From: a virus | Strand: one strand, 5' to 3' | Virus record (IMG/VR): IMGVR_UViG_3300012685_000002 | Coordinates: 3,411 to 67,410 of that record | Length of the DNA: 64,000 nt | Shown: positions 1-64,000 of the stretch, piece by piece | How positions within the stretch are numbered: the first letter of the stretch is position 1 | Layout of the letters: each line of letters starts with the position of its first letter | The notes under the pieces: generated by a model | Databases searched by the model: none | Told to the model about the DNA's origin: nothing | Seen by the model: the letters and a program-made list of their open reading frames with translations, nothing else | Translations under genes and position numbers: made by a program

Positions 1-153
1 CACCCGGGCGACGCCAGGATGGTCCTGATGGAGCTCGATGCTGTGGATGGTCCCCGATGCCATCGCCGGGACTGCGCCCTGTTGGGGCATCCCCTGCTGG
101 GCATGGGCCGTCTTCACGAGCTTCGAGAGATCTCCGGTCGTTGGTCCGCGCAT
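1..153 (-). CDS. hypothetical protein, runs off left window edge (MRGPTTGDLSKLVKTAHAQQ...)
   Basis: ATG at 153 preceded by GGAG; open frame to position 1; not in ORF track because truncated. Confidence 0.55.
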   Translation of the reverse strand, partial: MRGPTTGDLSKLVKTAHAQQGMPQQGAVPAMASGTIHSIELHQDHPGVARV

Positions 154-676
154 TGTCTGCTCCCTGTGGACGTTCCCCTGCAAGATAGCTACCTACCCAA
201 GCTCCCGCAACACATGGGATTGCGAGCCAGGCACTCTGCGAGACCGCGATGGCAATGACCGAGAGGGAAGCGATGAGTTCGTAGGTTGCGGAGTAGTTCG
301 CTCGACCCAGACGTGTCGCGGCATCCTGCCACTTACACGCCAGCCAGTCGAGCAATGCCGTGGAAATGAAGAGTGCTGCCCAGATGAGTACCCGCATAGG
401 ACCCAAGGTACCATATAGCCCAGTAGGGGTGTCAATATCCCCTAGGGTAAGTCGATGGGACCCAAGATCTAACGGCGGTGCATGCTCACGAGGAAAAGGT
501 ACAGTGGGTGCGTGCTCACGAGGACTCTCCCGGTGCGCTTTTGATGTCATCATCTGATGATACATCGGGTCGGGATGGGACCCTAAAGCATGCTTCTGCA
601 TGGAGTTAGCTGCGGGGATGGGGACAACGGGAGGGAATGATCGGGGCGCAAGTTGCACGCCCCGACCACGTTACCG

Positions 677-1228
677 CTACAACCAACTTGCGATCTCCTG
701 CGGGGTTGCGGCGGCTTTCTTTCCGCTCGGCCGTTCCGCCTTGCTCGCTTCGGCGTCCGCCTTGACGGCGAGGATGTACCCTCCGCGCCGAGGGGCGGCG
801 AGAATGACACCGCCCGCATTGGTCTCCTTCGCGAACGTGCCAGCCTTGCACGCCTCCACGAAGTCTACCGGAGGCGCGATCAGCCCCGCCGTCACCGCAA
901 GGGCATACTGCTTGCTGAGCGCCGGGCGACGAGCTTTCCCGGGTTCGGCGTAGGGTGAGTAGTTTTGATGCACCCAACTGAAGCGAGGCTGACGGCCCGC
1001 AAGCTCAAACTGGGCCGCCGTCGCGATCAGTTCGGGGTGAGTGGCGGTCACGTCGAGCCCGAGCAGGGCGCACGCGCCGTTGTGAACCTGCTTGCGTTGC
1101 GCGTCCGTCAAGCCCGCAAAGGCTTGCGGCTCGGACACATACGCCAGTGCCACCGCAGTATTGTGCGCGCAGTTGTTGCGGATAAGCCGCACAATCGCTT
1201 CGATGGGTTTCAACTTGGCCGTTGCCAT
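677..1228 (-). CDS. hypothetical early protein
   Basis: ORF 677..1303; likely start MATAKLKP at 1228 with upstream GGAG. Confidence 0.6.
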   Translation of the reverse strand: MATAKLKPIEAIVRLIRNNCAHNTAVALAYVSEPQAFAGLTDAQRKQVHNGACALLGLDVTATHPELIATAAQFELAGRQPRFSWVHQNYSPYAEPGKARRPALSKQYALAVTAGLIAPPVDFVEACKAGTFAKETNAGGVILAAPRRGGYILAVKADAEASKAERPSGKKAAATPQEIASWL

Positions 1229-1725
1229 AAGGTTAGCTCCGATCAGTGCCACCGTTTCGCGCCGATGGTCCGCGCCGAGCGGGACCGCGCCCGCTCCCGA
1301 CACTCTAAGTTACCGCCTACCCGCAAGGGGCCGGATCGGCCAGCTTGCGCGTGCATCAGATGTGGATTTCTCTCAGCCTGGAAACATTGGGCTGTCTACT
1401 GCTGTGGGATATACGCAGCGTCACGGTCGTAGAACACGACTGCACCGAGCCCGCGATCCCAAGCGCCATACAGGAAGCCTGTGAAGAACGCTCTGAAATG
1501 GCGTGCCGCGTGCTCACCGTGCTTGGGATGAATGCCAGTGCTGTCTTGGTAGTAGCACTCTGGCTTGATCGTGCGAACATCTGGCAATGGTGAGTAACCC
1601 ATTGCATCTAGCATCTTTACATCACGGGGATCAATCTCAGCGGGCATAGCTCCCTCCTGAGGGGTGGGGCGCGGCCCGGACCACGACCGCGACCCCCCAA
1701 GGTACGGGCTAGCCGCAAGGACATC

Positions 1726-1941
1726 TTAGGCGGAGTGACAAGTGCAGGGTTTCAGCTCGACCACAATGCCCATGGCATCAGCATCTAGGTCGTTGTACAA
1801 CTGAGCGTGTTCTGCGGCAGCCGCAGCACTGTGAAATGGGCCATCGACGCTCACGTCCTGCAGCATTGGAACTGCAGGGGAGATATGCAGCACGGCGTAG
1901 ATCATTGCCACCCCGCTTGTAAGGGCTGAATAGCACGACAC
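1726..1941 (-). CDS. small hypothetical protein
   Basis: ORF with phage-like GPFxSxxxAxxxA motif; start uncertain. Confidence 0.4.
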   Translation of the reverse strand: MSCYSALTSGVAMIYAVLHISPAVPMLQDVSVDGPFHSAAAAAEHAQLYNDLDADAMGIVVELKPCTCHSA

Positions 1942-2103
1942 TTAGGACACGGTGGACTGTGATGGCCACGATCCACCGCGTACTCGTAATGGCATGCGAC
2001 ACAAGCGGTTGTGCTGTAGGGGATCTTGTAACTGACGCCAGCACTCGCGCCACCAGCATGCTTGCGGGACTTACGAATACCCACAGGCAGCCGCTTTACG
2101 GCG

Positions 2104-2556
2104 CTAGAATGGGATGTCATCGACTAGCTCCTCTCGTGTCACGAACACATCACGGTCGAAGTCGTAGGAGACGCCAACATCGAGACGCTTCTTTCCTGCC
2201 ACATCCATCACGATCTCCTCTGATTCATCACAAGCACAGCACTTCTTGCAGCGGTAGTTGTTGAGATTAGCCAGGCCCTTCTCAGCATCTCTGTGACAGG
2301 TTCTTGCACACGCGCTACAGAGCACCAGCAAACCTTTGCATCCTCCGCAGAAGGCGAGTGCATGCTTCACCCTCACAGGCTCTAGCATCTCTGTGTAGCG
2401 GTAGCCATCCTCGGTCATCTTCACGAAGCGAGCAGCGCCACACTCATGGCACAACGCATGGCCCTCGCCTTCCTCGGCCCAGCTGTGCACATGTTCAGCA
2501 GCCTTCAGCCCTACGAAGGCTGTGGGCAGTGGGAACTGGTTAGTGTGCTTAACCAT
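2104..2556 (-). CDS. Cys-rich (Zn-binding) hypothetical protein
   Basis: several CxxC pairs; acidic DDIPF C-terminus; AAGGA upstream. Confidence 0.6.
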   Translation of the reverse strand: MVKHTNQFPLPTAFVGLKAAEHVHSWAEEGEGHALCHECGAARFVKMTEDGYRYTEMLEPVRVKHALAFCGGCKGLLVLCSACARTCHRDAEKGLANLNNYRCKKCCACDESEEIVMDVAGKKRLDVGVSYDFDRDVFVTREELVDDIPF

Positions 2557-2726
2557 GAGGCGTTCCTTGCTTTGTGCACAGCAGCACAGGCACTGTGTCC
2601 AGCTGCCCGCCTGCGGTGCGTACGGTGTCCGCTGCGGGTGCCCACTCCAAGCACGGAGAAGTCACCGTGATGCAGCCTGCGAGCAAGCCCAGCAGCAGGT
2701 AGAGCAATCCTCTGAGTAGTCGCATC

Positions 2727-3113
2727 TTAGCCTCCTACAGGGAGTTGCAACAGATGGCAGCGATAGACGAAGTACAGGACTGGATGCTTCTCCTCGTTCG
2801 GTGCGGGCTGCAGCAAGTAGTGCAACAGCTCATGCACAACGGTCACGCTATCGTTCAGCGTGAGTGGATCAAGGATGATCGTATCTGGAGCGATCCACAA
2901 GCCAATCATCGCGTGGAAGCGATCCTTGACGCGCAGATCATCGACGTACCAGTGCACTCGTGCCAAGTCGAAGCCAGGCTTTGGCTTGAGTTGACTGCAG
3001 GACTGCGCCGCCTCCCATGCTTGGGGAGCAATCGCAGGCATAGCAATCGGCAACGGTCGTTGTGACATAGCGATGAGCAACAGTACCCACAGTCCAAGCG
3101 CGATGACTTTCAT
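2727..3113 (-). CDS. membrane-anchored or secreted zincin-like protein
   Basis: N-terminal hydrophobic segment; HELLH (HExxH) motif; GAGGAGG SD. Confidence 0.6.
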   Translation of the reverse strand: MKVIALGLWVLLLIAMSQRPLPIAMPAIAPQAWEAAQSCSQLKPKPGFDLARVHWYVDDLRVKDRFHAMIGLWIAPDTIILDPLTLNDSVTVVHELLHYLLQPAPNEEKHPVLYFVYRCHLLQLPVGG

Positions 3114-3772
3114 AGAGCCTCCTCTGACCAGCCCGGGCTATCAGTCCTGGCCCAGCCCTTGGGCATTCACAACATTGCCGCCACTCGCACTAACTAAGTG
3201 TCCAGGCGCTGCATGTCGCTAGGTCAGCAGTAAGGGGTTTCAGGTAGTAGGAACATGTGATGCTGTATACTACCTGATGTGCTCACAACCTGACAGGCCG
3301 GTAACTCCCGATCCAAGGCTGTGTTGGAGCATACGTGTAACATGTGCACAAGTGGCTCAGCTTGCGTGCAACCCGCAGAGGCCGCTATCTCGTTGCAGCG
3401 AGTAGGCTTCACGGTGAGGAAGCGCCCTGATCTCGTACACCGTAGACATGGCCAGGACACAAGCCATGTTAGAGCAGACTGGGAGGGAAGACTAGCACGG
3501 ACTGTCTAGTGATGTGCACCAGATCTGCACGGTCACCACAGAGCAAGGTCAGTTGCTCGTGCGTGGTAACACGCCAGAGGGTAAGGTGACCAGCATAGTG
3601 CTGTGTCGCTCGTCAGCGAGAGACGCTATTACGTCTCCCTTACCCGTTAAAGCTAGGCTGGGAGTCGCACCCAGCCCCTGCTACCTCAGGACACAATGGC
3701 CCGCCCGCCTACTGGCGCGTTGAGATGGCTCACATTGGACAGGCTCTCGCCTGCACCCTAGCTCTCCAGGGG

Positions 3773-4156
3773 CTAGCCCTGAATCTTGCCCAGGCTGACC
3801 AGCGCAGCCTGAGAGTTGTACTCACCGGCGCCGTACGCTCTGGCCGTCGGTGCTTCGGGGAAGATGGCCAAGAGTGCTTCCTTGGCGCTCTGTGCGTGCT
3901 GCCCGAAGTGTGAACTGCCGCCCTTGATCTCGCTGATCGAACGGCTGTTGGCTTCCCCCAGCAGCTTGCCAGCTGCGTAAGCCCGGGGGAATGCACGCCC
4001 ACGCACGGTGGCCGTGCTGTTGGTCTTGTTGCTCTGATCGTCCGGACCCCGCACCAAGCCAAGCACGTCCCAGAGACGCTTCGTCTCCATCGGGTCGCCG
4101 TAGGTGAAGAACTCGTCCAGCGCTTGCAGAGCGCTCTTCGCGGTCGTTGCAAACAT
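3773..4156 (-). CDS. hypothetical protein
   Basis: start MFATTAK with GGAGG SD. Confidence 0.7.
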   Translation of the reverse strand: MFATTAKSALQALDEFFTYGDPMETKRLWDVLGLVRGPDDQSNKTNSTATVRGRAFPRAYAAGKLLGEANSRSISEIKGGSSHFGQHAQSAKEALLAIFPEAPTARAYGAGEYNSQAALVSLGKIQG

Positions 4157-4446
4157 TACAACCTCCAGTTGGAGTGAATCAGTGGGACCACTGTACTGCA
4201 ACCGCAAACTGGACCATGCGTTACTGCGCTTCGCAGTGTGCACACCGCTAACGCTCCCACCCTTTCCATGAGCTAGGAAAGCCAGGGGCTTTACGGAGAG
4301 CGTTCACCCGCCGTTTCCCTGCTGCAAGCCTTTCTCCTCACGCACAATCCAGTCAATGACGTGCTGGGCCTTGCGCATCTTACGGACGTGGTGGTCTACC
4401 CGCTGCAGCGAATAGAGAGTAGCAGCCGTATCAGGCCCAGCGTTAG

Positions 4447-4732
4447 TAGCAGCGACTGGCTTTGAACCAGTGTCTCTCGGTTGAGACCGAGTGTCCTAGC
4501 AGAGATAACTCCTCAAGCTACAGAGACTTATGATAGCCATGCTATCTAGTCTAGGGTATCGTGCGCCTGCAACTCCCCATCTTGCAACTAGACTCACAAG
4601 CTGTTAAAGCACTCGAAAGCACCACGGTGGGGACCTAACACACCCTCCCAGCTTGGACCTAGCCACTCAAGGGCGACATGAGCACATGGCTCCTCTGATT
4701 CCCTTGCGGGAAACCCGCTAGACGACGCTGCC
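4447..4732 (-). ncRNA. tRNA-Glu-like scaffold RNA with ~215-nt insertion in the D-loop
   Basis: acceptor GGCAGCG/CGCTGCT, D stem GTCT/GGAC, anticodon arm CTCGG-TCTCAA-CCGAG, T arm ACTGG-TTCAAAG-CCAGT. Confidence 0.7.
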
Positions 4733-4739
4733 GTACTGC

Positions 4740-5102
4740 CTACTTCCCGATTGCCTTCTTCAGCTTCTCGCGCAGCTTGCCCTTCGGGCTGTCCGCGCCG
4801 CTAACGATCCGACTCCGGAGATCCGCGTTGAGCCAGCCCTTAGCTTTGCGGGTCTCACTGATGCGGAACGTGCCCTTGCCTTCGATGAAGGCCACAGCGC
4901 TGATGGGGCAGAAGTCTCCGCCCGCATCCTCCCTGATCTTCTGTCTGGCCAGCTCGGCCACCTCACCGTTGACCACCGTGCCACCGATGCGAAGCTTTAG
5001 TGCCTCTGGCCGTATGGTCGCACGAAGCGTACCGCCTTGAACCGTCCACTTCAGGTACGCGGTGGTCTTGCTCAGCGCCTTCAGAAAAGATTGCAACGTC
5101 AT
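4740..5102 (-). CDS. basic hypothetical protein
   Basis: start MTLQSFLK with GGAGG SD; lies between two tRNA-like RNAs. Confidence 0.75.
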   Translation of the reverse strand: MTLQSFLKALSKTTAYLKWTVQGGTLRATIRPEALKLRIGGTVVNGEVAELARQKIREDAGGDFCPISAVAFIEGKGTFRISETRKAKGWLNADLRSRIVSGADSPKGKLREKLKKAIGK

Positions 5103-5125
5103 GATTCCTCCCGGGTTGAACTGCA

Positions 5126-5261
5126 TAGCCAAGCAAGGATTCGAACCTTGATCTCCCACCAGAGAGGCGGGGGTCCTCGGGAACAGTCCTGCATTTAAGT
5201 AGTGTGCCACCAGTTCCCCTATGCTATCATCAGCAATAGCATACCCTTAGACGACTCGGCC
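5126..5261 (-). ncRNA. tRNA-Glu-like scaffold RNA with ~65-nt D-loop insertion
   Basis: acceptor GGCCGAG/CTTGGCT, D stem GTCT/GGAC, shortened anticodon loop TCTCT, T arm CAAGG-TTCGAAT-CCTTG. Confidence 0.72.
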
Positions 5262-5270
5262 AAGATACAG

Positions 5271-5380
5271 TTGCCTCAGCAGGACTCGAACCTGCGACCT
5301 TCCATGTGTGACCGCGTGCAGTTGCTGTCCTCATGCAGGGCGGTATTGAATGGACGCTCTACCAACTGAGCTACGAGGCA
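5271..5380 (-). ncRNA. tRNA-like RNA with 44-nt structured anticodon loop (intron-containing tRNA or scaffold RNA)
   Basis: acceptor TGCCTCG/TGAGGCA, canonical D arm GCTC-AGTTGGTA-GAGC, anticodon stem TCCAT/ATGGA, T arm GCAGG-TTCGAGT-CCTGC. Confidence 0.8.
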
Positions 5381-5433
5381 GTGGTGGGCCGCAGCTTGCG
5401 CTGCTTTATACCGGTAACCGGAGCCCGTTACTG

Positions 5434-5715
5434 CTAGTAGCGGTCGCCGTTCAGCGGCGCCCCCACCTTGATCCCACCGACGGTGGCTTCCGCCCACGTC
5501 AGGTCGTTCGTGATCTTGCGGACCTGCTGCGCCCGGAGCGACACGGCGGTCAGCAGATCGCTGGCCGTCTTGAAGACCGTCGCTTGCTGTTCGTTCGTCA
5601 CGAACTTGAACTTCCCGTTCGGCTGCACCTGCACGTACTTCTGCGTGCTGACCTGGTGGACCCGCCAGTTCGGGTGTGCGATGCGCCGTGCGGGCTTGGT
5701 GCACAGGACGTACAT
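5434..5715 (-). CDS. hypothetical protein
   Basis: ORF with GAGGA SD, typical codon usage. Confidence 0.7.
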   Translation of the reverse strand: MYVLCTKPARRIAHPNWRVHQVSTQKYVQVQPNGKFKFVTNEQQATVFKTASDLLTAVSLRAQQVRKITNDLTWAEATVGGIKVGAPLNGDRY

Positions 5716-5916
5716 TGACTGTTCCTCTCTGCAGAGGTTCGCTGCGTTATGGTGGACACCTGAGCTAGGAACGCAGCCCTGCCCTAGCCATGTCTGGGTT
5801 GCTGTAGAGCACGCATGCGGTAAACAGGCCTAACATAAGTAGGCCCATCAGCAGCATCGCGAAGACCGCTGCGAGCAACGCAAAGCGCTTGTGTCGTGAC
5901 ACTCCTGCCCTCCCCT

Positions 5917-7908
5917 CTACTCCCAGCTTCCTGCCTCTCTAAGCTGAGCAGTAACGTCGTGTGGATCTGGTATGGCAGCAGGCGGTAAGGCGTGCCTGCT
6001 GGGTTCTGGGACCTTCTGATTGTCCAACGCCTCCTTGACCCGAATCTCGTACCACTGCACGAGTTCGTGGCTCTCCTTGCTGTGTGTCGTGCAGGGCGAG
6101 ACATAGGGCAGCATGCAGCCCCGGGGATACTTCGGTGCCGCTTGATTGAGCGGGAGTCGTGAGTGCTTCCACACTCCGTTCTGACGTGCGGCGACGATGT
6201 TGTTGCTGCACTGGCTGCAGTGATGCACGCACACCGTCACCTCAAGTGCAGGAATCTCTTGATGGACAGTGCCCGTAAGAGCCTTGGGCTTGACTCGCAC
6301 GCGACTGTGTGTGGCAAAGCTGCAGGTATCTGCATGCTGCCCATTGTTGACGGTGAGGTTGTAGTAGCACTCGCTGCAAAAGCCGTCACCTTCGGCCCTT
6401 GTCCCACGCTCACCACCCCAGTCTGGGCAGATGATGCTGTGTCCATCAGCGATCTTGCGGTGACAGTAGCCGCACAAGTCAGGCTTGTTCCAGATGCACT
6501 GCGGCTTGTGGTTGGGCAGCAGCTCAGCGCACGTCTCGCAGGTGCGCTGTGGTGTGGGTAGTGAACGAACATTCCCCTTGCCGCCCGGAACACCCACCGA
6601 GAATGCCCCATCGTTGGGACACTCCGCCTTGTGGACGTATGTGTTACGACAGGACGGGCAGGGCGAGTGAGCAACAGCGGCCTTCTCGCACTCCGTGCAC
6701 GATGCAGCGATAGGCTTTCCGTGCAGACAAACGCGCACCTTGCCGGTAGCGGCCCGGCTGGGGCGCTTGTGGCACCACAGCTTGTGTTCCTCGACGGGCG
6801 CAAGCTCCGCCGCGCCGCAGTAGCACAGAACGTCGTCCCTGTTCTGGTAACTGTCGGCCATCGGTGTGGCTGCTGGCAGCAGCAACAGCTGGTGTTCCTT
6901 GTCCGCTGCCAGCTCCGGAGGGTAAATCTTATCGAGCATCCGCACCGCTTGCCACCGCTGGATCTTGGCCTTCTCCACGAACTTCCGCACCTTGGCGGCC
7001 AGCTTCTTGCGCTTCTTGCCGCTGATGGTGGCCAAGTCGATCTTGTCTACCTCCTTGATCAGCTCCTCCACATCGGAGACGAACATGCTGCCGACATGGT
7101 AGTAGCTGACGCCGCCGTACTGCGTCACCGGCGCGTAGGTCCGTGCACGGAACTTGAACTGTTCCAGCTTGTCCAGCTTGAGCAGCTTCTTGAGTACGGT
7201 GCGCGTGTGCATCCAGGCGCCGAGCAGCAGCATCTCCCCATCGCTGTGCTCGTGCCAGAAGCCCGCCGAGAGGTTCACGCCGCACAGCAGGATCTCGCCG
7301 CAGATGTGGCGGATGTCTGTGCTGCTGCCCTCGAACTCCCGCCACGGCTTGTTCTCGAAGTCGAACTTGCTGAGCGTGGACGTGATGAACGCCTTGAACT
7401 TGTCCGTGCCGACATCGTAGAACACTGCTTGCCGGTCACCACGCCGGTCTACCTGGACCGCGAACTGGTGCTTCTCCAGCTCCTTCTTGATGTCCTGCAC
7501 CGCTGCACGGGCGCCCACCAGTCCACGCTCTTCACCGGTGGTGACGAGCAGGGAGTGAGAGCCATCCCACAGATCGTACATCAACGCACACCCAGCACGG
7601 TCATCAGCGCCGAGTGGGCCACTGGCGACAGCACCCTTGCCCCACCCACCGCCGGACTGCCCACCGATGCGGCAGCACACATCGCCGATCCAGAGCAGAT
7701 CGTTGATGGGCTTGTCTTCGTGTACCGTGTCAGCATGGGCCACGCACAACACACGGTCAGGCCGCTTGCCGGGGATGTAGACCCACTTGAAGCCCGGCTC
7801 TTTGTTCCGGATCGCTCCTGGCAGCTTGAGGAACTTCGCCACCACCTCATCTTCGGTGGGACGCAGGAAGTTCTCCAACAGCCGCTGCTGTTCTGTCAGC
7901 TTGATCAT
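5917..7908 (-). CDS. M28/M20-like zinc metallopeptidase with C-terminal Cys/His Zn-finger repeats
   Basis: AHADTVH, LGADDRAG, GEERG, DRRG, GSSTD and EHS motifs; repeated CxxC..HxxxC. Confidence 0.8.
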   Translation of the reverse strand: MIKLTEQQRLLENFLRPTEDEVVAKFLKLPGAIRNKEPGFKWVYIPGKRPDRVLCVAHADTVHEDKPINDLLWIGDVCCRIGGQSGGGWGKGAVASGPLGADDRAGCALMYDLWDGSHSLLVTTGEERGLVGARAAVQDIKKELEKHQFAVQVDRRGDRQAVFYDVGTDKFKAFITSTLSKFDFENKPWREFEGSSTDIRHICGEILLCGVNLSAGFWHEHSDGEMLLLGAWMHTRTVLKKLLKLDKLEQFKFRARTYAPVTQYGGVSYYHVGSMFVSDVEELIKEVDKIDLATISGKKRKKLAAKVRKFVEKAKIQRWQAVRMLDKIYPPELAADKEHQLLLLPAATPMADSYQNRDDVLCYCGAAELAPVEEHKLWCHKRPSRAATGKVRVCLHGKPIAASCTECEKAAVAHSPCPSCRNTYVHKAECPNDGAFSVGVPGGKGNVRSLPTPQRTCETCAELLPNHKPQCIWNKPDLCGYCHRKIADGHSIICPDWGGERGTRAEGDGFCSECYYNLTVNNGQHADTCSFATHSRVRVKPKALTGTVHQEIPALEVTVCVHHCSQCSNNIVAARQNGVWKHSRLPLNQAAPKYPRGCMLPYVSPCTTHSKESHELVQWYEIRVKEALDNQKVPEPSRHALPPAAIPDPHDVTAQLREAGSWE

Positions 7909-9203
7909 ACGAACATCCCCCCAGCGAGAACCGCTGCTTTGTTGTCCACCTCAGGATAGGGCCAGACCTTCGGCAGCTCCAGCTCAGGGAGCGGACGCCC
8001 CGGGCCAGCGCCATTGCGTGTGTAGAGCCCCAGCTTGTCAGCGTAGTTGAGCACCTCACGGAGATAGTGCTCGGTGTACTTGGTGCGGAAGGCTGTCTTG
8101 CCCGCGAGATAGGTGCAATCCGCGTTCGTGTAGAACGCTTGATTCTGGTGATCGCGGATGCTGATGACATGCCCACCGAAGGCTTCTGGAGCTGGCACGT
8201 TCAAGCCTGCTTCAACCGCTGCGAGCACCGCTGGATAGACCAGCTCCTTCGTGAGCCCGTAGAAGTTGCTCACCACGCAGCCTCTGCGGGGAATCCCGAT
8301 GCCCCAGCCCCGACCTTGGGGCTTCCCAGCTTCCTGCGCCTGCTTGAGCTTCTTTCCCCCCTCATCTGCGGCGGTGCCCCGATACGTCAGCATCACGAAG
8401 GAGTCGGGTAAGTCAGCCGCTAGGAACAGCTTGGAGCTGTCATGCAGTCCGGCATTACGGTAGCAGGACCCAGCGTCGATCCCCTCGTAATGGCCGAGAC
8501 TCAGGAAGGCAGAGGGTCTGGCAGTGAGGGTGACGGCGACGGGCACTTGCTGCCCCACCCACACCGACTCGCCCAGCTGGACGAACAGCTTCTCGTACAC
8601 CTCGCTGATGTCCGGCCACTGCTTCGTGATCCCTGCATCCTCCAGGGCCTCCATGATGAGTGGAGCGATCCGCTGGCCCACCCGTGCTTTGATCTTGATG
8701 TACTTCCGCACCTCACGACCGCTGCGTGTCTCACGCTCCACGTACTGGCCAGCGGTGACGTAGACACCCTTGCTGGGCAGCTTGTAGCCGTCGTAGTTCT
8801 CTTGGATGGTCTTGGCGCACAAAGCGTTCTGTGCCTGTGCAACCGCTCCCACACCATCTGCACCGATGTGCATGTCCACGATGAACTGACGTGGACCATA
8901 CGCTGCGAAGCCACCGGCTTCATATCCGTTCTTGCAGAGCACCGTATTGATCGCCGCGACGAACTTATCGTACACGGTCTTGGCAGCCCGCTTCGCTGCG
9001 GTAGGATCTTCGATGAGCGTGACGGGACCCTGATGCTCCCATCCTTCCCACATCTCCAAGAGCTGCCGATGCATGTGGGCGCACCGTTGCACGAACGTCT
9101 TGACGGGCATCCGAGGCGGTGTCTTCAAGCCTGGATACTTCGTCAGGAACGTCTCGCAGCGCTTGATCTCCTCTGCGACCAGCTGTTCCATGAGCGGTGG
9201 CAT
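7905..9203 (-). CDS. hypothetical protein (432 aa), coupled to the peptidase gene
   Basis: long ORF with 4-nt overlap to the downstream start; GGAGG SD. Confidence 0.8.
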   Translation of the reverse strand: MPPLMEQLVAEEIKRCETFLTKYPGLKTPPRMPVKTFVQRCAHMHRQLLEMWEGWEHQGPVTLIEDPTAAKRAAKTVYDKFVAAINTVLCKNGYEAGGFAAYGPRQFIVDMHIGADGVGAVAQAQNALCAKTIQENYDGYKLPSKGVYVTAGQYVERETRSGREVRKYIKIKARVGQRIAPLIMEALEDAGITKQWPDISEVYEKLFVQLGESVWVGQQVPVAVTLTARPSAFLSLGHYEGIDAGSCYRNAGLHDSSKLFLAADLPDSFVMLTYRGTAADEGGKKLKQAQEAGKPQGRGWGIGIPRRGCVVSNFYGLTKELVYPAVLAAVEAGLNVPAPEAFGGHVISIRDHQNQAFYTNADCTYLAGKTAFRTKYTEHYLREVLNYADKLGLYTRNGAGPGRPLPELELPKVWPYPEVDNKAAVLAGGMFV

Positions 9204-9204
9204 C

Positions 9205-9612
9205 TCAGCCTCCCCGTTGCCCAGGTGGATTTACAGGCCACTGCAGCCCCTGTGGAGCAATGGCAGCCATGAACTGCCCCAACTGCTGCGGCAGAATCTG
9301 CTGTTCCAGCACGGCGGCCATAGCACCTTCTAGCCAAGGATGCACCTTTCTCACCGGCCTAGCTTCCTCCGTGTGATTCATCATCTCGATTTGCATCCAC
9401 ACTTCTGCGGTCTTCAGCGGTTCTACGGTGATGGTGATGACGTTGGCTCCATCCCGTTCGATGTACATGTCGGCACCGCACGAGCAGCCGTATTCATACG
9501 GCTCTCGCCTGCCAGTGCGGACATCCCAGCCACCCCCTTGCCGCTTCCACTCATGCTGATGCGGTGGAGGCGCTGCAGGCGGTAGTGGAGCGGTATCCGG
9601 ATACTTGAGCAT
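9205..9612 (-). CDS. hypothetical protein (HxHxW...CxCG)
   Basis: ORF with GGAGG SD. Confidence 0.7.
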   Translation of the reverse strand: MLKYPDTAPLPPAAPPPHQHEWKRQGGGWDVRTGRREPYEYGCSCGADMYIERDGANVITITVEPLKTAEVWMQIEMMNHTEEARPVRKVHPWLEGAMAAVLEQQILPQQLGQFMAAIAPQGLQWPVNPPGQRGG

Positions 9613-9697
9613 GATTCCTCCCCGTGCTGCGCTCCAACCCCTTCACGCAGCACACTAACGTGGCCGTCCAACTTCGGAGTATTGCAGGGGTCCCACG

Positions 9698-9901
9698 CTA
9701 GATGTAGAGCCCCATGAGCTTGCGACAGTGAATCCCCAGCTGTTCCAGCGCCTTGCCATCTTGGCCGTAGCGCGCCCGATCCAGCAGCGCCTGCAGATTC
9801 CTGATGTACAGCGTCTTCGCTTTCTTCGGACTCTCGGCAGCGATGATCTCCTCAGGGAAGTCCATCAGCTGCACAGCGTACATCTTGCCTCCGCTCTTCA
9901 T
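9698..9901 (-). CDS. small hypothetical protein
   Basis: ORF coupled to upstream gene. Confidence 0.6.
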   Translation of the reverse strand: MKSGGKMYAVQLMDFPEEIIAAESPKKAKTLYIRNLQALLDRARYGQDGKALEQLGIHCRKLMGLYI

Positions 9902-10254
9902 AGCGCCACCGTTCTGAGCAGGGCATTGAGCCGTGCCACCTCCATACGGAGCTCGAAAGCGTCCATGCCTGGTCCTCGCTCTGCAGCACCGTCACGGTAG
10001 TCTCGCACGGCTTGACGACGGATGTCATCATAGTCACCCATCGTCACAAGCCGTATGACGAAGGCGCTGATGACGAGAGCGACTAAAATGAGCACGATGC
10101 AGACGAGCCGCCGCTCACCAGGCAGCCAGACGTAGAATCCCCCATTGGGTGTGGGGTGGATGTGCATGCTGAAGATGGCTATCACAGTGGCGATACCAAG
10201 AATCACTGTGAGCGCTCCCCAGATGCACCAGGCCAGCTTCTCATTCTCTCTCAT
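9898..10254 (-). CDS. two-TM membrane protein
   Basis: start MRENEKL with GGAGG SD; two hydrophobic helices. Confidence 0.7.
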   Translation of the reverse strand: MRENEKLAWCIWGALTVILGIATVIAIFSMHIHPTPNGGFYVWLPGERRLVCIVLILVALVISAFVIRLVTMGDYDDIRRQAVRDYRDGAAERGPGMDAFELRMEVARLNALLRTVAL

Positions 10255-10418
10255 CGTTCCTCCCTTGGATCGTCCTCCGGCATGGGCGTGAATCGTTCGC
10301 TGCCACAGTGCGGGCAGCATGGCAGCACGAGTGGGAATGGTGATGCGAGATCGTCTTCCCAGTCATCTAGCTCACCCGGCTGATCGAAGATTTCGTGGCA
10401 CTCTTTGCACTGATACAT
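10251..10418 (-). CDS. Zn-ribbon protein
   Basis: MYQCKEC...CPHCGS; GGAGG SD. Confidence 0.7.
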   Translation of the reverse strand: MYQCKECHEIFDQPGELDDWEDDLASPFPLVLPCCPHCGSERFTPMPEDDPREER

Positions 10419-10600
10419 GCGGCCTCCGGGGTCGCGCCGTGAGCCCAAAGGTACCCGGTACCCGCAACCCCCCCCGCCGTGCTGCGCGCAGAGCACCCCA
10501 CAGTGTGCCCAGGATGCCCTAGGAACGATGATCCCCCATAGCATCGAGGCCAGATACCGTGACTCGGCATCCGGCCTCATGCTTGGAAAAGGAAAGCTGG

Positions 10601-10786
10601 TTAGTTCGCGAAGCGGGCGCTGCGGGACTTGGCAGAGACCTGGGCGCTGACCATGAGCTTCTGGGCCAGCTCTAGGGCTTGCTCGGGGGTGAGGACGTAC
10701 GCCGCGCCATCGTTGTCGTCATCCGTGTTGGCGTGGATGATCACTTGATCGTCAGCGATCTCGATGTGCAGGTTCGACTGGAACAT
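10601..10786 (-). CDS. small hypothetical protein
   Basis: start MFQSNLH with GGAG; LTPEQAxELA motif common in phage proteins. Confidence 0.65.
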   Translation of the reverse strand: MFQSNLHIEIADDQVIIHANTDDDNDGAAYVLTPEQALELAQKLMVSAQVSAKSRSARFAN

Positions 10787-11651
10787 GGCTGCTCCCTTCC
10801 AAGTACTGCTGGATGACATGTGGCCCAGCGACGAAGGAGCCGAGCAAGTACTGCTCCAGCTCCACGGTCGTGCCACGGGGGTGACGCTGGCGCCAGTGCG
10901 TGGCCAGCTTGTCCACCTGTTCGCCTGTAGCATACAACAAGAGGGTCTGTGAATGCAAGAGCAAGGGGATCTCGGGCTGGGCCTCGCAGGTCCGCGTCTT
11001 CGTGAAGCTGAGCATGAGCCGGTTCCCCGCCACGCGCTGGAGATGGAGGCCTGTGTCCGCATCGTCCAGCCACGCTCCGCTGCCTCGGAAGAGCTCATCA
11101 GGATCTAGTTGCTCCTGGTCCACCACCGTCTTCTTGTCATGATGGATGAAGAAGTGAGTAGCCGTCGGGAACATCTCCTGGGACTTCCCGTAGATGAAGC
11201 TGGCCGCATCGTCATCGTTCGTGCCGAGCCGCTGGATCTTCCGCAGCGTGTCCCAGAAGATGATGGAGGGCCGGAGATGGGCGATCTCACACATGACCGG
11301 ATCACTCATGGTCACTTGGGCCAGATCGAAGAACCGTGGAAAGAAGAAGTGGACATCCTTCAGTCGATAGAGCTCCTGGATCTGTCGGATGCGACGCTGC
11401 TGGATGTGGGCCGACATGTCCGCTTGGACATACACGATAGGCCCATAGGGATGTGTAGGATACTTCCCAAAGAGAGCACCATGCTCACTCAGGCAGGCGA
11501 TCAGCGTCAGGGCCAACTGGCTCTTACCGATGTTCCGCTTGCCATGAAAGAAGCAGATGCCCTCTCGGGGAAGAAAGGGCTCGATCAGGAACGCCTGGGG
11601 GAAGACGTGATCCCGCAGGGCCTCAGCTGTCCAGAGGTGCTGCCCGCTCAT
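10752..11651 (-). CDS. RepA-like SF4 helicase (AAA_25-like)
   Basis: Walker A-like GKRNIGKS, Walker B IIFWD, IHHDKK, FRGSGAWLDDAD. Confidence 0.8.
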   Translation of the reverse strand: MSGQHLWTAEALRDHVFPQAFLIEPFLPREGICFFHGKRNIGKSQLALTLIACLSEHGALFGKYPTHPYGPIVYVQADMSAHIQQRRIRQIQELYRLKDVHFFFPRFFDLAQVTMSDPVMCEIAHLRPSIIFWDTLRKIQRLGTNDDDAASFIYGKSQEMFPTATHFFIHHDKKTVVDQEQLDPDELFRGSGAWLDDADTGLHLQRVAGNRLMLSFTKTRTCEAQPEIPLLLHSQTLLLYATGEQVDKLATHWRQRHPRGTTVELEQYLLGSFVAGPHVIQQYLEGSSHVPVEPAHRDR

Positions 11652-12171
11652 CCCGCCCCACTTGGATACCCACCTTCTGGAACGCGGCTTCGAGCTTCTC
11701 GAACACCTTCTTGGGGTCCATCCCAACCTGGGCGTGAATCGCGGCGGTCACGGTAGCGAACTTCTTCTTGAGATCGTGGGCGTCGTCGAGCGTGAGTTTG
11801 ACCATGGCGTGATCGGCCATCTCTAGCAGGGTTTCCATGAAGAACAGACGCTGCTGGGCATCGGTGGGGTCGTCCATCCACACCTCGGGATGGAACGCCA
11901 TCAAGGCCGCACCCACCACTTGGGCCACGGCACAGTACTGAGGGAAGTTGAGATCGGTCAGGGACACGTTGACCTTGGATGTGTCATACTTCCGGTCATC
12001 CAACTCATCCAGGTCTTCATCGCCTGGATCGTTGTCTCGGATCACCATCGGCTCCTGATCGAGTGCGGGTCCCTGCGGCTGTGAGCAGAGTGGACAGTCG
12101 AGCGACTCTGATGCGAGCCACGAGGTGCCGCAGGTGGGACACGCTTGTTCATCCTTCGGCTTGTGAGACAT
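11623..12171 (-). CDS. hypothetical protein with N-terminal Zn finger
   Basis: CPTC...CPLC; GGAGG SD. Confidence 0.7.
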   Translation of the reverse strand: MSHKPKDEQACPTCGTSWLASESLDCPLCSQPQGPALDQEPMVIRDNDPGDEDLDELDDRKYDTSKVNVSLTDLNFPQYCAVAQVVGAALMAFHPEVWMDDPTDAQQRLFFMETLLEMADHAMVKLTLDDAHDLKKKFATVTAAIHAQVGMDPKKVFEKLEAAFQKVGIQVGRDERAAPLDS

Positions 12172-12182
12172 ACTGCCTCCTG

Positions 12183-13061
12183 TTAGAAGTTCCATTTGTG
12201 ACGGAGATACGTTTCTACTGCTGCTCGCTGGGCATCGGGAATGACACTGTTGTAAACAAGCAGTTCAGCTAGACTTCCCACAAACCCGCCTGGCTGACTT
12301 CCATTTCCTCGACCGCCAACGAATGTCGGGTTCGCTGCAAGAACACTTGGCACTCCAGTGAACTGCGCTGTAATACGGTGCATGTTTCTGAGAATCTGGT
12401 TCTTGTAAAGCCACGGGATAGCTCTAGTGTTATCCAGCTGCACAAGCTGTTGTCCGCTGTACGCCCACGACCATAGCGCCCATTCTCCGACGATATTGAT
12501 ACTTGTGCCATCGTTATACTGGTAAACATCAGTAGACAATCCTACGCCGCTTTGCCGGAGAATGACGATATTGACTGCGTTGGAAATGGTGAAGAGATCC
12601 TGATACTGAAAGATCCCTCCATTGTTGTTGCTCAAGGCAGTCGTGAGCAGCGTGTCGGTGTTGATCGACCCTGCCAGTCGTGTCAGGCTGATAATCGAGT
12701 AAGGATTCGTGAAACCGAGCTTGACGAGCCAGGATTTCGCTGATTGGAGACATTGCGTCCCACTGAAAGCGACCACTGGGAGACCGTTCTGCCCCGGAAC
12801 TGTCAGGGTGGGATTCCCGCCACCCGATCCCGAGGGGCCAAGATCGTTCCCGTTGCCACTTTTGTCTACCCATGCTGTCACACTCGATCCATTCGTGCCG
12901 CTCAAGCTCGTGGCGTCATACCACACGAGCAAGTTATTGTCGGGCATAGGGTTGAACGCGCCGGGAGGGTCCATAGGAATGAACACCGCCGTGTTATCCG
13001 GCGTAGTCGTCTTGTCCAGATCCTTGGGTGCGTCGAATGAGCCTGTACGATAGCCTGGCAT
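12183..13061 (-). CDS. LamG/concanavalin-like domain protein
   Basis: LVWYDA...WVDKSGNGN, GSLAELLVYN...VETYLRHKW pattern; start MPGYRTG overlaps pol stop. Confidence 0.75.
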   Translation of the reverse strand: MPGYRTGSFDAPKDLDKTTTPDNTAVFIPMDPPGAFNPMPDNNLLVWYDATSLSGTNGSSVTAWVDKSGNGNDLGPSGSGGGNPTLTVPGQNGLPVVAFSGTQCLQSAKSWLVKLGFTNPYSIISLTRLAGSINTDTLLTTALSNNNGGIFQYQDLFTISNAVNIVILRQSGVGLSTDVYQYNDGTSINIVGEWALWSWAYSGQQLVQLDNTRAIPWLYKNQILRNMHRITAQFTGVPSVLAANPTFVGGRGNGSQPGGFVGSLAELLVYNSVIPDAQRAAVETYLRHKWNF

Positions 13062-14074
13062 TACATCCCCTTGTGCTCGAACTTGGCCATGTGACCCCAG
13101 TTGTGACCCCGCTTCCACTCGACTGGAATGTAGAGCTCTCGACCGTGGATGGCAAAGCGGCGTTCGAGGAACGGGCTGACCGTGCGGACGAGGGTCGGAA
13201 TGGCCTCTGGCGGGCTCTGGAACAAGAGTTCGTCGTGGATCTGGAGGAGCATATCGACTGGCTGGGTCTTGAGGGCGGTATGGACCCGGGGCAAGGCGTG
13301 GTTCATGAGCCACGCAATCGTGCTCTGGGGATAGAAGCTGAGACCCTCCTTGAGACGTTCATCAGGATCAGGGTTGTGGAACGTCCGACGGTAGCCGAAG
13401 CAGTTCCAGAGTACCCCATTCTGCTTCTCCAGCTCTCGACGGGTGGTATCCCACCAGAGCTCCAAGGGATGGAGCTGCAAGAGCTTGTGGTGCAGGACCG
13501 TGACCTGATCCTCGGTGAAGTACATCCCTGTCGTATCCGCTTCCTTGTTCAGGTTGAGGGTGATCGTCCGTACCTTGGCGGCGTACTGACTGGCATAGCG
13601 GATGGTCTTGGCGATGTCCCGCTGGAGTGGCGTGATCTCCGTCTCGAACATGAACTTGGCTAGCTCGACATGCGTATCAATGCCAGCTTCGAGCTTCTCT
13701 AGGTACTTCCAGTCCTTGGAATAGGCAGCGCAGCAGAACGCTTCAGCTCCCACGAAGTCGCAGGCCACCAGCTCCATGCCCTCATCAGCAATGAAGATGT
13801 CCCGCACCTTGTACTCGGGGTCCAGCTTCGCCACCTTCTTCTCCATGTTCTGGAGGTTGGTGGACTCGAACAAAAGACTGTCACTGCTGGACATACGGAA
13901 GCTGGCCGTGTCCGGGGAGAGCACGGTACGGATACGGCCATCCTTGCCCGGGCTAAGGCGTTTGTACGTCCCCGCGACCTTGCGGTCCCGGACTCCCTTG
14001 AGCATCGGGACTACTACTGACTCCGCCACTGCTCGGCGTTCGTTGATCGACTTGATCGAGAACCGGCTGGACAT
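13061..14074 (-). CDS. family A DNA polymerase, C-terminal palm/fingers subunit
   Basis: TASFRMSSS/NLQN, motif A DFVGAE, motif B RDIAKTIRYASQY, motif C QIHDELL. Confidence 0.92.
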   Translation of the reverse strand: MSSRFSIKSINERRAVAESVVVPMLKGVRDRKVAGTYKRLSPGKDGRIRTVLSPDTASFRMSSSDSLLFESTNLQNMEKKVAKLDPEYKVRDIFIADEGMELVACDFVGAEAFCCAAYSKDWKYLEKLEAGIDTHVELAKFMFETEITPLQRDIAKTIRYASQYAAKVRTITLNLNKEADTTGMYFTEDQVTVLHHKLLQLHPLELWWDTTRRELEKQNGVLWNCFGYRRTFHNPDPDERLKEGLSFYPQSTIAWLMNHALPRVHTALKTQPVDMLLQIHDELLFQSPPEAIPTLVRTVSPFLERRFAIHGRELYIPVEWKRGHNWGHMAKFEHKGM

Positions 14075-14258
14075 CCTTCACCCCTTCGTCCTTGATGTCG
14101 AGTACCTGTTTGTGCATGTACTGCACGAAGCACATCGGGCAGCTCTTGAGCCAGATGGTGTTGCCAAGGGCATCCTTGAACTCTAGGAAGTACCACTCTT
14201 TCTTCGTGGTGTACCAGATGTGTCCCTTGGGACACTTGAGCTTACGGGCTTCGCTCAT
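13953..14258 (-). CDS. small Zn-binding hypothetical protein between the polymerase halves
   Basis: CPKGH...CPMC; coupled to upstream ORF; 3' part overlaps pol start. Confidence 0.55.
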   Translation of the reverse strand: MSEARKLKCPKGHIWYTTKKEWYFLEFKDALGNTIWLKSCPMCFVQYMHKQVLDIKDEGVKDVQPVLDQVDQRTPSSGGVSSSPDAQGSPGPQGRGDVQTP

Positions 14259-14506
14259 GAGGCTCTGTCCGAGAAGCAGCGCACCCAGCAAGCGTATTTG
14301 CTGTCGTAATCATCATCCACCGCAATCGGAAACAGCTCGCCCTTCTTCACGTCTCTCTTCTTGTCGTCTTGAAGAGCCTGAAAATAGTCCACTCGGGTGT
14401 ACTTCCACACGACCCCTTCGTTGTCCAGCGCGAACAGTCCAGATGGGCCAACGCTGATCTGGATAAATCTTGATGTCCCGGCAGGATCTCTTGGAATGAT
14501 TTTCAT
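14255..14506 (-). CDS. small hypothetical protein between the polymerase halves
   Basis: QISVG..LFALDNEGVVWKY beta-propeller-blade-like motif; starts 1 nt after the stop of the pol N-half. Confidence 0.7.
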   Translation of the reverse strand: MKIIPRDPAGTSRFIQISVGPSGLFALDNEGVVWKYTRVDYFQALQDDKKRDVKKGELFPIAVDDDYDSKYACWVRCFSDRAS

Positions 14507-14507
14507 A

Positions 14508-16094
14508 TTATTGCCCTCTCGCCCACCGCAGCACCTTCTTCAATGCGGTAGCGTCAGTGGTGATCTTGTTATTCCAGATGTTCTTGGGGGCCCCAATGGC
14601 CTCGTACAAGAAGGTCTTCATCTGCGCAGGAGAGTATGGATTGAAGTGGTACGCCGTGAGCTTGCCCGTACCGCTACAACGTACACAAGGATGGAGCGTC
14701 GCTCCGATCTTCTTCCCGGGCTTCTTAGCGTAACCTGCGCAGCGCCAACACGCTTGGCGGCTGACTGTCCCGCCCCCGCAGCAATCACAGCGCTTCTGCC
14801 GAGCAAACGCTGCCACTCCTTCGCGTTGAATGTAGCGAAGGCCTTCACCTGCGCTGATCTCTTTCGCAGCTTCTGCGCGGGCTTGTAGGGTAGATAGACG
14901 ATGGTGCTGGAGCTCGACATTGATCCGTACCCCTTTCAGTTGCATCTCTACCGTTGCGGGGTAGAGAGATGTGGCGAGTTCGTACTGGGCTTGGCAGCCT
15001 GCGGCCTCCATCTCGGGGAGCATACAGGCAGCCAGCCAGCGCGTGACGTAGGCATCGTTCCCGTTCAAGATGAACATCTTCTCGTTGTGCTGGGGATCAT
15101 CCGGGAGTGGATAGTCCTTCCACCAGGGCAAGTTGAAGTAGAGGGAGGCGAGGAACGCGAGGCCCTTGCGGCTCATACGGCTGGGCGTAATCGCTTTATC
15201 TTCTTCGTCCGTGTCACCAGATCCCGCAAGGTCAGGCTCCAGAGCCCACCACATTTGTTGTGTGTCGTGATGATAGTGACGTACACGGAGATCATAGAAG
15301 AGTCGCATCGCTGGCACGTCGAACCCAGGTCCGTTGTGTCCAACTTTCGGCACGTCGGACAGAAGAATCTGCTTCCCGTATAGGTCAAAGTAGTGTCCCC
15401 ACATCGCTACATACGGTTGCATGTCGTCTCCGCAGAAGCCGCTGCAGAGCAGTGCGGTCATGTCCCACTTCGTCTCAATGTCCCACGCCACCAATCGAGA
15501 GTGAAGAATCTTCTCCACTTGGGCTTGGGTCTGGAGACGGAGGGGTACCGGGAACGCATCACGGGGTAGATCACCAGCAAGCCAGCGTCTACCTCGACGG
15601 AGATCCATTCCCAGTAGATAGCGCCCTGGCGTAGGCTTGCGGAGCACTCCAGCGGGATGGAGGGTGGTGAGCACCAGACCGTCCGGTGTGTCCCAGAAGT
15701 AACCACGACGGTCTTCGATACCTTTGGCTCCAAGGATACCCCGCCCGGCAGTCGGCCATCGAGTACCGAGACAGGCGTATGATGCCTCGTTGCCGAGCGT
15801 GATAGTAAGGCTAGGCCGGAGTCTTCGACGGAGCTGTTGAAGCTGCTCAACTCCTTCAAGTACTCTTCCGGGCTCGTGAGCTTTGAAGTCGTTGGCCGGG
15901 GGACGCCAGCCACAGACGTTGGCGATGTTGACATCTTGGCGTCGGAGTCCGACGCTTCCGAGGACGGTGTCGAGGAGTTCCCCGGCTCGTCCAATGAACG
16001 GTCGTCCTTCACGTTCTTCATCCTCCCCAGGATCACGTCCAATCAACAGGATGTGTCCCGGCTCTGGGTGGTTGATCTCTGGCGGTACGAACAT
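14508..16094 (-). CDS. DNA polymerase N-terminal subunit: uracil-DNA glycosylase-like domain + 3'-5' exonuclease + thumb with Zn finger
   Basis: GRDPGEDEEREGRPFIGRAG and TLHPAGVLR (UDG family 4/5-like); WDIET, HNGPGFD, NGND exonuclease motifs; CxxC pairs; FNPYSPAQ. Confidence 0.88.
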   Translation of the reverse strand: MFVPPEINHPEPGHILLIGRDPGEDEEREGRPFIGRAGELLDTVLGSVGLRRQDVNIANVCGWRPPANDFKAHEPGRVLEGVEQLQQLRRRLRPSLTITLGNEASYACLGTRWPTAGRGILGAKGIEDRRGYFWDTPDGLVLTTLHPAGVLRKPTPGRYLLGMDLRRGRRWLAGDLPRDAFPVPLRLQTQAQVEKILHSRLVAWDIETKWDMTALLCSGFCGDDMQPYVAMWGHYFDLYGKQILLSDVPKVGHNGPGFDVPAMRLFYDLRVRHYHHDTQQMWWALEPDLAGSGDTDEEDKAITPSRMSRKGLAFLASLYFNLPWWKDYPLPDDPQHNEKMFILNGNDAYVTRWLAACMLPEMEAAGCQAQYELATSLYPATVEMQLKGVRINVELQHHRLSTLQARAEAAKEISAGEGLRYIQREGVAAFARQKRCDCCGGGTVSRQACWRCAGYAKKPGKKIGATLHPCVRCSGTGKLTAYHFNPYSPAQMKTFLYEAIGAPKNIWNNKITTDATALKKVLRWARGQ

Positions 16095-16306
16095 TATGGC
16101 CGAAGGATGCGGCTCTCAGGCTGCTTCGCTGCCATGAGCATGCCTTGCACCGCGCTCGTCAAGATACCGACGGCGGCATAGAGGTTCGCGACGTTGGACT
16201 GGATACTGATCTGGCCATCCGGCTCCAGCGTCACCATGATCTGTGCCTTGGGTGGCGCGACCGGCCGCATGGGCGGCGGGGCGTCGAGGTTGATGACATC
16301 AGTCAT
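16094..16306 (-). CDS. small hypothetical protein
   Basis: coupled to downstream gene. Confidence 0.65.
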   Translation of the reverse strand: MTDVINLDAPPPMRPVAPPKAQIMVTLEPDGQISIQSNVANLYAAVGILTSAVQGMLMAAKQPESRILRP

Positions 16307-16806
16307 GAGCTGGCTCCGTCGGCTTGGGGGACGGCTTCGATGCTTCCCGGGCTTCCTGGAAGATCTCCGCCAAGGACTTGTTCAGGTGCTGCATGATCTG
16401 GAGCGCTCCCTCCGGGTCCATCACGGGGATCGTTCCCGTAAACTCCCGGAGCAGGATCGTCCGCTCCGTGTGCTTCTTCGACGGCGCGTGCCGCCGTAGC
16501 TGGATCTTGAGAGAGACCAACCACATAGTTCACATCCATGAGGAAGTTGTCGAGAGCGGCACCCATGGAGGCGTAGCCGTCCGCCTTCCCGATCACGGTG
16601 TCGGCACGGTTGCCGAGGGCCGCGTCGCGAATGAAGCGGATGATGGGCTTGAGCAGGGGCTCGATGAGAAGCAGACAGTTCCGACAGGGACGGCCCTTGG
16701 ACTCCGTGTGATCGCACAGGAAGCCTGCGCAGCCACGCCAGAACTGATTCCCCAAGTGCTCTTCGTCTGCAGCGGAACCGATACGTTGGTACTTGAGTGA
16801 CGACAT
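16303..16806 (-). CDS. hypothetical protein (overlapping alternative frame 16299..16526 also plausible)
   Basis: start MSSLKYQ; Cys-rich N-terminus. Confidence 0.5.
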   Translation of the reverse strand: MSSLKYQRIGSAADEEHLGNQFWRGCAGFLCDHTESKGRPCRNCLLLIEPLLKPIIRFIRDAALGNRADTVIGKADGYASMGAALDNFLMDVNYVVGLSQDPATAARAVEEAHGADDPAPGVYGNDPRDGPGGSAPDHAAPEQVLGGDLPGSPGSIEAVPQADGASS

Positions 16807-16986
16807 CCGTTGATGCTTCACAACTCTTGCCTCACAAGAGGGTCTGGGAAGGGTGGCAGACTGGTGGAGGCAGGCGGAGCGGGGGGCTTGCCTACCGTGC
16901 GTGTTGTATCTGCCCTTTCGCACAGTACAACCAGCGGGGCCGACTTCCCATCAGACGACGTACCGCCTTACGCGGTGTACTGTGAG

Positions 16987-17057
16987 TTGGAGAGGTAGGA
17001 GTCGGACCCACATTCGACGGTTCAAGGCCGTCTGTCCTGCCATTGGACGACTCTCCA
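16987..17057 (-). tRNA. tRNA-Gln(TTG)
   Basis: cloverleaf; GACGG-CCTTGAA-CCGTC; C33; T loop TCCGACT. Confidence 0.88.
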
Positions 17058-17060
17058 GTA

Positions 17061-17129
17061 CAGCGAGTCTAGGTGTCGATCCCAGGACGGCAAGTTTTGG
17101 AGACTCGCCTGTACGCCGGTACACTCGCT
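17061..17129 (-). tRNA. tRNA-Trp(CCA), truncated D arm
   Basis: acceptor AGCGAGT/ACTCGCT; loop CTCCAAA; D arm GTAC-CGGC-GTAC. Confidence 0.75.
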
Positions 17130-17132
17130 ACA

Positions 17133-17204
17133 TGCAGCAACTAGGAATCGAACCTAGTCTCTCACCCATGTCAAGGGTGCGCGTTCCCATCTCGCTCTTG
17201 CTGC
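17133..17204 (-). tRNA. tRNA-Val(GAC)
   Basis: CACCC-TTGACAT-GGGTG; canonical T arm. Confidence 0.88.
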
Positions 17205-17633
17205 TCAGTAATCGACGATCAACTTGCCCTTCAAGTGATCGAGCTCGTGGAGCAGGACTCTCGCCATCAGTCCTGTGGCGTGGATCTGTTCCCAGAGACC
17301 GTCCACGCTGCGGTAGTCCACGATCACTTCCAGCGACCGCTTCACCGGCTTCGTGATCCCAGGGAGGGAGAGACAGCCTTCCTCCTGTTTGTTCCGGTTG
17401 ATCGACTGGGCCCGGAGATGCGGGTTGATCAACGCCAGCTTCTGGTTCTCGATGTTCACCACGATCACTTGCACCGGCTCGCCCACCTGGATCGCGGAGA
17501 GTCCTACGCCGATCCCTTCTACTGTCTCGAACATGTCGTCGATCAATGTCCGAACCCCGTCGTCGATCTCCTTGAGCGGAAGAGACTTCCGACGGAGTGC
17601 CTTCATATCGAACTCTACGATGGTGCGCTTCAT
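17205..17633 (-). CDS. def: peptide deformylase
   Basis: GVGLSAIQVG, EGCLS and HELDH signature motifs. Confidence 0.95.
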   Translation of the reverse strand: MKRTIVEFDMKALRRKSLPLKEIDDGVRTLIDDMFETVEGIGVGLSAIQVGEPVQVIVVNIENQKLALINPHLRAQSINRNKQEEGCLSLPGITKPVKRSLEVIVDYRSVDGLWEQIHATGLMARVLLHELDHLKGKLIVDY

Positions 17634-17635
17634 AG

Positions 17636-17709
17636 TGGAGGCATGGGGATTCGAACCCCAGTCGCTAGTTTGCGGGACTAGCATAATGCCCAGACTATAC
17701 GATACCCCC
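17636..17709 (-). tRNA. tRNA-Ala(CGC)
   Basis: G3:U70 pair; CTAGT-CCCGCAA-ACTAG; C33. Confidence 0.9.
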
Positions 17710-17713
17710 AAGA

Positions 17714-17916
17714 TGTGTGTTCCGTAGCCGCGATTCTGTTTTATCCCGTCATCTGTCTAAGCCCCAACCCGGGGTTCTCTAGGGTCAAGCGATCCCCTGT
17801 TTGGGTTGCAGCATTGCCGTGGTGCGAACCGCTACCCGCACTGCTTGGCGTCCCACGTCCCCATTGCTGTCGCGAACTTCCTCAGGTCTCTCGACCCGCG
17901 ACGGGTCGAACACACA
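17714..17916 (-). ncRNA. rnpB: minimal RNase P RNA (catalytic domain; reduced S-domain; no P18)
   Basis: CR-I GAGGAAGTTCGCG, CR-IV TAGACAGATGAC, CR-V AACAGAATCGCGGCTA; P1, P2, P3, P4, P5, P7 and P15 pair by eye. Confidence 0.9.
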
Positions 17917-17917
17917 G

Positions 17918-17990
17918 TTGGGGGAGCAGGGGTCGAACCTGCACTCTCCGGGTTCAGAGCCCGGCGTGTTGCCAGTTACACCATCCCTCA
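17918..17990 (-). tRNA. tRNA-Gln(CTG)
   Basis: CCGGG-CTCTGAA-CCCGG. Confidence 0.92.
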
Positions 17991-17991
17991 G

Positions 17992-18063
17992 TCTGGCTAC
18001 CGGGAGTCGAACCCGGACTAAGAGGATCGGAGCCTCTCGTGATGTCCGTTTCACTATAGCCAA
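17992..18063 (-). tRNA. tRNA-Arg(CCG)
   Basis: AGAGG-CTCCGAT-CCTCT. Confidence 0.9.
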
Positions 18064-18064
18064 G

Positions 18065-18136
18065 TCCGGCTGGTGGGAGTCGAACCCACACTGAAAGGTT
18101 CGTAGCCTTTCCGTCTCTCCGTTAGCTTACAGCCGA
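18065..18136 (-). tRNA. tRNA-Arg(ACG)
   Basis: AAAGG-CTACGAA-CCTTT. Confidence 0.88.
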
Positions 18137-18137
18137 G

Positions 18138-18210
18138 TTGGACTCCACGGAATCGAACCGCAGCCTGCTGCTTTTCAGGCAGCCGTGCGCACCAGCTACA
18201 CCAGAATCCA
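18138..18210 (-). tRNA. tRNA-Phe(GAA)
   Basis: GCTGC-CTGAAAA-GCAGC. Confidence 0.9.
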
Positions 18211-18211
18211 G

Positions 18212-18280
18212 ACCGCTCGGAGGGACTCGAACCCTCATTGCTCCGGTAGAAACGGAGTCGCTGTCCATCAGCACGAGCAG
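18212..18280 (-). tRNA. tRNA-Arg(TCT), short D arm
   Basis: CTCCG-TTTCTAC-CGGAG. Confidence 0.82.
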
Positions 18281-18281
18281 A

Positions 18282-18536
18282 TTAGTGACGCTCTCGCCAC
18301 CAACAGCTGGTGGGGCGTCCGATCACTGCTTCCCCGTATACCTTCCGTGTGACGAAGCACACCATCACGGGGCTTCCTACTGCTTGCAACCAATACGCTT
18401 CGGTCCCGGTTCCATCATAGCTCCGTGGCCAGTAGGCACGTACAGGGCAGCTGGGGCTCGACACGTCTGGACAGTAGCCCATGTCCTTCACTGTCAGGCC
18501 CTGTGTCATCAGGAGAGCTGCGAGCCAGGTCCACAT
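18282..18536 (-). CDS. inter-tRNA hypothetical protein (84 aa)
   Basis: exactly fills the gap between tRNA-Asp and tRNA-Arg. Confidence 0.6.
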   Translation of the reverse strand: MWTWLAALLMTQGLTVKDMGYCPDVSSPSCPVRAYWPRSYDGTGTEAYWLQAVGSPVMVCFVTRKVYGEAVIGRPTSCWWRERH

Positions 18537-18537
18537 A

Positions 18538-18611
18538 CGCGACTGGAGGGATTCGAACCCTCGCTCTTCTCCGTGACAGGGAGATGGCTTGGACCGCTAG
18601 CCGACAATCGC
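18538..18611 (-). tRNA. tRNA-Asp(GTC)
   Basis: TCTCC-CTGTCAC-GGAGA; G73. Confidence 0.92.
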
Positions 18612-18641
18612 ATTGAGATAGTTTACTGTCATATCTCAGGA

Positions 18642-18734
18642 CTATGTTCTCTTCACTACTCCACAACGACACAACCAGTACCGACTTGCACCCCACGGAT
18701 AAATAATCCGTGTCCACCAATGTTTGTGTTTCAT
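18642..18734 (-). CDS. inter-tRNA micro-ORF (30 aa, MKHKHWW...CRCG)
   Basis: ATG 2 nt after tRNA-Ser discriminator; HxH..W..CxCG motif as in ORF 9205..9612. Confidence 0.5.
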   Translation of the reverse strand: MKHKHWWTRIIYPWGASRYWLCRCGVVKRT

Positions 18735-18736
18735 AG

Positions 18737-18819
18737 CGGAAGGTCAGAGACTCGAACTCTGGAACCCGTTAGGGCCAGCGGTTTTCGGGACCGTTTCCTC
18801 GACCGGCCGGACACCTTCC
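18737..18819 (-). tRNA. tRNA-Ser(CGA)
   Basis: loop CCCGAAA (C33); variable arm; G73. Confidence 0.85.
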
Positions 18820-18821
18820 AT

Positions 18822-18908
18822 TTATTGCGGCTGTGCGCTCGCTCCACCATGATCTTCAGGAGCATCTGACAACTCTCGCCATCTACGCACAGCTTCATCT
18901 GTTGTCAT
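18822..18908 (-). CDS. inter-tRNA micro-ORF (28 aa, MTTDEAVRRWRE...)
   Basis: fills gap between two tRNA-Ser genes. Confidence 0.45.
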   Translation of the reverse strand: MTTDEAVRRWRELSDAPEDHGGASAQPQ

Positions 18909-18909
18909 A

Positions 18910-19000
18910 CGGAGCGTCCAGGATTCGAACCTGGGTGGGGCCTCTGTGAGACTCCTCTGCGTTAGCACCGCAGCGCATTCAACCGCTCTGCCAACGCTCC
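18910..19000 (-). tRNA. tRNA-Ser(GCT)
   Basis: CTGCG-GTGCTAA-CGCAG; long variable arm. Confidence 0.92.
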
Positions 19001-19003
19001 AAG

Positions 19004-19083
19004 TCGTGGACCTAGGGTTCGAACCTAGCATGCCGAAGCGTCTGGTTTACAGCCAGGTGGGACACCGTAGTCCCTTGTCCACG
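19004..19083 (-). tRNA. tRNA-Tyr(GTA), C1:G72
   Basis: loop CTGTAAA; acceptor CGTGGAC/GTCCACG; short V arm. Confidence 0.87.
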
Positions 19084-19086
19084 AAG

Positions 19087-19158
19087 AGCCAAGTGCGTGA
19101 CTCGAACACGCGCTCCCGGTTTACGAAACCGGCGGTCTACCTGTTAACCTAACGAGGC
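19087..19158 (-). tRNA. tRNA-Thr(CGT)
   Basis: CCGGT-TTCGTAA-ACCGG; acceptor mismatches at pairs 4 and 5. Confidence 0.85.
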
Positions 19159-19310
19159 GTAAGCTTCTCGAACTTCTTCAGCACATCCTTGAGCTTCTTC
19201 AGCCGGACTCCCTCTGCCACCTGCACGGAGAGTCCATTTCGAAGCGCGTTGCCATAGGCCACGCTGGTCTCTAGCACCAGCTCTCGGATCTGCTGCATCG
19301 TCAACTCCAT
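19149..19310 (-). CDS. inter-tRNA small protein (53 aa, MELTMQQIRELV...)
   Basis: ATG 2 nt after tRNA-Asn; phage-like codon usage; stop overlaps tRNA-Thr 5' end. Confidence 0.6.
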   Translation of the reverse strand: MELTMQQIRELVLETSVAYGNALRNGLSVQVAEGVRLKKLKDVLKKFEKLTPR

Positions 19311-19312
19311 AA

Positions 19313-19384
19313 CTGGGACCGGAGGATTCGAACCTCCATCTCAGCGGGTAACAGCCGCGTGACTTGCCATTCGCCCAGATCCCA
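19313..19384 (-). tRNA. tRNA-Asn(GTT)
   Basis: loop CTGTTAC; G73. Confidence 0.87.
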
Positions 19385-19385
19385 A

Positions 19386-19460
19386 TGCAGTCAGGAGGAT
19401 TCGAACCTCCACTTGTACCACCTTCTCAGGATGGCCCGTATACCGTTCCGGCATGACTGC
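19386..19460 (-). tRNA. tRNA-Leu(GAG), no long variable arm
   Basis: CCATC-CTGAGAA-GGTGG; 7-nt variable region. Confidence 0.85.
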
Positions 19461-19463
19461 GAG

Positions 19464-19537
19464 TCGTCGGTCGAGGATTCGAACCCCGTGTCCCCGGTTT
19501 ATCAGACCGGTACTCCTACCATTCGAGCTGCCCGACG
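19464..19537 (-). tRNA. tRNA-Ile(GAT)
   Basis: CCGGT-CTGATAA-ACCGG. Confidence 0.88.
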
Positions 19538-19540
19538 AAG

Positions 19541-19613
19541 TTGGCCGCGTGGGCAATGATCCCACAACCTATCGGTTAAGAGCCGATTGCTCTGCCAGTT
19601 GAGCTAGCGACCA
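19541..19613 (-). tRNA. tRNA-Lys(CTT)
   Basis: ATCGG-CTCTTAA-CCGAT; atypical T loop ATCATTG. Confidence 0.88.
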
Positions 19614-19614
19614 G

Positions 19615-19698
19615 TGCACCTGGGAGGAGTTGAACCTCCATGACCTTGCGGTCACTGGTTTCTGAGACCAGTCTGTCTGCCAGTTCCAGCACAGATGC
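19615..19698 (-). tRNA. tRNA-Leu(CAG)
   Basis: CTGGT-CTCAGAA-ACCAG; V arm TGACC-GCAA-GGTCA. Confidence 0.92.
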
Positions 19699-19768
19699 AT
19701 GATCGGTGGGCCGCTAAGCCCTACTCCCTGCCGATCCAGGTAGACGGTAATGAGCCGTCGGGCCCGAG

Positions 19769-19839
19769 AGCTAAGAGCAGGAATCGAACCTGCGCTAGCT
19801 GCTTACCAAGCAGCTGGTCTACCACTAACCTATCGAAGC
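19769..19839 (-). tRNA. tRNA-Thr(GGT)
   Basis: GCTGC-TTGGTAA-GCAGC; acceptor mismatches at pairs 4 and 5. Confidence 0.87.
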
Positions 19840-19842
19840 AAG

Positions 19843-19915
19843 AGCCAGAGGACGGAGTTGAACCGTCACGATCCGCATTACAAGTGCGGCTTGGCATCCC
19901 GATAGCCGCTCTGAC
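19843..19915 (-). tRNA. tRNA-Thr(TGT)
   Basis: CCGCA-CTTGTAA-TGCGG; atypical D arm. Confidence 0.8.
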
Positions 19916-19964
19916 GTGAAGCCCACCGATCCGCAGACCAGGGGCTAGTCTCTTCTATGTACAG

Positions 19965-20037
19965 TGCTGCTCGAAGGACTCGAACCTTCAGTCAGCTGGG
20001 TTTGAGCCAGCCCCGTCTACCGTTGCGGCAGAGCAGC
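19965..20037 (-). tRNA. tRNA-Leu(CAA), no long variable arm
   Basis: GCTGG-CTCAAAC-CCAGC; 5-nt variable loop. Confidence 0.86.
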
Positions 20038-20044
20038 AATGCTA

Positions 20045-20185
20045 CTACTTCTTCCCAGCGTGCTTGAAGTACTCGACCTGCCGTTCCCGCTTCACTGCGG
20101 CGGCCTTGCTCCCAGGCTTCGAGAGGGGCTTGCCGGTCTTCTTGCTCTTCAGAACGAACTTCCCGCCGGTCTTCACGATGGTCAT
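20045..20185 (-). CDS. small highly basic protein (46 aa, ...AVKRERQVEYFKH)
   Basis: AAGGGGA SD, tandem TAG stops, phage-typical codon usage. Confidence 0.75.
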   Translation of the reverse strand: MTIVKTGGKFVLKSKKTGKPLSKPGSKAAAVKRERQVEYFKHAGKK

Positions 20186-20207
20186 ACATTCCCCTTGCAC
20201 AGGTGAG

Positions 20208-20280
20208 TCAGGAGCAGGGGATTCGCACCCCTGTCTGGACCTTGAGAGGGTCCTGTCCTAGGCTCCTAGACGAGCCCCTG
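20208..20280 (-). tRNA. tRNA-Glu(CTC)
   Basis: GGACC-CTCTCAA-GGTCC; T loop TGCGAAT. Confidence 0.86.
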
Positions 20281-20281
20281 A

Positions 20282-20355
20282 TGGCAGAGGAGGGAGTCGA
20301 ACCCTCGGATTCCAGTTTATGAGACTGGCGCAGGAGCCGTGCCTGCTCCTCTGCT
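20282..20355 (-). tRNA. tRNA-Met/fMet/Ile2(CAT)
   Basis: CCAGT-CTCATAA-ACTGG; 1:72 mismatch. Confidence 0.82.
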
Positions 20356-20359
20356 CTAG

Positions 20360-20431
20360 TTGGCCGACTGGGACTCGAACCCAGACCTTACCGCTTAAAA
20401 GGCGGATGTGCTGCGTTCACACTATCGACCA
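20360..20431 (-). tRNA. tRNA-Lys(TTT)
   Basis: loop CTTTTAA; canonical T arm. Confidence 0.88.
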
Positions 20432-20432
20432 G

Positions 20433-20504
20433 TTGGAAATCAGGGGATCGAACCCTGGGCCTCTCGGATGTGAGCCGAGCGCTCTACCGCTGAGCTAATC
20501 TCCA
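20433..20504 (-). tRNA. tRNA-Val(CAC)
   Basis: CTCGG-CTCACAT-CCGAG. Confidence 0.92.
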
Positions 20505-20505
20505 G

Positions 20506-20577
20506 AGCATCTGGCGGGTGCTGCCCCCGCTGCTTCCACCTTGGCAAGGTGGCAGTCTGCTGTTGACTTACAGATGC
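20506..20577 (-). tRNA. tRNA-Gly(GCC)
   Basis: CCACC-TTGCCAA-GGTGG; U73; T loop GGCAGCA. Confidence 0.85.
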
Positions 20578-20669
20578 AGTACCCGCGTTTAATGAGGTAG
20601 CGGGGATCTCAGGACGAGAACCAGGGGCACCATCGCGAAGCTGTTTACCGTGAGTCGCGATCTCACTCA

Positions 20670-20740
20670 AGCACCAGGCGGGAATCGGACCCGCGTGTCA
20701 AGTTTGGAAGACTTGCGCGCAGCCACTACGCCACTGATGC
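20670..20740 (-). tRNA. tRNA-Gly(TCC)
   Basis: CAAGT-CTTCCAA-ACTTG; U73. Confidence 0.86.
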
Positions 20741-20743
20741 ACA

Positions 20744-20815
20744 TGGGAGAGGAGGGTTCCGACCCCTCTTCTGGAGTTTGAAGGACTCCTGTCCTAGCCA
20801 GTAGACGAATCTCCC
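20744..20815 (-). tRNA. tRNA-Glu(TTC)
   Basis: GGAGT-CCTTCAA-ACTCC; C33; T loop GTCGGAA. Confidence 0.82.
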
Positions 20816-20817
20816 GG

Positions 20818-20888
20818 GGTGCTGTACGGGGTACGATCCCGTTCCTGAGCCTTCACAGGGCTCAATGCTTCCATTACACCACCAGCAC
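20818..20888 (-). tRNA. tRNA-His(GTG)
   Basis: GAGCC-CTGTGAA-GGCTC; C73; no encoded G-1. Confidence 0.85.
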
Positions 20889-20890
20889 AG

Positions 20891-20962
20891 ACAGTAGGGT
20901 GGGGATCGAACCCACGTTGCTGGGTTTGCAGTCCAGCGCCTGAACCACTCGGCTACCTACTG
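20891..20962 (-). tRNA. tRNA-Cys(GCA)
   Basis: loop CTGCAAA; U73. Confidence 0.9.
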
Positions 20963-20965
20963 AAG

Positions 20966-21037
20966 TCAGTGATGCAGGAGTCGCACCTGCCTGATCGTGC
21001 TCCCAAAGCACGCGCCTGTCTGCTAGGCTAATCACTG
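20966..21037 (-). tRNA. tRNA-Pro(TGG)
   Basis: CGTGC-TTTGGGA-GCACG. Confidence 0.88.
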
Positions 21038-21206
21038 AAGGTGACCACTTCATTCGTAGGCTGGTCACCCACCCACGCCAGTTCGTTTCGGACGACTGGC
21101 TATCCGATAGAGGAGGAGGAGAGGAGGCGTTGCCGCCCGCTTCTGCCGGTGAGTTACCCCATCCAGCATGTTGTATATCTGCCCGGGGCAGAGTCTCCGT
21201 GTCGAG
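21038..21206 (-). ncRNA. putative structured ncRNA with CCUCCU-rich tract
   Basis: several hairpins between two tRNA-Pro genes; no convincing ORF. Confidence 0.45.
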
Positions 21207-21282
21207 TCGGGGCTGCTGGAATCGAACCAGCCTGATGCCTCGCTTCCGAAGCGAGTGGCCCGAGCCTTGAGCCCGAACCCCG
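21207..21282 (-). tRNA. tRNA-Pro(CGG)
   Basis: CTCGC-TTCGGAA-GCGAG. Confidence 0.86.
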
Positions 21283-21295
21283 AGGTGATGGACCC

Positions 21296-21324
21296 ATAAT
21301 ATCTATGGGTCCACCAGTTGTCAA
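21296..21324 (-). promoter_or_regulatory. sigma70-type promoter of the tRNA/rnpB operon
   Basis: TTGACA-N17-TATTAT; overlapped by inverted repeat TGGACCCATA-N5-TATGGGTCCA. Confidence 0.85.
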
Positions 21325-21327
21325 GGC

Positions 21328-21942
21328 CTACCGAGTCCGCAGGGAAGGCCCTGCTTCCTCGACTTCTGCCGGGCTCGGAGCCACCTCGACTCCGTTCACG
21401 CCCTTGAACGCGATGACGTTGGCCACCGTCTCCTTCTTGGCCGAGCCGTCAGGGTTCTTGCGCGTCTTGGAGTCGTAGCTCCGCTGCTCGACCGTGAACA
21501 GGACTTCCCGGTTCGTGAACACCCCACCCGAGAGGGCGGTGATGAACTCGTCCAGGTCCACGTCCACGTTGCCCGTGGCGTCGAACGACGCGGCGCCCAG
21601 GGCCAGACCGAGCTGCGAGAACAGCGTGGCCGACTGCCGGATGCCGTAGGGGATAGAGTCATCCCACTCCGTCACATCCACGATGGAGATCGGCGTCTGT
21701 CCTGGCTTCGGGGGACGGACGATGTCGAGCCGCTGCATGAGCGGACGGGCACCGACCTGTGGCCCCTCAACCGGGGTGATCTCCTTGAAGGTCAGCGTCA
21801 GCCGAGCGCTGTCCTTCTTGTCCGGCGCGTTCTTCGTGTCCGAGGCGTACCACTCCTGCTTGGCCTCGATCAGCTTCCCCACGAATGTACCCTCGGGGAA
21901 TGGAGGAGACTTCCCTTCTGCGACGTGCGATGGGATCTTCAT
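21328..21942 (-). CDS. putative single-stranded DNA-binding protein
   Basis: PFPEGTFVGKL N-terminus; OB-fold-like pattern; follows Sak4-like ATPase. Confidence 0.65.
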   Translation of the reverse strand: MKIPSHVAEGKSPPFPEGTFVGKLIEAKQEWYASDTKNAPDKKDSARLTLTFKEITPVEGPQVGARPLMQRLDIVRPPKPGQTPISIVDVTEWDDSIPYGIRQSATLFSQLGLALGAASFDATGNVDVDLDEFITALSGGVFTNREVLFTVEQRSYDSKTRKNPDGSAKKETVANVIAFKGVNGVEVAPSPAEVEEAGPSLRTR

Positions 21943-21968
21943 GTTGCCTCACTGAGAGTTAGAAGTGA

Positions 21969-22859
21969 TCACTTCTTCGCTGCCTGCGACTGCCGAATGA
22001 GCCCCAGAAGCGCCTTGAAGTCATTCGGGATGAACTGCATGGGCGGCAGCGGCCCAGACAGCTTCGTGTGCCGTTCGTTATCGGGTCGGACCTGGAGCAT
22101 GTACTGGACATCGAAGCTCTTGGCCGTAGCCGAGAGTCCCATGTTCGCCTTGATCTGCATGTCCGTGTAGACCACGGTCGGGAACTGGGCCCCGAGCTTC
22201 CGACGGTACGAGCCACGGATCATCGGGAGCACATCCCCTTCGTACTCGACACCCTTGGCGGCATGGTCGGCGCTCTCCTTCTTCACGCCACCGTCCGAGG
22301 TGTCGTCCTTCGGCGCCTGGATGTGCCAGGTCACGGCCACATGCTTCCGCTTCTTGGCGACCTGGGTCAAGGAGATCAGATCCTTGATGCCTTCATCGAG
22401 CAGATTAGCCAGAGTCTCATACGGTAGCCAACGAGACTTGCCATCCATGTCGGCGGGTGTGCCCACGCCATGGGGAGCGAGCGCCGCGTGCCACGCCATT
22501 TCAGCGAGCTCAGTTCCTGAATCAAGAATGACGGCTTCAAACTGTTCGTCTTCCTCTCTGAGCCAGCGGACCAGCTTCCGGAACTCGGGAAAGCCATTGG
22601 CCACGAAGGTCTTGAGTGACGGTGCCCAGTCCTTGTCTTCGATCAGGACATTGGGAATGGTGAGCTGCTTGTACTTCCAGCTCTCGATCTCCTTCGCCAG
22701 CGTGGCGATCAGGAGCGTCTTCTCTGGGCCCACGTACTCGGCCATGGAGCCGCAGAGAGTACTCTTGCCGGTGCCCTGCGGACCTTCGATGACGTACGCC
22801 ACGTACTCTGAGGCGGCCGCCTTGCGAATGTCTGGGGTGTACTTCGTGACGAGTGTCAT
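21969..22859 (-). CDS. Sak4-like (AAA_24) ATPase / ssDNA annealing protein
   Basis: GPQGTGKST, VILDSGTEL, VAVTWH; context with nuclease and SSB. Confidence 0.8.
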   Translation of the reverse strand: MTLVTKYTPDIRKAAASEYVAYVIEGPQGTGKSTLCGSMAEYVGPEKTLLIATLAKEIESWKYKQLTIPNVLIEDKDWAPSLKTFVANGFPEFRKLVRWLREEDEQFEAVILDSGTELAEMAWHAALAPHGVGTPADMDGKSRWLPYETLANLLDEGIKDLISLTQVAKKRKHVAVTWHIQAPKDDTSDGGVKKESADHAAKGVEYEGDVLPMIRGSYRRKLGAQFPTVVYTDMQIKANMGLSATAKSFDVQYMLQVRPDNERHTKLSGPLPPMQFIPNDFKALLGLIRQSQAAKK

Positions 22860-23860
22860 AGGTCCAAGAAGCTCCGATCCACGGTGGTGTAGGCTGTGTG
22901 CATAGTGGCCTCACGAATGATCGGCGTCTGCGCACAGAGTTCGGCGAAGGTGCAGCCCCCGCACATCTTGCCCGTGTGCTGGGGGTAGTAGCCCTGCTGC
23001 TCGTAGTAGTCGAGCGCCTTGCGCCAGTGATACTGGTTCTTGATCGCTTCGTCCAGGTGGCTCGGGGAGTAGAGCATCGGGCCGAAGCGGCCGAAGCGCT
23101 CTCCCTTGAAGTCACTCAGGACCGCCCGCTCGCCCATGTAGATCCCGTTGATCAGGGCTCCGTTCAGCTGGATCTTCGTCATCCGGCTGAGCATCGCGCA
23201 GTAGCCCCGGAGCTGGTTCGAGAACCGGAACTGGTCGAAGTAGTAGGTCGAGAGATAGCTGTTCGTCGATTTGTGGTCCCACAGGTAGATCGCTCCGCCA
23301 GACTCCACGGGCAGGTCTGGCTTGCCAGAGTAGATGAAGGGGTGGCCCACCACATCCTCGAAGTCCATGATGATCTTGGACTCCCCCAGGATGACGTTGC
23401 CGTTGGGGGCGATACGGAAGACGGCCCCTACCACCTTCGAGAGATCGAGCTCCTCGAACTGGACTTCCAGCGGCTTGAAGGTATCCCGCCGCTTGGCGTA
23501 GTCCATGTAGTTCTTGAGCACAGTCTCCAGGAAGCCCAGGTTCAGGTGGCCGAACTTGGTCGAGGGCGGCGCGAAGTCGCGGCCCTTGCCCCACACGCGC
23601 GCGAGTTCCACGAGCGCGAGATCGCCGTCCACGCCCGCATAGAAGAGGGAGAGGGCGGCGTGGAGGGCCCCACCGGCCTTCATGGCGTAGCTCTCGTCCT
23701 TGGCCACGAGCCCATAGCGGATGGCGTACTCCCCGTTGCGGGGGCAGCGGGCGATCTGGGTGGCCGTGGTGGCGTCCCAGTTCGTCTCTACTCCCTTCTC
23801 TAGGAGCTCTCTATTGGGATAGAGAGGAGAGAAGTACTCGACTTCCTTGATGTCACTCAT
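22856..23860 (-). CDS. Cas4-like PD-(D/E)XK exonuclease
   Basis: CPR, GGALH, GKPDL, DHKST, QLRGY and CGGCTFAELC motifs. Confidence 0.85.
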   Translation of the reverse strand: MSDIKEVEYFSPLYPNRELLEKGVETNWDATTATQIARCPRNGEYAIRYGLVAKDESYAMKAGGALHAALSLFYAGVDGDLALVELARVWGKGRDFAPPSTKFGHLNLGFLETVLKNYMDYAKRRDTFKPLEVQFEELDLSKVVGAVFRIAPNGNVILGESKIIMDFEDVVGHPFIYSGKPDLPVESGGAIYLWDHKSTNSYLSTYYFDQFRFSNQLRGYCAMLSRMTKIQLNGALINGIYMGERAVLSDFKGERFGRFGPMLYSPSHLDEAIKNQYHWRKALDYYEQQGYYPQHTGKMCGGCTFAELCAQTPIIREATMHTAYTTVDRSFLDL

Positions 23861-24090
23861 GCCCGCTCCGGTGGGAAGAGATGCGCCTTCCCGTGAACCT
23901 TGATGAAGGTAAGCCACTCCTTGGGACTCCGTGGCTCGGTCAGATGGAGCTGATCAATCACGTCTCCACAGGTATCACAGAGCGGTACCGGCTGACGCAT
24001 GGGCCAGGCGAAGAGTCGTGTCGCCCGGTTCGGACAGCTCTTCAGCCCACAGAGACTCCGTGGGTCCAGCACGTTCTGTTGGGGCTGCAT
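23857..24090 (-). CDS. small Zn-binding hypothetical protein
   Basis: CGLKSC...CDTC; coupled to both neighbours. Confidence 0.6.
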   Translation of the reverse strand: MQPQQNVLDPRSLCGLKSCPNRATRLFAWPMRQPVPLCDTCGDVIDQLHLTEPRSPKEWLTFIKVHGKAHLFPPERA

Positions 24091-24626
24091 TAGCCAACCT
24101 TGTAGTTGGGCGGCCAGTCGTGTGTCTGGCCACGTTCCTGATCGAGTGCATCGCATTTGCCCTTCACGGAGCAGAACTTGCAGACGTACGCTCGTGGGCT
24201 GTCCTTCGCGATGCGACCAGCGTCCCACCAGTCCCGCAGGGCTCTGGAGATGAGCACCTGTGCCTCGTCACTGGTAGGGATGTCAATGTAGTGTATGGAC
24301 AAGTTGCCGTCAACCTCTTGAATCAAGTCCACGGTCTTCACGTTGAACGAGGTGTAGTTGTTCACCACGGCGCCGAGAAGCTGACAGTCGTCCCGCCACC
24401 AGTCCTTCCATTGTCCACCACGGAACTGGAGGATGTCGTGGTTGAAGAGGTAGACGTTGAACGGACCTGCCGGTGTGTCGATTGGACACAGGGTGCCGAT
24501 GGCAGCCAGGACGGCGTCGCCCCGGACGTTCCGCCAGTTGCGGCTGCCCCACTGATTGGCTCGGGTACAGCCAACAAGGGGGCAAGGGATGGCGACGACT
24601 TGCTCAAGCGCTTGGAGGGGATTCAC
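24090..24626 (-). CDS. hypothetical protein, possible degenerate PD-(D/E)XK nuclease
   Basis: N-terminal CP and C-terminal CKFCSVKGKC as in the adjacent Cas4-like protein. Confidence 0.6.
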   Translation of the reverse strand: MNPLQALEQVVAIPCPLVGCTRANQWGSRNWRNVRGDAVLAAIGTLCPIDTPAGPFNVYLFNHDILQFRGGQWKDWWRDDCQLLGAVVNNYTSFNVKTVDLIQEVDGNLSIHYIDIPTSDEAQVLISRALRDWWDAGRIAKDSPRAYVCKFCSVKGKCDALDQERGQTHDWPPNYKVG

Positions 24627-24973
24627 CGACCGACTGTCTCCGCCGATTCGTGGCCGATACCAGCGTTCGCGTGTTGCTCCTCTTCTTCGATCATGCCTCG
24701 GAGCAGGGCGAGATAGAGTCTCGCGTCCTTGATGCGGCCACGGACATCTTCCCGCTGAGACTTGAAGCCGTTGATGTAGGCCAGGATACCGTCGAAGTGC
24801 TTCTGCATGTAGACCCAGAGCACCTGCTTCCGGTCCATGTGGAGCTGCTCGGCAAGCCGGTTGAAGTTGCCCAGGGCGTCACCGTGCGCGTACTCCTTCT
24901 GCGCGACGTGGCGCACCTGCAGCTCCTCGTCCTGCATGTGCTCCAGGAGCGTCTCCATCTGTTCGTTCGTCAT
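24623..24973 (-). CDS. all-alpha NTP-pyrophosphatase-like / nucleotide-modification-associated protein
   Basis: KEYAHGDALGNF...KHFD...RIKDARLYLALL pattern. Confidence 0.65.
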   Translation of the reverse strand: MTNEQMETLLEHMQDEELQVRHVAQKEYAHGDALGNFNRLAEQLHMDRKQVLWVYMQKHFDGILAYINGFKSQREDVRGRIKDARLYLALLRGMIEEEEQHANAGIGHESAETVGR

Positions 24974-25314
24974 GAGATGTCCAGGTTGTGTTTGGTGGAG
25001 ATGACACCCTTCACGAGCTTCCGGCCCGTGGTATCCTGGTCCGTGCCCTTGAAGTGAGCCTTGGGATGACGGGGCCGCATGAACTCGATCATGGCGAAGT
25101 TGGCCACGTCCACGAGCCACTCCTTGTTCCCCGTGTCCTTGTAGCGCTGCAGACGGATCTCCAGGGAGGCGACGGCATCGACTCGCTCTGGGTAGCCATC
25201 CGCCACCTTGCCGTACTTGAAGAAGCTCATGCACATGGCCTTGTACATGAGATCAGCGAACTGATCGCTGAACTCGGATTCCGGGACAGCGGTAGACTTC
25301 TTGATGGGTTTCAT
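24970..25314 (-). CDS. MazG-like all-alpha nucleotide pyrophosphohydrolase-like protein
   Basis: KYG...EWLVDVANFAMIE motif. Confidence 0.6.
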   Translation of the reverse strand: MKPIKKSTAVPESEFSDQFADLMYKAMCMSFFKYGKVADGYPERVDAVASLEIRLQRYKDTGNKEWLVDVANFAMIEFMRPRHPKAHFKGTDQDTTGRKLVKGVISTKHNLDIS

Positions 25315-25883
25315 ACCTTCTCCATGAGTGCTTCCACGAAGGCCTCGAAGTCGAAGGCCGCGTCCATCGCACTGAAGCCGTAGAGCCAGTCATCGGACTT
25401 CGTGATGGCTTCATTGGCGATGGGGTCCACCCGCTTGATGCCGTCGCGGTAGTTGGGTCCGGGTTTCAGGATGGCGTCGGCTACCTGCGGAGCAAAGAGT
25501 CTTGCTTCCGAGTAGGCCATCTGGTTGTCGATCTGGTGAACGATACGATCCGTCTGCAGCGATGGGATGGAGAGCTTGAGCTCGGCATAGATACGGTTAC
25601 GGAGCATCGTCTGCAGGTCTCTCGTCTCGTCCGTCTTCCACGGCTGCGGGATGTCGTTCGTGATGCTCTCATCCGCGTCATGAAGGAGAGCGTAGAGCTG
25701 CGTGAGCGTGGACTCCTTCATCAGCGCCGCGTAGAAGCTGCAGGCGTAGACGTGGTTGAGGACGGTCCACAAGCGTGTGGTGTGTCCGGCGAAGCGGGGG
25801 AGCTGGCTGAGACTGTAGCCGATGTCGTACAGCGAGGGTGCTCCGTGCTCTCGGGTGACATCCACCCCAGTGATGGTGATCAC
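25311..25883 (-). CDS. HD-domain 5'-deoxynucleotidase (YfbR/YfdR-like)
   Basis: PRFAGH, WTVLNH, ALLHDADE, DIPQPWK. Confidence 0.85.
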   Translation of the reverse strand: MITITGVDVTREHGAPSLYDIGYSLSQLPRFAGHTTRLWTVLNHVYACSFYAALMKESTLTQLYALLHDADESITNDIPQPWKTDETRDLQTMLRNRIYAELKLSIPSLQTDRIVHQIDNQMAYSEARLFAPQVADAILKPGPNYRDGIKRVDPIANEAITKSDDWLYGFSAMDAAFDFEAFVEALMEKV

Positions 25884-26815
25884 AAGCCTCCCTTCTTCGT
25901 GAGATAGATCTCCCAGCATTCGAGACAGGGAATCTGTGGCTGCCGTGTGGCCTTGTACTCGGGATGACGGGAGCAGGCGAGACGCTCGCCACTCGACATC
26001 CGGGTGACCTTGTCTTCCTCGTTCGGGATGCGCTTCTTGTTCGGATCGACGTGGAAGATGTCGTACGTCTGCTCCTTCGAGTGATCGTCGTGACTGTGGA
26101 ACGTGATCGACAAGTGCGCGGGAAGGATCGGGGGGTAACCCTTGTCTTCCGCGTAGCCTGAGCGGGAGTCGTAGGCGCAGCCGCAGATGTAGCCGTGCGT
26201 GGAGAGCCAGCGGATGTAGCGGGTGCCCCCGTGGGAGTGGTCCAGGTACGCGCGGCTGCTCGGCGGGATGACCACGCAGATGTGCGAGTGGGCCGACATG
26301 ATGGCGTCGGCGATGATCACCTCTTCGAACTTCTTGGCCTTCATGATCTTCGTGCCGGTGGCCACGCCCGAGTCGAGTCCGTGATGCGTGAAGATGGTGT
26401 AGGTCGTGCGATGGACTTGGAGATGCCAGAAGGTGGAGACCCCGTGGTAGGGGATGCCGAGCTTCATGCACAGCCCCTCGTCGAAGTTCAGCCCGCTGTC
26501 CTTGAAGGTCCGCCAGCCGTGGTTCCCCTTCACGCCGAAGAGCATCTTCTCCTTCACCGGGAGGAGCTTGTTGGCCACCCAGTTGAGCTGCTCCTGCGGG
26601 TTCATCGTCTGCTCGTAGATCTGTCCCTTGGAAGTCTTCGTCACGCACTCGCCGCCATCACCGAGATAGATGCCTCGGCCATGGGGATCATCCTTGAGAC
26701 GCTCGACCATCTCGTCAATGAACTCGTAGTCACACTGCGGCGCGCCGACGTGCCAGCAGACGAAGGGATAGAGAGTGAGCTTCTTCTCTTTGGTCTCGTA
26801 GCGGAAGTAGCGCAT
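25880..26815 (-). CDS. calcineurin-like metallophosphoesterase
   Basis: WHVG, LGD, GNH, HHG and AHSH motifs. Confidence 0.85.
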   Translation of the reverse strand: MRYFRYETKEKKLTLYPFVCWHVGAPQCDYEFIDEMVERLKDDPHGRGIYLGDGGECVTKTSKGQIYEQTMNPQEQLNWVANKLLPVKEKMLFGVKGNHGWRTFKDSGLNFDEGLCMKLGIPYHGVSTFWHLQVHRTTYTIFTHHGLDSGVATGTKIMKAKKFEEVIIADAIMSAHSHICVVIPPSSRAYLDHSHGGTRYIRWLSTHGYICGCAYDSRSGYAEDKGYPPILPAHLSITFHSHDDHSKEQTYDIFHVDPNKKRIPNEEDKVTRMSSGERLACSRHPEYKATRQPQIPCLECWEIYLTKKGGL

Positions 26816-27127
26816 CTAGGCTCCGAGGTGACTGTCAGCCGTGAGCTTCAGCTTCTTCTCGATCCACATGCTGATCTGTTGGCCGGTCGTGCTGCCGTAG
26901 ACCGTGGCCACTGTGTACGGAACCATGAGAAGCCAGCTCATGTGTTGGGTCACGATCAGGAACTTCGCCGTGATGTACCACGTCACGTTTGAGCCAATAG
27001 CGGCGATACGGTGGTACGCCACGCTGTTCCGATTGCGAGAGCGACTCACGATAGAGAAGCTCACGTTCTGGCAGAATGCCATGATCATCATCAGGGCGAT
27101 GGGCCAGATCACGTTCCATGCCTGCAT
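26816..27127 (-). CDS. small membrane protein
   Basis: three hydrophobic helices. Confidence 0.75.
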   Translation of the reverse strand: MQAWNVIWPIALMMIMAFCQNVSFSIVSRSRNRNSVAYHRIAAIGSNVTWYITAKFLIVTQHMSWLLMVPYTVATVYGSTTGQQISMWIEKKLKLTADSHLGA

Positions 27128-27136
27128 TATACCCCC

Positions 27137-27274
27137 CTAGATATGGATGTACCAGTCACAGTTGGGGCAGCCCATGAGCGGACCCAACTTGGCGATGAGA
27201 AGTTTCAGTCTGCAGCCACAGAGCTTGCAGACCTTCAGATAGTCTTCAGGTTGTCTCTGAATCGTAACGCTCAC
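27137..27274 (-). CDS. small Zn-ribbon protein (45 aa)
   Basis: CKLCG...GCPNCDW; GTG start. Confidence 0.45.
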   Translation of the reverse strand: MSVTIQRQPEDYLKVCKLCGCRLKLLIAKLGPLMGCPNCDWYIHI

Positions 27275-27425
27275 GCGGACGCTCCGGCACCTGTAGCTGG
27301 AAGGGATTCATTCGCTTGAGCCGCTCGATGGCCCCGCGCAATCGAGCAACGATGAAGCGGTCGTCGCCGTACTTGTCGCGCAACTTGGCCAAGCGTTGAA
27401 TCTCGTGCAGTACGTTAGTAGGCAT
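27246..27425 (-). CDS. small hypothetical protein (59 aa)
   Basis: MPTNVLHEIQRLAKL...; fills intergenic gap. Confidence 0.45.
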   Translation of the reverse strand: MPTNVLHEIQRLAKLRDKYGDDRFIVARLRGAIERLKRMNPFQLQVPERPRERYDSETT

Positions 27426-27852
27426 CGCTCTTTAGCGCAAGTTCGTAGTAGAGGAGGAGTGTGTCAGTATGACGCACATAGGTGGAGTCACCGCCGACAT
27501 AGCGGTAGCGGGCACAGGTCCAGTCGCCACAGGTCTTGTAGAGGACAGAGAGGATGTATGCGCCACAGTTGATGTTACGGTGGTAGAGCCACCAGCGGGT
27601 ACAGTGTGAGTCCTTCCCCCAGATGCTCGGCATGACTTGCATCCGTCCGTAGGCACCGGCGGAACTGATCACGCCATCGCCGCGACTGTGGCGTGTCTCT
27701 TCGTACGCGACACTCCACATGATCTTGGCAGGGACATGATAGTGGTGTCCAGCCTCGCGGAGCTGGAGGGCGTCTGGATGGCCCGTCACGAGGATCATGG
27801 CGATGAGCCGAGCGGCAGGGATGATCGCCTGCATGGCACAGATGTGGATCAT
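27415..27852 (-). CDS. lytic transglycosylase (SLT)
   Basis: catalytic EET, SSAGAYGRMQVMP, NINCGAYIL; N-terminal hydrophobic anchor. Confidence 0.88.
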   Translation of the reverse strand: MIHICAMQAIIPAARLIAMILVTGHPDALQLREAGHHYHVPAKIMWSVAYEETRHSRGDGVISSAGAYGRMQVMPSIWGKDSHCTRWWLYHRNINCGAYILSVLYKTCGDWTCARYRYVGGDSTYVRHTDTLLLYYELALKSDAY

Positions 27853-28268
27853 GCACCGATCAGCTCGAAGTGGTCGAGATCCATGAAGTCTCCTTCGTGG
27901 TTCAAGGTACCCTTCCATGCGCCGCCCCAACGGATGGCGATGTTGAGCGACTCAGCGGTCTTCTTGACGTAGCCCGCGAAGTGGTAGAAGCGCACGGTGT
28001 CCGTCCAGTTCACTTGGAGGACATCGTTCAGCGGGGCGACATCCACTGCGAGGGCCTGGGGACGTGCCGGGCCGACGACGTGCTTCGAGTCCATGGGGTT
28101 CGTGAGATGGGAGCGGCCACTGTCGATAGCCATCTGCTCGTCGGCAATGCTCCGAGCGCCCACGAGCACGACACAGTTGTAGCCTACGATGACGACCTGG
28201 AAGAGCTGGACGAGCTTCGGATGGCAGCCGTTCAGGCGGGTCAGGGAAGACTGGCCGAACGTGGGCAC
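27849..28268 (-). CDS. endolysin, M15 L-Ala-D-Glu peptidase-like
   Basis: SKH...AVD, IRWGGAW, DLDHFEL; GTG start overlapping holin stop. Confidence 0.9.
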   Translation of the reverse strand: MPTFGQSSLTRLNGCHPKLVQLFQVVIVGYNCVVLVGARSIADEQMAIDSGRSHLTNPMDSKHVVGPARPQALAVDVAPLNDVLQVNWTDTVRFYHFAGYVKKTAESLNIAIRWGGAWKGTLNHEGDFMDLDHFELIGA

Positions 28269-28489
28269 TACGGGCCACTCTTGGGCTTGAGGAACGGCAG
28301 GACGGCGCTCGCTCGGTTCAGGAGATCGTCGGCCAGGGCCTGGTTGAAGAGGGCCACGCCGAGTCCCAGGAAGGAGAGGAGCAGGATCAGGATGGGCTTC
28401 GTCAGCTCGGTGTGGTTGAGCACGAGGATACATCCTCCAACCACGGAGGCAAGGACGAGGAAGGCACCGAGCAGCTTGTTCCAGTTCAT
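28268..28489 (-). CDS. putative holin
   Basis: two TM helices directly upstream of endolysin. Confidence 0.7.
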   Translation of the reverse strand: MNWNKLLGAFLVLASVVGGCILVLNHTELTKPILILLLSFLGLGVALFNQALADDLLNRASAVLPFLKPKSGP

Positions 28490-29298
28490 TAGATCTCCCA
28501 GGAGCGAAGTAGTTCCTTCTTGCCTCTGTAGCTCTCAAAGTAACCTGAGTCCCGAGACTGCACAACTCCGACGCGACGCAATGGGATCTTGGTCTGGAAG
28601 AACCACGCTACAGCGTGCGGCTCTGTCTTCTTGTTCTTGTGGTTCATCATGTTGGGGATGCGCCAGCGGACGTACTCGATGGCTTGCTGGATGCAGTCGC
28701 CACGGTGGATGGCGTCGGGCTTGATGGAGTTCATCAACTCCCGTTCGATGAGTCGGATACGCTCGTGTCCGAGAGCACGCTGCCAGGGGGTCCGCAGATG
28801 TCGCTGGGGTAGATGTCGATGCAGGACGATGATCTGGGTGAAGGGAGACTCGGTGCGCCAACAACCACCTTTGGTCCAGACGATGGAGTTCCGCTTAGGT
28901 CGATGGTCATTGTGAGGATTCGTGCCTGCACGTCGAAGGAAATGTTGATAGCGCTCACTGGATACCCGCTCTCGAAGGAAAGATGCTCCTTCACGAGCTC
29001 CACCAATCTGGCAGTGTTGAGCGAAGTCATCCCAGTACTCCTCTAGTCCAGATGCGACGAGGACGTTCCACCAGCGCCAGGACCAGTCACGGAAAGGAGC
29101 TTTCGGAAGCGTGCTGCCAACTGCTGCTTCAAGCACTGTTCTCCCGAAGTAGCGACCAAGTGCAGCAAGTCCCAGGAGACGACGTACTGCCGCCGGAAGA
29201 TCGGCGTTGGCGGCTTCGTACCGCTGGAGGGCCGTGATGGCGCCTGCTCTAGTTCGGGGGAGTCCATGAGAGACGCCGGGGACATCAGTATTTCGCAT
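28489..29298 (-). CDS. basic hypothetical protein
   Basis: ORF 28489..29334, likely start MRNTDV; first gene after a consensus promoter. Confidence 0.65.
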   Translation of the reverse strand: MRNTDVPGVSHGLPRTRAGAITALQRYEAANADLPAAVRRLLGLAALGRYFGRTVLEAAVGSTLPKAPFRDWSWRWWNVLVASGLEEYWDDFAQHCQIGGAREGASFLRERVSSERYQHFLRRAGTNPHNDHRPKRNSIVWTKGGCWRTESPFTQIIVLHRHLPQRHLRTPWQRALGHERIRLIERELMNSIKPDAIHRGDCIQQAIEYVRWRIPNMMNHKNKKTEPHAVAWFFQTKIPLRRVGVVQSRDSGYFESYRGKKELLRSWEI

Positions 29299-29356
29299 AG
29301 TGAGAGAGAGAGGGTACCGTAGCTGGTGGCCCACGACGGGGCCACCGACGCCTCTG

Positions 29357-29384
29357 ATTATACCTTCCGGACGTGGCTTGTCAA
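29357..29384 (-). promoter_or_regulatory. sigma70-type promoter
   Basis: perfect TTGACA-N16-TATAAT. Confidence 0.8.
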
Positions 29385-29899
29385 GGGTGACCGAAGATGA
29401 GTCGGAGGAGTTCCACTGTGGCTACAAAGCCAGCGCCCCAGTGGGCCTTACACTTCAGGTCGCACTGAGGCGGAGGATCGTCAAAGACGATGGCAGGGGC
29501 CCCAGTTGGCGTTACACGCAACGAACGCAGGGGACCGGGCGTCCAGTACTGGTACTGCCAGTGGGAGAGCGTGTAGGCCGAATCTGTGGCCTGCAAGAGG
29601 AAGCCATAGGCCAGGGTCGAGTCACCGCGCTTCTCACCGATCTGGAGGGCTTCGAGACCCACCAAGTTAGGCACCTTGTAGATCGTTTCGGCGGGTGTCC
29701 GGATCACCCGCTCTACGATGTTCACCTTCTGGACCGTGTCGTGCTTGAGCTTCGTCAGCCAGAGTGTGTCGATTTGACGCACCGTGTCGTACTGGGTGAC
29801 GATACGTGGCACAGGTGGGAGGCTGGTGTGCCGGAACAACAGGCTGCCCAGAATGACGCCACAAGCGACCGCGATAAGCAACGTGAGCTTGTTGTTCAC
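29381..29899 (-). CDS. membrane protein, possibly spanin-like
   Basis: N-terminal TM, repeated DTV motifs, C-terminal hydrophobic segment, near lysis genes. Confidence 0.55.
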   Translation of the reverse strand: MNNKLTLLIAVACGVILGSLLFRHTSLPPVPRIVTQYDTVRQIDTLWLTKLKHDTVQKVNIVERVIRTPAETIYKVPNLVGLEALQIGEKRGDSTLAYGFLLQATDSAYTLSHWQYQYWTPGPLRSLRVTPTGAPAIVFDDPPPQCDLKCKAHWGAGFVATVELLRLIFGHP

Positions 29900-30165
29900 A
29901 GGACCGTCCAGAGTAGAGTGAGCAGGAGGGCCGCAATCTCCCGTTGAGCGAAGTCGAGATCATCCCAGCCCCAGGGATCGAGCCAGCGTTCGTAGCCGTA
30001 GCTGCCGGTCGTGTAGATGAGCAGGGCCCAGTACGGGCCGAGCCAGATGGCGAGGGGGATGTAGAAGACGCCGCTGAGTCCCTCGTTGATCCAGGTGCTC
30101 TTGGTCATCCAGGCTGGTTCGAAGCTCTGGAGCCACTTGATGAAGGCTTTGATCTTACCCAGCAT
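29896..30165 (-). CDS. small membrane protein
   Basis: hydrophobic; YERWLDPWGWDDLD. Confidence 0.7.
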   Translation of the reverse strand: MLGKIKAFIKWLQSFEPAWMTKSTWINEGLSGVFYIPLAIWLGPYWALLIYTTGSYGYERWLDPWGWDDLDFAQREIAALLLTLLWTVL

Positions 30166-30340
30166 GATGGCCTCGCTTGTTGAGCAACCACCAGGGTGAT
30201 CCCCGATGGATCAGGTTGAGCGTGTACTCGGGACCGGCGAACTCCCAGGGCCAGTCCGCGAGGTGAATCTCGCCACGCCAGGACTCATCGTCTAGAAGTG
30301 GAGTGTAATCTCTACGGCTACGGTCGCGCCAGATCTCCAT
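30155..30340 (-). CDS. small hypothetical protein
   Basis: ORF filling the gap; start uncertain. Confidence 0.45.
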   Translation of the reverse strand: MEIWRDRSRRDYTPLLDDESWRGEIHLADWPWEFAGPEYTLNLIHRGSPWWLLNKRGHHAG

Positions 30341-30498
30341 CCGACATCCTTCCAGCTCCAGCCGTTCTTGTCGATGAAGCGTTCGTAGACCACAGAGGGG
30401 GCAAGCTCGATAGCGATCCGTGGCAGCAGGTGGTGCGGGGAGATCCCGTTCGCCGCGAGGGCCAGGAGCATGCCACTGATCACCTCTGGCCAGTCCAC
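30292..30498 (-). CDS. small membrane protein, similar to 29896..30165
   Basis: YERFIDKNGWSWKD resembles YERWLDPWGWDDLD. Confidence 0.6.
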   Translation of the reverse strand: MDWPEVISGMLLALAANGISPHHLLPRIAIELAPSVVYERFIDKNGWSWKDVGWRSGATVAVEITLHF

Positions 30499-30698
30499 TA
30501 CTTCTTCCCGAAGGCCTTCTTGGCCTTGGAGAGGGTGGCGTGGGCAGCCTTCTTCTTCCCGAGGCCCTTGGTCGAGGCGAACTCGTGGAGCTGCTTCTGG
30601 CTCATGGAGAGCACGCCCTTGTTCTCCTTGTGGAGCTTCTCGGGGTGATGCTCAGCGATGGCGAAGAGCTGGCGTTGCTTCTCGGAGACTGCGGGCAT
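30498..30698 (-). CDS. small basic protein (DUF3008-like)
   Basis: MPAVSEKQRQ...MSQKQLHEFAST pattern. Confidence 0.7.
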   Translation of the reverse strand: MPAVSEKQRQLFAIAEHHPEKLHKENKGVLSMSQKQLHEFASTKGLGKKKAAHATLSKAKKAFGKK

Positions 30699-30706
30699 GG
30701 GGGCTC

Positions 30707-30862
30707 CTAGCTACTCGGGTTGGGGCTACCGTACGCTTCAGCGTGGACCACCACGGTCTTGCGGCCACCCTTGGCAATCCGGAGGATGTCAGGCATGGAC
30801 TCCTTCTTGGGAGCAGGCTTGACATGGTTCATCTTGGCGACGATCCGCTGGGACTCGGTCAT
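30707..30862 (-). CDS. small hypothetical protein (51 aa)
   Basis: MTESQRIVAK...; ATGA overlap with upstream stop. Confidence 0.55.
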   Translation of the reverse strand: MTESQRIVAKMNHVKPAPKKESMPDILRIAKGGRKTVVVHAEAYGSPNPSS

Positions 30863-30993
30863 TGTGGTTTCTCATCCGTAATGTACATGCCAGGACCGAT
30901 CTCTTCCACTCGGAACTTCATGAAGGGCTGGGTGGTCGGCTTGAGACCTTCCCAGTCCTTCACGTTCCAGAAGTACTCCCAGAGGGCGAGCAT
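30859..30993 (-). CDS. small hypothetical protein (44 aa)
   Basis: MLALWEYFW...; TAATG coupling. Confidence 0.55.
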   Translation of the reverse strand: MLALWEYFWNVKDWEGLKPTTQPFMKFRVEEIGPGMYITDEKPQ

Positions 30994-31622
30994 TAGATCG
31001 GGACTTCCGCCCAGATCAGGCCAATCGTGAGTACCGCCGCTGTGGCAGTCACGGTCGCGGCTACCGAGCACCAACTACCTGGAGGCACAATCATGCTACC
31101 GCCGAGATCCACGAAGCCAGGGAGTGTGGTATCGACTGATGTAGCACCGAGATGAATGCCGACGAACGGAAGCAGGAAGTTTCCTGCATTGACAACTGTT
31201 CCGACACGGAAGGCGCTCGCGTTGGGTGCGGCACCGCCAAGGAACAGGTTGCGGACGCCGTCGATGGCGGTAGTCGTGGTCGGAGCGCTAGGCTGCCCGG
31301 TATTTCCTGTGAGGCCGAGACCGAATGCGGCTGTCGTGGCAGCGGTAGTCAGAGCGAAACTGACAGCGAGCGGGACGATATTGACCGTAGTGGAACCGTT
31401 CCAGATCAGCGGGCCACCGGTACCGGCAGCGGTCGTATAGACCACCGGAGCTGTGACAATGGCCTGGGCAATGAAGAGACGGCCAGCGCGGCACTGCTCA
31501 TAGTAGCGACCGTTCAGCTCGCTGACGATGACATCGGCCAGACGACCTTGTCGAAGGGGTTGGGTAGTGACGCCAACTCCCAGCTGTTGTTCACCAACTT
31601 GTCCTGAGACTGGAAGAGGCAT
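30993..31622 (-). CDS. putative virion structural protein
   Basis: beta-rich, WAEVPI C-terminus, GGAG SD. Confidence 0.75.
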   Translation of the reverse strand: MPLPVSGQVGEQQLGVGVTTQPLRQGRLADVIVSELNGRYYEQCRAGRLFIAQAIVTAPVVYTTAAGTGGPLIWNGSTTVNIVPLAVSFALTTAATTAAFGLGLTGNTGQPSAPTTTTAIDGVRNLFLGGAAPNASAFRVGTVVNAGNFLLPFVGIHLGATSVDTTLPGFVDLGGSMIVPPGSWCSVAATVTATAAVLTIGLIWAEVPI

Positions 31623-31630
31623 AGGAACTC

Positions 31631-32581
31631 CTAACTCAATGGGGCGTCAATGAATACCGTGGGGTCCGGTGCTTCGATGCGTGGACTGTTGATGAAAGAT
31701 AGCTGATAGCTGATGCCGCGCAACAAGCCAATCTGTAGCTTCATCAAGCTGATGAGCGTCTCGATACCAGCCTGCTCAAGGACTTGTACCTGGCCGAGTT
31801 GACGAGCAGGACGATCTGCTGGATCAGTGATAACGGTGGAAGCTAGTGTCACCGCGAGAGTTGCATTGTCTACCGTGACGTGACCGAGCAGTCGGCCCAC
31901 ACGGTCGGTGGGATCGGTCGTGACAGTACCGGCCACGCTGGAGACGGCGACGGTGCCAGCCACGGTCACGGTGCCAGTGACGCTGTCCACAATGACGTGA
32001 CCGATCACGTTGCTACCGGCTGGGATAGCAGCACTCAGCGCGATGGAGCCTGAGTCTACAATGATATGGCCGATCACGTTCGAGCCAGAGGGTAGCGAGG
32101 GCAGGGTATCGACCGTGACGTGCCCTAGGAGGCGTCCTGAGCGATCTGTGGGGTCTGTGGTGACTGTCCCAGAGATACCGATAGTCCCGCTGTCTACAAT
32201 CACATGGCCAATCACCGCTGAGCCAGCAGGGATGGAGGGGAGCGAGGTAACGCTCACCGCGCCTGCCGAGTCTACAATGACGTGACCGATGACCGCTGAG
32301 CCTGCATCGACTGTAACGTGGCCTAGAACACGAGCGGCACGGTCAGTGACATCTACGGTCGAGCCGCCACCAGGACCGCTACTGACGATGCGGACGTAGA
32401 GCCCAGCTTCCGTACCGGCTGGAGCAACCGTGCTAACCGGAGCCACGCCAGCGGCTGTAGCTGCGTCACTGATAACGACTTGCTGCCGCTCGACAGTGGC
32501 GCCGCCAGCATTGACAAGCTCGGAGGTAGCGACCTTCTTGCCGCCGGAGTCGAGGGGGACTTGGATGAACTGATCAGCCAT
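31631..32581 (-). CDS. repeat-containing fibre-like protein
   Basis: repeats GSxVIGHVIVDS and DRxxRxLGHVTVD. Confidence 0.8.
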   Translation of the reverse strand: MADQFIQVPLDSGGKKVATSELVNAGGATVERQQVVISDAATAAGVAPVSTVAPAGTEAGLYVRIVSSGPGGGSTVDVTDRAARVLGHVTVDAGSAVIGHVIVDSAGAVSVTSLPSIPAGSAVIGHVIVDSGTIGISGTVTTDPTDRSGRLLGHVTVDTLPSLPSGSNVIGHIIVDSGSIALSAAIPAGSNVIGHVIVDSVTGTVTVAGTVAVSSVAGTVTTDPTDRVGRLLGHVTVDNATLAVTLASTVITDPADRPARQLGQVQVLEQAGIETLISLMKLQIGLLRGISYQLSFINSPRIEAPDPTVFIDAPLS

Positions 32582-35500
32582 TGCGGTACCCTGGCAGACG
32601 GTAGCGTTCGATGTGACGGTCCAGGATCTCTTGGATCGTGGAAGTTGTCAGGTCACTGCCGGTGAGGCTGCCGACACCGAAGCCAGATGCCGGAGGCAGG
32701 GAGTAGGTCCGCTGGAGGGTCAGTTGGACACCCAGCTCGTTGAATACCTGATACGTGATGGCGAGCTGCTGACCATTGTCCACGACGTTCACGAGCCCAG
32801 CGAAGCCCATGAGCCGGGTACCGGCATGGGTGATGGGACCCTGGGTGTAGACTCCCCCGTACGTCTGCGTCGTCTGGTTCTCGGGGAAGGGCAGGAAGAC
32901 CACGAGCCCATTCGCGGTACCGTCTGCATTATAGCGATCATGGCTACCGTCATCAATGGCGGCGCTGTGCATGTCACCGCAGATGATCGCGATGCTGTTC
33001 CCCAACCCGTTGGCTTCGATGTAGTTCGAGATGACCTGGCGCTCGGTGGTGAAGCCACCCCAGTTGTCTGAGCTGTTGTCGCCCACGGGGGCGATCCAGG
33101 GGACCGTCGAGAACCAGAAGACGAACTGGCCCTGGGCCTTCGCGGTCGTGAGCTCCCCCAGGAACCAGCTGAGCTGGGTGGCCCCCATCATGGTCTTGCT
33201 GGCGTTATCGGGGTTCCCGTTCGGGGACCGGTTGGAGCGCAGGTCCGTGAGCACGAAGCGGCAGCGGCCAATGATGAAGCTGTGGTAGATCGGGCCCGCT
33301 GACAGGATCACGGGAGCGCCAGGGACGCCATCGAACTGGGTGTCGGTGGCGCCCAAGCCGGTGGCCGCCTTGAAGGCAGCGTAGGACGTGCCGTTGAACC
33401 CACCAGTGGAGACATGGTGCCACTCGTTGTTCGTCCACTGGTAACCGAGGATGCCAGCGTCGAAGATCGAGAGGATCGAGTTCCCATCGGCCGCCTTCCA
33501 GAGATTGTCGTGGATGTAGATCGAGCTCTGGGGCGAGCCGACCGCGTTCAGGACGAAGGTCGAGAAGATGCCGCCGGACGAGCCACCGCCCACGCCATAG
33601 TTGTTGCCCGCCTCGATGTTGCTCATGGTGAAGGCGCTGTTGTAGCCGATGCGGAGCAGCGCCACACCGGTATCGGGCTGGAAGAACAGGTTGTGCGTGA
33701 CGACACAGTTGTTCGGGGCGTGACCGTTGCCGCCGAGCAGCAGGCTCTGCTGCTGGTACTGGGTGCCACCGGGAGCGCCCACGAGAGCTCCGGCACCGAA
33801 CCAGATGTTGTTCAGGAAGTTGGCCCAGTCCACGAAGTCCGAGTCCGAGTAGTACTGGCAGTTCAGTCCGAACGAGTTGAAGATGATGCTCGTGTCGATG
33901 TTGATCACGCCTGAGGAGGACCCAGCGTGGTGGAGGTAGAGGTTGTGGCCCTGCTGATTCCGGTTCACGCCCTGGTTGTAGATGATGCAGCCGTAGGCCT
34001 CGAACTTGTCCGAGTTCACCGTGCCGTTGAAGGCACCGATGCCTGCGGACTCGAAGTCATGGATGATGTTGTGGATGAGCTTCACCCCGTTGGCGTGGCT
34101 CGCGTTGAGGGTGAGGCCGTCGTTGAAGACAGGCACGACATCGCGCGAGACCCAGCCGTCATCGTACCACTCGACGTTCCAGAACCAGGTGTAGTCACAG
34201 CCGAAGTGGACGGCGTCGCCAGAGGCCGAGGAGTTGGCACGATTGCGGATCTTCCACTTCTCGCCTGGGTAGGCACGGAAGATGACCTTGGAGTCGGGAG
34301 CATCGACTCCTGATCCCAGCAGCCCGCTGACAGCCGTACCAATGTTGAGCGTCGTCGTCCCCGTATCATACGTCCCGCCACGGACGGCGATCACCTTGCC
34401 AGGGACGATAGCGCCACCAGCGCCGCTGAGGGCGTAGGTGAGCGACCAGGGGTCGGTAATCGTCCCGGCACCCGTGCCGCCGGTGGGGGAGACATAGAAG
34501 TCCGTGGCGAAGCTCGCTGCCGGTCCCACGACCAGGAAGGCGTTGAAGAAGGGCGCCGTGGCGGTGGGCGTGGAGACAAAGCCACCCGAGGGTGTGGGAT
34601 CAGGCTTCTGCGTGGTGGGGAAGGCGACCGTGCCACCCGCATAGGTGCCTGTGAGGATAGGCGTTACGAGATCCCGTACGTCATAGATCGAGTAGGCATC
34701 ACCGGTGGACAGGACGCTGGAGAGATCCACGTTCACGGCCGTCAAGTTCGCCCAGTTGTAGAAGGCGACGTGGCCTCGCTTGGCCTCGTAGCGGGTCACC
34801 GGCTTCACGAAGATGATCGTGGCGGCTTGTGTCAGGGGCAGCGGGACCGTGCCAGGGAGTGTGTAGATCGGCCAGTCCTCGCGGTAGGTGAGCTGGGCCG
34901 CCGTCTTCGCGAGGGAGGTGGTGTCCGAGTTATCCTTGCCGAAGTCATGGTCGTCCCAGATCCAGTCAGCGGCCACGTTCTGATAGAGCTTGGCACGCTT
35001 GGGGGCGAGGCCCACGCAGTCGAGGGCTTGGCGACAGAGGGTCTGATCGTTCGAGATGATGTTCCAGTAGTGCAGGTCACCGAACTCGATGTGGAGCAAG
35101 GGGTTGTAGGCACGGATCGCGTCATAGAGGTTTGTGTTGGAGCCCGTGTCCGAGCAGCCGCCACAGGTGAAAGCGAAGGAGGCGGGCTGGTTGGGATACG
35201 GGTGCGCCTTGAAGGTGCCAATCGGGCCCGTGGCGACACCGTTGTCTAGCGCCTGATAGTAGTACGTGGCCCCAGGGTTCACGGAGATGGCGAACTGGGC
35301 GACGTTGTTCGCATTCGTCACCAGGTCGCCGTACTGGGCGAAGCCGATGAGCGAGGGATTCGTGGCCACGCGGAGCTGGGCATGGATAGTGGCGAGGTTG
35401 AACTTCACCGCCACGGTGGCTGCGTTGTGCTGCACACCGCCCACCCACACCCACCAGACGCCTTGGGTCAGAGAGGCAGCGGTCGAGACCTGGAAGGCCC

Positions 35501-37793
35501 CGATAGTCCAGAGTCCTGTGCGGGTCGCTCCGGTCACGTCGAAGTTGAAGGGATACGTGGCATCAGCCGAGAGATCCACGCCCTTGCCGATCAGGCTGGG
35601 GTCGCCAGGGAGCGGCAGGGCACTGTTCACCTGGAGGTAGACCGGGAGGCCGTTGGAGGAGTGGGCTCCTTTCGCATCCAAAGTACCGCTCGACTGGACA
35701 CCGGGGAGCAGCGCGCCATTCCGTCCGGTCGGGCCACAGGTGGAGAAGTTGTAGTCCGAGGCGGCGTTCGGGCCGGTGGAGGTGTTCCAGCCGTTGTCGC
35801 ACCAGAGCGCGGCGTTGTTCTTGTCGATCACGTCCGCATGGTCCTGGAAGCCCTGGTTGCAGTTGATCGCGGTGCAGTTGTAGCGCACGATCAGCTGGTT
35901 CACGGCCAGGGCCGAGTTGAAGCCGGTGACCGAGATGTCGCGGCTCAGCGCATCGTAGGCGATGCAGTTGATGAAGAAGCAGGTGACCCCCGCCACGTCG
36001 AAGGTGGCCGAGGGCGGATGGAAGCACTCAGCGACGGAGCCGTTCGTGAGGATGTGCTGCTCGATACAGTTCACGAACTCCCAGCGAGTGGGGGCCACCA
36101 TGCCGGTCGAGGCGACGAAGAAGCCACCGCCGCTGGAGCTGCCGTCGCTGACGGTGAGCCGGAGCTGCATCTGCTTGAAGCGGACGTACTCGGCTTTCAC
36201 GAGGGCCGCGAGGACGTTGGCGTTCCCGTTGATGTCCAGGAGGTAGGTGTTCCCGCTGGCGTCGATCCGGCCCACATGGCCATCGAGGGCGGTGACTTGG
36301 ATGTAGTTCGAGGGCCCGGTCATGTAGCCCGCACCACCTGGGTTGTTCCACCCGGGGACCGCGAAGGCAGCCGTGTCGATGCCCTTCACGCAGTCGAAGG
36401 CGAGGATGATGTTCTGGGTGAGCATGTTCTTGTGCGTGAGCAGTTCACCCGCGAAGGCGGCGGCGAGGGAGAGATAGTCTCCGGCCCCCTTAGGATCGAC
36501 CGTCTTGTGGATGGTCGTGAGGACGCCCGCTGGAGGTTGGGTGGCATAGGCTAGGTAGCCCACGAAGGATGGGGTGGGATCGGCCACCGTGTGCTGCCAA
36601 GAGAAGCCGCCGGTGATCAGGGTGGCCGCCGCAGCCCCTTGGCGGGCGGGGGCAGTGCTCGCGTTCAAGTAGCAGAGCGTGGCGTCTTCGTCGGTATAGA
36701 CCACCGTGGAGGGCGTCCAGGGCAGACCCTTCTGTCCGACGTAGGCGACCGTGTTCCCGTTCTGGTTCACGAGGCCCCAGCTCTGGTTCTCACTGGCCAG
36801 ATCGACCGTCGGTGAGGTAGAGGCGGCCTTGTTGGCACTCACGAACATCACCGCTTGGGGATTGAACGGGAGGGTGTTGATGATCGTGTGCGAGGCGACA
36901 TCGTTGAAGCTATTGAAGTTACCAGCGGCCCAGTTGCCGCCTTGGACGCAGAGGGCAGCGAAGCGGCGACCGGTGGTCTGGCCGGAGTCCAGGTTGATGG
37001 TGTCGAAGTTGAGCGTGAAGCCCAGGGTATCGAGGCTCTGCACACTCGCCTGCGTGTTGATGTCCGCCGCGTTGTTCTTCATGATGGACAAGCACTTGCC
37101 ACCGAGCATGTAGCTGGTGGCCCGGCCTGAGCCGCCCCCACCGCCACCACCGTTCGTGTTCTCCCCACCCGCCCAGGTCCACTGGTTCAGGTTCTTGTCG
37201 CACACGCCGATGTGGGTGGGCGAGTCGGGCTGGACGAAAGGCACGGCCTGGCTCAGATGGTCGCCGAAGAAGAGGACCATGTCGGGCTTGAAGCCGGGCT
37301 GGGAGAAGGAGAGGGCCTGGGGCGTCGTGGGCCCTTGATAGGTCCGTAGGTCGATCCAGGTGAACTCGTTACCTGCGAAGAACCACGTCTTGACGATGGC
37401 ACTCTTTGTGAAGACTTCAATGAGCTTGAAGGTGATGTTCGTGGCGTCGATGGAGAGGACGGAGAGCTTCCCCGCTGTGACCGTTGCTCCCAAGCCGATA
37501 GGCAGCTCGCAGACGATACAGTCGCTCTGGAAGGCGACATCCGCCTGCGTGACTGACTGGGCGTTGTCCGAGTGGGCACCGGTGCAGAGATGGGTGAGAG
37601 AGCCTCCCTTGGGCAGCACCGCCATGCCGAAGGACTTCTGATAGTTCTCCTGTACGAGTGCCCCCGTCGTGCTCTGACCGGTGAGATTGGCCATGACGAT
37701 CTGCGGGGGGAGACTGAGCCCGTGCGCGACCACATAGGTCGTATTCAGGACATCAGTCGAGAGGACGGAGAAGCTCGCGGAGCCTTGGCTCAT
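32574..37793 (-). CDS. multidomain tail fibre/spike-like protein with beta-helix domains and a split PhoD-like phosphatase
   Basis: PhoD motifs GGC, GDLHY, WDDHD, TDLRSNR, DNWGGF and GDMH; parallel beta-helix repeats. Confidence 0.85.
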   Translation of the reverse strand: MSQGSASFSVLSTDVLNTTYVVAHGLSLPPQIVMANLTGQSTTGALVQENYQKSFGMAVLPKGGSLTHLCTGAHSDNAQSVTQADVAFQSDCIVCELPIGLGATVTAGKLSVLSIDATNITFKLIEVFTKSAIVKTWFFAGNEFTWIDLRTYQGPTTPQALSFSQPGFKPDMVLFFGDHLSQAVPFVQPDSPTHIGVCDKNLNQWTWAGGENTNGGGGGGGSGRATSYMLGGKCLSIMKNNAADINTQASVQSLDTLGFTLNFDTINLDSGQTTGRRFAALCVQGGNWAAGNFNSFNDVASHTIINTLPFNPQAVMFVSANKAASTSPTVDLASENQSWGLVNQNGNTVAYVGQKGLPWTPSTVVYTDEDATLCYLNASTAPARQGAAAATLITGGFSWQHTVADPTPSFVGYLAYATQPPAGVLTTIHKTVDPKGAGDYLSLAAAFAGELLTHKNMLTQNIILAFDCVKGIDTAAFAVPGWNNPGGAGYMTGPSNYIQVTALDGHVGRIDASGNTYLLDINGNANVLAALVKAEYVRFKQMQLRLTVSDGSSSGGGFFVASTGMVAPTRWEFVNCIEQHILTNGSVAECFHPPSATFDVAGVTCFFINCIAYDALSRDISVTGFNSALAVNQLIVRYNCTAINCNQGFQDHADVIDKNNAALWCDNGWNTSTGPNAASDYNFSTCGPTGRNGALLPGVQSSGTLDAKGAHSSNGLPVYLQVNSALPLPGDPSLIGKGVDLSADATYPFNFDVTGATRTGLWTIGAFQVSTAASLTQGVWWVWVGGVQHNAATVAVKFNLATIHAQLRVATNPSLIGFAQYGDLVTNANNVAQFAISVNPGATYYYQALDNGVATGPIGTFKAHPYPNQPASFAFTCGGCSDTGSNTNLYDAIRAYNPLLHIEFGDLHYWNIISNDQTLCRQALDCVGLAPKRAKLYQNVAADWIWDDHDFGKDNSDTTSLAKTAAQLTYREDWPIYTLPGTVPLPLTQAATIIFVKPVTRYEAKRGHVAFYNWANLTAVNVDLSSVLSTGDAYSIYDVRDLVTPILTGTYAGGTVAFPTTQKPDPTPSGGFVSTPTATAPFFNAFLVVGPAASFATDFYVSPTGGTGAGTITDPWSLTYALSGAGGAIVPGKVIAVRGGTYDTGTTTLNIGTAVSGLLGSGVDAPDSKVIFRAYPGEKWKIRNRANSSASGDAVHFGCDYTWFWNVEWYDDGWVSRDVVPVFNDGLTLNASHANGVKLIHNIIHDFESAGIGAFNGTVNSDKFEAYGCIIYNQGVNRNQQGHNLYLHHAGSSSGVINIDTSIIFNSFGLNCQYYSDSDFVDWANFLNNIWFGAGALVGAPGGTQYQQQSLLLGGNGHAPNNCVVTHNLFFQPDTGVALLRIGYNSAFTMSNIEAGNNYGVGGGSSGGIFSTFVLNAVGSPQSSIYIHDNLWKAADGNSILSIFDAGILGYQWTNNEWHHVSTGGFNGTSYAAFKAATGLGATDTQFDGVPGAPVILSAGPIYHSFIIGRCRFVLTDLRSNRSPNGNPDNASKTMMGATQLSWFLGELTTAKAQGQFVFWFSTVPWIAPVGDNSSDNWGGFTTERQVISNYIEANGLGNSIAIICGDMHSAAIDDGSHDRYNADGTANGLVVFLPFPENQTTQTYGGVYTQGPITHAGTRLMGFAGLVNVVDNGQQLAITYQVFNELGVQLTLQRTYSLPPASGFGVGSLTGSDLTTSTIQEILDRHIERYRLPGYRNG

Positions 37794-37906
37794 CTAGCTA
37801 CAGTCGAACCGGTAAGGGGTGCCCCACCAGGGATAGGGATAGCACATAGGAGTAGCTCCGTATTGCAGCCTCCGGCATCTGCGACGCATGAGCGTCGCGA
37901 TGATGC

Positions 37907-40900
37907 CTACGGCTGCGTGTAGCGGGTGACAGCGTTCTGGTGCTGCTGCATCGTGGTCATGGCTTCCTGCGTCAGATCCTGGAGCCGCGTCTGCACCGCG
38001 CTCTCCGGGATGTAGACGCCCATATGCTGTGCCTTTAGGAAGATGCGCCATGCTTCCTCCGTGTTGCCTTCCTTGAGCGCGACGGCCATGGAGTTCGTGA
38101 CGATCTCCCGTGTCGTATTGTAGCTCGCCGCCAGGGAGTTCTCAAACGAGTTCACCGCCTGGTACTCTTCCCGCCGGATGGTCGAGAAGCCTGCGAGCAT
38201 GGCGGCCATCTCTTCCGTCCGGTTCTCATAGGGCACCTGCTGCGGCTCGCCATCCAAGTTCGTGATATTGCCGTGATTGTAGATCTCCCAGGTCTTGTAG
38301 GCGTTCCGGGCCATGGCCGGGACCAGGTTGAACACGAGCTGCTTGCCCTCCTTGGACTTGAAGAGGAAGTCGCCAAAGGGGTTATCCGCGCTCTTGGAGG
38401 CCAGCCACGCGCCCACGAGGCCCCCGGTGGCACCCGAGAACGGCAGCGGGGCCCCACCGGTGAGCTTGGAGGAGATCAAGTGAGACGCGAGCATGCCAGC
38501 CGCGCCACCCAACATGGCTCTCCCTGTCCCACGTCCAGTGGAGAGATACTTGCCCCACGCCTGGGCCAGCTGCGGATACAGGCTGAACGTCGGGCCTGCT
38601 TCCGAGACGAGCCAGTGCGGGAAGTCAGAGAAGTCTGGCGTGATGTCCTGCCCTGAGACGCCCAGCCGGTTGCCGGTGGCGACGTGGAAGGCCGAGCCCA
38701 GGATGCCGTAGTTCAGGAGATCCTGCCACCGATACCGCATCGTGTTATTGATCCGCTCTTCACCGGTCATGCTCTGCTGCCGCGCGTTCTCCGAGATCGC
38801 TTCCAGTCCATCCACATTCAACGGAATGCTGTGTCCAGCCATGTGAATGACATCTGGGCGACCTGGCGTCAGGAACTTGACGAGAGCCCCCAGATAGCTG
38901 ATGATGGGATGGGCCATGAGCCCTGTCGCTCCACCCAGCGCGGCTAGCATGCCGACGTGGCGTCCCAGCTGACCCCAGGCTTCTGGCTTGTTCTGGATCG
39001 CTGCGCGCCACAGGTCATACTCATAGCCCGTCGCCTGGATGATGAACGGCTTGAACTGGAAGAGCAGCCGTCCCGCAGGCCCGAGCTTCGAGAACATCTT
39101 CGGCATACCGAGGGCATCGTACTTGAAGAAGGTCTTCTCCATCAGCCGCTTAGCCGAGAACATAGCTTCACTGGCGATGTCTGGGTGTGCTGCAATCGCC
39201 TTGGGATCACGCCAGTTGACGCCGTGCTCCTCCAGGTAGCCCTTGAGTTCCATGACGACCGTGGCAAAGCGTCCGCTCTGCTCACCACCGTTGAACGCGA
39301 GCATGCCCATCCACTTGCCGACATCCGTGGAGTAGTCCCAGAGGTTCTTCCCGGCCCGTTGTGGGAACGTGCCTGCTACGTCACCCCAGCTCGATCCCGA
39401 GCCACCCGCCAGCTGCTTCGACGGCATCAGGTCCGGGCCGATCTCATGAATGAGCGGCCAGATCCCCTTGAGGTGCTCTGGCGGGCCACCACCGAATGTG
39501 TTGTTGTACCAGAGGTTGATCCCGTCCTTCCAGGCGGTGTTGGCATTCACGAAGCGCTCGAACTCGTTGGCCCCACGGGCGAAGGGCGCGGCGTAGACGT
39601 GGAACTGGGTGGCGTTGTAGAGCGCCGACGCTGGATTGATGACCAGCTTCCGCAGCGCGTTGTACGACACCGTGCTGGAGGCCCGTGCCCGCGATGCGAA
39701 CTTGCGGTGATACGTCTCGGAGTTGAGGATGTCACCCCAGCTGAGTGGGCTGCCATCACTCAAGCCGATCTGTGCACCGAGCTTCTTGAAGCCCTCCATG
39801 GGAGCCGCCCAGGACATGGTGGCCCATCTCTGCACCCAGTCAGAGATCTTATCCATGGTGGTGTACTCCCCAAGGGCCGAGCGGGCGTACTCGTCCATGT
39901 CACGCTTGAGATTGGGCATGGTGCTGAGCTCCGGCACGCCCGCCTGTGCGGAGAGCGTCCGGTCCAGCTGATCGTTCTGGAGCACCTGCCAGGCCTTCGC
40001 CACTTTGAAGTTGTACTGGGCACGGCCAATGCGGGCATTGTAAGCGATCATGTCATCCACAAAATCAGGATGCGGACGAGGAAGGTTCGCCACCCGTGGC
40101 TTCGCCGATTGGAGCGTACCAAGCGCCGGAGCCTTCTGCTCAGGAGTCGGTCCCACCTTCTGTGGGATGAAGATGCCCTTCACATCCTCGCCATCCGCAC
40201 CGATGTGGTCAGCGAAGGCCTTCATGGCCCGGTTCCACTCCTTGCGGCTGGCTTGGAGAATGCGAGCATCCGTGGGATCGACGACCTTCCCCACTGGACG
40301 GAACACAGCTCCATCCGCTTCGGCTGGGGAGATGTGGCCCTGCTCCACCAAGTCTCTGAAGGTGAAGGCAGCCTCGTGGAAGCTCGGGGCGAAGCCCGCA
40401 ATGAGCTCCTGGCCGCCCCGGTTGATGAAGAGGCCGATGTTCCCGTTCTGGACATGGGAGACGTAGCGCTTCCGTCCGTAGCGCTTCCAGAAGTCGAAGT
40501 CCCGAGTGAAGCGCTGATCGGTACCTGGCGGCAGCTCCTTCGCGTTGGCATACTGACGACGGAGCTGGAGGAAGGCCTCGATCTCGTCGTGCGTGAAGCG
40601 ACCGGTCTCTACCTCACCCTGGAAGCCAATGTCTGGAATCTTCTCCTTCGTGAGTACCGCGAAGCCCGGCATCATCCGGTTCACATCAACGCCGTGTTCG
40701 TGCAGCCACGACTCCAGCTTCCCAATGGCGGCGGAGCCCTTCTCGCGCTCGGCATTGATGGCATCCATGTCGATGTACTTCGGTTGGATACCCTTCTGCA
40801 TGGCATCCCGGATGTGGTCTTCCATCCCCTCATCGTAGAACTTGACAGCGCGCAGGAAGGGATAGTGATACTTCTCATCCACGCCTGCCGCCTTCGCTTC

Positions 40901-43900
40901 CTCCCAGGTGTCATAGGTCGTGCGCAACCGGTCGATCTCCATGGAGTCTGGCGATCCCTTCGCCAGCTTCATGCCGTGCTGAGTGAGATCGTTGACCACT
41001 TCCAAGGAGCGACGGTTGTACCGGCTCTGCTCTGAGTTGGCCAGGTCCACCATGTTCAGGAACATCTTCGTGAGCGGATGACGGGCCGCCTTCTTGATGG
41101 GCGTCACGCCGTACTCCGTGAACAGGCCAATGTCGTGGGCCCCTGGGTACTCGACCTTCACCTCGCCTGGCAGATCAGCCTTGTCCAGCCAGCTGAAGTA
41201 GCCGAGCTCCGAGCTGATCTTCTTCGCCACCCGTGCCACGTTCGGATCGAGATAGCGCTGCTTGATTGCTTCCTGGATGACCCGGGCCATAGGGGCGTGC
41301 TTGGAGACCCCCAGGGCCTTCCGCAGCGCTTCCTCGTCCTTGATGTCGTAGCGGAGCAGGCCCGCGTGGGCCTTGGCCAGGAGATCACCGAAGGGCGTGT
41401 CCCCGAGCTGCTGACGGTAGTGCCGCTCCGCTGCGATGCGGAAGGGCTTCTCTAGCTCTGGGTTCACGGCCCGGATGGCGTTGAGCACGTTCTGCTCCGT
41501 CTCCAGTGGCGTGAGCGAGCGTGTGGGCTTCACCGCAGGCTCCGGTGTCTCCGAGCTGATCCACAGGGAGCGGTTGTAGAGATCCAGCAGGCCGTCTACG
41601 GCTTCCTGGGGACCTGCGAGACTGTTGTTCTCCAGCGGCACGAGCTGCTGCGCGTACTCGAAGGCCTTGCCCGCGATGGCCTGATTGAGCACTTCCCGGT
41701 CACGGCTGCCCAGGAGACCGAGTTCCTGCTCCACCTTGCCGAAGCCAATGTCCGGCTCACCCTTGAAGTACTCGCCGTAGCGGCCTTCTCGGATCAGCTG
41801 GGCGATGGCATAGTCGTGCTCATCCCGTGTACGGAACTTGGAGGGTTCCACGAGATCCCGGTTGACCGTCATCTCCGAGCCATCGGGGAACTTGATGGGA
41901 CGCTCGGTGGATGCCAGATCGAAGGGCAGGATCTGCACCACTTGACCCGTCGGCTGATACGTGCCAAGGGAGAGCTTGTCCGTGGAGAACTGGGCTGGGC
42001 CACTCTCGCCGGTCTCCTGCGCCTTCCGCCAGGCCTCGGTCCACTTGCTCCAGGCTGCTTCCTGCGCGGCAGCCTTGGCGGCGGCATCGAACTCCCGGAA
42101 GGCTCCCTGGCCCTTCACGCCGAGCACATGGGCGTAGAGGAACTGGGCGTCATCGGGGACGTGTTGCACAGCTCCAGACGTGTGCATGTCCGGGCCGAGC
42201 TCCAGAGCACCCCACTCATCCTCCGTGAAGAGTTCTCCCAAGCTGACGTGCGTGATGAACTGATCCGTCTTGGGCGTGGGGGCGTTCATCCCCTTCGTGT
42301 ACTTCACGTTCGGGAGATCCACACTGGATGGATCAATGGATTGCGGGTTCGGGTTGGGCATCATGTCTTCGACATCTGGGATGCCGAGAGCGGCCCGCCA
42401 GCTCTTGGAGAACGGTGGCACGCCCATGTGCTCGCGGTAGATGTCCGCGAAGTCATTGATGTACTCCAACACTGGGTCCGGGACGACTCGTTGCAGGTTC
42501 ACGGCGTCCTTGATGATCTCCTTCAAGTTGGACTCCACCAGCTTGAGAGCCTTCATCTTGGTGACGGTACGGAAGACCTTCCGAGCTTCGAGCTGGCCCG
42601 TCTCTGGGTTCCGCACGTTCACGACCTTGCCGGTGTACTCCTTCCGTGGCGGAACTTCGACGTACGCCCCAGCCTGCTTCGCGAGCTTGTCCGTGCTCGG
42701 GAGATCAGCGAAGCGCTTGGCGAGGGAGAGATCACCCTCTCCGGTCTGGGTCTCCCGGAAGCCCTGCGCACGAGCCCAGGCGTCGAGCTGCTCCTGACTA
42801 TCGAAGGCCTGACGGTCCTTCTGGTTGAAGTAGGTGCTGCCACCCTCTGCGTCCTGATGCTGCTCCAGGATCTCCGCGATGATCTTGTTCTGCTCAGGCG
42901 TGTACAGGTTCCGGTTGGGATAGTCTGGGTTGAACTCTTGGGGCGATGGCATCTGGAGCTTCTGCTCGACCGTGGCTTCCAGCTTCCCAGCGACCGAAGG
43001 ACGCACGCGCAGCTGGACATTCGGGTTCTGGGCGTGCACCCAATCCGAGCTGGCGAGATACGTGTTCGCGGGGATGTAGCCGTGCTGACCGTGATAGGCT
43101 TCCACCTCTTCCTCGGTCTGAGCCTGCACGGTAGCCTCCCGCAGGGGACGACCCTGGGGATCAATGGGCGTCATCTCGTAGTAGGTCTCCTGCGTGGGCG
43201 TGATCGGACCCTCGCCGTAGCGCCCATGGGTCCCTGGACGGTTGCGCTTCACCACGAAGAGCCGCTGTCCAGGAATGTTCTTGCTCCGCGAGACCATGAT
43301 CTTGTCGGTCATGGCCCGCTCAGCGGCGGCAGGCATATCCGCGAGCATGGCATGGTAGAAGTTCTTGGTGGCCTCCGTAAGGCCCTGCTGCTCGAACTCC
43401 GCGTGGCGCGCCTGCATGTTCTCGTCCAGCAGCGCAGCGGCCTCAAGGGTCTTATCGACCACCCCTGCTACCTCGGGCTGCAGGAAGTAGCTGGCCACAT
43501 CTTCCTTGGCGAGCTCCGCAGCCTTGGCCGCACGAGTTGTCTCCGCTTCCAGGAAGGCGACGCCATCGTTCGTGGCCACGGCGTTGGCCGCTGCCACATG
43601 CGCCACACGAGCTTCCGTAGCCGTCTGGGCGATCTCATGATCCACCTTGGCGTTCAGGTTGATCAAGTTCTTGAGGTAGCTCGTCTGCTCCTCTTGGCCC
43701 ATGAACTGCAGCCACGTATCCGCCCGCTGCGCCTGCTTGATGAGCTCATCGGCGATGCGGTAGACACGGCCCACGTTGAAGACATCCGGTGGGAGGTTGA
43801 CCGGGGAGGAGTACTTCTCCACGACACCCTTACCGCCCAGTGCCCGAATGGCGCTCTTGGCGTTCCCGCTGTACCGCTCCATGGGCGCGAGATCTGCTGG

Positions 43901-46402
43901 GACTTCCAGGCCGTACATCTTCGTCACGCCTTCCTGGATCTCTGGAGGCAGGACATGGGGTGTCATGGACAACTGTCCCTTCGGCGTGGCGCGGTCAGCG
44001 ACGAGCGCCTTCAGGTTCTCTGGCGAGAGGGGACCGTTCTGCCAGGCCTGTTCGAAGGCGTCCTTGTTGGCGTTCTGCACGCGGAAGAAGAGCATCTTGT
44101 GGCCCTTCTCGGGCAGCGAGCCAGGCGTGAAGTCCACGATCTGCCGGAGCGAGGCCGGACGCGGAGCGCCGGGCTCGATCCCTTGCTCGGCTGCGTACTT
44201 CTCGAAGCGGGCACGGGCCACCGCGACATCTTCGTCCTTCAGGATGCCTTGGTCACGGAGACGGTAGGCGGCTTGGAGGGCACCCTCGATGTCCGAGACA
44301 GGCCGCTCATCCGTCGAGCGGGCCAAGTCTGCGCGGGCCACGGTCTTCGTCTTCCCACCACGGGTCCGGACCTTGGCGAGATCCTGGCTGACCCCAGTGA
44401 CCGTGACGGCCTCACCGGTGTTCGTGACTGCCTTGGCATCCGGGATCGGGACAATCGCGGCTTCGTTCGGCTTGGCTTCCAGCTGCTGCTCGAACTGGTG
44501 AGTGGAGGCCGTCGTCTCGTCATCGCCCACTTCCAGGAAGGAGGCAATCTCCTCGGAGGAGATGTCACCGCCACGCTTGCGGACACCGGCACGGGCGTTC
44601 TGGAGATCCACGGTCTCGACCTTCCCCGTGGTGCCATCCTTCATGCGCACGGTGGTACCAGCCTTGGGGACCGGGGTGAGCTCTGCTGCATCCACGTACA
44701 TCGGCACCGCATCGGGGGCCGAGACATCGCGCACCATGGTCATGCCGAAGCCGACCCGGTCCACGATCTTCACGAGCTTGCCGTTGTAGAGCGCGTTGGA
44801 CTGGCGGCGGAGACCCTTGTAGTTAGCGAGGTTCGCCTTTCGCACCCGATCCGTGATCTTCGCGTGGACGGCGTCTGGGACATCGTTCTTGGCGTAGAAG
44901 CGGATACGGTCAGCGAGATCCCGGTTGCCGTCAATCGCGAGCTGGGAAGCTTCCCGCATGACGCCCGCTTCACCCCAGGTCGGCTTGATGGAGCGGACGG
45001 TCTCGATGGCGGCGGCTTCGGTCTCGAAGGATGTCTTGGCGCCGATGCTCTGCTCCAGGCCGAGCACCTTCTCCAGCGCAGCGACACGGCCACCGGCGGT
45101 GATCCGCTCATCCTCGGGGAGTGTCGGGTCCACCATGATCCGCTTGATGGTCATGAGTTCCCGCTGCAAGTTCTCCGCACCGTTCTTCATGCGGAGCTTG
45201 TTCATCAAGCGACCACCCTGCGTGTTGAAGTACATCGCCCCGATGCCGTTCATCTTGTCGGCATCAGGCTGGAGCTCGCGCGGCAGGGACTGGGGGTTGG
45301 TGGGCGTCGCGGCTTCCGTGGCGGCCGCCACTGCTTGTCCCTCAGGGCTCTGCGTGGCCTGCTGCTGCGTCCGGGCGAGCAAGTCCTTGGCGTAGTTCCG
45401 CTGCGCCACCTCATCCGGTGTCTTTGCCCAGCGCCACTGACCGGTCGTGGGGTCCTTCGTCCGCCACTTGATGGCTCCAGTCTTGAGCTGCACCGCTTGC
45501 TTCCCGTCGATGACCATGCCCGGGCCGGGGACGAACTGGGACATATCTCCACGGACCTGGCTCTCCAAGACCGTGGCTGCTGGGGCCGCCATCCGTGGGG
45601 ACATCGGCTGGCCACCGTTGTAGAGCTTCGGGAGCAGCCAGCTGGCGATCTTTCCAGCACCCCAGTTGAATGCGCCGAACGTGCCACCGAAGGCGAGGTT
45701 CATGGGGTCGCGCATGCCTCTGAGGCCTGCTTGGCCGACATCTGTGGCGTTCAGCGGTGCATGACCAGGGAGCAGGGAGCTCTCGGCTTGCTCGACCGCT
45801 GCGTTCGCACCACCGAAGATGGAGCCAATCCCCATGCCCTTCGCGATGGAGCCGAGGAGTGGCTCTGGACCGATACCCGCGCCTGCTGCGCCACCCGCCA
45901 TGCCAAGCGGCACGAGGACACCGAGTTGCGCGAGCATCGGAGCGATCTGGAGCACGAGCTTCTCACGTTCGTTCGCAGGATTCAACTCGCCAGCCTCAAC
46001 TGCGCGTTCGACACCCACGCCAGTCAGGCCGCCTGTGACAGCACTCCGAATACCTGCCGCGAGCACCCGGGACATGCGGACGAACTGCTCGCTTGGGAGC
46101 AACTTCGTGTCACCAGGATTGTTCTTGGGATCGGTCAGATCCAGTGCAGTCCCGCCAGGAGCCACCGTGCCCTCTGTCGTCTCTTGGCTCGTGGCATTGC
46201 CTTGGCCCATGCCGAAGAGCTCCGCGAAGAATGGAGCGAAGCCGAGGGGAGGGCCATAGGGACTGCCGATGATCTGCCGATGCAGAAGTGCCTGCTGCGG
46301 GCCGTGTTGCGTGACCTTGGCGGCTACAGCCTTCAAGATGGGATCGAAGATGTTGTGCGGAGCAGGAGGACCTTGTGGGTCCTGATCGTCATACGAGGGC
46401 AT
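37907..46402 (-). CDS. giant putative internal virion/ejection (polyvalent-like) protein, 2831 aa
   Basis: size, position after small pilot-like genes, Gly/Ala-rich hydrophobic N- and C-terminal segments. Confidence 0.8.
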   Translation of the reverse strand: MPSYDDQDPQGPPAPHNIFDPILKAVAAKVTQHGPQQALLHRQIIGSPYGPPLGFAPFFAELFGMGQGNATSQETTEGTVAPGGTALDLTDPKNNPGDTKLLPSEQFVRMSRVLAAGIRSAVTGGLTGVGVERAVEAGELNPANEREKLVLQIAPMLAQLGVLVPLGMAGGAAGAGIGPEPLLGSIAKGMGIGSIFGGANAAVEQAESSLLPGHAPLNATDVGQAGLRGMRDPMNLAFGGTFGAFNWGAGKIASWLLPKLYNGGQPMSPRMAAPAATVLESQVRGDMSQFVPGPGMVIDGKQAVQLKTGAIKWRTKDPTTGQWRWAKTPDEVAQRNYAKDLLARTQQQATQSPEGQAVAAATEAATPTNPQSLPRELQPDADKMNGIGAMYFNTQGGRLMNKLRMKNGAENLQRELMTIKRIMVDPTLPEDERITAGGRVAALEKVLGLEQSIGAKTSFETEAAAIETVRSIKPTWGEAGVMREASQLAIDGNRDLADRIRFYAKNDVPDAVHAKITDRVRKANLANYKGLRRQSNALYNGKLVKIVDRVGFGMTMVRDVSAPDAVPMYVDAAELTPVPKAGTTVRMKDGTTGKVETVDLQNARAGVRKRGGDISSEEIASFLEVGDDETTASTHQFEQQLEAKPNEAAIVPIPDAKAVTNTGEAVTVTGVSQDLAKVRTRGGKTKTVARADLARSTDERPVSDIEGALQAAYRLRDQGILKDEDVAVARARFEKYAAEQGIEPGAPRPASLRQIVDFTPGSLPEKGHKMLFFRVQNANKDAFEQAWQNGPLSPENLKALVADRATPKGQLSMTPHVLPPEIQEGVTKMYGLEVPADLAPMERYSGNAKSAIRALGGKGVVEKYSSPVNLPPDVFNVGRVYRIADELIKQAQRADTWLQFMGQEEQTSYLKNLINLNAKVDHEIAQTATEARVAHVAAANAVATNDGVAFLEAETTRAAKAAELAKEDVASYFLQPEVAGVVDKTLEAAALLDENMQARHAEFEQQGLTEATKNFYHAMLADMPAAAERAMTDKIMVSRSKNIPGQRLFVVKRNRPGTHGRYGEGPITPTQETYYEMTPIDPQGRPLREATVQAQTEEEVEAYHGQHGYIPANTYLASSDWVHAQNPNVQLRVRPSVAGKLEATVEQKLQMPSPQEFNPDYPNRNLYTPEQNKIIAEILEQHQDAEGGSTYFNQKDRQAFDSQEQLDAWARAQGFRETQTGEGDLSLAKRFADLPSTDKLAKQAGAYVEVPPRKEYTGKVVNVRNPETGQLEARKVFRTVTKMKALKLVESNLKEIIKDAVNLQRVVPDPVLEYINDFADIYREHMGVPPFSKSWRAALGIPDVEDMMPNPNPQSIDPSSVDLPNVKYTKGMNAPTPKTDQFITHVSLGELFTEDEWGALELGPDMHTSGAVQHVPDDAQFLYAHVLGVKGQGAFREFDAAAKAAAQEAAWSKWTEAWRKAQETGESGPAQFSTDKLSLGTYQPTGQVVQILPFDLASTERPIKFPDGSEMTVNRDLVEPSKFRTRDEHDYAIAQLIREGRYGEYFKGEPDIGFGKVEQELGLLGSRDREVLNQAIAGKAFEYAQQLVPLENNSLAGPQEAVDGLLDLYNRSLWISSETPEPAVKPTRSLTPLETEQNVLNAIRAVNPELEKPFRIAAERHYRQQLGDTPFGDLLAKAHAGLLRYDIKDEEALRKALGVSKHAPMARVIQEAIKQRYLDPNVARVAKKISSELGYFSWLDKADLPGEVKVEYPGAHDIGLFTEYGVTPIKKAARHPLTKMFLNMVDLANSEQSRYNRRSLEVVNDLTQHGMKLAKGSPDSMEIDRLRTTYDTWEEAKAAGVDEKYHYPFLRAVKFYDEGMEDHIRDAMQKGIQPKYIDMDAINAEREKGSAAIGKLESWLHEHGVDVNRMMPGFAVLTKEKIPDIGFQGEVETGRFTHDEIEAFLQLRRQYANAKELPPGTDQRFTRDFDFWKRYGRKRYVSHVQNGNIGLFINRGGQELIAGFAPSFHEAAFTFRDLVEQGHISPAEADGAVFRPVGKVVDPTDARILQASRKEWNRAMKAFADHIGADGEDVKGIFIPQKVGPTPEQKAPALGTLQSAKPRVANLPRPHPDFVDDMIAYNARIGRAQYNFKVAKAWQVLQNDQLDRTLSAQAGVPELSTMPNLKRDMDEYARSALGEYTTMDKISDWVQRWATMSWAAPMEGFKKLGAQIGLSDGSPLSWGDILNSETYHRKFASRARASSTVSYNALRKLVINPASALYNATQFHVYAAPFARGANEFERFVNANTAWKDGINLWYNNTFGGGPPEHLKGIWPLIHEIGPDLMPSKQLAGGSGSSWGDVAGTFPQRAGKNLWDYSTDVGKWMGMLAFNGGEQSGRFATVVMELKGYLEEHGVNWRDPKAIAAHPDIASEAMFSAKRLMEKTFFKYDALGMPKMFSKLGPAGRLLFQFKPFIIQATGYEYDLWRAAIQNKPEAWGQLGRHVGMLAALGGATGLMAHPIISYLGALVKFLTPGRPDVIHMAGHSIPLNVDGLEAISENARQQSMTGEERINNTMRYRWQDLLNYGILGSAFHVATGNRLGVSGQDITPDFSDFPHWLVSEAGPTFSLYPQLAQAWGKYLSTGRGTGRAMLGGAAGMLASHLISSKLTGGAPLPFSGATGGLVGAWLASKSADNPFGDFLFKSKEGKQLVFNLVPAMARNAYKTWEIYNHGNITNLDGEPQQVPYENRTEEMAAMLAGFSTIRREEYQAVNSFENSLAASYNTTREIVTNSMAVALKEGNTEEAWRIFLKAQHMGVYIPESAVQTRLQDLTQEAMTTMQQHQNAVTRYTQP

Positions 46403-46459
46403 CGCGGTTCCTAGGTTTCCGTGTACAGCTAGTAGTATACTAGATAGGTATTTAGATAG

Positions 46460-48271
46460 CTACTCCTTCTTAGGCTTCTCTTCTGCTCCAGGCTTGGCCG
46501 TCGCAGTCGAGGCGGCAGCCGCTGCGGGCACGTTGCCCAGTGCGGCACCCAACGCATCCTCTCGACCGGCTGTGGCCATCTGGATCAGCTGGAAGCGGAG
46601 CATGTTGATGAGCGTGGGCCGTTGGCCTTGTGGCGCACCCTCGATGGCGTGCACGGCCAAGAGCAGCTCATTGCGCGAGTTGGGGTCGAGCATGAAGGTT
46701 GTGTCCGACGCGAGCTTCTTGAGTTGCGAGATGACATGATCGGTCGAGCCCGTAGAGAGCGAGTCGATGATCATCCGGGACTCGGCGAACGAAGTCGGGT
46801 TCGCCTTCACCTTGTCGTGGATGGCCTGGTAGAGCGCCCGGCCACCGTTGCTCATGCCCACTTGGTTGACTGGGGCCGTGCCACGGGATGGAGCACCCTT
46901 GGCCCCCATGACTTCTGCTGGGCCAGCCGGGATGATCAGATTCTTGCTGCCACTGGTGGGCGTCGGGGGCGTCCGCTGATTGGCCGCCGGACCCTCGCCA
47001 CCCTCGTTGTACTGCGGGCCCACGAAGATGTCCCCTGCAGGGTTGTAGTTGGGCGAGCTGGGATCAGTGGCTCCAGGGATGCCGCCCGCACTCTGGCCAC
47101 GCATCGCCGGGAAGACACGAGTCTTCAGGTAGTCCTTGACGAGCTGGCTCGTTGGATACGGAGCACCGTTGCGACCACCCCATTCCATGTTGTCCGGCGA
47201 GCCATAGGACATGGCGTACTTCATCGCCTGGAGGAGCGGATCGTTGGACTGCAGGGCCGAGATTGCCTTGGCCATGTCGAGATCGTTGCCATGGAAGGTG
47301 ACGTACTTCCCGTCCGGTGTCTGCAACAGATTCCACCGTGCGGCCAAGCGGGCGGCGATAGCCACCTCGCTGGTGATTGCCTCCGATGGAGAGGCCGTGC
47401 GCATCGACTGCATCGAGCGGTTGAAGTCTTCCGTCGATGGGAAGAACGAAGTGGCGTAGCGGACCTGTGGCGCCAATGCCAGCGCCCGCTGCATCTTCTC
47501 TTCGACATCCTTCCGCAAGGCCGCGTTCTCGGGCCGCTGGAAGATCGGGTCACGCAGCATGCCGAGATACTGGGGCAGCTTCGAGAAGGTGAAGATGTCC
47601 TGGAAGTTCCGGGTCAAGTGACCGGGATTCTTCGGGTCCTGGGCGAAGGCAATCTTGTTCGCGAGCTCCATGAACTCGGGGCCGGGCGTGTTGAGCTGCT
47701 GAATCCGCTGATCGACACGGAGCTCTTCGAACTGTGCTTCTCGCTGCTGCATCTCACGGATCGGCATCTCCAAGCCCATGGCAGAGGCGACTTCTGGCAG
47801 CTCACCTTCCGTCACGGGTGCAGACTGACCCTTGAAGCCCATACGCTTGCGGGCATCGTCGATGTAGCCCTGGATGTCCTTGGCGACCGGGAGACCGTAG
47901 CGCTTGGCCCCGGTGAGCGCCTCAGGGGTGTAGTAGTCCTCACCGTTGAGAGAGTACTTGGCTGCTGCACCCGCACGGGCGAGGTTGCTCCGAGTCTCTG
48001 CATCGAGGGAGCTGCCTGGGACCACTTGGCCTGTCTGAATCTCTGAACGCTGCTTGGCCAGGGCCATCGGGCCTGTGAACTTGAGCTCCGACTCCCGCTG
48101 GATGTCCTGCTCCTGCGAGTACTTCTGCAGCTCCCGCTTCTGGGCCATCTTCTGGAAGGGCAGCTGAAAGAGCTCGCTCATCCCCACGTCCAGGGCGCCA
48201 CGGAAGGCTTCCTGGATCGGGGAGTACCGGATCGGCGGGAAAGAGAACTGGGGTGGTTGGAGCGGAGCCAT
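46460..48271 (-). CDS. putative internal virion/ejection protein
   Basis: helical Q/A-rich 603-aa ORF in ejection-gene position. Confidence 0.65.
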   Translation of the reverse strand: MAPLQPPQFSFPPIRYSPIQEAFRGALDVGMSELFQLPFQKMAQKRELQKYSQEQDIQRESELKFTGPMALAKQRSEIQTGQVVPGSSLDAETRSNLARAGAAAKYSLNGEDYYTPEALTGAKRYGLPVAKDIQGYIDDARKRMGFKGQSAPVTEGELPEVASAMGLEMPIREMQQREAQFEELRVDQRIQQLNTPGPEFMELANKIAFAQDPKNPGHLTRNFQDIFTFSKLPQYLGMLRDPIFQRPENAALRKDVEEKMQRALALAPQVRYATSFFPSTEDFNRSMQSMRTASPSEAITSEVAIAARLAARWNLLQTPDGKYVTFHGNDLDMAKAISALQSNDPLLQAMKYAMSYGSPDNMEWGGRNGAPYPTSQLVKDYLKTRVFPAMRGQSAGGIPGATDPSSPNYNPAGDIFVGPQYNEGGEGPAANQRTPPTPTSGSKNLIIPAGPAEVMGAKGAPSRGTAPVNQVGMSNGGRALYQAIHDKVKANPTSFAESRMIIDSLSTGSTDHVISQLKKLASDTTFMLDPNSRNELLLAVHAIEGAPQGQRPTLINMLRFQLIQMATAGREDALGAALGNVPAAAAASTATAKPGAEEKPKKE

Positions 48272-48534
48272 TAGTACCCTTTGAGCGCGTTAGTGATGGG
48301 CGTCTGTGGCGACAGCTTCTGGGTGAAGGCCTTCATGATCGGACTGTTCAAGGTCTCTTGCTCCGTGCTGAGGTTCTTCTGCGAGTTCCGTCCCTTGAAG
48401 AGCTTCGAGCCCGTGGAGCCCGCGCTCTTCCGACCGAAGCCCGGGAAGGCACCCTTGGGCGTGTTCTTGGCCTTGTCCATCTTCTTCGCCATGTCCGCGA
48501 GCACGCTCAGCTGGCCCGAGCCTTGGGAAGCCAT
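48271..48534 (-). CDS. small basic protein
   Basis: TAATG coupling on both sides. Confidence 0.7.
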   Translation of the reverse strand: MASQGSGQLSVLADMAKKMDKAKNTPKGAFPGFGRKSAGSTGSKLFKGRNSQKNLSTEQETLNSPIMKAFTQKLSPQTPITNALKGY

Positions 48535-49280
48535 TAGTAGCCTCCCAGCGAGGGGAAGTACTCACGGCCTGGACGACCACCCGGCATCGGCGGCGGAGTG
48601 AACTGCTGTGGCTGCCCTTTCGAGGCCTCTCCACGCTGCTTCATGTAGTTATCCAGGAAGCTCTTGAGGATCGGGTTCATGCTCTTGGCGGGCTCGGCGG
48701 CACCAGGACCACCGCTGCCCACCGCGTTACCACCAGGACCGATGGTGCCACCGCCCACCGTGTTCCCTGGAGGCGCGGCAGCAAAGGTCGAGCCACCGTA
48801 GCCACCACCGCCTCCAGCGACACTGTTGGCCATGGAACTCATGCCGCCCATGCCTTGCGTGAGGTTTCCCATGCCTGCAGCGTGCACAGCTGGATGCCAG
48901 CCAGACCAGCCAACGGGAGGTGCCGTGACGCCTCCTGCAGCGGCAGTGCCGCTCGGGAGGCCTTCGCTCACAGCAGCAATCGGATTACCGCTGGCAGCCC
49001 CGGCACCCGCACCAGCACCCGCACCACCACCGATGCCGAATGCGTGTGCAATAGCTGGACCGCCGAAGTAAGCCCCTGCCGCCAAAGCTCCCAACTTCGC
49101 ATTGTTACCCCACTCTGTACCGAGGTTCTTGAGTCCCTTCCCTTGCAGCAAATCTCCGCCCATCTTGAACGGATTCGTCAGGGGAGGCAAATGGAGCGCC
49201 TTCAGGGCCATGTTCGGCAAGAAGTCCGTCACGTCGCCGAAGCCTGAGAAGAGCTTACCGAGAGTGCCGAGAATGGCCAT
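48534..49280 (-). CDS. Gly-rich putative pilot/ejection protein
   Basis: Gly/Ala-rich with TM-like segment. Confidence 0.7.
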   Translation of the reverse strand: MAILGTLGKLFSGFGDVTDFLPNMALKALHLPPLTNPFKMGGDLLQGKGLKNLGTEWGNNAKLGALAAGAYFGGPAIAHAFGIGGGAGAGAGAGAASGNPIAAVSEGLPSGTAAAGGVTAPPVGWSGWHPAVHAAGMGNLTQGMGGMSSMANSVAGGGGGYGGSTFAAAPPGNTVGGGTIGPGGNAVGSGGPGAAEPAKSMNPILKSFLDNYMKQRGEASKGQPQQFTPPPMPGGRPGREYFPSLGGY

Positions 49281-49288
49281 GCGTCACC

Positions 49289-49933
49289 TTACAGTGGGCC
49301 GAAGCCGAGACCGAGGAGTCCGCCCTTGGGAACACTCTTGCCCGCAAGACCGAGCTGACCGATGCTGCCCGCGCCCGAGAAGAGCGACTGGATCAGATCC
49401 ATGATGTTCTGGTTCGTCTCGCCGAAGGCGCTCCCGAGCAGGGAGCGGCGTTGCTGCTCCAGGTTCCCGGCTTGCGTGGAGAAGAAGTTGGAGATGTCCG
49501 AGACACCCTGGTTCAGGATGCCGTTCTCTCCACGCTCCGCACCGCTGGGGGCGAAGCCTTGTCCAGCCACCTTGCCACGAGCACCAGCGATCTGTCCAGC
49601 GATCTGACCACCGGGCTTGAAGAGATTGTTCGCGAAGCCCTGTGTGGCCGTGAGGGCCTGGTTGAAGCTCGCCGAAGGATCGAGGATCGAGCTCATGAAG
49701 GAGTTGCCGATAGGACCCTGCGCGCTGATCTGCTGGTTCAGGAACGGCGTGAACATCTGGCTAAGGATGTCTTCCATCGACTTGCCAGCGTTCTTGGGAT
49801 CACTCAGGCCACCCTTCTTTCCAGCGCCAGGGATGCCCGTGTAACTCGTGGTGTCCCACGGCGTCTTGAACTGCGGATAGCCCCCACCACTGTTCGGTGC
49901 GGTCGAGTTGATCAATGGCATCTGTGGCGGCAT
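49289..49933 (-). CDS. putative pilot/ejection protein
   Basis: G/Q/S-rich, C-terminal hydrophobic Gly-rich tail. Confidence 0.7.
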   Translation of the reverse strand: MPPQMPLINSTAPNSGGGYPQFKTPWDTTSYTGIPGAGKKGGLSDPKNAGKSMEDILSQMFTPFLNQQISAQGPIGNSFMSSILDPSASFNQALTATQGFANNLFKPGGQIAGQIAGARGKVAGQGFAPSGAERGENGILNQGVSDISNFFSTQAGNLEQQRRSLLGSAFGETNQNIMDLIQSLFSGAGSIGQLGLAGKSVPKGGLLGLGFGPL

Positions 49934-49966
49934 AGTCCCTCACTTGATGCGGTAAGTATAGCTCAA

Positions 49967-50458
49967 CTATAGCTCTACCTCAATGCCCGCGATGATGTCG
50001 GCCGTGGTAGGCGTCCAGCCGACGGTGCTGTAGCGGATGTCCAGGCTGTCTCCCGCCTTGAAGAGCATGTTCTCGGTCGTGGGAGCCTGGGACGCCTTGT
50101 AGGTAGTATTCACCGCATCAAGGATCGCCGTGAGCGTGCCCAGCTGAGCACCGTTCTTGAAGACCTTGGCGGTGAGCGTGCCTGCTGTCCGGGCCGGTGT
50201 GCACTTCACCCAGAGGGTCCAGACCCAGCCATCCCGGGGGCAGATCCACTCGTCGATACCGGCGGTCTGGATACGGGTGAGTTGCTGGTTGGTGGTGGTA
50301 CCCCCCACCACGTTGAAGAACCACATGTCCACCATGTAGATACTCCGGGCAGACTGGGCATAGGTCTGCTCGAAGAAGGTGCGGGTCTCAGGATCGAGTC
50401 CCTGGGGGATGGAGGGGGCCTTCCGGGTACCCCGACGGCCTGGGGGAGTGGGGATCAT
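49967..50458 (-). CDS. putative tail protein
   Basis: beta-rich ORF coupled in tail operon. Confidence 0.7.
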   Translation of the reverse strand: MIPTPPGRRGTRKAPSIPQGLDPETRTFFEQTYAQSARSIYMVDMWFFNVVGGTTTNQQLTRIQTAGIDEWICPRDGWVWTLWVKCTPARTAGTLTAKVFKNGAQLGTLTAILDAVNTTYKASQAPTTENMLFKAGDSLDIRYSTVGWTPTTADIIAGIEVEL

Positions 50459-50937
50459 TAGGAGCTCTGGGCCCCACGTTCCTTGGCCCGACGCAGGGGG
50501 TAGAAGTGCACCTCCGCCTCAGCAGGCAGGAAGATGCCCGTGAGGGTGTTGGAAGCCACGTCCAGCTCCACTTCGACGTAGGTCCCTGGGGCGTTCACAG
50601 AGGCTTCGATCCAGGATTCGATAGGAGGTGCCGTAGGGGCCACCGCCGTGAACGATACGCTCTGGAGCACCTTGTTGCCTCCTGCGTCAAATGTGGTCGT
50701 TTGTGCCCCATCCACGAAGACTTTCATGGTCGCTTGGAAGGCGCCAGTCCGCCAGATACGCACGGCCACGCGGCGGATGACCACGAGGCCCACCTCACCC
50801 AAGGGAGAGATCCGCTCGGTCTTGAGCACAGCGGTATAGACGCCACCGGTGTCCTGGGTGCCCGAGTCCAAGCCTACACGTCCAATCTTGTAGACTCTAG
50901 AGCCGGTGTTCTCGAAGGCAAACGCTGGAGTGATCAT
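50458..50937 (-). CDS. putative tail protein
   Basis: start MITPAFAF; resembles the C-terminal domain of tail nozzle-type proteins. Confidence 0.65.
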   Translation of the reverse strand: MITPAFAFENTGSRVYKIGRVGLDSGTQDTGGVYTAVLKTERISPLGEVGLVVIRRVAVRIWRTGAFQATMKVFVDGAQTTTFDAGGNKVLQSVSFTAVAPTAPPIESWIEASVNAPGTYVEVELDVASNTLTGIFLPAEAEVHFYPLRRAKERGAQSS

Positions 50938-53054
50938 TAGGCTGGGCACCCGGCAATATGGTTAAGGCTTCGCGAGGGCGTGGTCGCCGTGCTGGAGAGC
51001 GTGGTACCCTCATCGTAGGCGTCCACACGGTACTGCACCGTCGTGTTGGTCGGCGGGTTATCGAGAGTGTCCGTGTAGGCCCCGCTCTGCAACGAGACCG
51101 TGGCGATCAAGAAGAAGCCGCCACCACCGAAGCTCTGGTAGATCTTCGCCGTATCATTGGCTGTGAAGAACGTGCCACTCCAGGTGATGTTGCCGTGGAA
51201 CAGGCAGGTCCCGAACTGGGTGATGGTGAGGTTCGCACTCGACATCGCTGGCGGCGGGAAGCCGAAGACGGCATTCACCACCGGGGACGAGTAGGCCGAG
51301 TCTGCCTCGGCAGTCTTCTTAGCCTTCACACGGTAGTAGTACGTGATCCCGACAGTGCCAGAGGTGTCATCGAATGTGAAGGCGCCTGTGCCGGGATTCG
51401 AGACCGTGGTGATGGCACTGAAGGTCGTGCCATTCACGCCGCGCTCGATGACGATGTCCGCACCAGCCTGGTTGTTCGTGTAGGAGATCCGGACACCCGT
51501 GGCAATGCTGTTCGCCGCCACGAGTGTCGGGGTGGCACAGAACGTCCGCGTGCTCTGCTCTGTCGAGTAGGCGCTATTCTGCGCGTTCCGGACATGGCGG
51601 ATCTTGTAGAAGTAGTTCGTGGTGGGCGTAAGTCCTGTGTCAGCGTAGAAGGCCACGCCCGACGCCACGGTGGTGAGCAATGTCTCCGTGCCTGAGGTAG
51701 GCCCACGCCAGATCTCCGTGGTCGTGTCGAGGGAGGTATCCCCGTTCACCCAGGTGAGATCCACCTCGGTACCAGAGACTGGAGTCAGCACGAGCGCACT
51801 CGGAGCTGCCTGGGGCGGCGGCAGCGTCTGGTTCGGGATGGCAGCCATCGAGGTGACGAGGAGTGCCGTACCACCGCTGTTCAGCCACTGGCCGCTGGAG
51901 AAGAGTCCCTGGGCAGGCCCAGCCGCCTGTTGCCGTTGGTAGCCGAGATAGCTGTTGGGCGTGCCCGAGCCGGTCTGCGGCACCGCGAAGTAGACCATGC
52001 TGTCATCCACCGAGTACTCAGCGGAGATCGTGGGATTGAAGCCGACCGCTTGGACGAACTTGCGGATGTTGCCGCCGATGTCTACGACGGTCTGTCCATC
52101 GGTCATGTGCGGACCCCGGTCACTCCAGAAGTAGCAGAAGCCATCTTCCGTCGAGCAGGCGGCGTAGGGACCGATAGCGCCCACCTTGTCAGAGATGGGA
52201 CGGAGGGACCAGGTATCGGCATCGTAGCCGAAGAGAGCGTAGGCCTGCCGACGTTTGAAAATGATCGCCGCACCGCCCGCGTACGCCACGGTCGTGATAG
52301 GGTCGCCACGGTCGCCCGCTTCTCGGTGATCGACGTTCCACCACTCCTGCGCGGTGATGCCGACCGCACCGGCCATGTCTGGCTCGATGGAGGGGATGAG
52401 GCCCGGCTGACTGAAGCGCATCATCTCGGGACGGGTGGCCGCGCCGAACTGGTAGAAGCCCGAGCCCCACATGGAGTACTGGTACTTCCAGATGTAGGTG
52501 TAGCGAGTGTTGTGCAGCGCGCCCGAGTCAGCAAAGTCGTTCTGGAGATTGTTGATCGTGTTGGCGTCCGAGTTCCAGAACAGCGTGTCATACTGATTGT
52601 TGTTGTCCGCGATGTAGAGGCGGGACACGGGCGTTCCAGCGATACCGCCATCGAAGCTCACCATCATCGGGGCCGATAGGGTCGCGCCAGTCCAGAGCAC
52701 CGCGACAAAGGTGGACTGGGTACCGTTCGGCGTGCCCTCGGATGTCCCGTCGGGATTGAGGCGGTAGAGATACGTCTTGTTCGTGTTCGAGCTGAAGGCG
52801 ATGACGTAGAACTTGTTCTTGTGGAAGCGACCGGCCAGCACGCTCGTGACAGGCGCGGGAGAGCCTGCATCGTCCAAGAGCTGGACGGTCACAGTGACAG
52901 GGGCTCGCACGGCGAAGCGTCCCCGGAACACGACCCAGTTCGAGAGGACCTGCATCGTGGTCGGATCGGGGATGGCCTGTGAGTCATTCAGTCCCCCAGC
53001 GAGGGCGACGGGCTGAGTCATCAGGTTCCCGTACGGATTCAGGGGATACTTCAT
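50937..53054 (-). CDS. tail nozzle/stabilization-like beta-propeller protein with FN3 domains
   Basis: IIFKRRQAY, VGAIGPYA and YFWSDRG blades; DTGLTPTTNYFYKI and YYYRVKA FN3 motifs. Confidence 0.75.
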   Translation of the reverse strand: MKYPLNPYGNLMTQPVALAGGLNDSQAIPDPTTMQVLSNWVVFRGRFAVRAPVTVTVQLLDDAGSPAPVTSVLAGRFHKNKFYVIAFSSNTNKTYLYRLNPDGTSEGTPNGTQSTFVAVLWTGATLSAPMMVSFDGGIAGTPVSRLYIADNNNQYDTLFWNSDANTINNLQNDFADSGALHNTRYTYIWKYQYSMWGSGFYQFGAATRPEMMRFSQPGLIPSIEPDMAGAVGITAQEWWNVDHREAGDRGDPITTVAYAGGAAIIFKRRQAYALFGYDADTWSLRPISDKVGAIGPYAACSTEDGFCYFWSDRGPHMTDGQTVVDIGGNIRKFVQAVGFNPTISAEYSVDDSMVYFAVPQTGSGTPNSYLGYQRQQAAGPAQGLFSSGQWLNSGGTALLVTSMAAIPNQTLPPPQAAPSALVLTPVSGTEVDLTWVNGDTSLDTTTEIWRGPTSGTETLLTTVASGVAFYADTGLTPTTNYFYKIRHVRNAQNSAYSTEQSTRTFCATPTLVAANSIATGVRISYTNNQAGADIVIERGVNGTTFSAITTVSNPGTGAFTFDDTSGTVGITYYYRVKAKKTAEADSAYSSPVVNAVFGFPPPAMSSANLTITQFGTCLFHGNITWSGTFFTANDTAKIYQSFGGGGFFLIATVSLQSGAYTDTLDNPPTNTTVQYRVDAYDEGTTLSSTATTPSRSLNHIAGCPA

Positions 53055-53056
53055 GC

Positions 53057-53785
53057 CTATTGTCCCTGTCCTGGGCGCGAACGAGCCTGTTGAGGAATCA
53101 TGCTCAAGGGCACTGCAGGCACCTGCATGATCGGACGCTTCATCGAGTAGTCGTAGACCATCACGGCTTCGTCGAAGAGTTCCATGAGCTCCATGTGGGC
53201 CTTGTCGAGCCACTGGGTCTCTTCGTCTGTGCGACGGTCCCGGATGGCCAGGAGCTTGGCCAGGGGATAGGTCACGAGATCGGCCCACTCATCGGGGATG
53301 GTGAGCGCCTGCGTGATGGCCGTGACCTTCGTCGGCAACGGGCTGAAGAAGACGTTGAGCTGCGTCACCAGGTTCGAGGGGTCCGTACCGAGCTCTAGGA
53401 GGTACTGCGAGATCCGACGCCCCCGCAGCACGGCGCGTGGCGAGACATCGAAGTTGGGCCAGCGGATCGAGACGAGGTTGACCTGTTGGCCCACTGCCGC
53501 ACCCGCGAAGGGCGTGCCGATGATCGCTGCGATCTCGGCGCGGGTCACCGCTGCCACGCCACCAGGAGCACCGGTGAGATCCCAGGTGTCCGTAATGGCC
53601 GTCCGAATGCTGGTGGCGCCGGTGGTGCCGAAGTACTCCGGGTTCAGCCGAGCCGCGCGCTGGAAGACGTTCCGCTCGTACATGGAGATGTAGTCCACAA
53701 CCTGCGTCACCGGAACGAGGGCTTCGTCGTTCAGGGAGGACATCTGCGTCGCACGGTCCCAGATCACTTGCGCGGTGGTGCTCAT
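53057..53785 (-). CDS. head-tail adaptor-like protein
   Basis: helical N- and C-termini, IPDEWADLV motif, position. Confidence 0.7.
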   Translation of the reverse strand: MSTTAQVIWDRATQMSSLNDEALVPVTQVVDYISMYERNVFQRAARLNPEYFGTTGATSIRTAITDTWDLTGAPGGVAAVTRAEIAAIIGTPFAGAAVGQQVNLVSIRWPNFDVSPRAVLRGRRISQYLLELGTDPSNLVTQLNVFFSPLPTKVTAITQALTIPDEWADLVTYPLAKLLAIRDRRTDEETQWLDKAHMELMELFDEAVMVYDYSMKRPIMQVPAVPLSMIPQQARSRPGQGQ

Positions 53786-54480
53786 TAGCGCTGCTCCATT
53801 CCACGAGCCTGCGTGTCCGACCGCTTCATCATGCCGAGCAGCAAGTCCTGCTTCTGCTGCTGGGCCCGGGCCACGACCATCTGGAGCACCTCCGGAGGGA
53901 TTGGCTGCCGGGGGTCCCCTGTCGCGTTGAGGAGGATGTTCATGGCCAAGTTGGTGGTGAAGAAGTCCCGGTGCTCGTCAGGACTCGCCAGGTTCTGGGA
54001 GAGGGAGACGATCCGCACCGCCTGCAACAGGAAGCGGTATGTGATCGTGTCCCCGTTGCCGATGAAGAAGTTGCGAGGCTGCCCAGGCTGCGTCCAGCCG
54101 ATCTCCTGCGGGTCGCAAGGGAAGAGAGTCTGGCCCCGGACGATAGCGGCTGGATGCTGGCCTGGATGGTCAAAGCGGCTGGAGGTGACGATGCTGATCG
54201 GCCAGACGATGCCTTGGCTGTCCACCCAGTTGAAGTTCCCATAGGTATCCACCGGCGTGCTCTGCAGGGCATACCCAGCGACGTTCTGGCTGGAGACCAC
54301 GGTGATGCTCGCGCCAGCATCGAGTCGCTCAGGGAACTGGTTGGAATATAGCTGGACGATGTCCTCATCGAGAACGGTCAGCACGCGCAGGAGCTGCTGG
54401 GTGTTGACCCCAGGCTCCCACACGTAGGGATACGCCATGGCGATGGCATCGTTCACAATGTCACTGACGAGTAGCGGCAT
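53785..54480 (-). CDS. second head-tail adaptor-like protein
   Basis: start MPLLVSDIV; similar architecture (SPDEHRDFF). Confidence 0.65.
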   Translation of the reverse strand: MPLLVSDIVNDAIAMAYPYVWEPGVNTQQLLRVLTVLDEDIVQLYSNQFPERLDAGASITVVSSQNVAGYALQSTPVDTYGNFNWVDSQGIVWPISIVTSSRFDHPGQHPAAIVRGQTLFPCDPQEIGWTQPGQPRNFFIGNGDTITYRFLLQAVRIVSLSQNLASPDEHRDFFTTNLAMNILLNATGDPRQPIPPEVLQMVVARAQQQKQDLLLGMMKRSDTQARGMEQR

Positions 54481-54730
54481 CGTACTTTCTCCACGAGTCC
54501 TTGTCCTCGACGAGATCCTTGTGCGACCGGTTGAAGTGCGCCGCGAGCAGCCCAGCGGTTGGGAAGGGCTTCGTGGGCGTACAGGCTGTGCAGATGTGCC
54601 GGGCCGAGGGAGCAATGGTCACCGTGTTCATCGGCAGCTCAGGCGCTTGCTGCAGCATGCTCGGCGGGTCCACCTGCTTCATCTCGTACTTCCCAGTCAC
54701 CGGGTCCTTCACACGCCAGAAGTGCGGCAT
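54461..54730 (-). CDS. C2H2 zinc-finger protein
   Basis: CTAC-x4-F-x5-L-x2-H-x4-H. Confidence 0.75.
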   Translation of the reverse strand: MPHFWRVKDPVTGKYEMKQVDPPSMLQQAPELPMNTVTIAPSARHICTACTPTKPFPTAGLLAAHFNRSHKDLVEDKDSWRKYDAATRQ

Positions 54731-55212
54731 CAGACGATTCCTTTCGCTCTCCGCCAGTTACCTTTTCCGGCGGCGTTGGAGGCAATAGCCATGTTCCACC
54801 AGTACTCTCGGGCGGCGGAGGCGATGTTGCGGCGCTCCTTCTGCTCCGCCAGCTCGCGCTTCGCTTCAGGCTGCTCCACTGTCTCTTCGTAATGCTCCTT
54901 GGACCGGAAGCTGTCGGCCCAGTAGAGCGTGGTGAAGAGCCGGTCATCGAGGGGCAGGAACTCACCACGGTCATCCTGCCAGGTGAACAGGAAGACCCCC
55001 TTCTTGCTGCTGCCATCAAGGTACGGCCGCAGGAGCTTGGGAGTCACCCAGGTCTTGGAGAGGGGGTGATGGCCGTAGTCCTGCGGGACGGCGAAGATGC
55101 ACCAGCGATTGCGCCGCATGTCCCAGCAGACATCAATATAGCTGGGTCCACCTTGGGATGCGTTGAACTGGTCGAGCTTCCGTTGGAAGTCGGGATCGAC
55201 GTGCTGTAGCAT
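54730..55212 (-). CDS. hypothetical protein
   Basis: start MLQHVDP with GGAGGAGG SD; PLDDRL motif. Confidence 0.75.
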   Translation of the reverse strand: MLQHVDPDFQRKLDQFNASQGGPSYIDVCWDMRRNRWCIFAVPQDYGHHPLSKTWVTPKLLRPYLDGSSKKGVFLFTWQDDRGEFLPLDDRLFTTLYWADSFRSKEHYEETVEQPEAKRELAEQKERRNIASAAREYWWNMAIASNAAGKGNWRRAKGIV

Positions 55213-55213
55213 A

Positions 55214-56710
55214 CTACTTTCCTCCTCCAGGTTGTTGGTTGAACTTGTCGAAGGCATCGAGCATGTCCTTCGGGCTCGTGGGATCGAAGATCGCCTTGAT
55301 GCTCTTCTTGAGCTCCTCAGCGAACTTGTCAGACTGATAACGAGTAAAGCGCGAGCGTGGACGGATGCTCGTACCTGGGATTGCCTCGGCTGGCGGCTCA
55401 GGCAGCGGGGCCCGCTCGAACGTCCCAGGTCCAGTCTTCTGGTAGCCGAGGATGCGGGCCTGGTCGATCATCTCGCCCTGGAGCCGACGGACTTGATCCG
55501 AGATCTTGCTCGCGAAGGCGCCACGGATGCTCTTGGGCTTGATGAACTTGAGACGCCGAGTCATACCCTGCTCGACATCGGCTTCCACGAACTTGTGGAG
55601 ATCTCGCGTCATCGTGCCCTCATCAAGGTGCTCGTTCACCACATGCCCCGTCATCTTGCTGACAGCACCGGGTTGAGTGACAGCGACTTGCTGCTCACCA
55701 GCGGCGGCATGGAGATGCTCACCCCAGATCCGACCGGCGGAGCCCTTGGGCTGACGCTCTAGGAGCTCGGCGATCTTTCCCTTGGTGAGACTGCGGGCGT
55801 CTACGAGAGGATAGCGTCTCAGAACCTTGTCTGTCGCAGTCGTCGTGGTGGGCGACATGAAGGCGTACTCCTTCTGCGTCACCTCACCCTCCGGCAGCAC
55901 CCGCGAGATGTGCGAGATGTCTTCGGCTGTTCGGCTCAGGGTCGCAGGATCGCCCAGGTTCAGTCGCGCGTTGTACGCCTCTGCCGTGGGATGGACCTTG
56001 AACAGCACTGGACCTTCGCCGTAGCCATAAGGAGCGGCATGAGTCATCGCCAACGTCTGACGCGGGGTCAGACGAATCGCTGCCTGAGCCATCTCATCCG
56101 CGATCCGGCTCTTGTTGAGGAGTCCTGGGCCAGTGGTCATGAGGCCGACGGGATCGCGAGAGGCATGGTAGAGGCCAGCCTTGGTCACAAGCATCCGGTC
56201 GAGCGGCGTGGCGAGGTTGCTCGTCTGGATGATGGTTCCCACTTGCCCGAGTTCGTTGGCTACTGAGCTCGCCAGACGGTTCGCTCCCGTGGCGAGTCCT
56301 TGTACGGTTCCCTTCGCGACATTGGTGACGGCAGCAGGCGCCTCAGGGTTGAGGGCTGCCCCACCGAGAATGGAGCCGAGCACAGCAGCATAGCCACCGG
56401 AGGCCGTCTTGGGCTGACCCCAGTAGTCGGCGAACTCTTGGTGCTGCTTCTCCAGGAAGTTCGAGAGGTTCTCGGAGGGAGAGAAGAGCATCGGAAGCGC
56501 GTAGCCTGCTTCTCCCAGACCGAGCATGAAGGAGCTGCCAGCATCCTTGAGCTCTTCCTTGCCGGTGTAACGCTGTCCAGGCGTAACGGCCGTCACGTCT
56601 GCTTGGGCACGGAAAGGAGCGGGAGCAGCCTTGGGAGCGGGGAGCGGGCTCCGAGGCATTCGTGGCAGGGGGTTTCGCAACCCATCGAAGAGTCTCTCGT
56701 GGTCATCCAT
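55214..56710 (-). CDS. hypothetical protein with putative ADP-ribosyltransferase-like domain
   Basis: LYHAS...IRLTP...AMTHA...GPVLFKV...EYAF pattern; TM-like segments upstream. Confidence 0.6.
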   Translation of the reverse strand: MDDHERLFDGLRNPLPRMPRSPLPAPKAAPAPFRAQADVTAVTPGQRYTGKEELKDAGSSFMLGLGEAGYALPMLFSPSENLSNFLEKQHQEFADYWGQPKTASGGYAAVLGSILGGAALNPEAPAAVTNVAKGTVQGLATGANRLASSVANELGQVGTIIQTSNLATPLDRMLVTKAGLYHASRDPVGLMTTGPGLLNKSRIADEMAQAAIRLTPRQTLAMTHAAPYGYGEGPVLFKVHPTAEAYNARLNLGDPATLSRTAEDISHISRVLPEGEVTQKEYAFMSPTTTTATDKVLRRYPLVDARSLTKGKIAELLERQPKGSAGRIWGEHLHAAAGEQQVAVTQPGAVSKMTGHVVNEHLDEGTMTRDLHKFVEADVEQGMTRRLKFIKPKSIRGAFASKISDQVRRLQGEMIDQARILGYQKTGPGTFERAPLPEPPAEAIPGTSIRPRSRFTRYQSDKFAEELKKSIKAIFDPTSPKDMLDAFDKFNQQPGGGK

Positions 56711-56726
56711 GCGAGGAAGATACCAC

Positions 56727-57086
56727 TTACTGACTGCCGCCACCACCACCCATCATCGCAGCGGCAATGGGGCTTGCGGGACCACCAGGGCCGCCTGGAG
56801 GGCCACCCTGACCAGCATTCTGGATAGAGGCCATGTTCCCAGCACCGGGCATCTGGCCACTGCCCATGAGAAGCTGGAGGATCTGCATGAGGGATTCAGC
56901 GGAGACTTGACCGCTCTTGAGGGCAGCCAGAAGGGAACCGATGTCGAGACCCCCAGCAGTGGAGCCCGGCCCTTGCTGGACCGGGTTCCCCTGGGGAATG
57001 CCTTGGGCACCGCGCACGGCTGCAGCGAGATCAGCGTGACCACCCTGCAGCGTGGAACCACGAGCGTTGCCTGCGTGGATCGGCAT
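56727..57086 (-). CDS. Gly/Gln-rich low-complexity protein
   Basis: GGAG SD; ORF. Confidence 0.7.
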   Translation of the reverse strand: MPIHAGNARGSTLQGGHADLAAAVRGAQGIPQGNPVQQGPGSTAGGLDIGSLLAALKSGQVSAESLMQILQLLMGSGQMPGAGNMASIQNAGQGGPPGGPGGPASPIAAAMMGGGGGSQ

Positions 57087-57096
57087 GCGTTACTCC

Positions 57097-57522
57097 CTAA
57101 GCGTACTTGCCGCTGAGCGCGAACTCCAGCGTGATGACCGCCACTCCCGGGCCGACGGTGGCCGTACCGAAGTTGTACTGCAGTACGAGCACATCCTTCG
57201 GGAGCACGAGCAGGTTGCTGTCCGACGTGAGGACCATCGGCAGCGCTACCTTGGCCACGTCTGCCGTCAAGTCCAGCGTGTTCGTCAGGTTCAGCGTTCT
57301 CGTGAAGTTCTGGATCTGCACCGTGGTCGTGGTACCGGTGACGTTCGCCGTCAACGGGACGAAGGTGGCACGACGCAGGAACATCCGTTCGATGGCTCCC
57401 AACAGGACCACGGTGACGTTCGCCGTACCGAGGGCCGGGGTTGGGATGGAGAGTGTTTCTGGAAAGGGACTGACCTTCCACCAGACGACGGTGCGGGCCA
57501 GATTGAGCTTGGGACCAGGCAT
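57097..57522 (-). CDS. putative capsid decoration/minor structural protein
   Basis: beta-rich, directly after MCP, GAGG SD. Confidence 0.7.
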   Translation of the reverse strand: MPGPKLNLARTVVWWKVSPFPETLSIPTPALGTANVTVVLLGAIERMFLRRATFVPLTANVTGTTTTVQIQNFTRTLNLTNTLDLTADVAKVALPMVLTSDSNLLVLPKDVLVLQYNFGTATVGPGVAVITLEFALSGKYA

Positions 57523-57542
57523 GTGTACCTCTCTTGCGTAGG

Positions 57543-57569
57543 GGTGGGGGGTCCGAAGACCCCCCTACC
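57543..57569 (-). terminator. strong hairpin after major capsid gene (terminator/attenuator or stability element)
   Basis: GGTAGGGGGGTC-TTCG-GACCCCCCACC; no U-tract. Confidence 0.5.
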
Positions 57570-57607
57570 AAGTTCTCACCGGGTCAACAGTGCCCGGGCA
57601 CCTGTGA

Positions 57608-58861
57608 CTACTCGCTGAGTCCGTACACGAACCCGTTCGCCGCCGGGAAGAGGCAGGCGAAGTTCCGGTACGTACGGAGAACCGCCCGGAACGTGTCTGA
57701 GGTGAGCAGGAAGTGCAGCACCGTGCCGTTCAGACCCTGAATCCATTCCACGTCCTTGTCGATGGCGTGGTACCACGTATCCACGTTGGCAAAGCCAATG
57801 TGGGTCGGTGGGAAGAACCGTTCGGCGATGACTGGGATGTCGTCGAACGCCAGCGTCGAGTCCTTGATACCCGCCGGGAGCACCATCGGTGCGTACCGAA
57901 TCTGCGGCGCGTACAGGTTGTAGATGTTCCGGCGCTGCTTGTAGTTCGTGACGATGTGCGTCGGGACGCGACCCGAGACTTCCATGATCGTGTCCACCGT
58001 GTCCCGCAGGTTGTCCGGGTCCAGATCGACCGTCGCTGCACCACCCGCTGCGGCATCGACCAGGACGCCGTTCCAGCCGTCCAGGCCTGACCGAGTGATG
58101 TTGAGATACGTGGTCGAACCGTTGGTGCCGTCATCGACGGCGCCGAAGAAGCCCACCGGCTCCAAGTTTTCCGAGCCTGCGTGGGTGACCAGATCCGCCG
58201 CCGCCACGGTTCCAACTTCCGCCGGGGCGTAGGTGATCGTGGTCGTGGTGGCCTGCTGCGTGACCGACGTGAGTGCCGAGTCGGCAACGTGGTTACCCGG
58301 CGAGCCGAGCGACGACGAGATGTCCACGTTCATGTTCCGGCGCAGGATGTTACGCACCGGGCGCGAGTCCTTGTAGGTCGCGAGACCGTACGGGCTCTTG
58401 ACCACCGCGACGGTGGCCGAGGTACGCGACACGACGGTGGCAATGACGCCATCGCCCTTGCCGAGGATCATGCGGGCCATCTCCAGCTTGACACCGGTGA
58501 CGGTGTTCTCCAGCTGCAGCGCGAGGGCGTCTTCGAACGCACCCGGGTTGTCGCGGGTGGCCGACATCGTCGGGCCCGAGATTTCGAAGATGGCGTAGAC
58601 GAACTTGGCCTGGACGAAGGCCTGGATCGGCTGATCCGTCACAGCGTCACCGAACGAGCCGGTGTCACCGCGAGCGTAGATGCCCTCGTTCCATCCGAAC
58701 TGAACCGGGAAGATGCCCTTGCGGCCCGACAGGGTGAGCTGCTGGGTGATCTTCTCGGCAAAAGGGGTGGCTTTGTTCAACGCGATCTGGATGGCGTCCA
58801 CGATAGGACGGTCCTTGAGGATCGCATCGACACGAGCCAGAGTTGCCTGGGTAACAGCCAT
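57608..58861 (-). CDS. major capsid protein
   Basis: size, position after scaffold, strongly biased codons, HK97-like pattern. Confidence 0.85.
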   Translation of the reverse strand: MAVTQATLARVDAILKDRPIVDAIQIALNKATPFAEKITQQLTLSGRKGIFPVQFGWNEGIYARGDTGSFGDAVTDQPIQAFVQAKFVYAIFEISGPTMSATRDNPGAFEDALALQLENTVTGVKLEMARMILGKGDGVIATVVSRTSATVAVVKSPYGLATYKDSRPVRNILRRNMNVDISSSLGSPGNHVADSALTSVTQQATTTTITYAPAEVGTVAAADLVTHAGSENLEPVGFFGAVDDGTNGSTTYLNITRSGLDGWNGVLVDAAAGGAATVDLDPDNLRDTVDTIMEVSGRVPTHIVTNYKQRRNIYNLYAPQIRYAPMVLPAGIKDSTLAFDDIPVIAERFFPPTHIGFANVDTWYHAIDKDVEWIQGLNGTVLHFLLTSDTFRAVLRTYRNFACLFPAANGFVYGLSE

Positions 58862-58952
58862 GGAAGTATACCTCGGGAGCGGGGGCTCCCCGTAAGGGAT
58901 TCACAACGATCTATTGTGTTGTGGCTTCCGAGGTTTCCAGTGCTGCGTGTCA

Positions 58953-58982
58953 ATAGTACACACAAGAAGAGCCTGCTGTCAA
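58953..58982 (-). promoter_or_regulatory. putative sigma70-type promoter of major capsid gene
   Basis: TTGACA-N18-TACTAT; -35 sits in the loop of an inverted repeat. Confidence 0.6.
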
Positions 58983-59015
58983 GGCAGGCTCTCTTGTCGC
59001 GGGGCGGCTACCAGA

Positions 59016-59210
59016 CTACGGCTCGGGAGGGTGCCAGCCGTCGTCCTTCCCGAAGTAGACCTGCCGAGCACCGTAGGTCAAGCTGACTCGCTCGACGCTC
59101 TGATGCTTGGACAGGATCTCCAGGAACTGACCGAGCAAGACGTTGACATCACTCTCGCTCTTGTTGTGGTGAACGCCTGTACCCTCGATGCTGATCTGCC
59201 AGTTTCCCAT
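59016..59210 (-). CDS. small hypothetical protein
   Basis: MGNWQISIEGTGVHHN; GGAG SD. Confidence 0.7.
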   Translation of the reverse strand: MGNWQISIEGTGVHHNKSESDVNVLLGQFLEILSKHQSVERVSLTYGARQVYFGKDDGWHPPEP

Positions 59211-59214
59211 GGGG

Positions 59215-60270
59215 TTAACGCTCCACGATGCGTGCGTTGATGGACTTGATCAGGTCACGGAACTTGCCACCGCCGCCTTCACGGACGCTGGTGCCGTCCT
59301 TGAGACCAGGGGAGGCGTCAGACTGACGCTGAACTTGGGCGGTAGCCGCCGAGCCTGCACCCACCTGCTGCTGGGGGGCCTGGCGGACAGCCGCCTGCTT
59401 CTGCGGCGTCACAACCTTTTGCTGCGTCTTGGCTTGCTGACGGGGGATGCCCTTGAGCTCAGAGACGAGCCCCTCGACATCCGTGAGCTCCAGATCGCCA
59501 CCGTTGGCCTTGACCGCAAGGGCCACGACCTTCTCAGCGGTGTCGAAGGAGACGCCATGGGCTCGCGCCGCTCTGCGAGTGGCGGCGATGACCTGATTCG
59601 CCTTCTCGCGCTGGTAGCGCTCGGACATGGCCCGTTCCCGACGCTGGGCTTCCATCAGTCGGGCTTCGGCCGAGAGCTCACGCTCCCAGGACGCCTTGGC
59701 CCGAGGGTCCTGCTCGACTTCCGTCATGATCTCGGAGACCTTCTTCCACACTTCGGGCTGGCTGAAGGCGAGGGCCAAGAGCACCTTGTCAGGGGCGTTC
59801 TTGAGCCGCTCCGAGAACTCCTGGTAGGACTGCATCACCTGGGAGGCTTCGAGCTGCTTCGTCAGGGCGTCCTGCGCCAGGTCTACGGCGGCAGCCACGA
59901 GCTTCTGGTACTGTGGGAGGAGCTCCTTGGGCACGTCTGCACCGGCGATGCCCAGGTCGATGCCCGCTTCGTTCAAGGCTCCCTCGATCTCTTCGAGCGA
60001 GACAACCTCTTCCGTCACGGTCTCTTCGGTGGTCTGCTGCTGCTGCGTTTGCTGCGTCTGCCCTTCGGGCAACACGGTGACGAGCGGCTCGGTGTCGGGG
60101 TTGGGCTGCAACGTGGCACCGATGTCGTCGTGTTGCTGGTTGGCAGCGGCGGCGGCGGCCGCGCGTGCCAGTCTACCTGCGTCGATTCCCTCAGCACCGC
60201 CTTGATCGGCAAGGTCCGCCGAGCTGAGAGTGAGATCGCCCGCACCGGCGGGCAGGACATCGTTAGGCAT
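59215..60270 (-). CDS. capsid scaffolding protein
   Basis: acidic/coiled-coil protein between portal and MCP; AAGGAG SD. Confidence 0.75.
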   Translation of the reverse strand: MPNDVLPAGAGDLTLSSADLADQGGAEGIDAGRLARAAAAAAANQQHDDIGATLQPNPDTEPLVTVLPEGQTQQTQQQQTTEETVTEEVVSLEEIEGALNEAGIDLGIAGADVPKELLPQYQKLVAAAVDLAQDALTKQLEASQVMQSYQEFSERLKNAPDKVLLALAFSQPEVWKKVSEIMTEVEQDPRAKASWERELSAEARLMEAQRRERAMSERYQREKANQVIAATRRAARAHGVSFDTAEKVVALAVKANGGDLELTDVEGLVSELKGIPRQQAKTQQKVVTPQKQAAVRQAPQQQVGAGSAATAQVQRQSDASPGLKDGTSVREGGGGKFRDLIKSINARIVER

Positions 60271-62380
60271 TGGACGACTCCTTCTTCTCAAACGGTTTGT
60301 TCTTCTTCTCGCCTTCAGCTTCCTTAGGTGGCATGAGGTACTGGACCAGCGCATCCACCAGCGCTTTGCCGAGCTCCGTCTTGACGTTCTGGGATGTCTC
60401 GGCGTCCGCCCGGATCTGGCGGAGTTGCTTCTCTTGATCGAGCATGGACTGCTTCTCTGCTTCGGCAGCCTGACTGATGGCTTGCTCGTGGCCGCTCATG
60501 TGCTGCATGAAGGCCTGCTTCTTGTTCGGGTCCCAGGCCTTGAACGAGAGCGTCTTGGGGAGCTTCGAGTGCTCCGCCATGTGCGTCTGATGGTTGTTGT
60601 GCGGCTCAACCTGCGGCGGCTGACCGGAGAGCTGCGGCTGACCTTGCTCATCCTGACCAGTGACCTGCAAGCCCGCGAACTGGTTGTTCTCGTTGCGGGC
60701 TTCGAGCACGTCGGGGTCGATAGCGTCTTGGGCCACGTCGATACCGGTAGCGTTCATGGCGGCGTTGATGCGGTCACGGTCGGGCTGACCATCCGGGCCA
60801 GCGAAGATGACGGCACCGGCTTGCGTATTCATAACGCCGATGACGGTGTCTCGCAAGCTCTGCCGGTCCCAGGTGTAGAGGGGGAGTTCATCGACGTGCA
60901 GGGTGGCTTGGAGGTTGTCCAGGTCCTGTCCCTTGAACTCCCGCCACTGATAGGTCTTGTCCGCACCCACGATGGCAATGGCGCGGGTCTCGGTGTAGAA
61001 CTTGGCGGCGTAGTCGAGGAGGACGTAGCCCATCTTCTCCCACGCGGACTTGGCGTTCATGACGGCGAGCATCGTCTGCTCACCCTCATTGCGCTGATGG
61101 GTCGGGAAGCGCACGGGCTTCGTCTGCTGTCCCGCTGCGGGCTTCTCATCCCGACGGAACTTGTAGCCGCCGACGGTCATGATGTCGTCGGACATGACCT
61201 GACGGAGCGAGTCGAACTGGGTCGGGAAGGCCGGAATCTGTGGCCACTCAGGGTCGGTCCCGGGCTGGACGACGACTTCCTGGCCGGGCTCTTCCGTGAA
61301 CTCGCCGTACTTGAGGCCATCACCGGTGTGACGAATGATCTTCGGGACGACCTTGTTCAGCCATTCCAGCTGCCGGGCCTCCAGTTCCTCGTAGTGCTTG
61401 TTTGACCAGGTGATGTCATAGAGCGGAGACAAGCCTAGGCTTGGATGGCCCGGCAGTGGAATCCACTTGAAGTGGACAATCGGGATCTGACGCCCCGGCA
61501 ACGGCTGGGGCGGCGTCACCACGACCTTGTTGTCCGCAGCGGTCCACCAGAGTCCCCCAGGATTCCGGTTACCACGCGGGAGATAGTGCTCGACGAGGAG
61601 CGCAGCAGGCTCCTTGGCAGGCATACCAGAGCTTAGCGTCTGCGGGAACACGCTCATCAGGTCCGTAGTAAGGGGGCCTGAGACTGTCTGGTAGCTCAAC
61701 TGATCAGCGATCTTGTCACCGTAGCGGTCTACGGCTTGATCGTAGGTGACGAGGTAGCCAACCATGACGCCGGAGTACTGCTGCATGCCCCAGCGCACGA
61801 GTTGCGGGGCGATGACTTCGACGCCAATCTCGCCTTGGTCCACCATCACGGGCTGCTGCATAGAGGGGTCGGGCTGAAGGGTGTCCGGATTGACCGGAAT
61901 GACACCCCCCTGTCCATCTGGAATCGCCAGCGGCAACATGTTCCCGGTGTTGGCATTCCAGTAGACCCGCAGATCGGCGTTCCCGGTTGCCATCAGCCAT
62001 GCGGCCAGGTCGATCCGCTTCTCTTCCATGCCCAGCTTGTCCCACAGGTACTTGAGCACCTGATCCGCCAGCTCGGCAGCGGCGATGCTGTCGGGGGAAT
62101 CAGGCACGGCACTCCAGCGCACGCGGCTCTGGAGGAACTGACCGACGTAGTCCGCGAAGAGAGCCTGGGTGAAGTTGGAGATCGGGAACCGACGCCAGTC
62201 CGGGATCTGCTTCTGGTCCACTTCCATCAGGATGCGCCAGTGCAGGGAACGAATGTAGTCTACCACGCGCTTCCACCGTTCCACCCAGAAGGCGTAGAAA
62301 GCATCGTGGTTGTGCCACATGTTGATCGAGTACGTCATGTACTCTTGGGCGCTGGCTTCTGGCTTCGGCAGACGGGGCAT
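60263..62380 (-). CDS. portal protein
   Basis: 705 aa after terminase; P22-like portal features including C-terminal coiled coil. Confidence 0.85.
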   Translation of the reverse strand: MPRLPKPEASAQEYMTYSINMWHNHDAFYAFWVERWKRVVDYIRSLHWRILMEVDQKQIPDWRRFPISNFTQALFADYVGQFLQSRVRWSAVPDSPDSIAAAELADQVLKYLWDKLGMEEKRIDLAAWLMATGNADLRVYWNANTGNMLPLAIPDGQGGVIPVNPDTLQPDPSMQQPVMVDQGEIGVEVIAPQLVRWGMQQYSGVMVGYLVTYDQAVDRYGDKIADQLSYQTVSGPLTTDLMSVFPQTLSSGMPAKEPAALLVEHYLPRGNRNPGGLWWTAADNKVVVTPPQPLPGRQIPIVHFKWIPLPGHPSLGLSPLYDITWSNKHYEELEARQLEWLNKVVPKIIRHTGDGLKYGEFTEEPGQEVVVQPGTDPEWPQIPAFPTQFDSLRQVMSDDIMTVGGYKFRRDEKPAAGQQTKPVRFPTHQRNEGEQTMLAVMNAKSAWEKMGYVLLDYAAKFYTETRAIAIVGADKTYQWREFKGQDLDNLQATLHVDELPLYTWDRQSLRDTVIGVMNTQAGAVIFAGPDGQPDRDRINAAMNATGIDVAQDAIDPDVLEARNENNQFAGLQVTGQDEQGQPQLSGQPPQVEPHNNHQTHMAEHSKLPKTLSFKAWDPNKKQAFMQHMSGHEQAISQAAEAEKQSMLDQEKQLRQIRADAETSQNVKTELGKALVDALVQYLMPPKEAEGEKKNKPFEKKESSNA

Positions 62381-62589
62381 TAGAGCGCCTCATTCGGGAA
62401 AGGAGGACGTGGCACGGTCTTGGGACGTGGCGGTGTTGGAGTCTCCGGACGGAAGCCGTCATAGCGGAGACGTTGGAAAGCCTTGTTCGTGGGCCGGACG
62501 TAGGCAAAGAGCCAGATGAGGCCGTCGAGGGCCACGCCGACACCCACACCGGCGACGAAGATAAGCTCTACCGCATTGAGGCCGAACAT
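62380..62589 (-). CDS. small membrane protein
   Basis: one TM helix; TAATG coupling. Confidence 0.7.
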   Translation of the reverse strand: MFGLNAVELIFVAGVGVGVALDGLIWLFAYVRPTNKAFQRLRYDGFRPETPTPPRPKTVPRPPFPNEAL

Positions 62590-64000
62590 TAGAAGTCTCT
62601 CGTTGTGAGGGTCTTGTAGCGGTCTGACTGCTCAATCACGTTCCAGATGACCCGGTCGGCCAGGGAGAGCTGCTTCTTCCATGCTTGCTCCTCGGGCTGC
62701 CGGGTGCCTGCGGCCATGATCGAGCATCCGTAAACTAGCGCGTCGCAGGCATCTGCGCCATCCGCACTGTCCTTGTCGGGCTTCCCGTTCTCTCCCCAGG
62801 AGAGCCGCTGCATCTCCCAGAGGAGTCGGGAGCAGTTCATGTCTCGGCTCTCCCACTTCCAGGTGGAGGTGAGGTTGTTGAAGAAGAAGATGCGGGGAGC
62901 ACCGAAGACGGGCTTGAAGTTGGGCTCGGCAGCGGGATCGACGGGATGCCCGAAGCTGGGGATGATCTTAGGATAGAGTCGGTCGGGGTCAGGTTCCAGC
63001 AGGGCATGTGTCCGCAGCACCATTTCATCGACTCGCTTCTGAATGGGCAGGGGAATGGCGCCGATAGGAGCGGCGATTCGGCTGAAGTGCCAGTTGAGCT
63101 CTGCCATGTCTTGGGGGTTCGCGGAGTCCACGTAGCACGGAAGAGCGCGGTCACGCTTACCCACGAGAGCAGCCATTCGCTCAGCACGCCGAGCCAGCGT
63201 GTCATCTTGCGAAAAGAACTCATCCGTGACGTAGTACGCGCCATGCTCATCCGCCGCGAAGAACAGGGTCGCAAACCGGTGGTACTGGGGGTCACACACG
63301 AACCAGCGAGCGTAATCTAGCGGGATCTCGAACGGAGGGATAGTGTGCACCTTCGCGTCAAAGCTCCGGAAGACGAGGCCGGAACGGGTGATGAACTCGC
63401 CGTACATACGGGCGGCCCGGACGGCAGGGTCGGGCCAGCGGCGCTCCATCGACTTGATGTCTTCATCGGAGAAGTGTGGGACGAGGGAGTGGCCATCCCG
63501 GTCAGCCACGGGCATGTGGATGACGTGGAAGTCTGTGATGTCACCGGCTTGCCAGGGGATGTAGATCTTGTCCCGTACCCAGAAGGACTTGATGTCGATA
63601 GGGGCGAAGACGAGGATCACGCGGCCGTGACGGTCGAACACACGGGCCTGGAGCTCTTCGAAGACGCTCTCTTCGGGGGTCTCGTCCATGATGGCCATGT
63701 CGATGGAGGCACCTTGGAGACGCCGCTGACGCATGTCGGAGGAAACGAAGTGGAGCTCGGAGCCGTTCTTGAACTTCACGATAGGCGAGCGGTCGCTGGC
63801 CATCTTCAGGATCTCTTTCCGAGGGGCGAGCTTCTTGAAGACCGGCAGAATGGTCCGGCGGTACATGGTGAGGGACGGCATGACATACCAGACGATCACG
63901 GGGGGCGTTGGGACATCGGCCCAGACGGCACGACCGGTGCAGTAGTAGATGGCCTCCGCCACGGCGTACCAGGTCTTACCGGAGCGGTTACCGCCCACGA
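62589..64000 (-). CDS. terL: terminase large subunit (5' end outside window)
   Basis: Walker A GGNRSGKT, Walker B IMDE, nuclease DACDALVY. Confidence 0.92.
   Translation of the reverse strand, partial: VGGNRSGKTWYAVAEAIYYCTGRAVWADVPTPPVIVWYVMPSLTMYRRTILPVFKKLAPRKEILKMASDRSPIVKFKNGSELHFVSSDMRQRRLQGASIDMAIMDETPEESVFEELQARVFDRHGRVILVFAPIDIKSFWVRDKIYIPWQAGDITDFHVIHMPVADRDGHSLVPHFSDEDIKSMERRWPDPAVRAARMYGEFITRSGLVFRSFDAKVHTIPPFEIPLDYARWFVCDPQYHRFATLFFAADEHGAYYVTDEFFSQDDTLARRAERMAALVGKRDRALPCYVDSANPQDMAELNWHFSRIAAPIGAIPLPIQKRVDEMVLRTHALLEPDPDRLYPKIIPSFGHPVDPAAEPNFKPVFGAPRIFFFNNLTSTWKWESRDMNCSRLLWEMQRLSWGENGKPDKDSADGADACDALVYGCSIMAAGTRQPEEQAWKKQLSLADRVIWNVIEQSDRYKTLTTRDF

Follow-up and report, generated by a model that had tools for sequence, protein, structure and literature searches.

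The window, the whole 64,000-nt stretch of soil phage DNA analysed here, carries on its minus strand (4447..4732) a 286-nt RNA gene, RNA1, that folds as a tRNA-Glu(CUC)-like cloverleaf with a large arm in its D-loop and no encoded CCA. This layout raises the question of what such a gene specifies: an interrupted tRNA, a cargo RNA wrapped in a tRNA shell, a processing signal between cistrons, or a tRNA look-alike that works with its arm in place.

The RNA1 cloverleaf and its D-loop arm

The initial annotation had described a tRNA-Glu-like shell around a structured D-loop domain, and every element that it listed is present on the minus strand. The acceptor 5' strand GGCAGCG (4726..4732) pairs at 7/7 positions with 4448-4454, including G1·U72, and the acceptor 3' strand CGCTGCT with its discriminator A occupies 4447..4454, with no CCA after it. 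Positions 8-9 are TC. The D stem 5' strand GTCT runs into the D-loop AGCGG (4715..4723), with A14 and the GG that in tRNAs usually touches the T loop, and A21 with the D stem 3' strand GGAC follows at 4493..4497. The anticodon arm CTCGG-TCTCAA-CCGAG (4476..4491), a variable region of 4 nt and the T arm ACTGG-TTCAAAG-CCAGT (4455..4471) complete a structure in which all four stems (7-bp acceptor, 4-bp D, 5-bp anticodon and 5-bp T) are fully paired. The D-loop measures 223 nt between the D-stem strands, compared with about 7-11 nt in canonical tRNAs. The anticodon loop TCTCAA retains CUC and, at 6 nt, departs from the canonical form (7 nt, U33, purine 37), which bears out the earlier view that decoding by this copy is unlikely.

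The short loop is not an assembly slip, since the RNA1 locus has an identical sequence in two independent soil runs and the single indel of a third soil strain, about 94% alike over 4359-4507, lies at 4442, outside the anticodon loop. In this strain, 4471 T>C and 4455 A>G jointly convert a T-arm A-U pair to G-C. The run search matched window DNA in four soil DNA runs and in no RNA run. The folding energy of RNA1 is unremarkable (z = -1.44; 12/200 shuffles fold equally well).

The insert itself is 217 nt long (4498..4714, minus strand; RNA positions 19-235) and lies between the GG and A21. It opens with hairpin 1, TTCCC-GCAA-GGGAA (4699..4712), which is unique in the window. Domain 2 is closed by CAGAG (4693..4697) pairing with CTCTG (4500-4504), and its core (4562..4686) consists of a helix of 4681-4686 with 4562-4567 (GUGC/GCAC), a second of 4676-4678 with 4568-4570, and a hairpin of 4669-4675 with 4641-4647, all on the minus strand. 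A small helix (4525..4551, minus strand) pairs 4549-4551 with 4525-4527 in the outer part of a hairpin. The insert has no match in Rfam at E up to 10 (321 nt, lax filters), in line with the initial annotation.

Comparison with the orthologue on L097 supports this structure. Over 49 pairs, pairing is 100% in both RNAs and 11 pairs are doubly compensated, against 0-1 in slid controls, the structure being partly derived from the same two sequences. In the shell, acceptor pair A4-U69 becomes G-C. The domain 2 closing helix becomes CGAAG/CTTCG, with 2/5 pairs doubly compensated, every pair of the core is kept, with three double compensations, and 2/3 pairs of the small helix are doubly compensated. 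At the place of hairpin 1, L097 has an 8-bp hairpin of other sequence, and the shared columns contain one double and one single compensated pair. The GUGC/GCAC helix of the core reappears as CGTGCT/AGCACG in a second orthologue, on L017. Covariation with relatives supports every helix, and the two halves of the molecule pair with compensatory changes. The insert is not an unconserved remnant: L097 has a homologue of conserved structure, and L017 has one in part. Blocks of 11-13 nt are identical between the window and L097 arms, and arm identity is no higher than that of the neighbouring genes (68-87%). An extended D helix proposed by RNAalifold (columns 14-17 with 244-247) was set aside because it is impossible in L017, L020 and RNA2, and also because two pairs of the closing helix with which it competes are doubly compensated.

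RNA1 has a paralogue in the window, RNA2 (5126..5261, minus strand), which has the shell of RNA1, an arm of 66 nt and the anticodon loop CTCTCTG. Its orthologues lie at L097:285-426, L017:14261-14363 and L020:5985-6141, and RNA2 is upstream of RNA1 in all four phages (window, L097, L017 and L020). Between the two genes is a 120-aa orphan ORF (4740..5102, minus strand) with GGAGG ahead of its ATG, whose stop codon is 7 nt ahead of RNA1; a homologue search returned only the ORF itself, and it is missing from L097 and L017. No promoter or terminator was found near RNA1. The tRNA array of the phage contains an ordinary tRNA-Glu(CTC) at 20207-20280, with a normal loop, C1-G72 and no encoded CCA. 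Read joints at 5299-5356 were rejected as a sign of splicing: ordinary tRNAs of other organisms align there with the neighbouring tRNA in its D and T arms.

A phage RNA family with one insertion site

Homologues, the collection of which the initial annotation had proposed, amount to 22 genes in six phages, a count that more distant relatives may have escaped with the searches used. Two copies each are found in the window, L017, L020 and L097, 13 in a 172-kb phage and one in a 224-kb phage. RNA1 orthologues are located at L097:500-796, L017:14470-14732 and L020:6941-7091. Contigs of the relatives were reached through alignment of peptidase homologues. Neither the 120-aa ORF nor the peptidase, each used alone as a query, retrieved a relative from viral contigs, portal-protein relatives were short fragments distant from the locus, and tblastn with P0004 returned only distant peptidases, in 16 phage records. 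With 4300-5500 as query, blastn matched none of 50,697 phage records, the exact pattern of the odd RNA1 anticodon arm was absent from the viral and metagenome contigs searched, and two sequence patterns retrieved no family member from 185,579 prokaryote species genomes.

A strict shell scanner that requires 7/7 acceptor, 5/5 T-stem and 4/4 D-stem pairs found both window RNAs and relatives. In 886 kb of loci it gave 18 matches with a D-loop above 14 nt, of which four repeat the window via L001 and L007:1418 and L017:14261 contribute three alternate-parse rows each, compared with four in mononucleotide shuffles. Matches in L072 and L078 (D-loop 402 nt) were dropped as apparently spurious. A MAFFT alignment of the six first-found RNAs was unusable within the arms, and shells were parsed by fixed positions from both ends.

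The resulting table holds 21 shells, with L098:1258-1370 omitted for its 8-nt anticodon loop, and 13 of the 21 are paralogues from one genome. In 21/21 shells all seven acceptor positions are paired, with up to five pair types at a position, and all five T-stem positions are paired, with up to six. G1·U72, C3-G70, U11-A24, G53-C61, U8, A14 and A73 are invariant in 21/21, and A21 is present in 20/20 parsed members. RNA1 carries every shell feature of the family (G1·U72, A73, U8, A14, GG, A21, U11-A24, a 4-nt variable region and a UUCRA T loop). The insert site is identical in 22/22 members, directly after the D-loop GG and before A21, at position 20 in the variable pocket. Purifying selection acts on both the shell and the site of insertion, with abundant compensatory change. 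The inserts are always folded and closed by a basal helix, and range from about 30 to 224 nt, the shortest being the 33-nt arm of L017 RNA2. Arm sequence similarity is restricted to close relatives; the arms of distant members are unrelated.

The anticodon loop reads CUCUCWG in 19/21 members. It is CTCTCTG in the L097 and L020 orthologues of RNA1, and in the L017 orthologue a 10-bp stem with a 20-nt loop takes the place of the anticodon arm. U37 occurs in 6/21 members, all in a GC-rich group that also has U13·G22, and members of this group also lie in relatives that share only 39-45% identity in the neighbouring peptidase. All 13 copies of the 172-kb phage have the canonical CTCTCAG loop with CUC. 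Ten of these copies share a conserved three-tier hairpin arm with fixed internal-loop letters, and 30 of their 40 pairs show double changes (19/30 in the arm). ORFs begin 4-10 nt after each element of this phage, and the small ORFs beside its copies, of a FNSRRYAIQ type, have no Pfam or PHROG family.

Standard tools overlook these genes. Full-length RNA1 received no ARAGORN call and no Rfam call at threshold, RF00005 matching only its 3' part with 12.9 bits against a gathering threshold of 29 bits. Among 12 family members, ARAGORN called none at full length and all 12 after removal of the insert in silico, nine as Glu(ctc). One member, L101:1132-1275, with a 74-nt D-loop insertion, scores 41.5 bits with the Rfam tRNA model.

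A possible tRNA-Glu mimic and its rivals

We consider it an even proposition, on sequence grounds, that RNA1 is a stable, non-decoding, full-length tRNA-Glu mimic with a permanent arm that acts off the ribosome. On this reading RNA1 and RNA2, this phage's two members of the family, belong to a phage-specific group of RNAs derived from tRNA-Glu(CUC). RNA1 would be co-transcribed with the neighbouring genes, since it starts 7 nt after a stop codon with no promoter or terminator found nearby. The tRNA end-processing enzymes would then cut it out, CCA would be added, and the full-length RNA would persist with its arm in place, as in T4 RNA C. Such a molecule probably does not read codons. This is suggested by the 6-nt loop of RNA1, the lack of an anticodon loop in its L017 orthologue and U37 in the GC-rich members, as well as by the normal tRNA-Glu(CUC) already encoded in the phage array and the 13 CUC copies of one phage. 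The RNA might serve as a tRNA-Glu look-alike, either as a decoy that draws off a host factor directed against tRNA-Glu or as a carrier of activated glutamate, and the arm could be a handle for a partner or bulk that bars the mimic from the ribosome. It is doubtful that the arms share a partner throughout the family, because arm homology is limited to close relatives.

A mimic of this kind may be recognised by GluRS. The nucleotides of the L-shape are kept (U8, A14, GG, A21, G53-C61 and the T-loop UUCRA), as is the D-arm part of the glutamate identity set, with U11-A24 invariant, a 4-nt variable region and, in the GC-rich group, U13·G22; identity elements were compared as given in section 16 of PMC9976931. 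Some observations point away from charging by GluRS: E. coli tRNA-Glu has G1-C72 where the family has G1·U72, and 6/21 members carry U37 instead of the A37 determinant. A GluRS domain (PF00749) is encoded in one of the three complete genomes checked, that of the 172-kb phage, and the window's genome has no candidate, which also speaks against it. The conserved CUCUCWG loop fits decoding as well as protein recognition.

According to the initial annotation the molecule is a natural tRNA scaffold, with the arm as a functional RNA (decoy, antitoxin, guide or ribozyme; an aptamer is a further candidate) that the shell stabilises and allows to be excised by tRNA-processing enzymes. The structured D-loop domain that this idea assumed is real. 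The large, multi-helix RNA1 arm, with compensatory changes and identical blocks relative to L097, and the conserved three-tier hairpin in 10 copies of the 172-kb phage would both suit a cargo, and differing arms on one shell within a genome would suit a set of payloads. That the shell exists to carry a payload is the weaker part, because what is conserved is the shell and the site, while the cargo differs in length (about 30 to 224 nt) and, between distant members, has unrelated sequences. The shell also keeps more than processing requires (the CUC loop, U11-A24, the 4-nt variable region and G1·U72), an arm can be as short as 33 nt (L017 RNA2), and the RNA1 arm is no more alike between the window and L097 than are the neighbouring genes. 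Nor does the insert match an Rfam family or have an antisense match above 12 nt in the phage genome; the longest RNA1 complement elsewhere in the window, 12 nt, is on the strand without genes. We therefore hold a cargo carrier to be unlikely. The proposed link to an S-domain-less RNase P also proved not to be general: RF00010 matches none of three genomes and RF02357 only the window's own (a mini RNase P at 40 bits; its 203-nt RNA lies at 17714-17916), and the phages with 13 copies and with one copy match neither model.

If instead RNA1 were an interrupted gene, a protein endonuclease and an RNA ligase would excise the insert to leave a 72-73-nt tRNA-Glu(CUC). The ARAGORN calls obtained once the inserts are removed agree with this, and a variable insert at a constant site between conserved flanks is an intron-like pattern. 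D-arm tRNA introns occur in archaea and plastids. Archaeal tRNA introns at non-standard positions are among the cases treated in PMC3241643. However, the inserts (33-224 nt) are too small to self-splice and match no Rfam group I or II model, and no shell-insert pairing of the bulge-helix-bulge type, with two 3-nt bulges 4 bp apart at the junctions, is conserved across members; the window and L097 allow a helix between exon and insert, whereas L017, L020, RNA2 and the AT-rich members do not. The host is bacterial, as indicated by the peptide deformylase gene and Shine-Dalgarno sites of the phage. Scans of 30 of the 55 window ORFs of at least 80 aa (28 with Pfam, 8 of those also with PHROGs, plus 2 with PHROGs only) turned up no RNA ligase, RtcB or splicing endonuclease. 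Removal of the insert would still leave RNA1 with a 6-nt loop, its L017 orthologue with none and the GC-rich group with U37, 13 genes of the same anticodon in one phage would be odd for a decoder, and the arm's own structure appears to be under selection. Excision is thus quite improbable, and both a spliced tRNA and a cargo carrier are less likely than a stable mimic. The genes might also be mere punctuation, cut by RNase P and RNase Z between cistrons, or decaying pseudo-tRNA-Glu copies hit by insertions. Same-strand intergenic placement, very short spacers (7 nt after the stop codon here, 4-10 nt in the 172-kb phage) and the lack of a nearby promoter or terminator in our searches are compatible with punctuation. 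Decay is excluded by the 21/21 pairing with compensatory changes and by the invariant tertiary nucleotides, and punctuation alone leaves the fixed CUC loop, the glutamate-type D arm, G1·U72 and the conserved folded arm unexplained, so that we regard this pair of explanations as very unlikely.

The stable-mimic reading can be extended, although in a form that we think improbable, to a phage-run, ribosome-independent glutamate system of which these RNAs would be the RNA half. The mimics would be charged by GluRS while the arm blocks EF-Tu and the ribosome, and they would pass activated glutamate to a non-ribosomal acceptor or absorb a host immune factor that attacks tRNA-Glu. Each differing arm might then have a small protein partner of its own, as the 13 modules of RNA plus small ORF in the 172-kb phage suggest.

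Relation to known RNAs and implications

The D-loop-arm RNAs are apparently a phage RNA family that has not been described before. Full-text searches of the open literature, to which the subscription journals with the 1970s T4 RNA papers do not belong, found no phage tRNA-like RNAs with a D-loop arm. The closest known relative in kind is RNA C of phage T4, by architectural analogy. RNA C (rnaC, species 1 RNA; NC_000866 70908-71046), annotated as a 139-nt small stable RNA, is phage-encoded like RNA1 and belongs to the T4 tRNA cluster. In its sequence the T arm is canonical (CCGGG-TTCGAAT-CCCGG), an acceptor-like helix spans 7 positions, a hairpin whose loop has 6 nt occupies the place of the anticodon arm, and the D region holds a long hairpin. 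Unlike RNA1, it has no glutamate-type features, neither the GTCT/GGAC D stem nor a CUC loop, it has U-U at two acceptor positions, and its hairpin replaces the D arm, whereas the RNA1 arm branches off at position 20 of a D-loop that is intact. Knowledge of stable tRNA-like RNAs in phages goes back to RNA C and D of T4, and in the part of PMC3014915 that concerns them the function of RNA C and the roles of such RNAs in general are given as unknown.

With a canonical tRNA-Glu(CUC), such as the array copy, RNA1 shares the TC-GTCT...A-GGAC D arm, CUC with U33, a 4-nt variable region, the T arm and the absence of CCA. It differs from the array copy in its D-loop (223 versus 9 nt), in G1·U72 in place of C1-G72 and in its 6-nt loop, and its sister copies differ from canonical tRNA-Glu in U37. 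As the initial annotation had stated, the layouts of tmRNA and of group I introns in the anticodon loop do not match, since the insertion site is the D-loop and Rfam gives a match to neither. In tmRNA, as in RNA1, the ends fold into a tRNA-like acceptor and T-arm part that encloses a large internal domain, but tmRNA lacks an anticodon arm and a D stem, both of which RNA1 has, and carries a tag reading frame and pseudoknots; no tmRNA match to RNA1 was obtained with ARAGORN or Rfam. YrlA (RF02553) is likewise a non-coding RNA with a tRNA-like module and is also found in phages, with its ends forming the Ro-binding stem and the tRNA-like part internal. Its model scores a chance-level 16.2 bits next to RNA1, against a gathering score of 69, and does not match RNA1 itself. 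Archaeal bulge-helix-bulge introns and the group II intron of plastid trnG are insertions in the D-arm region, as in RNA1, but the phage family has no family-wide bulge-helix-bulge, is too short for group I or II and has a bacterial host.

The engineered tRNA scaffold resembles RNA1 in that a tRNA shell protects and processes an inserted structured RNA. In the laboratory version the insert replaces the anticodon stem, whereas in the phage family it is placed at D-loop position 20 and the anticodon arm is retained. The family thus offers a precise and testable design, with a glutamate-type shell, one fixed D-loop insertion point and interchangeable folded arms, in up to 13 copies per genome. 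For genome annotation it matters that RNAs with a D-loop arm escape the standard tRNA finders, as the 0/12 result of ARAGORN illustrates. For RNA engineering, D-loop position 20 appears to tolerate inserts of 30-220 nt in nature, and the pocket at this position points away from the tRNA core.

RNA1 and its surroundings

The source record is a complete virus of 67,410 bp with direct terminal repeats, of which the window covers bases 3411-67410. Genes in the window lie nearly all on the minus strand and encode, among others, a portal, a terminase, a UDG-fused DNA polymerase, a peptide deformylase and an M28-like peptidase; 30 tRNA genes are called by ARAGORN at 16986-21282, minus strand. ARAGORN calls nothing at 4447-4732, where the initial annotation had placed a tRNA-Glu-like shell holding a large insert. 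Reading of the minus strand from 4732 to 4447 showed this layout of RNA1 to be accurate, 6-nt anticodon loop included. The acceptor 5' strand GGCAGCG is followed by TC, the D-stem strand GTCT, AGCGG and a 217-nt insert, here called the arm. The D stem is then closed by A and GGAC, followed by A, the anticodon arm CTCGG-TCTCAA-CCGAG, AGAC, the T arm ACTGG-TTCAAAG-CCAGT and the acceptor 3' strand CGCTGCT, after which comes A and no CCA. The arm itself begins with the hairpin TTCCC-GCAA-GGGAA and continues with a domain closed by CAGAG/CTCTG.

No Rfam family matched the insert, even when 321 nt were searched with E values up to 10 allowed; that search returned the tRNA portion at the 3' end (12.9 bits), a trivial hairpin match and nothing else. 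The ARAGORN and Rfam results rule out a tmRNA, and the Rfam results rule out YrlA. Folding energy is ordinary (z = -1.44), and the case therefore rests on comparison with relatives.

The paralogue RNA2 (5261-5126, minus strand) has the same shell with a 66-nt insert. Between the two lies a 120-aa orphan ORF whose stop codon is 7 nt ahead of RNA1, and neither a sigma-70-like promoter nor a minus-strand terminator was found in 3600-6200. Just 3' of RNA1 (4400-4446, minus strand), the last 9 letters around its 3' end (GCTGCTACT) repeat about 30 nt downstream, and another soil strain shows ~94% conservation over the 90 nt that follow RNA1. Beside RNA2, a tRNA with a 37-nt structured insert in the anticodon loop (5380-5271, minus strand; Rfam tRNA 52.7 bits) would have a Val(CAC)-type loop upon removal of the insert. 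This gene is missing in the close relative L097, where RNA2 directly follows the upstream ORF.

Relatives in other phages

Direct DNA searches and single-protein searches led to no relatives. An alignment built from 13 peptidase homologues (the peptidase being the one encoded near the RNAs) yielded 11 viral and 80 metagenome loci. L017, a 67,978-bp contig with a 39% identical peptidase, is syntenic as far as the final three tRNAs in the array; its RNA2-like gene lies at 14261-14363 and its RNA1-like gene at 14470-14732. In L020 (peptidase 45% identical) the pair lies at 5985-6141 and 6941-7091. L097, a closer relative with flanking genes at 68-87% nucleotide identity, was located by a pattern drawn from the anticodon and T-arm region that the RNAs share; its pair lies at 285-426 and 500-796. 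A purpose-written scanner for long-D-loop tRNAs recovered all eight genes of these loci and the window, plus three in L007, which belongs to an AT-rich phage of 172,542 bp. A further pattern scan brought the count in this phage to 13 and found a single copy in a 224,466-bp phage, giving 22 genes in six phages.

Applied to prokaryotes (one genome per species, 185,579 species), the two patterns returned no arm-bearing member; the six matches to the second were three normal-length tRNA-Glu genes and three non-tRNA sequences. Those three genes lie on MAG contigs of Pirellulaceae and Bryobacterales, and no other normal-length tRNA-Glu(CUC) gene among these genomes combines G1·U72, A73 and loop CUCUCAG. 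Two of the genes are on contigs that measure 62-68 kb, close to a phage genome in size; the contigs may be binned phage DNA or else point to the host. In the 224-kb phage (L098), the arm-bearing copy at 1258-1370 has a ~40-nt insert and an 8-nt anticodon loop, and a normal tRNA-Glu(CUC) with G1·U72 lies ~0.9 kb away at 317-391, which suggests that arm-bearing genes arise from such phage tRNA-Glu genes. In a more distant relative, whose peptidase shows 39% identity, a lone tRNA-Glu(UUC) of ordinary form lies ~1 kb downstream of that gene (L021:11993-12067), roughly the position of RNA2 and RNA1 in the window.

Conservation of shell and arm

The shell is under selection, as its substitution pattern shows. 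In 21 of 21 members (L098:1258-1370 excluded) all acceptor and T-stem pairs are standard, with up to five and six pair types, respectively; G1·U72, C3-G70, U11-A24, G53-C61, U8, A14 and A73 are invariant, and A21 and a 4-nt variable region occur in 20 of 20. In a soil strain ~94% identical over 4359-4507, the first T-stem pair is G-C instead of A-U. Further support comes from ARAGORN, which calls none of 12 members at full length and all 12 as tRNAs, nine of them Glu(ctc), once the insert is deleted in silico. The Rfam tRNA model, too, aligns one member of the 172-kb phage, L101:1132-1275, scoring 41.5 bits and placing a 74-nt insertion behind the GG of the D-loop. Anticodon loops are CTCTCAG (13 members), CTCTCTG (six), TCTCAA in RNA1 and a long hairpin in L017 RNA1. 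Major glutamate identity elements, as listed in PMC9976931, are U11-A24, U13-G22:A46 and no residue 47, besides U34, U35, C36 and A37; compared with that list, the family retains the D-arm set and U35-C36. E. coli tRNA-Glu has G1-C72, a pair not retained here.

The arm occupies a constant site, and its base is closed by a helix in every member. Lengths are 217, 224, 170 and 81 nt in the RNA1 line, 66, 72, 33 and 87 nt in the RNA2 line, and mostly 70-75 nt in the 172-kb phage. Arms of the window and L097 are homologous and share a 49-pair structure, 100% paired in both; 11 of the pairs differ on both sides, compared with 0-1 in slid controls. The structure was derived partly from the same two sequences. 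The changed pairs include two of the five in the closing helix and one in hairpin 1. L017 retains hairpin 1 and the GUGC/GCAC helix, which closes the domain there. Ten copies in the 172-kb phage have in common a three-tier hairpin with conserved internal-loop letters, and double changes occur in 30 of 40 predicted pairs; 19 of these 30 belong to the arm. The arm is thus a selected structure, with no one sequence conserved across the family.

Possible roles of the family

The best-supported reading, to which we give about even chances, is a stable, non-decoding tRNA-Glu mimic with a permanent arm. An RNA of this type would fold as a tRNA, keep the D-arm features that GluRS reads and carry its arm at D-loop position 20. 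That it would not decode is indicated by degenerate anticodon loops in three of 22 members (RNA1 included), by U37 in the GC-rich group, by a normal tRNA-Glu(CUC) that the phage already has in its tRNA array, and by 13 CUC copies in one phage. Such a mimic might serve as a decoy for a host factor, or else carry activated glutamate.

The initial annotation had proposed a scaffold for a cargo RNA, possibly processed by an S-domain-less RNase P. The compensated pairs would fit a cargo; arm sequence differs across the family, and no antisense target longer than 12 nt was found in the phage, so that we regard a cargo carrier as unlikely. The window does hold a 203-nt RNase P-like RNA (17714-17916, minus strand), which RF02357, archaeal type T, scores at 40 bits with E = 1.1e-8, short of the gathering score of 60, and L017:37-146 is ~80% identical to its 3' half and a homologue of at least that half. 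The 172-kb and 224-kb phages have no RNase P RNA matching RF00010 or RF02357; as far as these models can see, the family is therefore independent of such an enzyme. An intron is somewhat less probable still. A self-splicing intron is ruled out by insert size and the lack of an Rfam match, and an archaeal-type intron by the lack of a bulge-helix-bulge motif common to members and by the bacterial host. No RNA ligase or splicing endonuclease was found in 30 of the 55 window ORFs of 80 aa or more (28 scanned with Pfam, eight of them also with PHROGs, and two with PHROGs only). Pure punctuation or decay seems the least probable. The tRNA-Glu mimic would belong to the already known phage tRNA-like stable RNAs; full-text searches, which did not reach the old T4 literature, returned no description of RNAs with a D-loop arm.

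Likeness to T4 RNA C appears architectural only. The rnaC gene, annotated as a 139-nt small stable RNA, adjoins tRNA genes. Its sequence combines a canonical T arm with an acceptor-like helix in which two positions are U-U; it also has a hairpin with a 6-nt loop and, in the D region, a long one. A review (PMC3014915) gives the roles of T4 RNAs C and D as unknown.

A GluRS-type domain (PF00749) occurs in one of three complete genomes, the 172-kb phage (catalytic domain of GluRS/GlnRS type in a 491-aa ORF; G001:C1:153317-154150; 128.6 and 112 bits), and is absent from the window genome and the 224-kb phage. An M28-like peptidase with a Cys-rich tail (window 5917-7908, minus strand; G001:C1:142663-145797; G002:C1:58147-58809) is present in every complete genome bearing the family, including the one that was located by RNA pattern alone; the RNAs are missing from most other phage loci that have this peptidase. 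In the 172-kb phage, a small ORF of 69-107 aa begins 4-10 nt after each of the 13 genes. These ORFs, with no Pfam or PHROG match, are paralogous orphans of a single family whose C terminus bears a motif like FNSRRYAIQ-FKK, and the layout looks like repeated RNA-plus-protein modules.

What the first reader, a model, noticed from the sequence alone, without database searches (positions are those of the whole stretch)
16987..21324. Self-contained tRNA factory: 33 CCA-less tRNAs for all 20 amino acids plus rnpB and def under one promoter
Seen: 33 cloverleafs in ~4.3 kb, many separated by only 1-3 nt, none with an encoded CCA, all downstream of TTGACA-N17-TATTAT. Known: tRNA arrays this complete are typical of large or jumbo phages and tRNA-array islands. 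Inference: this is a very large set for a phage whose core gene set fits in roughly this window. With such short spacers, RNase P cleavage at one tRNA 5' end nearly defines the 3' end of the previous tRNA, which could explain why a dedicated ribozyme is carried.
Basis: partly seen in the sequence, partly recalled or inferred. Interest (0 to 1): 0.75.

Follow-up and report, generated by a model that had tools for sequence, protein, structure and literature searches.

The report
Phage tRNA array with own ribozyme
A complete 67-kb soil phage packs 32 tRNA genes, a half-sized copy of the tRNA-trimming ribozyme RNase P and a protein-finishing enzyme gene into one promoter-headed block; such phage ribozyme genes seem undescribed in print, but the block still leans on host enzymes.

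Summary
I find 32 same-strand tRNA genes, not 33, covering all 20 amino acids. None has an encoded CCA. A 203-nt RNase P RNA and a peptide deformylase gene lie inside the array, behind one near-consensus sigma-70 promoter.

The RNase P element belongs to a virus-borne family of RNase P RNAs without the specificity (S) domain. A model built without it scores it at 116.6 bits, and covariation supports the fold.

The family sits in tRNA arrays: 41 of 54 loci have a tRNA within 1 kb, against 0 of 62 controls. Few arrays carry it: 1 of 117 new tandem-tRNA loci.

In 24 of 28 carrier arrays nearly all tRNAs encode CCA and almost no junctions are short. Only this sub-lineage is CCA-less and tightly packed.

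The block is not self-contained. It lacks RnpA, a CCA-adding enzyme and an initiator-type tRNA (my reading), and reads about 79% of the phage's codons.

This scan noted phage mini RNase P RNAs before, on other DNA. Five literature searches found no paper. Expression and catalysis are untested.

The parts
21296..21324 (-). Sigma-70-type promoter TTGACA-N17-TATTAT; its -10 ends 13 nt before the first tRNA
   Evidence: 11 of 12 consensus positions and the only promoter-like site in 15500-23000. The exact pattern is unique in the window, 0 of 100 shuffles. It is one of 5 near-consensus sites in the genome. Related arrays L016 and L032 have 11/12 sites 134-135 nt before their first tRNA.
21289..21313 (.). 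10-bp inverted repeat over the -10 hexamer; possible operator
   Evidence: Each arm occurs once in the genome. Function not tested.
21207..21282 (-). tRNA-Pro(cgg)
   Evidence: ARAGORN; Rfam only as a weak tRNA-Sec match; 7/7 acceptor pairs
21038..21206 (-). 169-nt spacer, content unknown
   Evidence: No Rfam match at E<=1; fold z -2.1 against mononucleotide shuffles; no relative found
20966..21037 (-). tRNA-Pro(tgg)
20891..20962 (-). tRNA-Cys(gca)
20818..20888 (-). tRNA-His(gtg); base -1 is U, and the trailer is CC followed at once by the next tRNA
20744..20815 (-). tRNA-Glu(ttc)
   Evidence: ARAGORN relaxed threshold only; Rfam 35.9 bits
20670..20740 (-). tRNA-Gly(tcc)
20505..20669 (-). 165-nt spacer, content unknown
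   Evidence: No Rfam match; fold z -1.2
20433..20504 (-). tRNA-Val(cac)
20360..20431 (-). tRNA-Lys(ttt)
20283..20354 (-). tRNA-Met(cat); elongator-like, the only CAT tRNA
   Evidence: G1:C72 and no three G:C pairs in the anticodon stem, read.
20208..20280 (-). tRNA-Glu(ctc)
   Evidence: ARAGORN; no Rfam hit; 7/7 acceptor pairs
20045..20200 (-). Small Lys-rich ORF; likely start is the ATG at 20185, behind a purine-rich ribosome-binding-like run
   Evidence: tblastn match in viral locus L041, 48% identity over 46 aa, E 7e-7; no Pfam or PHROG family
19965..20037 (-). tRNA-Leu(caa)
19843..19915 (-). tRNA-Thr(tgt)
   Evidence: ARAGORN; 7/7 acceptor pairs
19769..19839 (-). tRNA-Thr(ggt)
   Evidence: 92% identical to the L032 tRNA in the same slot
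19615..19698 (-). tRNA-Leu(cag)
19541..19613 (-). tRNA-Lys(ctt)
19464..19537 (-). tRNA-Ile(gat)
19386..19460 (-). tRNA-Leu(gag)
19312..19385 (-). tRNA-Asn(gtt)
19149..19310 (-). ORF of 53 codons that starts 1 nt after the tRNA-Asn discriminator base
   Evidence: no family
19087..19158 (-). tRNA-Thr(cgt)
19004..19083 (-). tRNA-Tyr(gta)
   Evidence: ARAGORN; 7/7 acceptor pairs
18909..19001 (-). tRNA-Ser(gct)
18737..18819 (-). tRNA-Ser(cga)
   Evidence: ARAGORN; 7/7 acceptor pairs
18537..18612 (-). tRNA-Asp(gtc)
18282..18536 (-). ORF of 84 codons whose ATG directly follows the tRNA-Asp discriminator base
   Evidence: no family
18212..18280 (-). tRNA-Arg(tct)
   Evidence: ARAGORN; 7/7 acceptor pairs
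18138..18210 (-). tRNA-Phe(gaa)
18065..18136 (-). tRNA-Arg(acg)
17992..18063 (-). tRNA-Arg(ccg)
17918..17990 (-). tRNA-Gln(ctg)
17714..17916 (-). Mini RNase P RNA, 203 nt: helices P1-P6, P15/P16 and the L15 loop with its GGU, but only a stub of the specificity (S) domain and no P18. One nt lies between it and tRNA-Gln upstream, and 4 nt between it and tRNA-Ala downstream.
   Evidence: Rfam RF00373 48.9 bits, E 1.6e-11, whole model. Model R2, built without it, gives 116.6 bits, E 1.9e-34, the only hit in the window. Family covariation. Helices read.
17636..17709 (-). tRNA-Ala(cgc), with the G3:U70 pair
   Evidence: G3:U70 read
17205..17633 (-). def: short peptide deformylase, 142 aa. Its ATG lies 2 nt after the tRNA-Ala discriminator base and its stop codon abuts base 1 of tRNA-Val.
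   Evidence: PF01327 E 4e-38. Full-length match to phrog_2890, E 4.7e-34. Best solved structure 8s1x, E 2.7e-23, aligned to residues 6-147 of 168, so the C-terminal part is missing. Boundaries.
17133..17204 (-). tRNA-Val(gac)
17060..17130 (-). tRNA-Trp(cca)
   Evidence: ARAGORN relaxed threshold only; 7/7 acceptor pairs; same slot in L032 and L016
16987..17057 (-). tRNA-Gln(ttg), last gene of the array; no terminator-like site follows on this strand

Best explanation
This is one RNA-rich transcription unit of a complete, lytic-looking 67.4-kb soil phage.

What is shown:
- A near-consensus sigma-70 promoter heads 32 tRNA genes.
- A 203-nt RNase P RNA without the specificity (S) domain lies between tRNA-Gln and tRNA-Ala.
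- A short phage-type peptide deformylase gene is bounded exactly by two tRNAs.
- There are a few small ORFs and four spacers of unknown content.

What is inferred:
- Host RNA polymerase makes one long precursor.
- RNase P cuts at every tRNA 5' end. The enzyme could be the host's, the phage RNA assembled with host RnpA, or both.
- These same cuts release the ribozyme's own 3' side and the ends of the def mRNA.
- Because 20 of 31 junctions are 5 nt or less and 23 of 32 trailers begin with C, each cut leaves the upstream tRNA with a tail of 0-5 nt that usually starts at C74.
- Host exonucleases and the host CCA-adding enzyme then finish that 3' end.

The phage ribozyme is an accessory that adds, or secures, 5'-processing capacity for a burst of phage tRNA. 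It is not a necessity of arrays. The tRNAs cover about four fifths of the phage's codons, including most of its preferred codons. They therefore look like a replacement or insurance set rather than a rare-codon supplement. The def gene adds deformylation capacity.
For: Anatomy. The genome is complete, with direct terminal repeats and CheckV 100%. Terminase, portal and head genes are present.

Family membership of the ribozyme:
- Rfam E 1.6e-11 over the whole model.
- Model R2, built from 15 other phage elements, gives 116.6 bits, the only hit in 64 kb.

Fold, on 47 distinct sequences:
- 94.6% of cells are paired, against 33-43% when partners are slid.
- 46 of 52 pairs change on both sides.
- P4 and the P6 pseudoknot were not in the model. 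P4 is 98.2% paired with 2 covarying pairs. P6 is 85% paired with 6 of 7 pairs covarying.
- In this sub-lineage P6 covaries between the window, L032 and L016, read.
- The catalytic-core strings and the L15 GGGTT are invariant among the 6 seed sequences.

Link to tRNAs:
- 48 of 54 model-positive viral loci hold a tRNA. 41 have one within 1 kb and 33 within 300 nt, always on the same strand.
- Among model-negative loci fetched by the same pattern, 0 of 62 have a tRNA within 1 kb and 2 of 62 have any.

Mainly viral: the same 17-nt pattern gave 47 model-positive loci among the 114 viral loci it fetched. Seven further positives came from the pattern, which makes 54. In 120 cellular-genome loci it gave 1 strong and 1 weak hit.

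No RnpA in this phage or in 5 other carriers.

Conserved cassette: the tRNA order shares a common subsequence of 27 with L032 and 26 with L016. Shuffles give a mean of about 10 and a maximum of 15, 0 of 2000 reaching the observed value. RNase P sits in the same slot.

Trailers: C74 in 23 of 32 and CU in 22 of 32, with C making up 27% of the array.

Established knowledge, from passages of PMC1874595: G293 and G292 of loop L15 pair with C74 and C75. RNase P can cut CCA-less precursors, less well. RNase Z is blocked by CCA and hindered by long 5' leaders.

The C-domain alone is catalytic (abstract of PMC5839562).

Codon coverage is 79%.
Against: - No expression or end-mapping data. No RNA run is listed, so one precursor, the cut sites and ribozyme activity are all inferred.
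- The element scores below Rfam's gathering threshold (48.9 against 84) and lacks the domain that bacterial RNase P uses to grip the tRNA elbow. Activity could be weak, or need a partner I cannot name.
- Few arrays carry the family: 1 of 117 new tandem-tRNA loci, plus L022 which I already held, and 0 of 4 model phages T4, T5, Bxz1 and KVP40. Any benefit is therefore not general.
- There is no terminator before or after the array. Read-through from upstream genes and into downstream genes is possible, so 'one promoter' may be incomplete. Relative L032 has a further near-consensus site inside its array.
- From recall only, C74 should hinder RNase Z, which fits the model. The host and its enzymes are unknown.
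- Gene calling for the codon count was crude.
Confidence: 0.7

Rival explanations
1. Decoy or relic. The mini RNA does not cut tRNA. It either soaks up host RnpA (or another RNase P partner) to starve host tRNA maturation, or it is a decaying copy of a captured rnpB that persists because it lies inside the array.
For: - It lacks the specificity (S) domain and P18, and stays under Rfam's threshold.
- No phage RnpA is found.
- A viral RNase P-like RNA of unclear function, in camelpox virus, is discussed as a possible decoy (passage of PMC3001073).
Against: - A relic would not keep 94.6% pairing, 46 of 52 pairs changed on both sides, and two pseudoknot helices that the model never saw.
- A pure protein sponge has no evident need for the bulged-U P4, the CR-IV and CR-V strings and the L15 GGU. 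All are invariant in the 6 seeds, and the CR-I and CR-V strings and the GGGT of L15 stay invariant across the 15 further sequences.
- The gene sits between its presumed substrates on the same strand in every locus that holds tRNAs.
Confidence: 0.12
2. The block is a self-sufficient tRNA factory, and the ribozyme is carried because 1-3-nt spacers let a single RNase P cut define both tRNA ends.
For: - In this array 20 of 31 junctions are 5 nt or less and 23 of 32 trailers start with C74.
- Six junctions are a single C. A cut there would leave an N73-C74 end that a CCA-adding enzyme could extend directly.
- The same traits appear in the two syntenic relatives: L032 has 13 of 29 short junctions and L016 has 12 of 27.
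Against: - In 24 of 28 distinct arrays with the same ribozyme nearly all tRNAs encode CCA, 482 of 595 tRNAs over all 28. Those 24 arrays have 0-1 short junctions each.
- The phage has no RnpA, no CCA-adding enzyme and no initiator-type tRNA. It has no tRNA for GCC, GCT, GCA, GGC or GGT, nor for some Pro, Ser, Leu, Val and Ile codons.
- Eleven junctions are 49-431 nt long.
Confidence: 0.1
3. Passenger cassette. The array, with its rnpB, is a mobile tRNA island that moves between phages and confers little. Its order is kept by recent transfer, not by selection.
For: - The order is shared with L032 and L016 although the head proteins are only 21% identical, E about 1e-4.
- One tRNA-array viral contig (L265) holds a full-size bacterial type A RNase P RNA, 263.7 bits. 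This hints at capture from cells.
Against: - The tRNAs in matching slots are only about 70-92% identical, and anticodons differ between relatives. The order has therefore outlived much sequence change.
- Covariation shows long purifying selection on the ribozyme.
- The same phage sequence stands unchanged in two soil samples.
Confidence: 0.05

Closest known systems
Bacterial type A RNase P RNA (rnpB, E. coli M1 RNA; Rfam RF00010)
   Same: The same catalytic-domain plan: P1-P2-P3, P4 with a bulged U formed by the CR-I and CR-V strings, P5, the P6 pseudoknot, P15/L15/P16 with a GGU in L15, and the J18/2-like AGATGA string.
   Different: About 203 nt rather than roughly 370-400. The S-domain is reduced to a 4-5-bp helix plus a hairpin, and P18 is absent. 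J3/4 appears one nt shorter, but that comparison is against my recalled E. coli numbering and no call tested it. Rfam places it best, and below threshold, on the archaeal model. It is carried by a virus with no rnpA.
Type T RNase P RNA of Pyrobaculum and relatives; engineered E. coli C-domain ribozymes
   Same: These are natural and artificial RNase P RNAs that work with little or no S-domain. The title and abstract of PMC13462272 describe a 'reduced RNase P'. The abstract of PMC5839562 says the C-domain alone cleaves, with reduced efficiency (both seen in the listing).
   Different: Type T is archaeal and works with archaeal proteins. The C-domain constructs are man-made. Here the minimal form is natural, bacterial-like and viral, and it is embedded among its presumed substrates.
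[quoted passage not shown]
   Same: A virus-encoded RNA related to RNase P RNA (passage in PMC3001073).
   Different: It is a eukaryotic virus RNA related to nuclear H1 RNA. It is discussed there as a possible decoy, not as a tRNA-processing enzyme, and it has no tRNA array.
Phage tRNA gene clusters (T4, T5, mycobacteriophage Bxz1, KVP40)
   Same: Same-strand clusters of phage tRNA genes. Current explanations are codon supply and escape from host tRNA-cleaving defences (titles and abstracts of PMC10264068, PMC11555353 and PMC11464382).
   Different: Those four genomes have no member of this ribozyme family, 0 of 4. By my recall they carry fewer tRNAs per kb. This lineage has 32 in 67.4 kb and 30 in 50.9 kb.
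Phage peptide deformylases (cyanophage S-SSM7 PDF, Vibrio phage Vp16 PDF)
   Same: A short PDF that ends just after the third catalytic motif. It matches both solved phage PDFs, 3uwa (E 2.1e-15) and 5mtc (E 2.1e-12), and phrog_2890 over its full length. Papers PMC3660681 and PMC5591237 were seen as titles and abstracts.
   Different: Here the gene lies inside a tRNA array. Its ATG is 2 nt after one tRNA and its stop codon touches the next. The two syntenic arrays have no def.
Mitochondrial tRNA punctuation of polycistronic transcripts
   Same: mRNAs flanked directly by tRNAs, so that tRNA-processing cuts would make the mRNA ends. This applies to def and to ORFs 18282-18536 and 19149-19310.
   Different: This is a resemblance only. 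No end mapping exists, and another ORF in the array (20045-20200) has an ordinary purine-rich ribosome-binding-like leader.

Membership tests
RNase P RNA (clan CL00002) | P4 helix with a bulged U, formed by the conserved CR-I and CR-V strings | tested here: met
   7 of 7 pairs in the window. Across the family 98.2% of cells pair and 2 positions covary. P4 was not part of the search model.
RNase P RNA (clan CL00002) | P1-P2-P3 frame and the P5, P15 and P16 helices of the catalytic domain | tested here: met
   Every pair of these helices changes on both sides in the family, with 92-98% of cells paired. The window's own pairs were read. The model aligned the window's P5 and P16 poorly, so I placed them by hand.
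RNase P RNA (clan CL00002) | Score at or above Rfam's curated gathering threshold | tested here: not met
   48.9 bits against 84 for RF00373. E 1.6e-11 over model positions 1-288. Of 13 other family members, 0 reach a threshold.
RNase P RNA (clan CL00002) | Specificity domain (P7-P14) that binds the tRNA T and D loops | tested here: not met
   About 45 nt lie between the two strands of P5. That is a short P7-like helix plus one hairpin.
RNase P RNA (clan CL00002) | Site-specific 5' cleavage of precursor tRNA | not testable with these tools
Bacterial type A RNase P holoenzyme | Partner protein RnpA (PF00825) encoded alongside | tested here: not met
   0 matches in the complete genome and 0 of 5 other carrier records. 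A host protein would be needed.
Bacterial type A RNase P holoenzyme | L15 internal loop with a GGU able to pair with C74 and C75 of the substrate | tested here: inconclusive
   GGGTT on the 3' side of L15 is invariant in the 6 seeds and kept in the window, L032 and L016. The substrates here carry C74 in 23 of 32 but never CCA. Pairing itself was not tested.
Phage mini RNase P RNA family (defined here by models R1 and R2) | Full-length match to a model built without the window | tested here: met
   R2: 116.6 bits, E 1.9e-34, positions 1-195, the single hit in 64 kb.
Phage mini RNase P RNA family (defined here by models R1 and R2) | Lies in a same-strand tRNA array | tested here: met
   Window: 1 nt after tRNA-Gln and 4 nt before tRNA-Ala. 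Family: 41 of 54 within 1 kb against 0 of 62 controls.
Peptide deformylase (PF01327) | Pfam score over the cut-off, and the three catalytic motifs | tested here: met
   130.9 bits against a cut-off of 22.8. The alignment to 8s1x shows the motifs G-x-G-L-[SA]-A-x-Q, EGCLS and HE-x-DH. The motif names are from my recall.
Self-sufficient translation module | Own CCA-adding enzyme, initiator tRNA and full codon coverage | tested here: not met
   PF01743 has 0 matches. The only CAT tRNA lacks initiator features (read). 79% of codons are readable. GCC, GCT, GCA, GGC, GGT and others are uncovered.

The most novel reading that the evidence does not exclude
Phages carry their own clade of active RNase P ribozymes without the specificity (S) domain, inside tRNA operons. 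In this lineage the operon has been rebuilt around that enzyme:
- CCA is dropped and C74 kept.
- A U usually follows C74, and spacers are shrunk to 1-3 nt.
- mRNAs such as def are set flush between tRNAs.
RNase P cuts, finished by the host CCA-adding enzyme, would then make almost all RNA ends, both tRNA and leaderless mRNA. That would be a bacterial-virus counterpart of mitochondrial tRNA punctuation, driven by a viral ribozyme.
Probability: 0.3. Interest if true: 0.9.

Novelty: new variant of a known kind. Interest (0 to 1): 0.78.

Why it matters
- RNase P is a textbook ribozyme. In the papers I could search it is known from cells and organelles, plus one RNase P-like RNA of a poxvirus. A virus-borne family of half-sized, bacterial-type RNase P RNAs would be new material on how small a natural RNase P can be, what the specificity domain is for, and how phages take over tRNA supply.
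- The family escapes Rfam thresholds: 0 of 13 members pass. Genome annotation therefore misses it.
- One cultured carrier exists. Stenotrophomonas phage vB_SmaS-DLP_6 has an unannotated copy inside its tRNA cluster, so the question can be tested at the bench.
- This window adds a lineage of 50-67-kb phages with about 30 tRNAs, a fixed gene order, CCA-less genes with a C-U trailer, and a deformylase mRNA bounded by tRNAs. It is a natural experiment in compacting a tRNA operon.

Tried and rejected
- Close relatives by DNA: megablast of the array against GenBank phages gave no match. Portal protein tblastn gave no match. Blastn with the window's element gave only short chance-like pieces, apart from the conserved 3' part in phage DLP_6 and in a 595-kb uncultured phage. 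Blastn with two other family members found only DLP_6 itself.
- def as a handle: 4 distant viral loci at 28-40% identity. I did not examine them for arrays or RNase P. Neither syntenic array has a def.
- Expression: no RNA holder is listed for the stretch. The two DNA runs, kept as contigs, show presence only.
- Host: the cellular-genome scan gave 1 strong hit, on a 3-kb contig of a candidate-phylum MAG that may be a phage fragment, and 1 weak hit, out of 120 loci. I make no host call.
- Idea that loss of the S-domain goes with odd T loops: the TTCRA motif is present in 24 of 32 window tRNAs against 486 of 547 in other carrier arrays. One locus, L057, scored 0 of 18 and I did not check why. 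The difference is too small to build on.
- Small ORFs and spacers: no Pfam or PHROG family for five small ORFs and ORF 16303-16923. No Rfam match in the long spacers. Folds are unremarkable except 19159-19311, z -4.3 against mononucleotide shuffles only.
- A 33rd tRNA: only an antisense artefact.
- Anticodon switches between matching slots: suggested by order. Sequence identity is above background for only some slots, so I report this in passing only.
- Papers: five searches for a phage or viral RNase P RNA found none apart from the camelpox passage. 'RNase P' does not occur in three phage-tRNA papers, and 'phage' and 'virus' do not occur in the P finder paper.
- Pellegrini et al. 2003 is not held. 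The statement that the first C of CCA gives most of the RNase Z inhibition is my recall.

Full report
**Observation.** The window is bases 3411-67410 of a 67,410-bp viral record. The record has direct terminal repeats and a CheckV completeness of 100%. It has terminase, portal and major head genes. It has no close relative among GenBank phages.

On the minus strand between 21282 and 16987, ARAGORN finds 30 tRNA genes at default settings. At a slightly relaxed threshold it finds 32. The two extra calls are Glu(ttc), which Rfam also scores at 35.9 bits, and Trp(cca). Trp has 7 of 7 acceptor pairs and occupies the same slot in two related arrays. The 33rd call at a looser threshold is an antisense artefact. 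Rfam's tRNA model sees 25 of the 32.

All 20 amino acids are represented. None of the 32 is followed by CCA. Twenty of 31 junctions are 5 nt or less, counted from the discriminator base, and 11 are 49-431 nt.

TTGACA-N17-TATTAT at 21324-21296 is the only promoter-like site in 15500-23000 and is unique in the window. Only five near-consensus sites exist in the genome. No terminator-like site lies on this strand before or after the array.

The same sequence is present, with 0 differences, in contigs of a second soil metagenome.

**What fills the long junctions.**
- One holds a 203-nt RNase P-like RNA (17714-17916).
- One holds def (17205-17633): Pfam PF01327 at E 4e-38, a full-length match to the phage deformylase family phrog_2890, and an alignment to residues 6-147 of a 168-residue solved enzyme. 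It is therefore the short, C-terminally truncated form.
- The def ATG lies 2 nt after the discriminator base of tRNA-Ala, and its stop codon touches base 1 of tRNA-Val.
- Three further ORFs of 84, 53 and about 46-51 codons, and two tiny ones, have no family. Two of them start 0-1 nt after a tRNA.
- Four spacers (169, 165, 70 and 49 nt) remain unexplained.

**The RNase P RNA is real and belongs to a family found mainly in viral contigs.** Rfam aligns the element to the whole archaeal RNase P model at 48.9 bits, E 1.6e-11, below the gathering score of 84.

A pattern made from its core strings found homologues in viral contigs. Seven of 11 matches were homologues by eye, and the model search later found those same seven.

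With a hand-drawn structure I built model R1. It finds full or near-full matches of 40 bits or more in 54 viral loci.

On the resulting alignment of 47 distinct sequences:
- 94.6% of cells pair, against 33-43% when partners are slid by 1-3 columns.
- 46 of 52 pairs change on both sides.
- P4 and P6 cross other helices and were not in the model, so the alignment was not fitted to them. P4 pairs in 98.2% of cells with two covarying positions. P6 pairs in 85% with six of seven covarying positions.

Model R2 was built from 15 other elements, without the window or its two nearest relatives. It scores the window at 116.6 bits, E 1.9e-34, as its only hit in 64 kb.

The same 17-nt pattern in cellular genomes gave 1 strong and 1 weak model hit in 120 loci. 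Among the 114 viral loci fetched by that pattern, 47 were model-positive; the other 7 of the 54 came from the pattern.

None of 13 family members reaches an Rfam threshold, so routine annotation misses them.

One cultured phage carries an unannotated copy inside its tRNA cluster: Stenotrophomonas phage vB_SmaS-DLP_6, at 119-130 bits. A 595-kb uncultured phage has one too. T4, T5, Bxz1 and KVP40 have none, 0 of 4.

**Association, in both directions.** Of the 54 model-positive loci, 48 hold at least one tRNA. 41 have one within 1 kb and 33 within 300 nt, always on the ribozyme's strand. Of 62 loci fetched by the same patterns but negative for the model, 0 have a tRNA within 1 kb and 2 have any. 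The fetching patterns contain no tRNA sequence, so this is not circular.

In reverse, I sampled viral loci by two adjacent T-arm strings, which gave 118 stretches, 117 of them new. Fifty-six of those loci hold 10 or more tRNAs. R2 finds the family in 1 of the 117; the one re-fetched locus (L022) was already positive.

Rfam on 23 of the largest arrays adds one full-size bacterial type A RNase P RNA inside an array (L265, 263.7 bits) and nothing else above threshold. Seven of those arrays were searched at E-value thresholds and 16 at gathering thresholds.

The stretches are 15 kb or less, so these figures are lower bounds. The direction is still clear. The ribozyme nearly always lives in arrays, but few arrays have one.

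If tight spacing and missing CCA were why the ribozyme is carried, carriers should share those traits. They do not. In 24 of 28 distinct carrier arrays with 10 or more tRNAs, almost every tRNA encodes CCA and 0-1 junctions are 5 nt or less. Over all 28 arrays, 482 of 595 tRNAs encode CCA.

Only L032, L016 and L077 (which overlaps L016) are entirely CCA-less and tightly packed, together with the window; in L061 1 of 12 tRNAs and in L116 6 of 10 encode CCA. Those three have 0 CCA, a C-U trailer in 14-20 tRNAs, and 12-13 short junctions.

Those same loci share the window's tRNA order. The common subsequence is 27 and 26, against a shuffle mean of about 10 and a maximum of 15, with 0 of 2000 shuffles reaching the observed value. 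RNase P sits in the same slot. Ten other arrays are at chance.

L032 lies in a complete 50,876-bp contig with 30 tRNAs. Its head protein is only faintly similar to the window's (E 1.8e-4, 21% identity). Near-consensus promoters lie 134-135 nt before the first tRNA of L032 and L016.

The window therefore belongs to a lineage of mid-sized soil phages with a fixed array of about 30 tRNAs. In that lineage CCA was lost and the spacers were compacted. def is peculiar to the window.

**Not self-contained.** The genome has no match to RnpA or to the class II CCA-adding enzyme. Five other carriers also lack RnpA. The two CCA-less relatives lack the CCA enzyme.

The only CAT tRNA has G1:C72 and no run of three G:C pairs in the anticodon stem (read), so I take it as an elongator.

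With a crude ORF-based gene set and standard wobble rules, the phage tRNAs read 79% of the phage's codons. This includes the preferred codon of most amino acids. It excludes GCC, GCT, GCA, GGC, GGT, CCC, CCT, TCC, TCT, TCA, CTA, TTA, GTA and ATA.

**How it most likely works.**
- Shown: the anatomy, the family, the covariation and the association.
- Inferred: one precursor from the sigma-70 promoter, and RNase P cuts at each tRNA 5' end by the host enzyme or by the phage RNA with host RnpA. These cuts also trim the ribozyme's 3' side (4 nt before tRNA-Ala) and bound the def mRNA.
- Trailers begin with C in 23 of 32 cases and with C-U in 22 of 32, while C makes up 27% of the array.
- In bacterial RNase P, G293 and G292 of loop L15 pair with C74 and C75. 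RNase P can cut CCA-less precursors less efficiently. RNase Z is blocked by CCA and hindered by long 5' leaders (passages of PMC1874595).
- The family keeps GGGTT in L15. A retained C74 could therefore still dock there.
- After the downstream cut, the six single-C junctions would leave N73-C74 ends ready for the host CCA-adding enzyme. Other junctions need 1-4 nt trimmed.
- By my recall of Pellegrini et al. 2003 (not held), C74 would also disfavour RNase Z. That fits an RNase P-first, exonuclease-and-CCA-enzyme route.
- The benefit of a private ribozyme is most simply extra or protected 5'-processing capacity during a burst of phage tRNA synthesis. This is a guess.

**Comparison with what is known.** The core matches bacterial type A RNase P RNA. 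The loss of the S-domain parallels archaeal type T RNAs and engineered C-domain ribozymes, which remain active (listing and abstracts).

A viral RNase P-like RNA is on record for camelpox virus (passage). Phage tRNA clusters and phage deformylases are well known. I found no paper on a phage-encoded RNase P RNA in five searches.

Earlier notes of this scan report such elements in at least 20 other genomes, likewise without a paper. I treated them as leads and re-derived the family here.

**Limits.**
- There are no RNA data.
- The host is unknown.
- The models find one family only, and the viral stretches are partial.
- The window's P5 and P16 were placed by hand.

Noticed in passing
KU682439.2 105775-106017 (locus L133:4806-5048): Cultured Stenotrophomonas phage vB_SmaS-DLP_6 has an unannotated mini RNase P RNA (119-130 bits). 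It lies in the gap between a hypothetical-protein gene and tRNA-Arg(CCG), inside the phage's tRNA cluster.
   Followed up: partly
L265:9376-9703 (viral contig of 77,292 bp): A near-full-size bacterial type A RNase P RNA (Rfam RF00010, 263.7 bits, above threshold) lies between two tRNAs in a stretch with 36 tRNAs. Either a phage carries a full rnpB, or a cellular tRNA island was classed as viral.
   Followed up: no
window 5271-5380 (-): Rfam tRNA match of 52.7 bits spread over 110 nt, outside the array and missed by ARAGORN. It looks like a tRNA with a long insertion. Earlier scan notes also list tRNA-like RNAs at 4447-4732 and 5126-5261.
   Followed up: no
window 20816-20888 (-): The tRNA-His gene has U at -1, so there is no encoded G-1. 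Its discriminator C73 is followed by CC and then at once by the next tRNA. How it would acquire the usual HisRS identity element is unclear.
   Followed up: no
window array compared with L032 and L016: In matching slots of the shared gene order, anticodons differ at the first position: Ala cgc/tgc, Ser cga/tga, Leu cag/tag, Val cac/tac and Arg ccg/tcg. C is used in the 58-61% G+C window and T in the lower-G+C relatives. Window Pro(cgg) is 86% identical to L016 Pro(tgg).
   Followed up: partly
window array, 5' ends of the tRNAs: Only 13 of 32 tRNAs start with G, 12 start with U (a U1:A72 pair) and 7 with C. All six single-C spacers are followed by a U1 tRNA. In all 28 carrier arrays together, G1 is found in 405 of 595 tRNAs.
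   Followed up: partly
L011:1924-2341: In loci L008, L011 and L012 the mini RNase P has no tRNA nearby. L011 holds a tmRNA-like gene about 2.6 kb away (permuted tmRNA model, 62.9 bits, above threshold).
   Followed up: no
L280:5010-5434; L325:6780-6961; L351:3459-3661: Other known structured RNAs sit inside phage tRNA arrays sampled at random: GOLLD (270 bits) and manA RNA (62-64 bits).
   Followed up: no
L192:317-536 (3,053-bp contig binned to a Roizmanbacteria MAG): This was the only strong hit of the family among 120 cellular-genome loci. The contig is tiny and may be a phage fragment binned by mistake.
   Followed up: no
window 20045-20200 (-): A small Lys-rich ORF inside the array has a 48%-identical match in another mini-RNase-P-bearing viral locus (L041:9379-9513).
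   Followed up: no

Follow-up and report, generated by a model that had tools for sequence, protein, structure and literature searches.

In the tRNA operon of an uncultured phage of 67.4 kb, five ATG codons are found 1-2 nt on the 3' side of a tRNA discriminator base. All positions given here refer to the window, that is to say the whole stretch of 64,000 nucleotides that was analysed, in which the operon lies on the minus strand; the junctions were called on this strand with ARAGORN and the Rfam tRNA model. Two of the five codons, hereafter called flush, begin genes recognizable as real, def and a gene for an 84-aa protein, and neither of them has a fitting ribosome-binding site. From this anatomy we infer a single transcript, a cut at the 3' ends of the tRNAs and an unusual mode of initiation. 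The corresponding model, in which tRNA 3' cleavage would free near-leaderless mRNAs for the flush genes, is given an even chance of being correct. The features of the junctions, all on the minus strand, are the following.

17133..17204, minus: tRNA-Val(gac), right after the def stop (ARAGORN; Rfam 55.7 bits)
17205..17633, minus: def, peptide deformylase of 142 aa, short form without C-terminal helix (PF01327, E 4.1e-38); stop TGA at 17207-17205, abutting G1 of tRNA-Val(gac) at 17204
17636..17709, minus: tRNA-Ala(cgc), with G3:U70 and A73 at 17636, then C, T and the def ATG at 17633 (ARAGORN; Rfam 48.9 bits)
18211..18280, minus: tRNA-Arg(tct), 3' of the 84-aa gene (ARAGORN)
18282..18536, minus: 84-aa gene of a conserved family without a name (26 homologues); stop TAA at 18284-18282, 1 nt ahead of tRNA-Arg(tct) at 18280
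18538..18611, minus: tRNA-Asp(gtc), with G73 at 18538, then T and the ATG at 18536 (ARAGORN; Rfam 64 bits)
18642..18734, minus: 30-aa micro-ORF (codon LLR -5.2, -6.6), flush to tRNA-Ser(cga): G73 at 18737, C, T, ATG at 18734 (tRNA called by ARAGORN only, absent from the Rfam list)
18822..18908, minus: 28-aa micro-ORF (codon LLR -10.0, -12.7), flush to tRNA-Ser(gct): G73 at 18910, T, ATG at 18908; stop TAA at 18824-18822, 2 nt ahead of tRNA-Ser(cga) at 18819
19086..19158, minus: tRNA-Thr(cgt), the first 10 nt of which are shared with the end of the 53-aa ORF (ARAGORN; Rfam)
19149..19310, minus: 53-aa ORF with an ambiguous start, 19310 or 19298 (codon LLR +25.7, +24.1); stop TAG at 19151-19149, on positions 8-10 of tRNA-Thr(cgt)
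19313..19384, minus: tRNA-Asn(gtt), with G73 at 19313, then T, T and the ATG at 19310 (ARAGORN; Rfam 50.1 bits)

The initial annotation had described five ATGs 1-2 nt past tRNA 3' ends, with stops 0 nt (def), 1 nt (84 aa) and 2 nt (28 aa) from the next tRNA, and both the junctions and the stop spacing agree with this description, which makes no mention of the 53-aa stop falling within tRNA-Thr(cgt). Two mRNAs would thus be directly flanked by tRNAs of the same strand, def with 2 nt upstream and 0 nt downstream, and the 84-aa gene with 1 nt on each side. The spacing follows the general rule of the array, in which the discriminator is followed by C-T at 22 of 30 tRNAs and by T at 6 of 30, the flush ATG taking the place of the next tRNA. 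As assessed with the ATG frequency of the minus strand (0.0148) and with the 13 non-tRNA gaps of at least 48 nt, a flush ATG is present in 5/13 gaps, where fewer than one would be expected by chance. The probability of at least five such cases is 8.7e-8 when the ATG may occupy a single position following a T, and 6.2e-4 when it may occupy any of four. All five flush start codons are ATG. Among the roughly 33 tRNA junctions, supported genes are limited to 2-3.

The def product matches PF01327 over residues 3-141, aligned with profile positions 2-148 (130.9 bits for a cut-off of 22.8). The three catalytic motifs GVGLSAIQ, EGCLS and HELDH are present, residues G42, G44, L45, A47, Q49, E85-S89, H129, E130 and H133 occupy invariant columns, and the codon model gives an LLR of +63.8; together with the Pfam match, these features bear out the earlier proposal that Def is intact. 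Because the profile match starts from position 2, because the alignment with the solved deformylase 8s1x_A (residues 6-147, E 2.7e-23) starts from Def residue 5, and because a relative with 73% identity, P0002, begins at the same place, homology designates def as a real gene having the flush ATG as its only plausible start. The collection's own gene call is also the 142-aa form. A start at an internal Met, named in the initial annotation as the case that would speak against its reading, is contradicted by the profile and by the structure alignment: with Met10, preceded only by a weak GAG, residues 3-9, which fit both the profile of the family and strand 1 of the solved deformylases, would be lost. 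Starts inside tRNA-Ala, either at the in-frame TTG at 17711 or at an ATG of the same frame, were also rejected, as they would lie in a folded tRNA, lack a ribosome-binding site and add an extension that the homologues do not have. Def ends right past the HExxH helix region (…GKLIVDY). It is short like the phage deformylases 5mtc (Vibrio phage VP16T orf60T, 137 aa, E 2.1e-12) and 3uwa (Synechococcus phage S-SSM7, 154 aa, E 2.1e-15), but differs from them in being closest in sequence to deformylases of the cellular type (8s1x_A).

The 84-aa ORF also appears to be a real gene, considering its 26 homologues with aligned N-termini (E at most 1e-3; 20 at or below 1e-10; 47-59% identity) and its confident predicted fold (AlphaFold2 pLDDT 91.6). 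The protein has a hydrophobic N-terminal segment and four conserved cysteines, of which C22 and C30 are invariant in 19 sequences, and C60 and C78 in the 6 closest ones, Ala replacing C60 in 3 of the 19. It has no Pfam or PHROG match, and its fold has no Foldseek PDB match at E≤0.001. The hydrophobic segment of the homologues aligns with Met1 of the ORF, and no in-frame start codon is found upstream. Starts at Met10 or Met19 were discarded since the conserved segment would be lost, which leaves the flush ATG as the only plausible start. A structured RNA in this gap was likewise discarded (folding z +0.41). In other phages, the homologous genes have GAGGAGG or GGAG sites and no tRNA neighbour; the ribosome-binding site is therefore specifically absent at the 84-aa gene of the present phage. 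Genome contigs scanned with the family gave one match of 22 residues in a Rhodanobacter MAG, which is uninformative.

For the other three ORFs, the view that all flush ORFs are genes has to be qualified. The 53-aa ORF looks coding from its codon scores; its protein has no PHROG match and no homologue except the collection's own call, which is a 49-aa form. The ATG at 19298 (Met5) has a GGAG 6 nt upstream and may be the start in place of the flush ATG. No coding support was found for the 28- and 30-aa ORFs, which have negative codon scores and no homologue evidence. Their length is not significant (probability of an open frame 0.57 and 0.55, respectively). More structure than in shuffled sequence is predicted for the 28-aa gap (z -2.42), the value for the 30-aa gap being -0.60. 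Hence, of the ORFs initially listed, def and the 84-aa gene are upheld by homology, the 53-aa ORF is kept with an ambiguous start and the two micro-ORFs are not retained.

Three further elements of the operon are relevant to its expression.

17713..17917, minus: RNase P RNA-like element, occupying the whole interval from tRNA-Gln(ctg) to tRNA-Ala (RF00373, 48.9 bits, E 9.5e-12)
20045..20185, minus: 46-aa Lys-rich ORF with its own AAGGGGA site, about 21 nt past tRNA-Glu(ctc) (codon LLR +13.5)
21296..21324, minus: sigma-70-like promoter TTGACA-17-TATTAT, immediately ahead of the array's first tRNA (11/12 consensus matches)

The promoter is the sole promoter-like site in 16000-22500, where no terminator-like site was found on the minus strand. 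Internal promoters giving leaderless primary transcripts were considered and set aside, as no promoter-like site was found inside the array; nor does any -10-like hexamer occur in the 13 nt preceding the flush ATGs. With respect to Shine-Dalgarno (SD) sequences, a match of at least four nucleotides is observed upstream of 40/71 phage genes versus 173/844 internal start-like codons. The 31/71 genes with no obvious SD, a count depending on a crude choice of starts, suggest that SD-independent initiation is not uncommon here. Upstream of 19310, 18536 and 17633, the 20 nt are tRNA sequence with no SD match, in keeping with the earlier remark that there is no room for such a motif. By contrast with the flush ORFs, the 46-aa ORF of the same array has an ordinary ribosome-binding site, and another phage gene, 24 nt past a tRNA-like RNA, also has an SD. 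Other gaps of the array contain RNAs and not genes, namely the RNase P RNA-like element and extra tRNA-like cloverleaves. The score of the RNase P RNA-like element is below the RF00373 gathering score of 84; in the alignment, the GAGGAAG and ACAGAA core stretches are present and most of the specificity domain is missing. Searches for phage genes encoding an RNase Z-like enzyme, a CCA-adding enzyme or RnpA found none.

Def is also wedged between tRNAs in divergent phages. It begins 2-5 nt past CCA in L066 and L073, the latter having only TTG starts at this place, and 19 nt past a tRNA, without SD, in L002. Its stop lies inside the next tRNA at five other phage loci (L002/L003, L006, L008, L066 and L073). 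Since the layout recurs in unrelated phages, flush tRNA-gene organization probably represents a general design and not a peculiarity of one genome. Among 145 matching records, those of two cultured phages were inspected, Caulobacter phage CcrPW and Brevundimonas phage Kabachok; in both, def is located among ordinary protein genes and is not flush to a tRNA. Common descent of the tRNA-Val(GAC) downstream of def was rejected, the similarity in the alignment being no more than general tRNA conservation. A blastn comparison of the region with GenBank phages gave just two short tRNA-like matches, and viral contigs scanned with Def alone and with the Sak4-like protein alone revealed no close relative. 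Naming the host from the capsid (one uncultured record, 22% identity) or from the portal (five Arthrobacter phage records, 20% identity, E 3e-4) gave matches too weak for this purpose. Literature searches on tRNA punctuation in phages, on leaderless mRNAs linked to tRNAs and on RNase P RNA of phages gave no paper that describes genes flush to phage tRNAs.

Considering these properties, the following scenario may be envisaged. Starting from the promoter at 21324-21296, transcription would yield a single long precursor of the tRNA array. Slots that a neighbouring tRNA would otherwise fill are taken by def, by the 84-aa gene and perhaps by the 53-aa gene, according to the rule N73, optional C, U, then ATG. 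A host endonuclease of tRNA 3' maturation would cut at or just past the discriminator, candidates being enzymes of the RNase Z or RNase E type and the actinomycete activity that cuts after C74. The cut would yield a 5'-monophosphate mRNA with 0-2 nt ahead of the AUG, which would be read by a leaderless, SD-independent route of the 70S type, and RNase P acting at the next tRNA would trim the 3' side of the mRNA. Several observations make us favour this excision model: flush ATGs far exceed chance; def and the 84-aa ORF are genes starting at such an ATG; SD sites, otherwise used by the phage and present at homologues of the 84-aa gene, are absent at the flush genes; the junctions obey a uniform rule; one promoter-like site lies upstream of the array and none inside; Def is similarly wedged in divergent phages; and tRNA precursors of Streptomyces coelicolor and Propionibacterium acnes are cut after C74, leaders shorter than 10 nt being common (PMC4681348, PMC3848588). 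The model is weakened by the lack of RNase Z-like, CCA-adding enzyme and RnpA genes in the phage, by flush starts that are not less structured than others, by two of the five ORFs having no coding support, by the SD-led alternative for the 53-aa ORF, and by the 31/71 genes with no obvious SD. Its last step, that RNase P makes the 3' ends of the messages, has to be withdrawn for the 53-aa ORF: as the stop of this ORF is inside tRNA-Thr, it would be lost on cleavage and RNase P could not define a usable 3' end.

This last point leads to a first alternative, which we hold to be unlikely, where translation would occur on the uncut or partly cut precursor. The ribosome would load without SD just 3' of the tRNA, and the chimera might be a working message in which the tRNA is a protective 5' cap, freed later as the mRNA decays from its 3' end. 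Indeed, where a stop lies inside the next tRNA, as for the 53-aa ORF and for Def at the five loci listed above, RNase P cleavage would produce stop-less mRNAs; the attached tRNA would be needed to terminate, so that translation can, or even must, occur on the uncut precursor. The many genes with no obvious SD, and the Def of L073 with its TTG starts only, point in the same direction; TTG is a poor leaderless start. However, the need for a downstream tRNA concerns the 3' side only and is no argument against a cut on the 5' side. On that side, with a stable acceptor/T-arm stack lying 2-3 nt ahead of the P-site codon, a clash with the mRNA exit path of the 30S subunit is to be expected, and the tRNA would probably have to be removed first. 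Moreover, unusually open start regions were looked for and not found: over their first 45 nt, flush ORFs are no less structured than other genes.

Two other explanations of the layout appear very improbable to us. In one, the flush ATGs would be a by-product of extreme packing, the true starts being internal and preceded by weak ribosome-binding sites (Met5 of the 53-aa ORF, Met10 of Def). Phage genomes are generally tight, many starts and stops overlap in the present one, and the GGAG and the 49-aa call of the 53-aa ORF fit this explanation. But it is opposed by the conserved N-terminus, the 142-aa call and the P0002 start of Def, as well as by the hydrophobic segment of the 84-aa protein, and packing alone leaves unexplained why the ATG is exactly at +2/+3 in 5/13 gaps. 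In the other, to which we give equally little credit, the ORFs would be relics or negligibly expressed in what is essentially an RNA operon, their flush position having no translational role; the micro-ORF codon scores, the structured 28-aa gap and the RNAs in other gaps are consistent with it, but the catalytic motifs and codon signal of Def, the intact 84-aa gene with its homologues and predicted fold, and the recurrence of wedged Def in unrelated phages argue against it.

If the excision model is true, a third route of translation start would exist in phage-infected cells, beside SD-led initiation and leaderless mRNAs made from promoters, and protein output would be tied to RNA processing. 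It would also account for the genes that gene callers overlook or start wrongly in phage tRNA arrays, as with the 53-aa ORF called as 49 aa. Def lends itself well to a test, as homology to solved enzymes fixes its N-terminus. It is tempting to imagine, with slightly less than even confidence, that in phages with large tRNA operons tRNA excision is an obligatory step making Def and small accessory proteins translatable, which would tie them to phage tRNA maturation. Such a system would be a counterpart of mitochondrial punctuation, perhaps served by the RNase P RNA-like element of the same operon.

The punctuation of animal mitochondrial transcripts by tRNAs was reportedly described by Ojala, Montoya and Attardi in 1981. 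As in mitochondria, the phage mRNAs would be flanked by tRNAs at 0-2 nt, tRNA excision would set the mRNA ends, and almost no leader and no SD would be present. Unlike in mitochondria, the system belongs to a bacterial virus with a bacterial-type promoter, in which most genes have ordinary ribosome-binding sites, processing is deduced from sequence, and the supported genes occupy few of the tRNA junctions. Furthermore, whereas mitochondrial stops are completed by polyadenylation, those of the phage are complete (TGA for def, TAA for the 84-aa gene) or inside the next tRNA (TAG for the 53-aa ORF). Co-transcription of tRNAs with a protein gene is known from the E. coli mixed operons thrU-tyrU-glyT-thrT-tufB and secG-leuU, where the RNAs are separated by RNase P and RNase E. 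In contrast with the phage flush genes, the mRNAs of these operons have ordinary leaders in which the ribosome-binding site lies tens of nt from the tRNA.

Leaderless mRNAs are known from bacteria. In E. coli, the lambda cI mRNA is leaderless. Such mRNAs are common in Actinobacteria (PMC3848588, PMC4681348) and in Deinococcus (PMC4007540), and leaders shorter than 10 nt are counted as leaderless in these studies. The phage flush genes resemble them by their AUG start and the lack of SD, their 5' end near the AUG being predicted only. However, known leaderless mRNAs are primary transcripts started at promoters and carrying a 5' triphosphate, whereas those of the phage would be made by cleavage and carry a 5' monophosphate. 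Leaderless mRNAs are also made in E. coli by MazF cleavage (Vesper et al., 2011, as cited in PMC3848588 and PMC4681348). As would be the case in the phage, an endonuclease acting close to the 5' side of the AUG turns an existing transcript into a leaderless message. But MazF is a stress toxin that cuts at ACA sites and leaves 5'-OH ends, whereas the phage messages would result from routine tRNA maturation, set by tRNA structure.

The virus record, 67,410 bp long with direct terminal repeats and rated complete, supplies its bases 3411-67410 to the window, where the minus strand carries all long ORFs. PHROG matches were obtained for a terminase, a portal, a major head protein, a DNA polymerase and a Sak4-like protein. 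The phage is far from cultured phages: identity is 22% for the best capsid match, and 20% for the five Arthrobacter phage records that match the portal (E 3e-4). Its tRNA array and the elements discussed with it are as follows.

Features of the tRNA array, and one gene that follows a tRNA-like RNA elsewhere in the window
21324-21296, minus strand: sigma-70-type promoter, near-consensus TTGACA-17-TATTAT (11/12), just 5' of the first tRNA
16986-21282, minus strand: array of 30 tRNA genes (ARAGORN)
20744-20815, minus strand: additional tRNA missed by ARAGORN, anticodon loop CCUUCAA (Glu-UUC), Rfam 35.9 bits
20045-20185, minus strand: 46-aa Lys-rich ORF flanked by tRNA-Glu(ctc) and tRNA-Leu(caa), coding-like (codon-model score +13.5)
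18820-18908, minus strand: 89-nt gap containing a 28-aa ORF; folds better than shuffled sequences (z -2.42) and may be a small structured RNA
17713-17917, minus strand: RNase P RNA-like element, 205 nt; archaeal model RF00373, E 9.5e-12, with 48.9 bits short of the gathering score (84)
17058-17132, minus strand: 75-nt gap that folds into a cloverleaf (z -2.61) whose T-loop is unusual and whose anticodon loop, CUCCAAA (CCA anticodon), is Trp-like; from folding only, missed by ARAGORN
4740-5102, minus strand: 120-aa gene starting 24 nt past a tRNA-like RNA (3' end near 5126), with a canonical GGGAGGA

Between 16000 and 22500, neither a second promoter-like site nor a minus-strand terminator-like site was found, so that, by its sequence, the array looks like one transcription unit. 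Many of its tRNAs lie 0-2 nt from the next one and none encodes CCA. The discriminator is followed by C-T in 22 of the 30 tRNAs and by T in 6. A further gap of 48 nt (19916-19963, minus strand) also folds better than shuffled sequences (z -2.45) and may be a small structured RNA. Part of the array recurs in a metagenomic contig of 3,488 bp (L083), 100% identical to window positions 15740-18937 across 3,198 nt; bases 1-290 of this contig are unrelated to the window, the junction falls within the T-arm of tRNA-Ser(gct), and the contig was probably misassembled there as a chimera, at a motif conserved among tRNAs.

The initial annotation had described five ORFs whose ATG lies 1-2 nt past a tRNA 3' end, and had likened this arrangement to the tRNA punctuation of mitochondrial mRNAs. 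Both tRNA finders, ARAGORN and Rfam, agree with it on the discriminator positions (ARAGORN alone for tRNA-Ser(cga)), and the five junctions are confirmed.

Junctions between tRNA 3' ends and flush ORFs
17636, minus strand: A73 of tRNA-Ala, then C-T, then ATG at 17633 (def)
18538, minus strand: G73 of tRNA-Asp, then T, then ATG at 18536 (84 aa)
18737, minus strand: G73 of tRNA-Ser(cga), then C-T, then ATG at 18734 (30 aa)
18910, minus strand: G73 of tRNA-Ser(gct), then T, then ATG at 18908 (28 aa)
19313, minus strand: G73 of tRNA-Asn, then T-T, then ATG at 19310 (53 aa)

All G73 tRNAs (4/4) have a flush ATG right after them. The close stops that had been described are also where they were said to be: the def TGA (17207-17205) adjoins G1 of tRNA-Val(gac), 1 nt separates the TAA of the 84-aa ORF from tRNA-Arg(tct), and 2 nt separate that of the 28-aa ORF from tRNA-Ser(cga). 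A flush ATG is found in 5 of the 13 gaps of at least 48 nt, which, with a minus-strand ATG frequency of 0.0148, corresponds to P values from 8.7e-8 to 6.2e-4 depending on the number of positions allowed. At least two of these gaps, those with the RNase P-like element and with the cloverleaf, are actually RNAs; dropping both only strengthens the result. The flush junctions are real and are not due to chance.

Judged by its sequence, def is certainly a genuine gene. The protein matches PF01327 (4.1e-38, residue 3 at profile position 2), possesses three of three catalytic motifs and has a codon-model score of +63.8 bits. Its alignment to solved deformylases begins with residue 5 at their residue 6, so that the protein has the first strand and an N-terminus of canonical length. 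The gene call of the collection is the same 142-aa form, and the nearest relative, P0002 (73% identical), starts at the equivalent residue. A start at an internal Met, envisaged at the outset as the case against a flush start, finds no support, since Met10 sits in the conserved xPDPxLR region and starting there would remove the first strand. The C-terminus (...GKLIVDY) is without the C-terminal helix of cellular enzymes, as in the short phage deformylases 5mtc (137 aa) and 3uwa (154 aa). The special value of Def is that its start codon is fixed through homology to solved structures.

The 84-aa ORF is a real gene despite a weak codon-model score (+5.8). An exhaustive profile search gave 26 homologues (E<=1e-3), of which 20 reach <=1e-10, with identities of 47-59%. 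Common to the family are four Cys and a hydrophobic segment at the N-terminus; the Met1 of the homologues aligns with Met1 here, upstream of which there is no in-frame start codon. The AlphaFold2 model has a pLDDT of 91.6; no Pfam, PHROG or PDB-fold name could be attached to the family. In other phage contigs, homologues have GAGGAGG or GGAG ahead of the start and no adjoining tRNA, and the gene thereby offers a natural comparison to Shine-Dalgarno-led homologues.

The three remaining ORFs are less secure. For the 53-aa ORF, the codon signal is strong (+25.7; +24.1 for the gap alone), and no homologue besides itself was found. The collection calls a 49-aa form starting at Met5, and a GGAG built from the first ATG-GAG lies six bases ahead of Met5; its start is therefore ambiguous. 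For the 28- and 30-aa ORFs, codon-model scores are negative (-10.0 and -5.2; -12.7 and -6.6 with a second scoring) and lengths are unremarkable, so that neither measure gave coding support. As genes, def and the 84-aa ORF stand, the 53-aa ORF is ambiguous and the two shortest are unsupported.

A Shine-Dalgarno-like match of at least four bases precedes 40 of 71 genes (crude calls); for start-like codons at internal positions the figure is 173 of 844. In the array itself, AAGGGGA precedes the ATG of the 46-aa Lys-rich ORF, about 21 nt past tRNA-Glu; this ORF has no PHROG match. The 120-aa gene also carries its own site; its ORF-based start had fallen on a GTG inside the tRNA-like RNA. Since such sites occur in the array, in the genome and in the 84-aa homologues, the ribosome-binding site is specifically absent from the flush genes and not from the whole system.

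How then might the flush genes be initiated? Inside the array no promoter-like site is found, and the flush genes receive no ribosomes from an ORF ahead of them, so that they need de novo initiation, with a folded acceptor stem 2-3 nt from the AUG. A folded stem at this distance should not fit in the mRNA path of the 30S subunit. The tRNA would probably be cut off first, and we give an even chance to tRNA cleavage followed by leaderless translation. Against this reading, no unusual openness was found at the 5' ends of the flush ORFs. An N73-(C)-U rule is common to tRNA-tRNA, tRNA-RNase P-like and tRNA-ORF junctions, and hence one processing logic seems to serve the three types. The RNase P-like element occupies the 207-nt gap from tRNA-Gln(ctg) to tRNA-Ala; its P1 arms begin directly past the tRNA-Gln discriminator and a C, and stop 3 nt short of tRNA-Ala. 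Its cores (GAGGAAG... and ...ACAGAA...GGCUAC) are aligned with the model and its specificity domain is mostly missing. Among the phage genes, none was found for an RNase Z-like enzyme, a CCA-adding enzyme or RnpA, so the phage would depend on host enzymes. Two published studies describe, for Streptomyces coelicolor and Propionibacterium acnes, cleavage of tRNA precursors after C74 and frequent leaders of less than 10 nt (PMC4681348, PMC3848588). By analogy, a C74-type cut in this phage would leave U-AUG.

Def beside tRNAs is also observed in other phages. When an alignment of three Def sequences was used to scan viral contigs, it gave 80 loci (32-44% identity), 12 of which have tRNAs within 4 kb. 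At contig loci L066 and L073, tRNA-Thr and tRNA-Val(GAC) flank Def, whose start codons come 2-5 nt past the encoded CCA; in L002, to which L003 is identical, an AT-rich 19-nt spacer without a Shine-Dalgarno site precedes Def. In three separate lineages (this phage, L002 and L066/L073), the tRNA that comes after Def is tRNA-Val(GAC), and comparison of these tRNA sequences revealed no special similarity. In the two cultured phages examined from 145 Def-matching records, Caulobacter phage CcrPW and Brevundimonas phage Kabachok, def does not adjoin tRNAs. In such arrays of other phages, several real-looking genes were also seen to start 12-19 nt past a tRNA (L002 2321-2342 and 3952-3973, L066 617-631, L073 1034-1052); their spacers have a recurrent TAAATA and no Shine-Dalgarno site, and could contain a -10-like element yielding leaderless transcripts.

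The Def stop is 2 nt ahead of a tRNA in L009/L010. It lies within the next tRNA, ending at position 10 or 11, in five distinct loci (L002/L003, L006, L008, L066 and L073), and the stop of the 53-aa ORF is likewise inside the downstream tRNA. RNase P cutting would thus sometimes destroy the message. Because stops within the next tRNA would be lost, the mitochondrial analogy does not hold as a general rule, at least on its 3' side. The same stops speak for translation on the uncut precursor, which would leave the acceptor stem in place before the AUG and which we rate as a live rival of lower probability. Cleavage ahead of near-leaderless initiation is the reading we favour. On the whole, the initial observation is confirmed and its interpretation partly supported: the flush anatomy holds, with two solid genes, one ambiguous ORF and two unsupported micro-ORFs.

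In the literature searched, no paper reported genes that directly abut phage tRNAs. The closest known systems are the tRNA punctuation of animal mitochondria, leaderless mRNAs made by promoters or by MazF, and mixed tRNA-mRNA operons. The phage array would combine features of mitochondrial punctuation, leaderless mRNAs and mixed operons in a bacterial virus.
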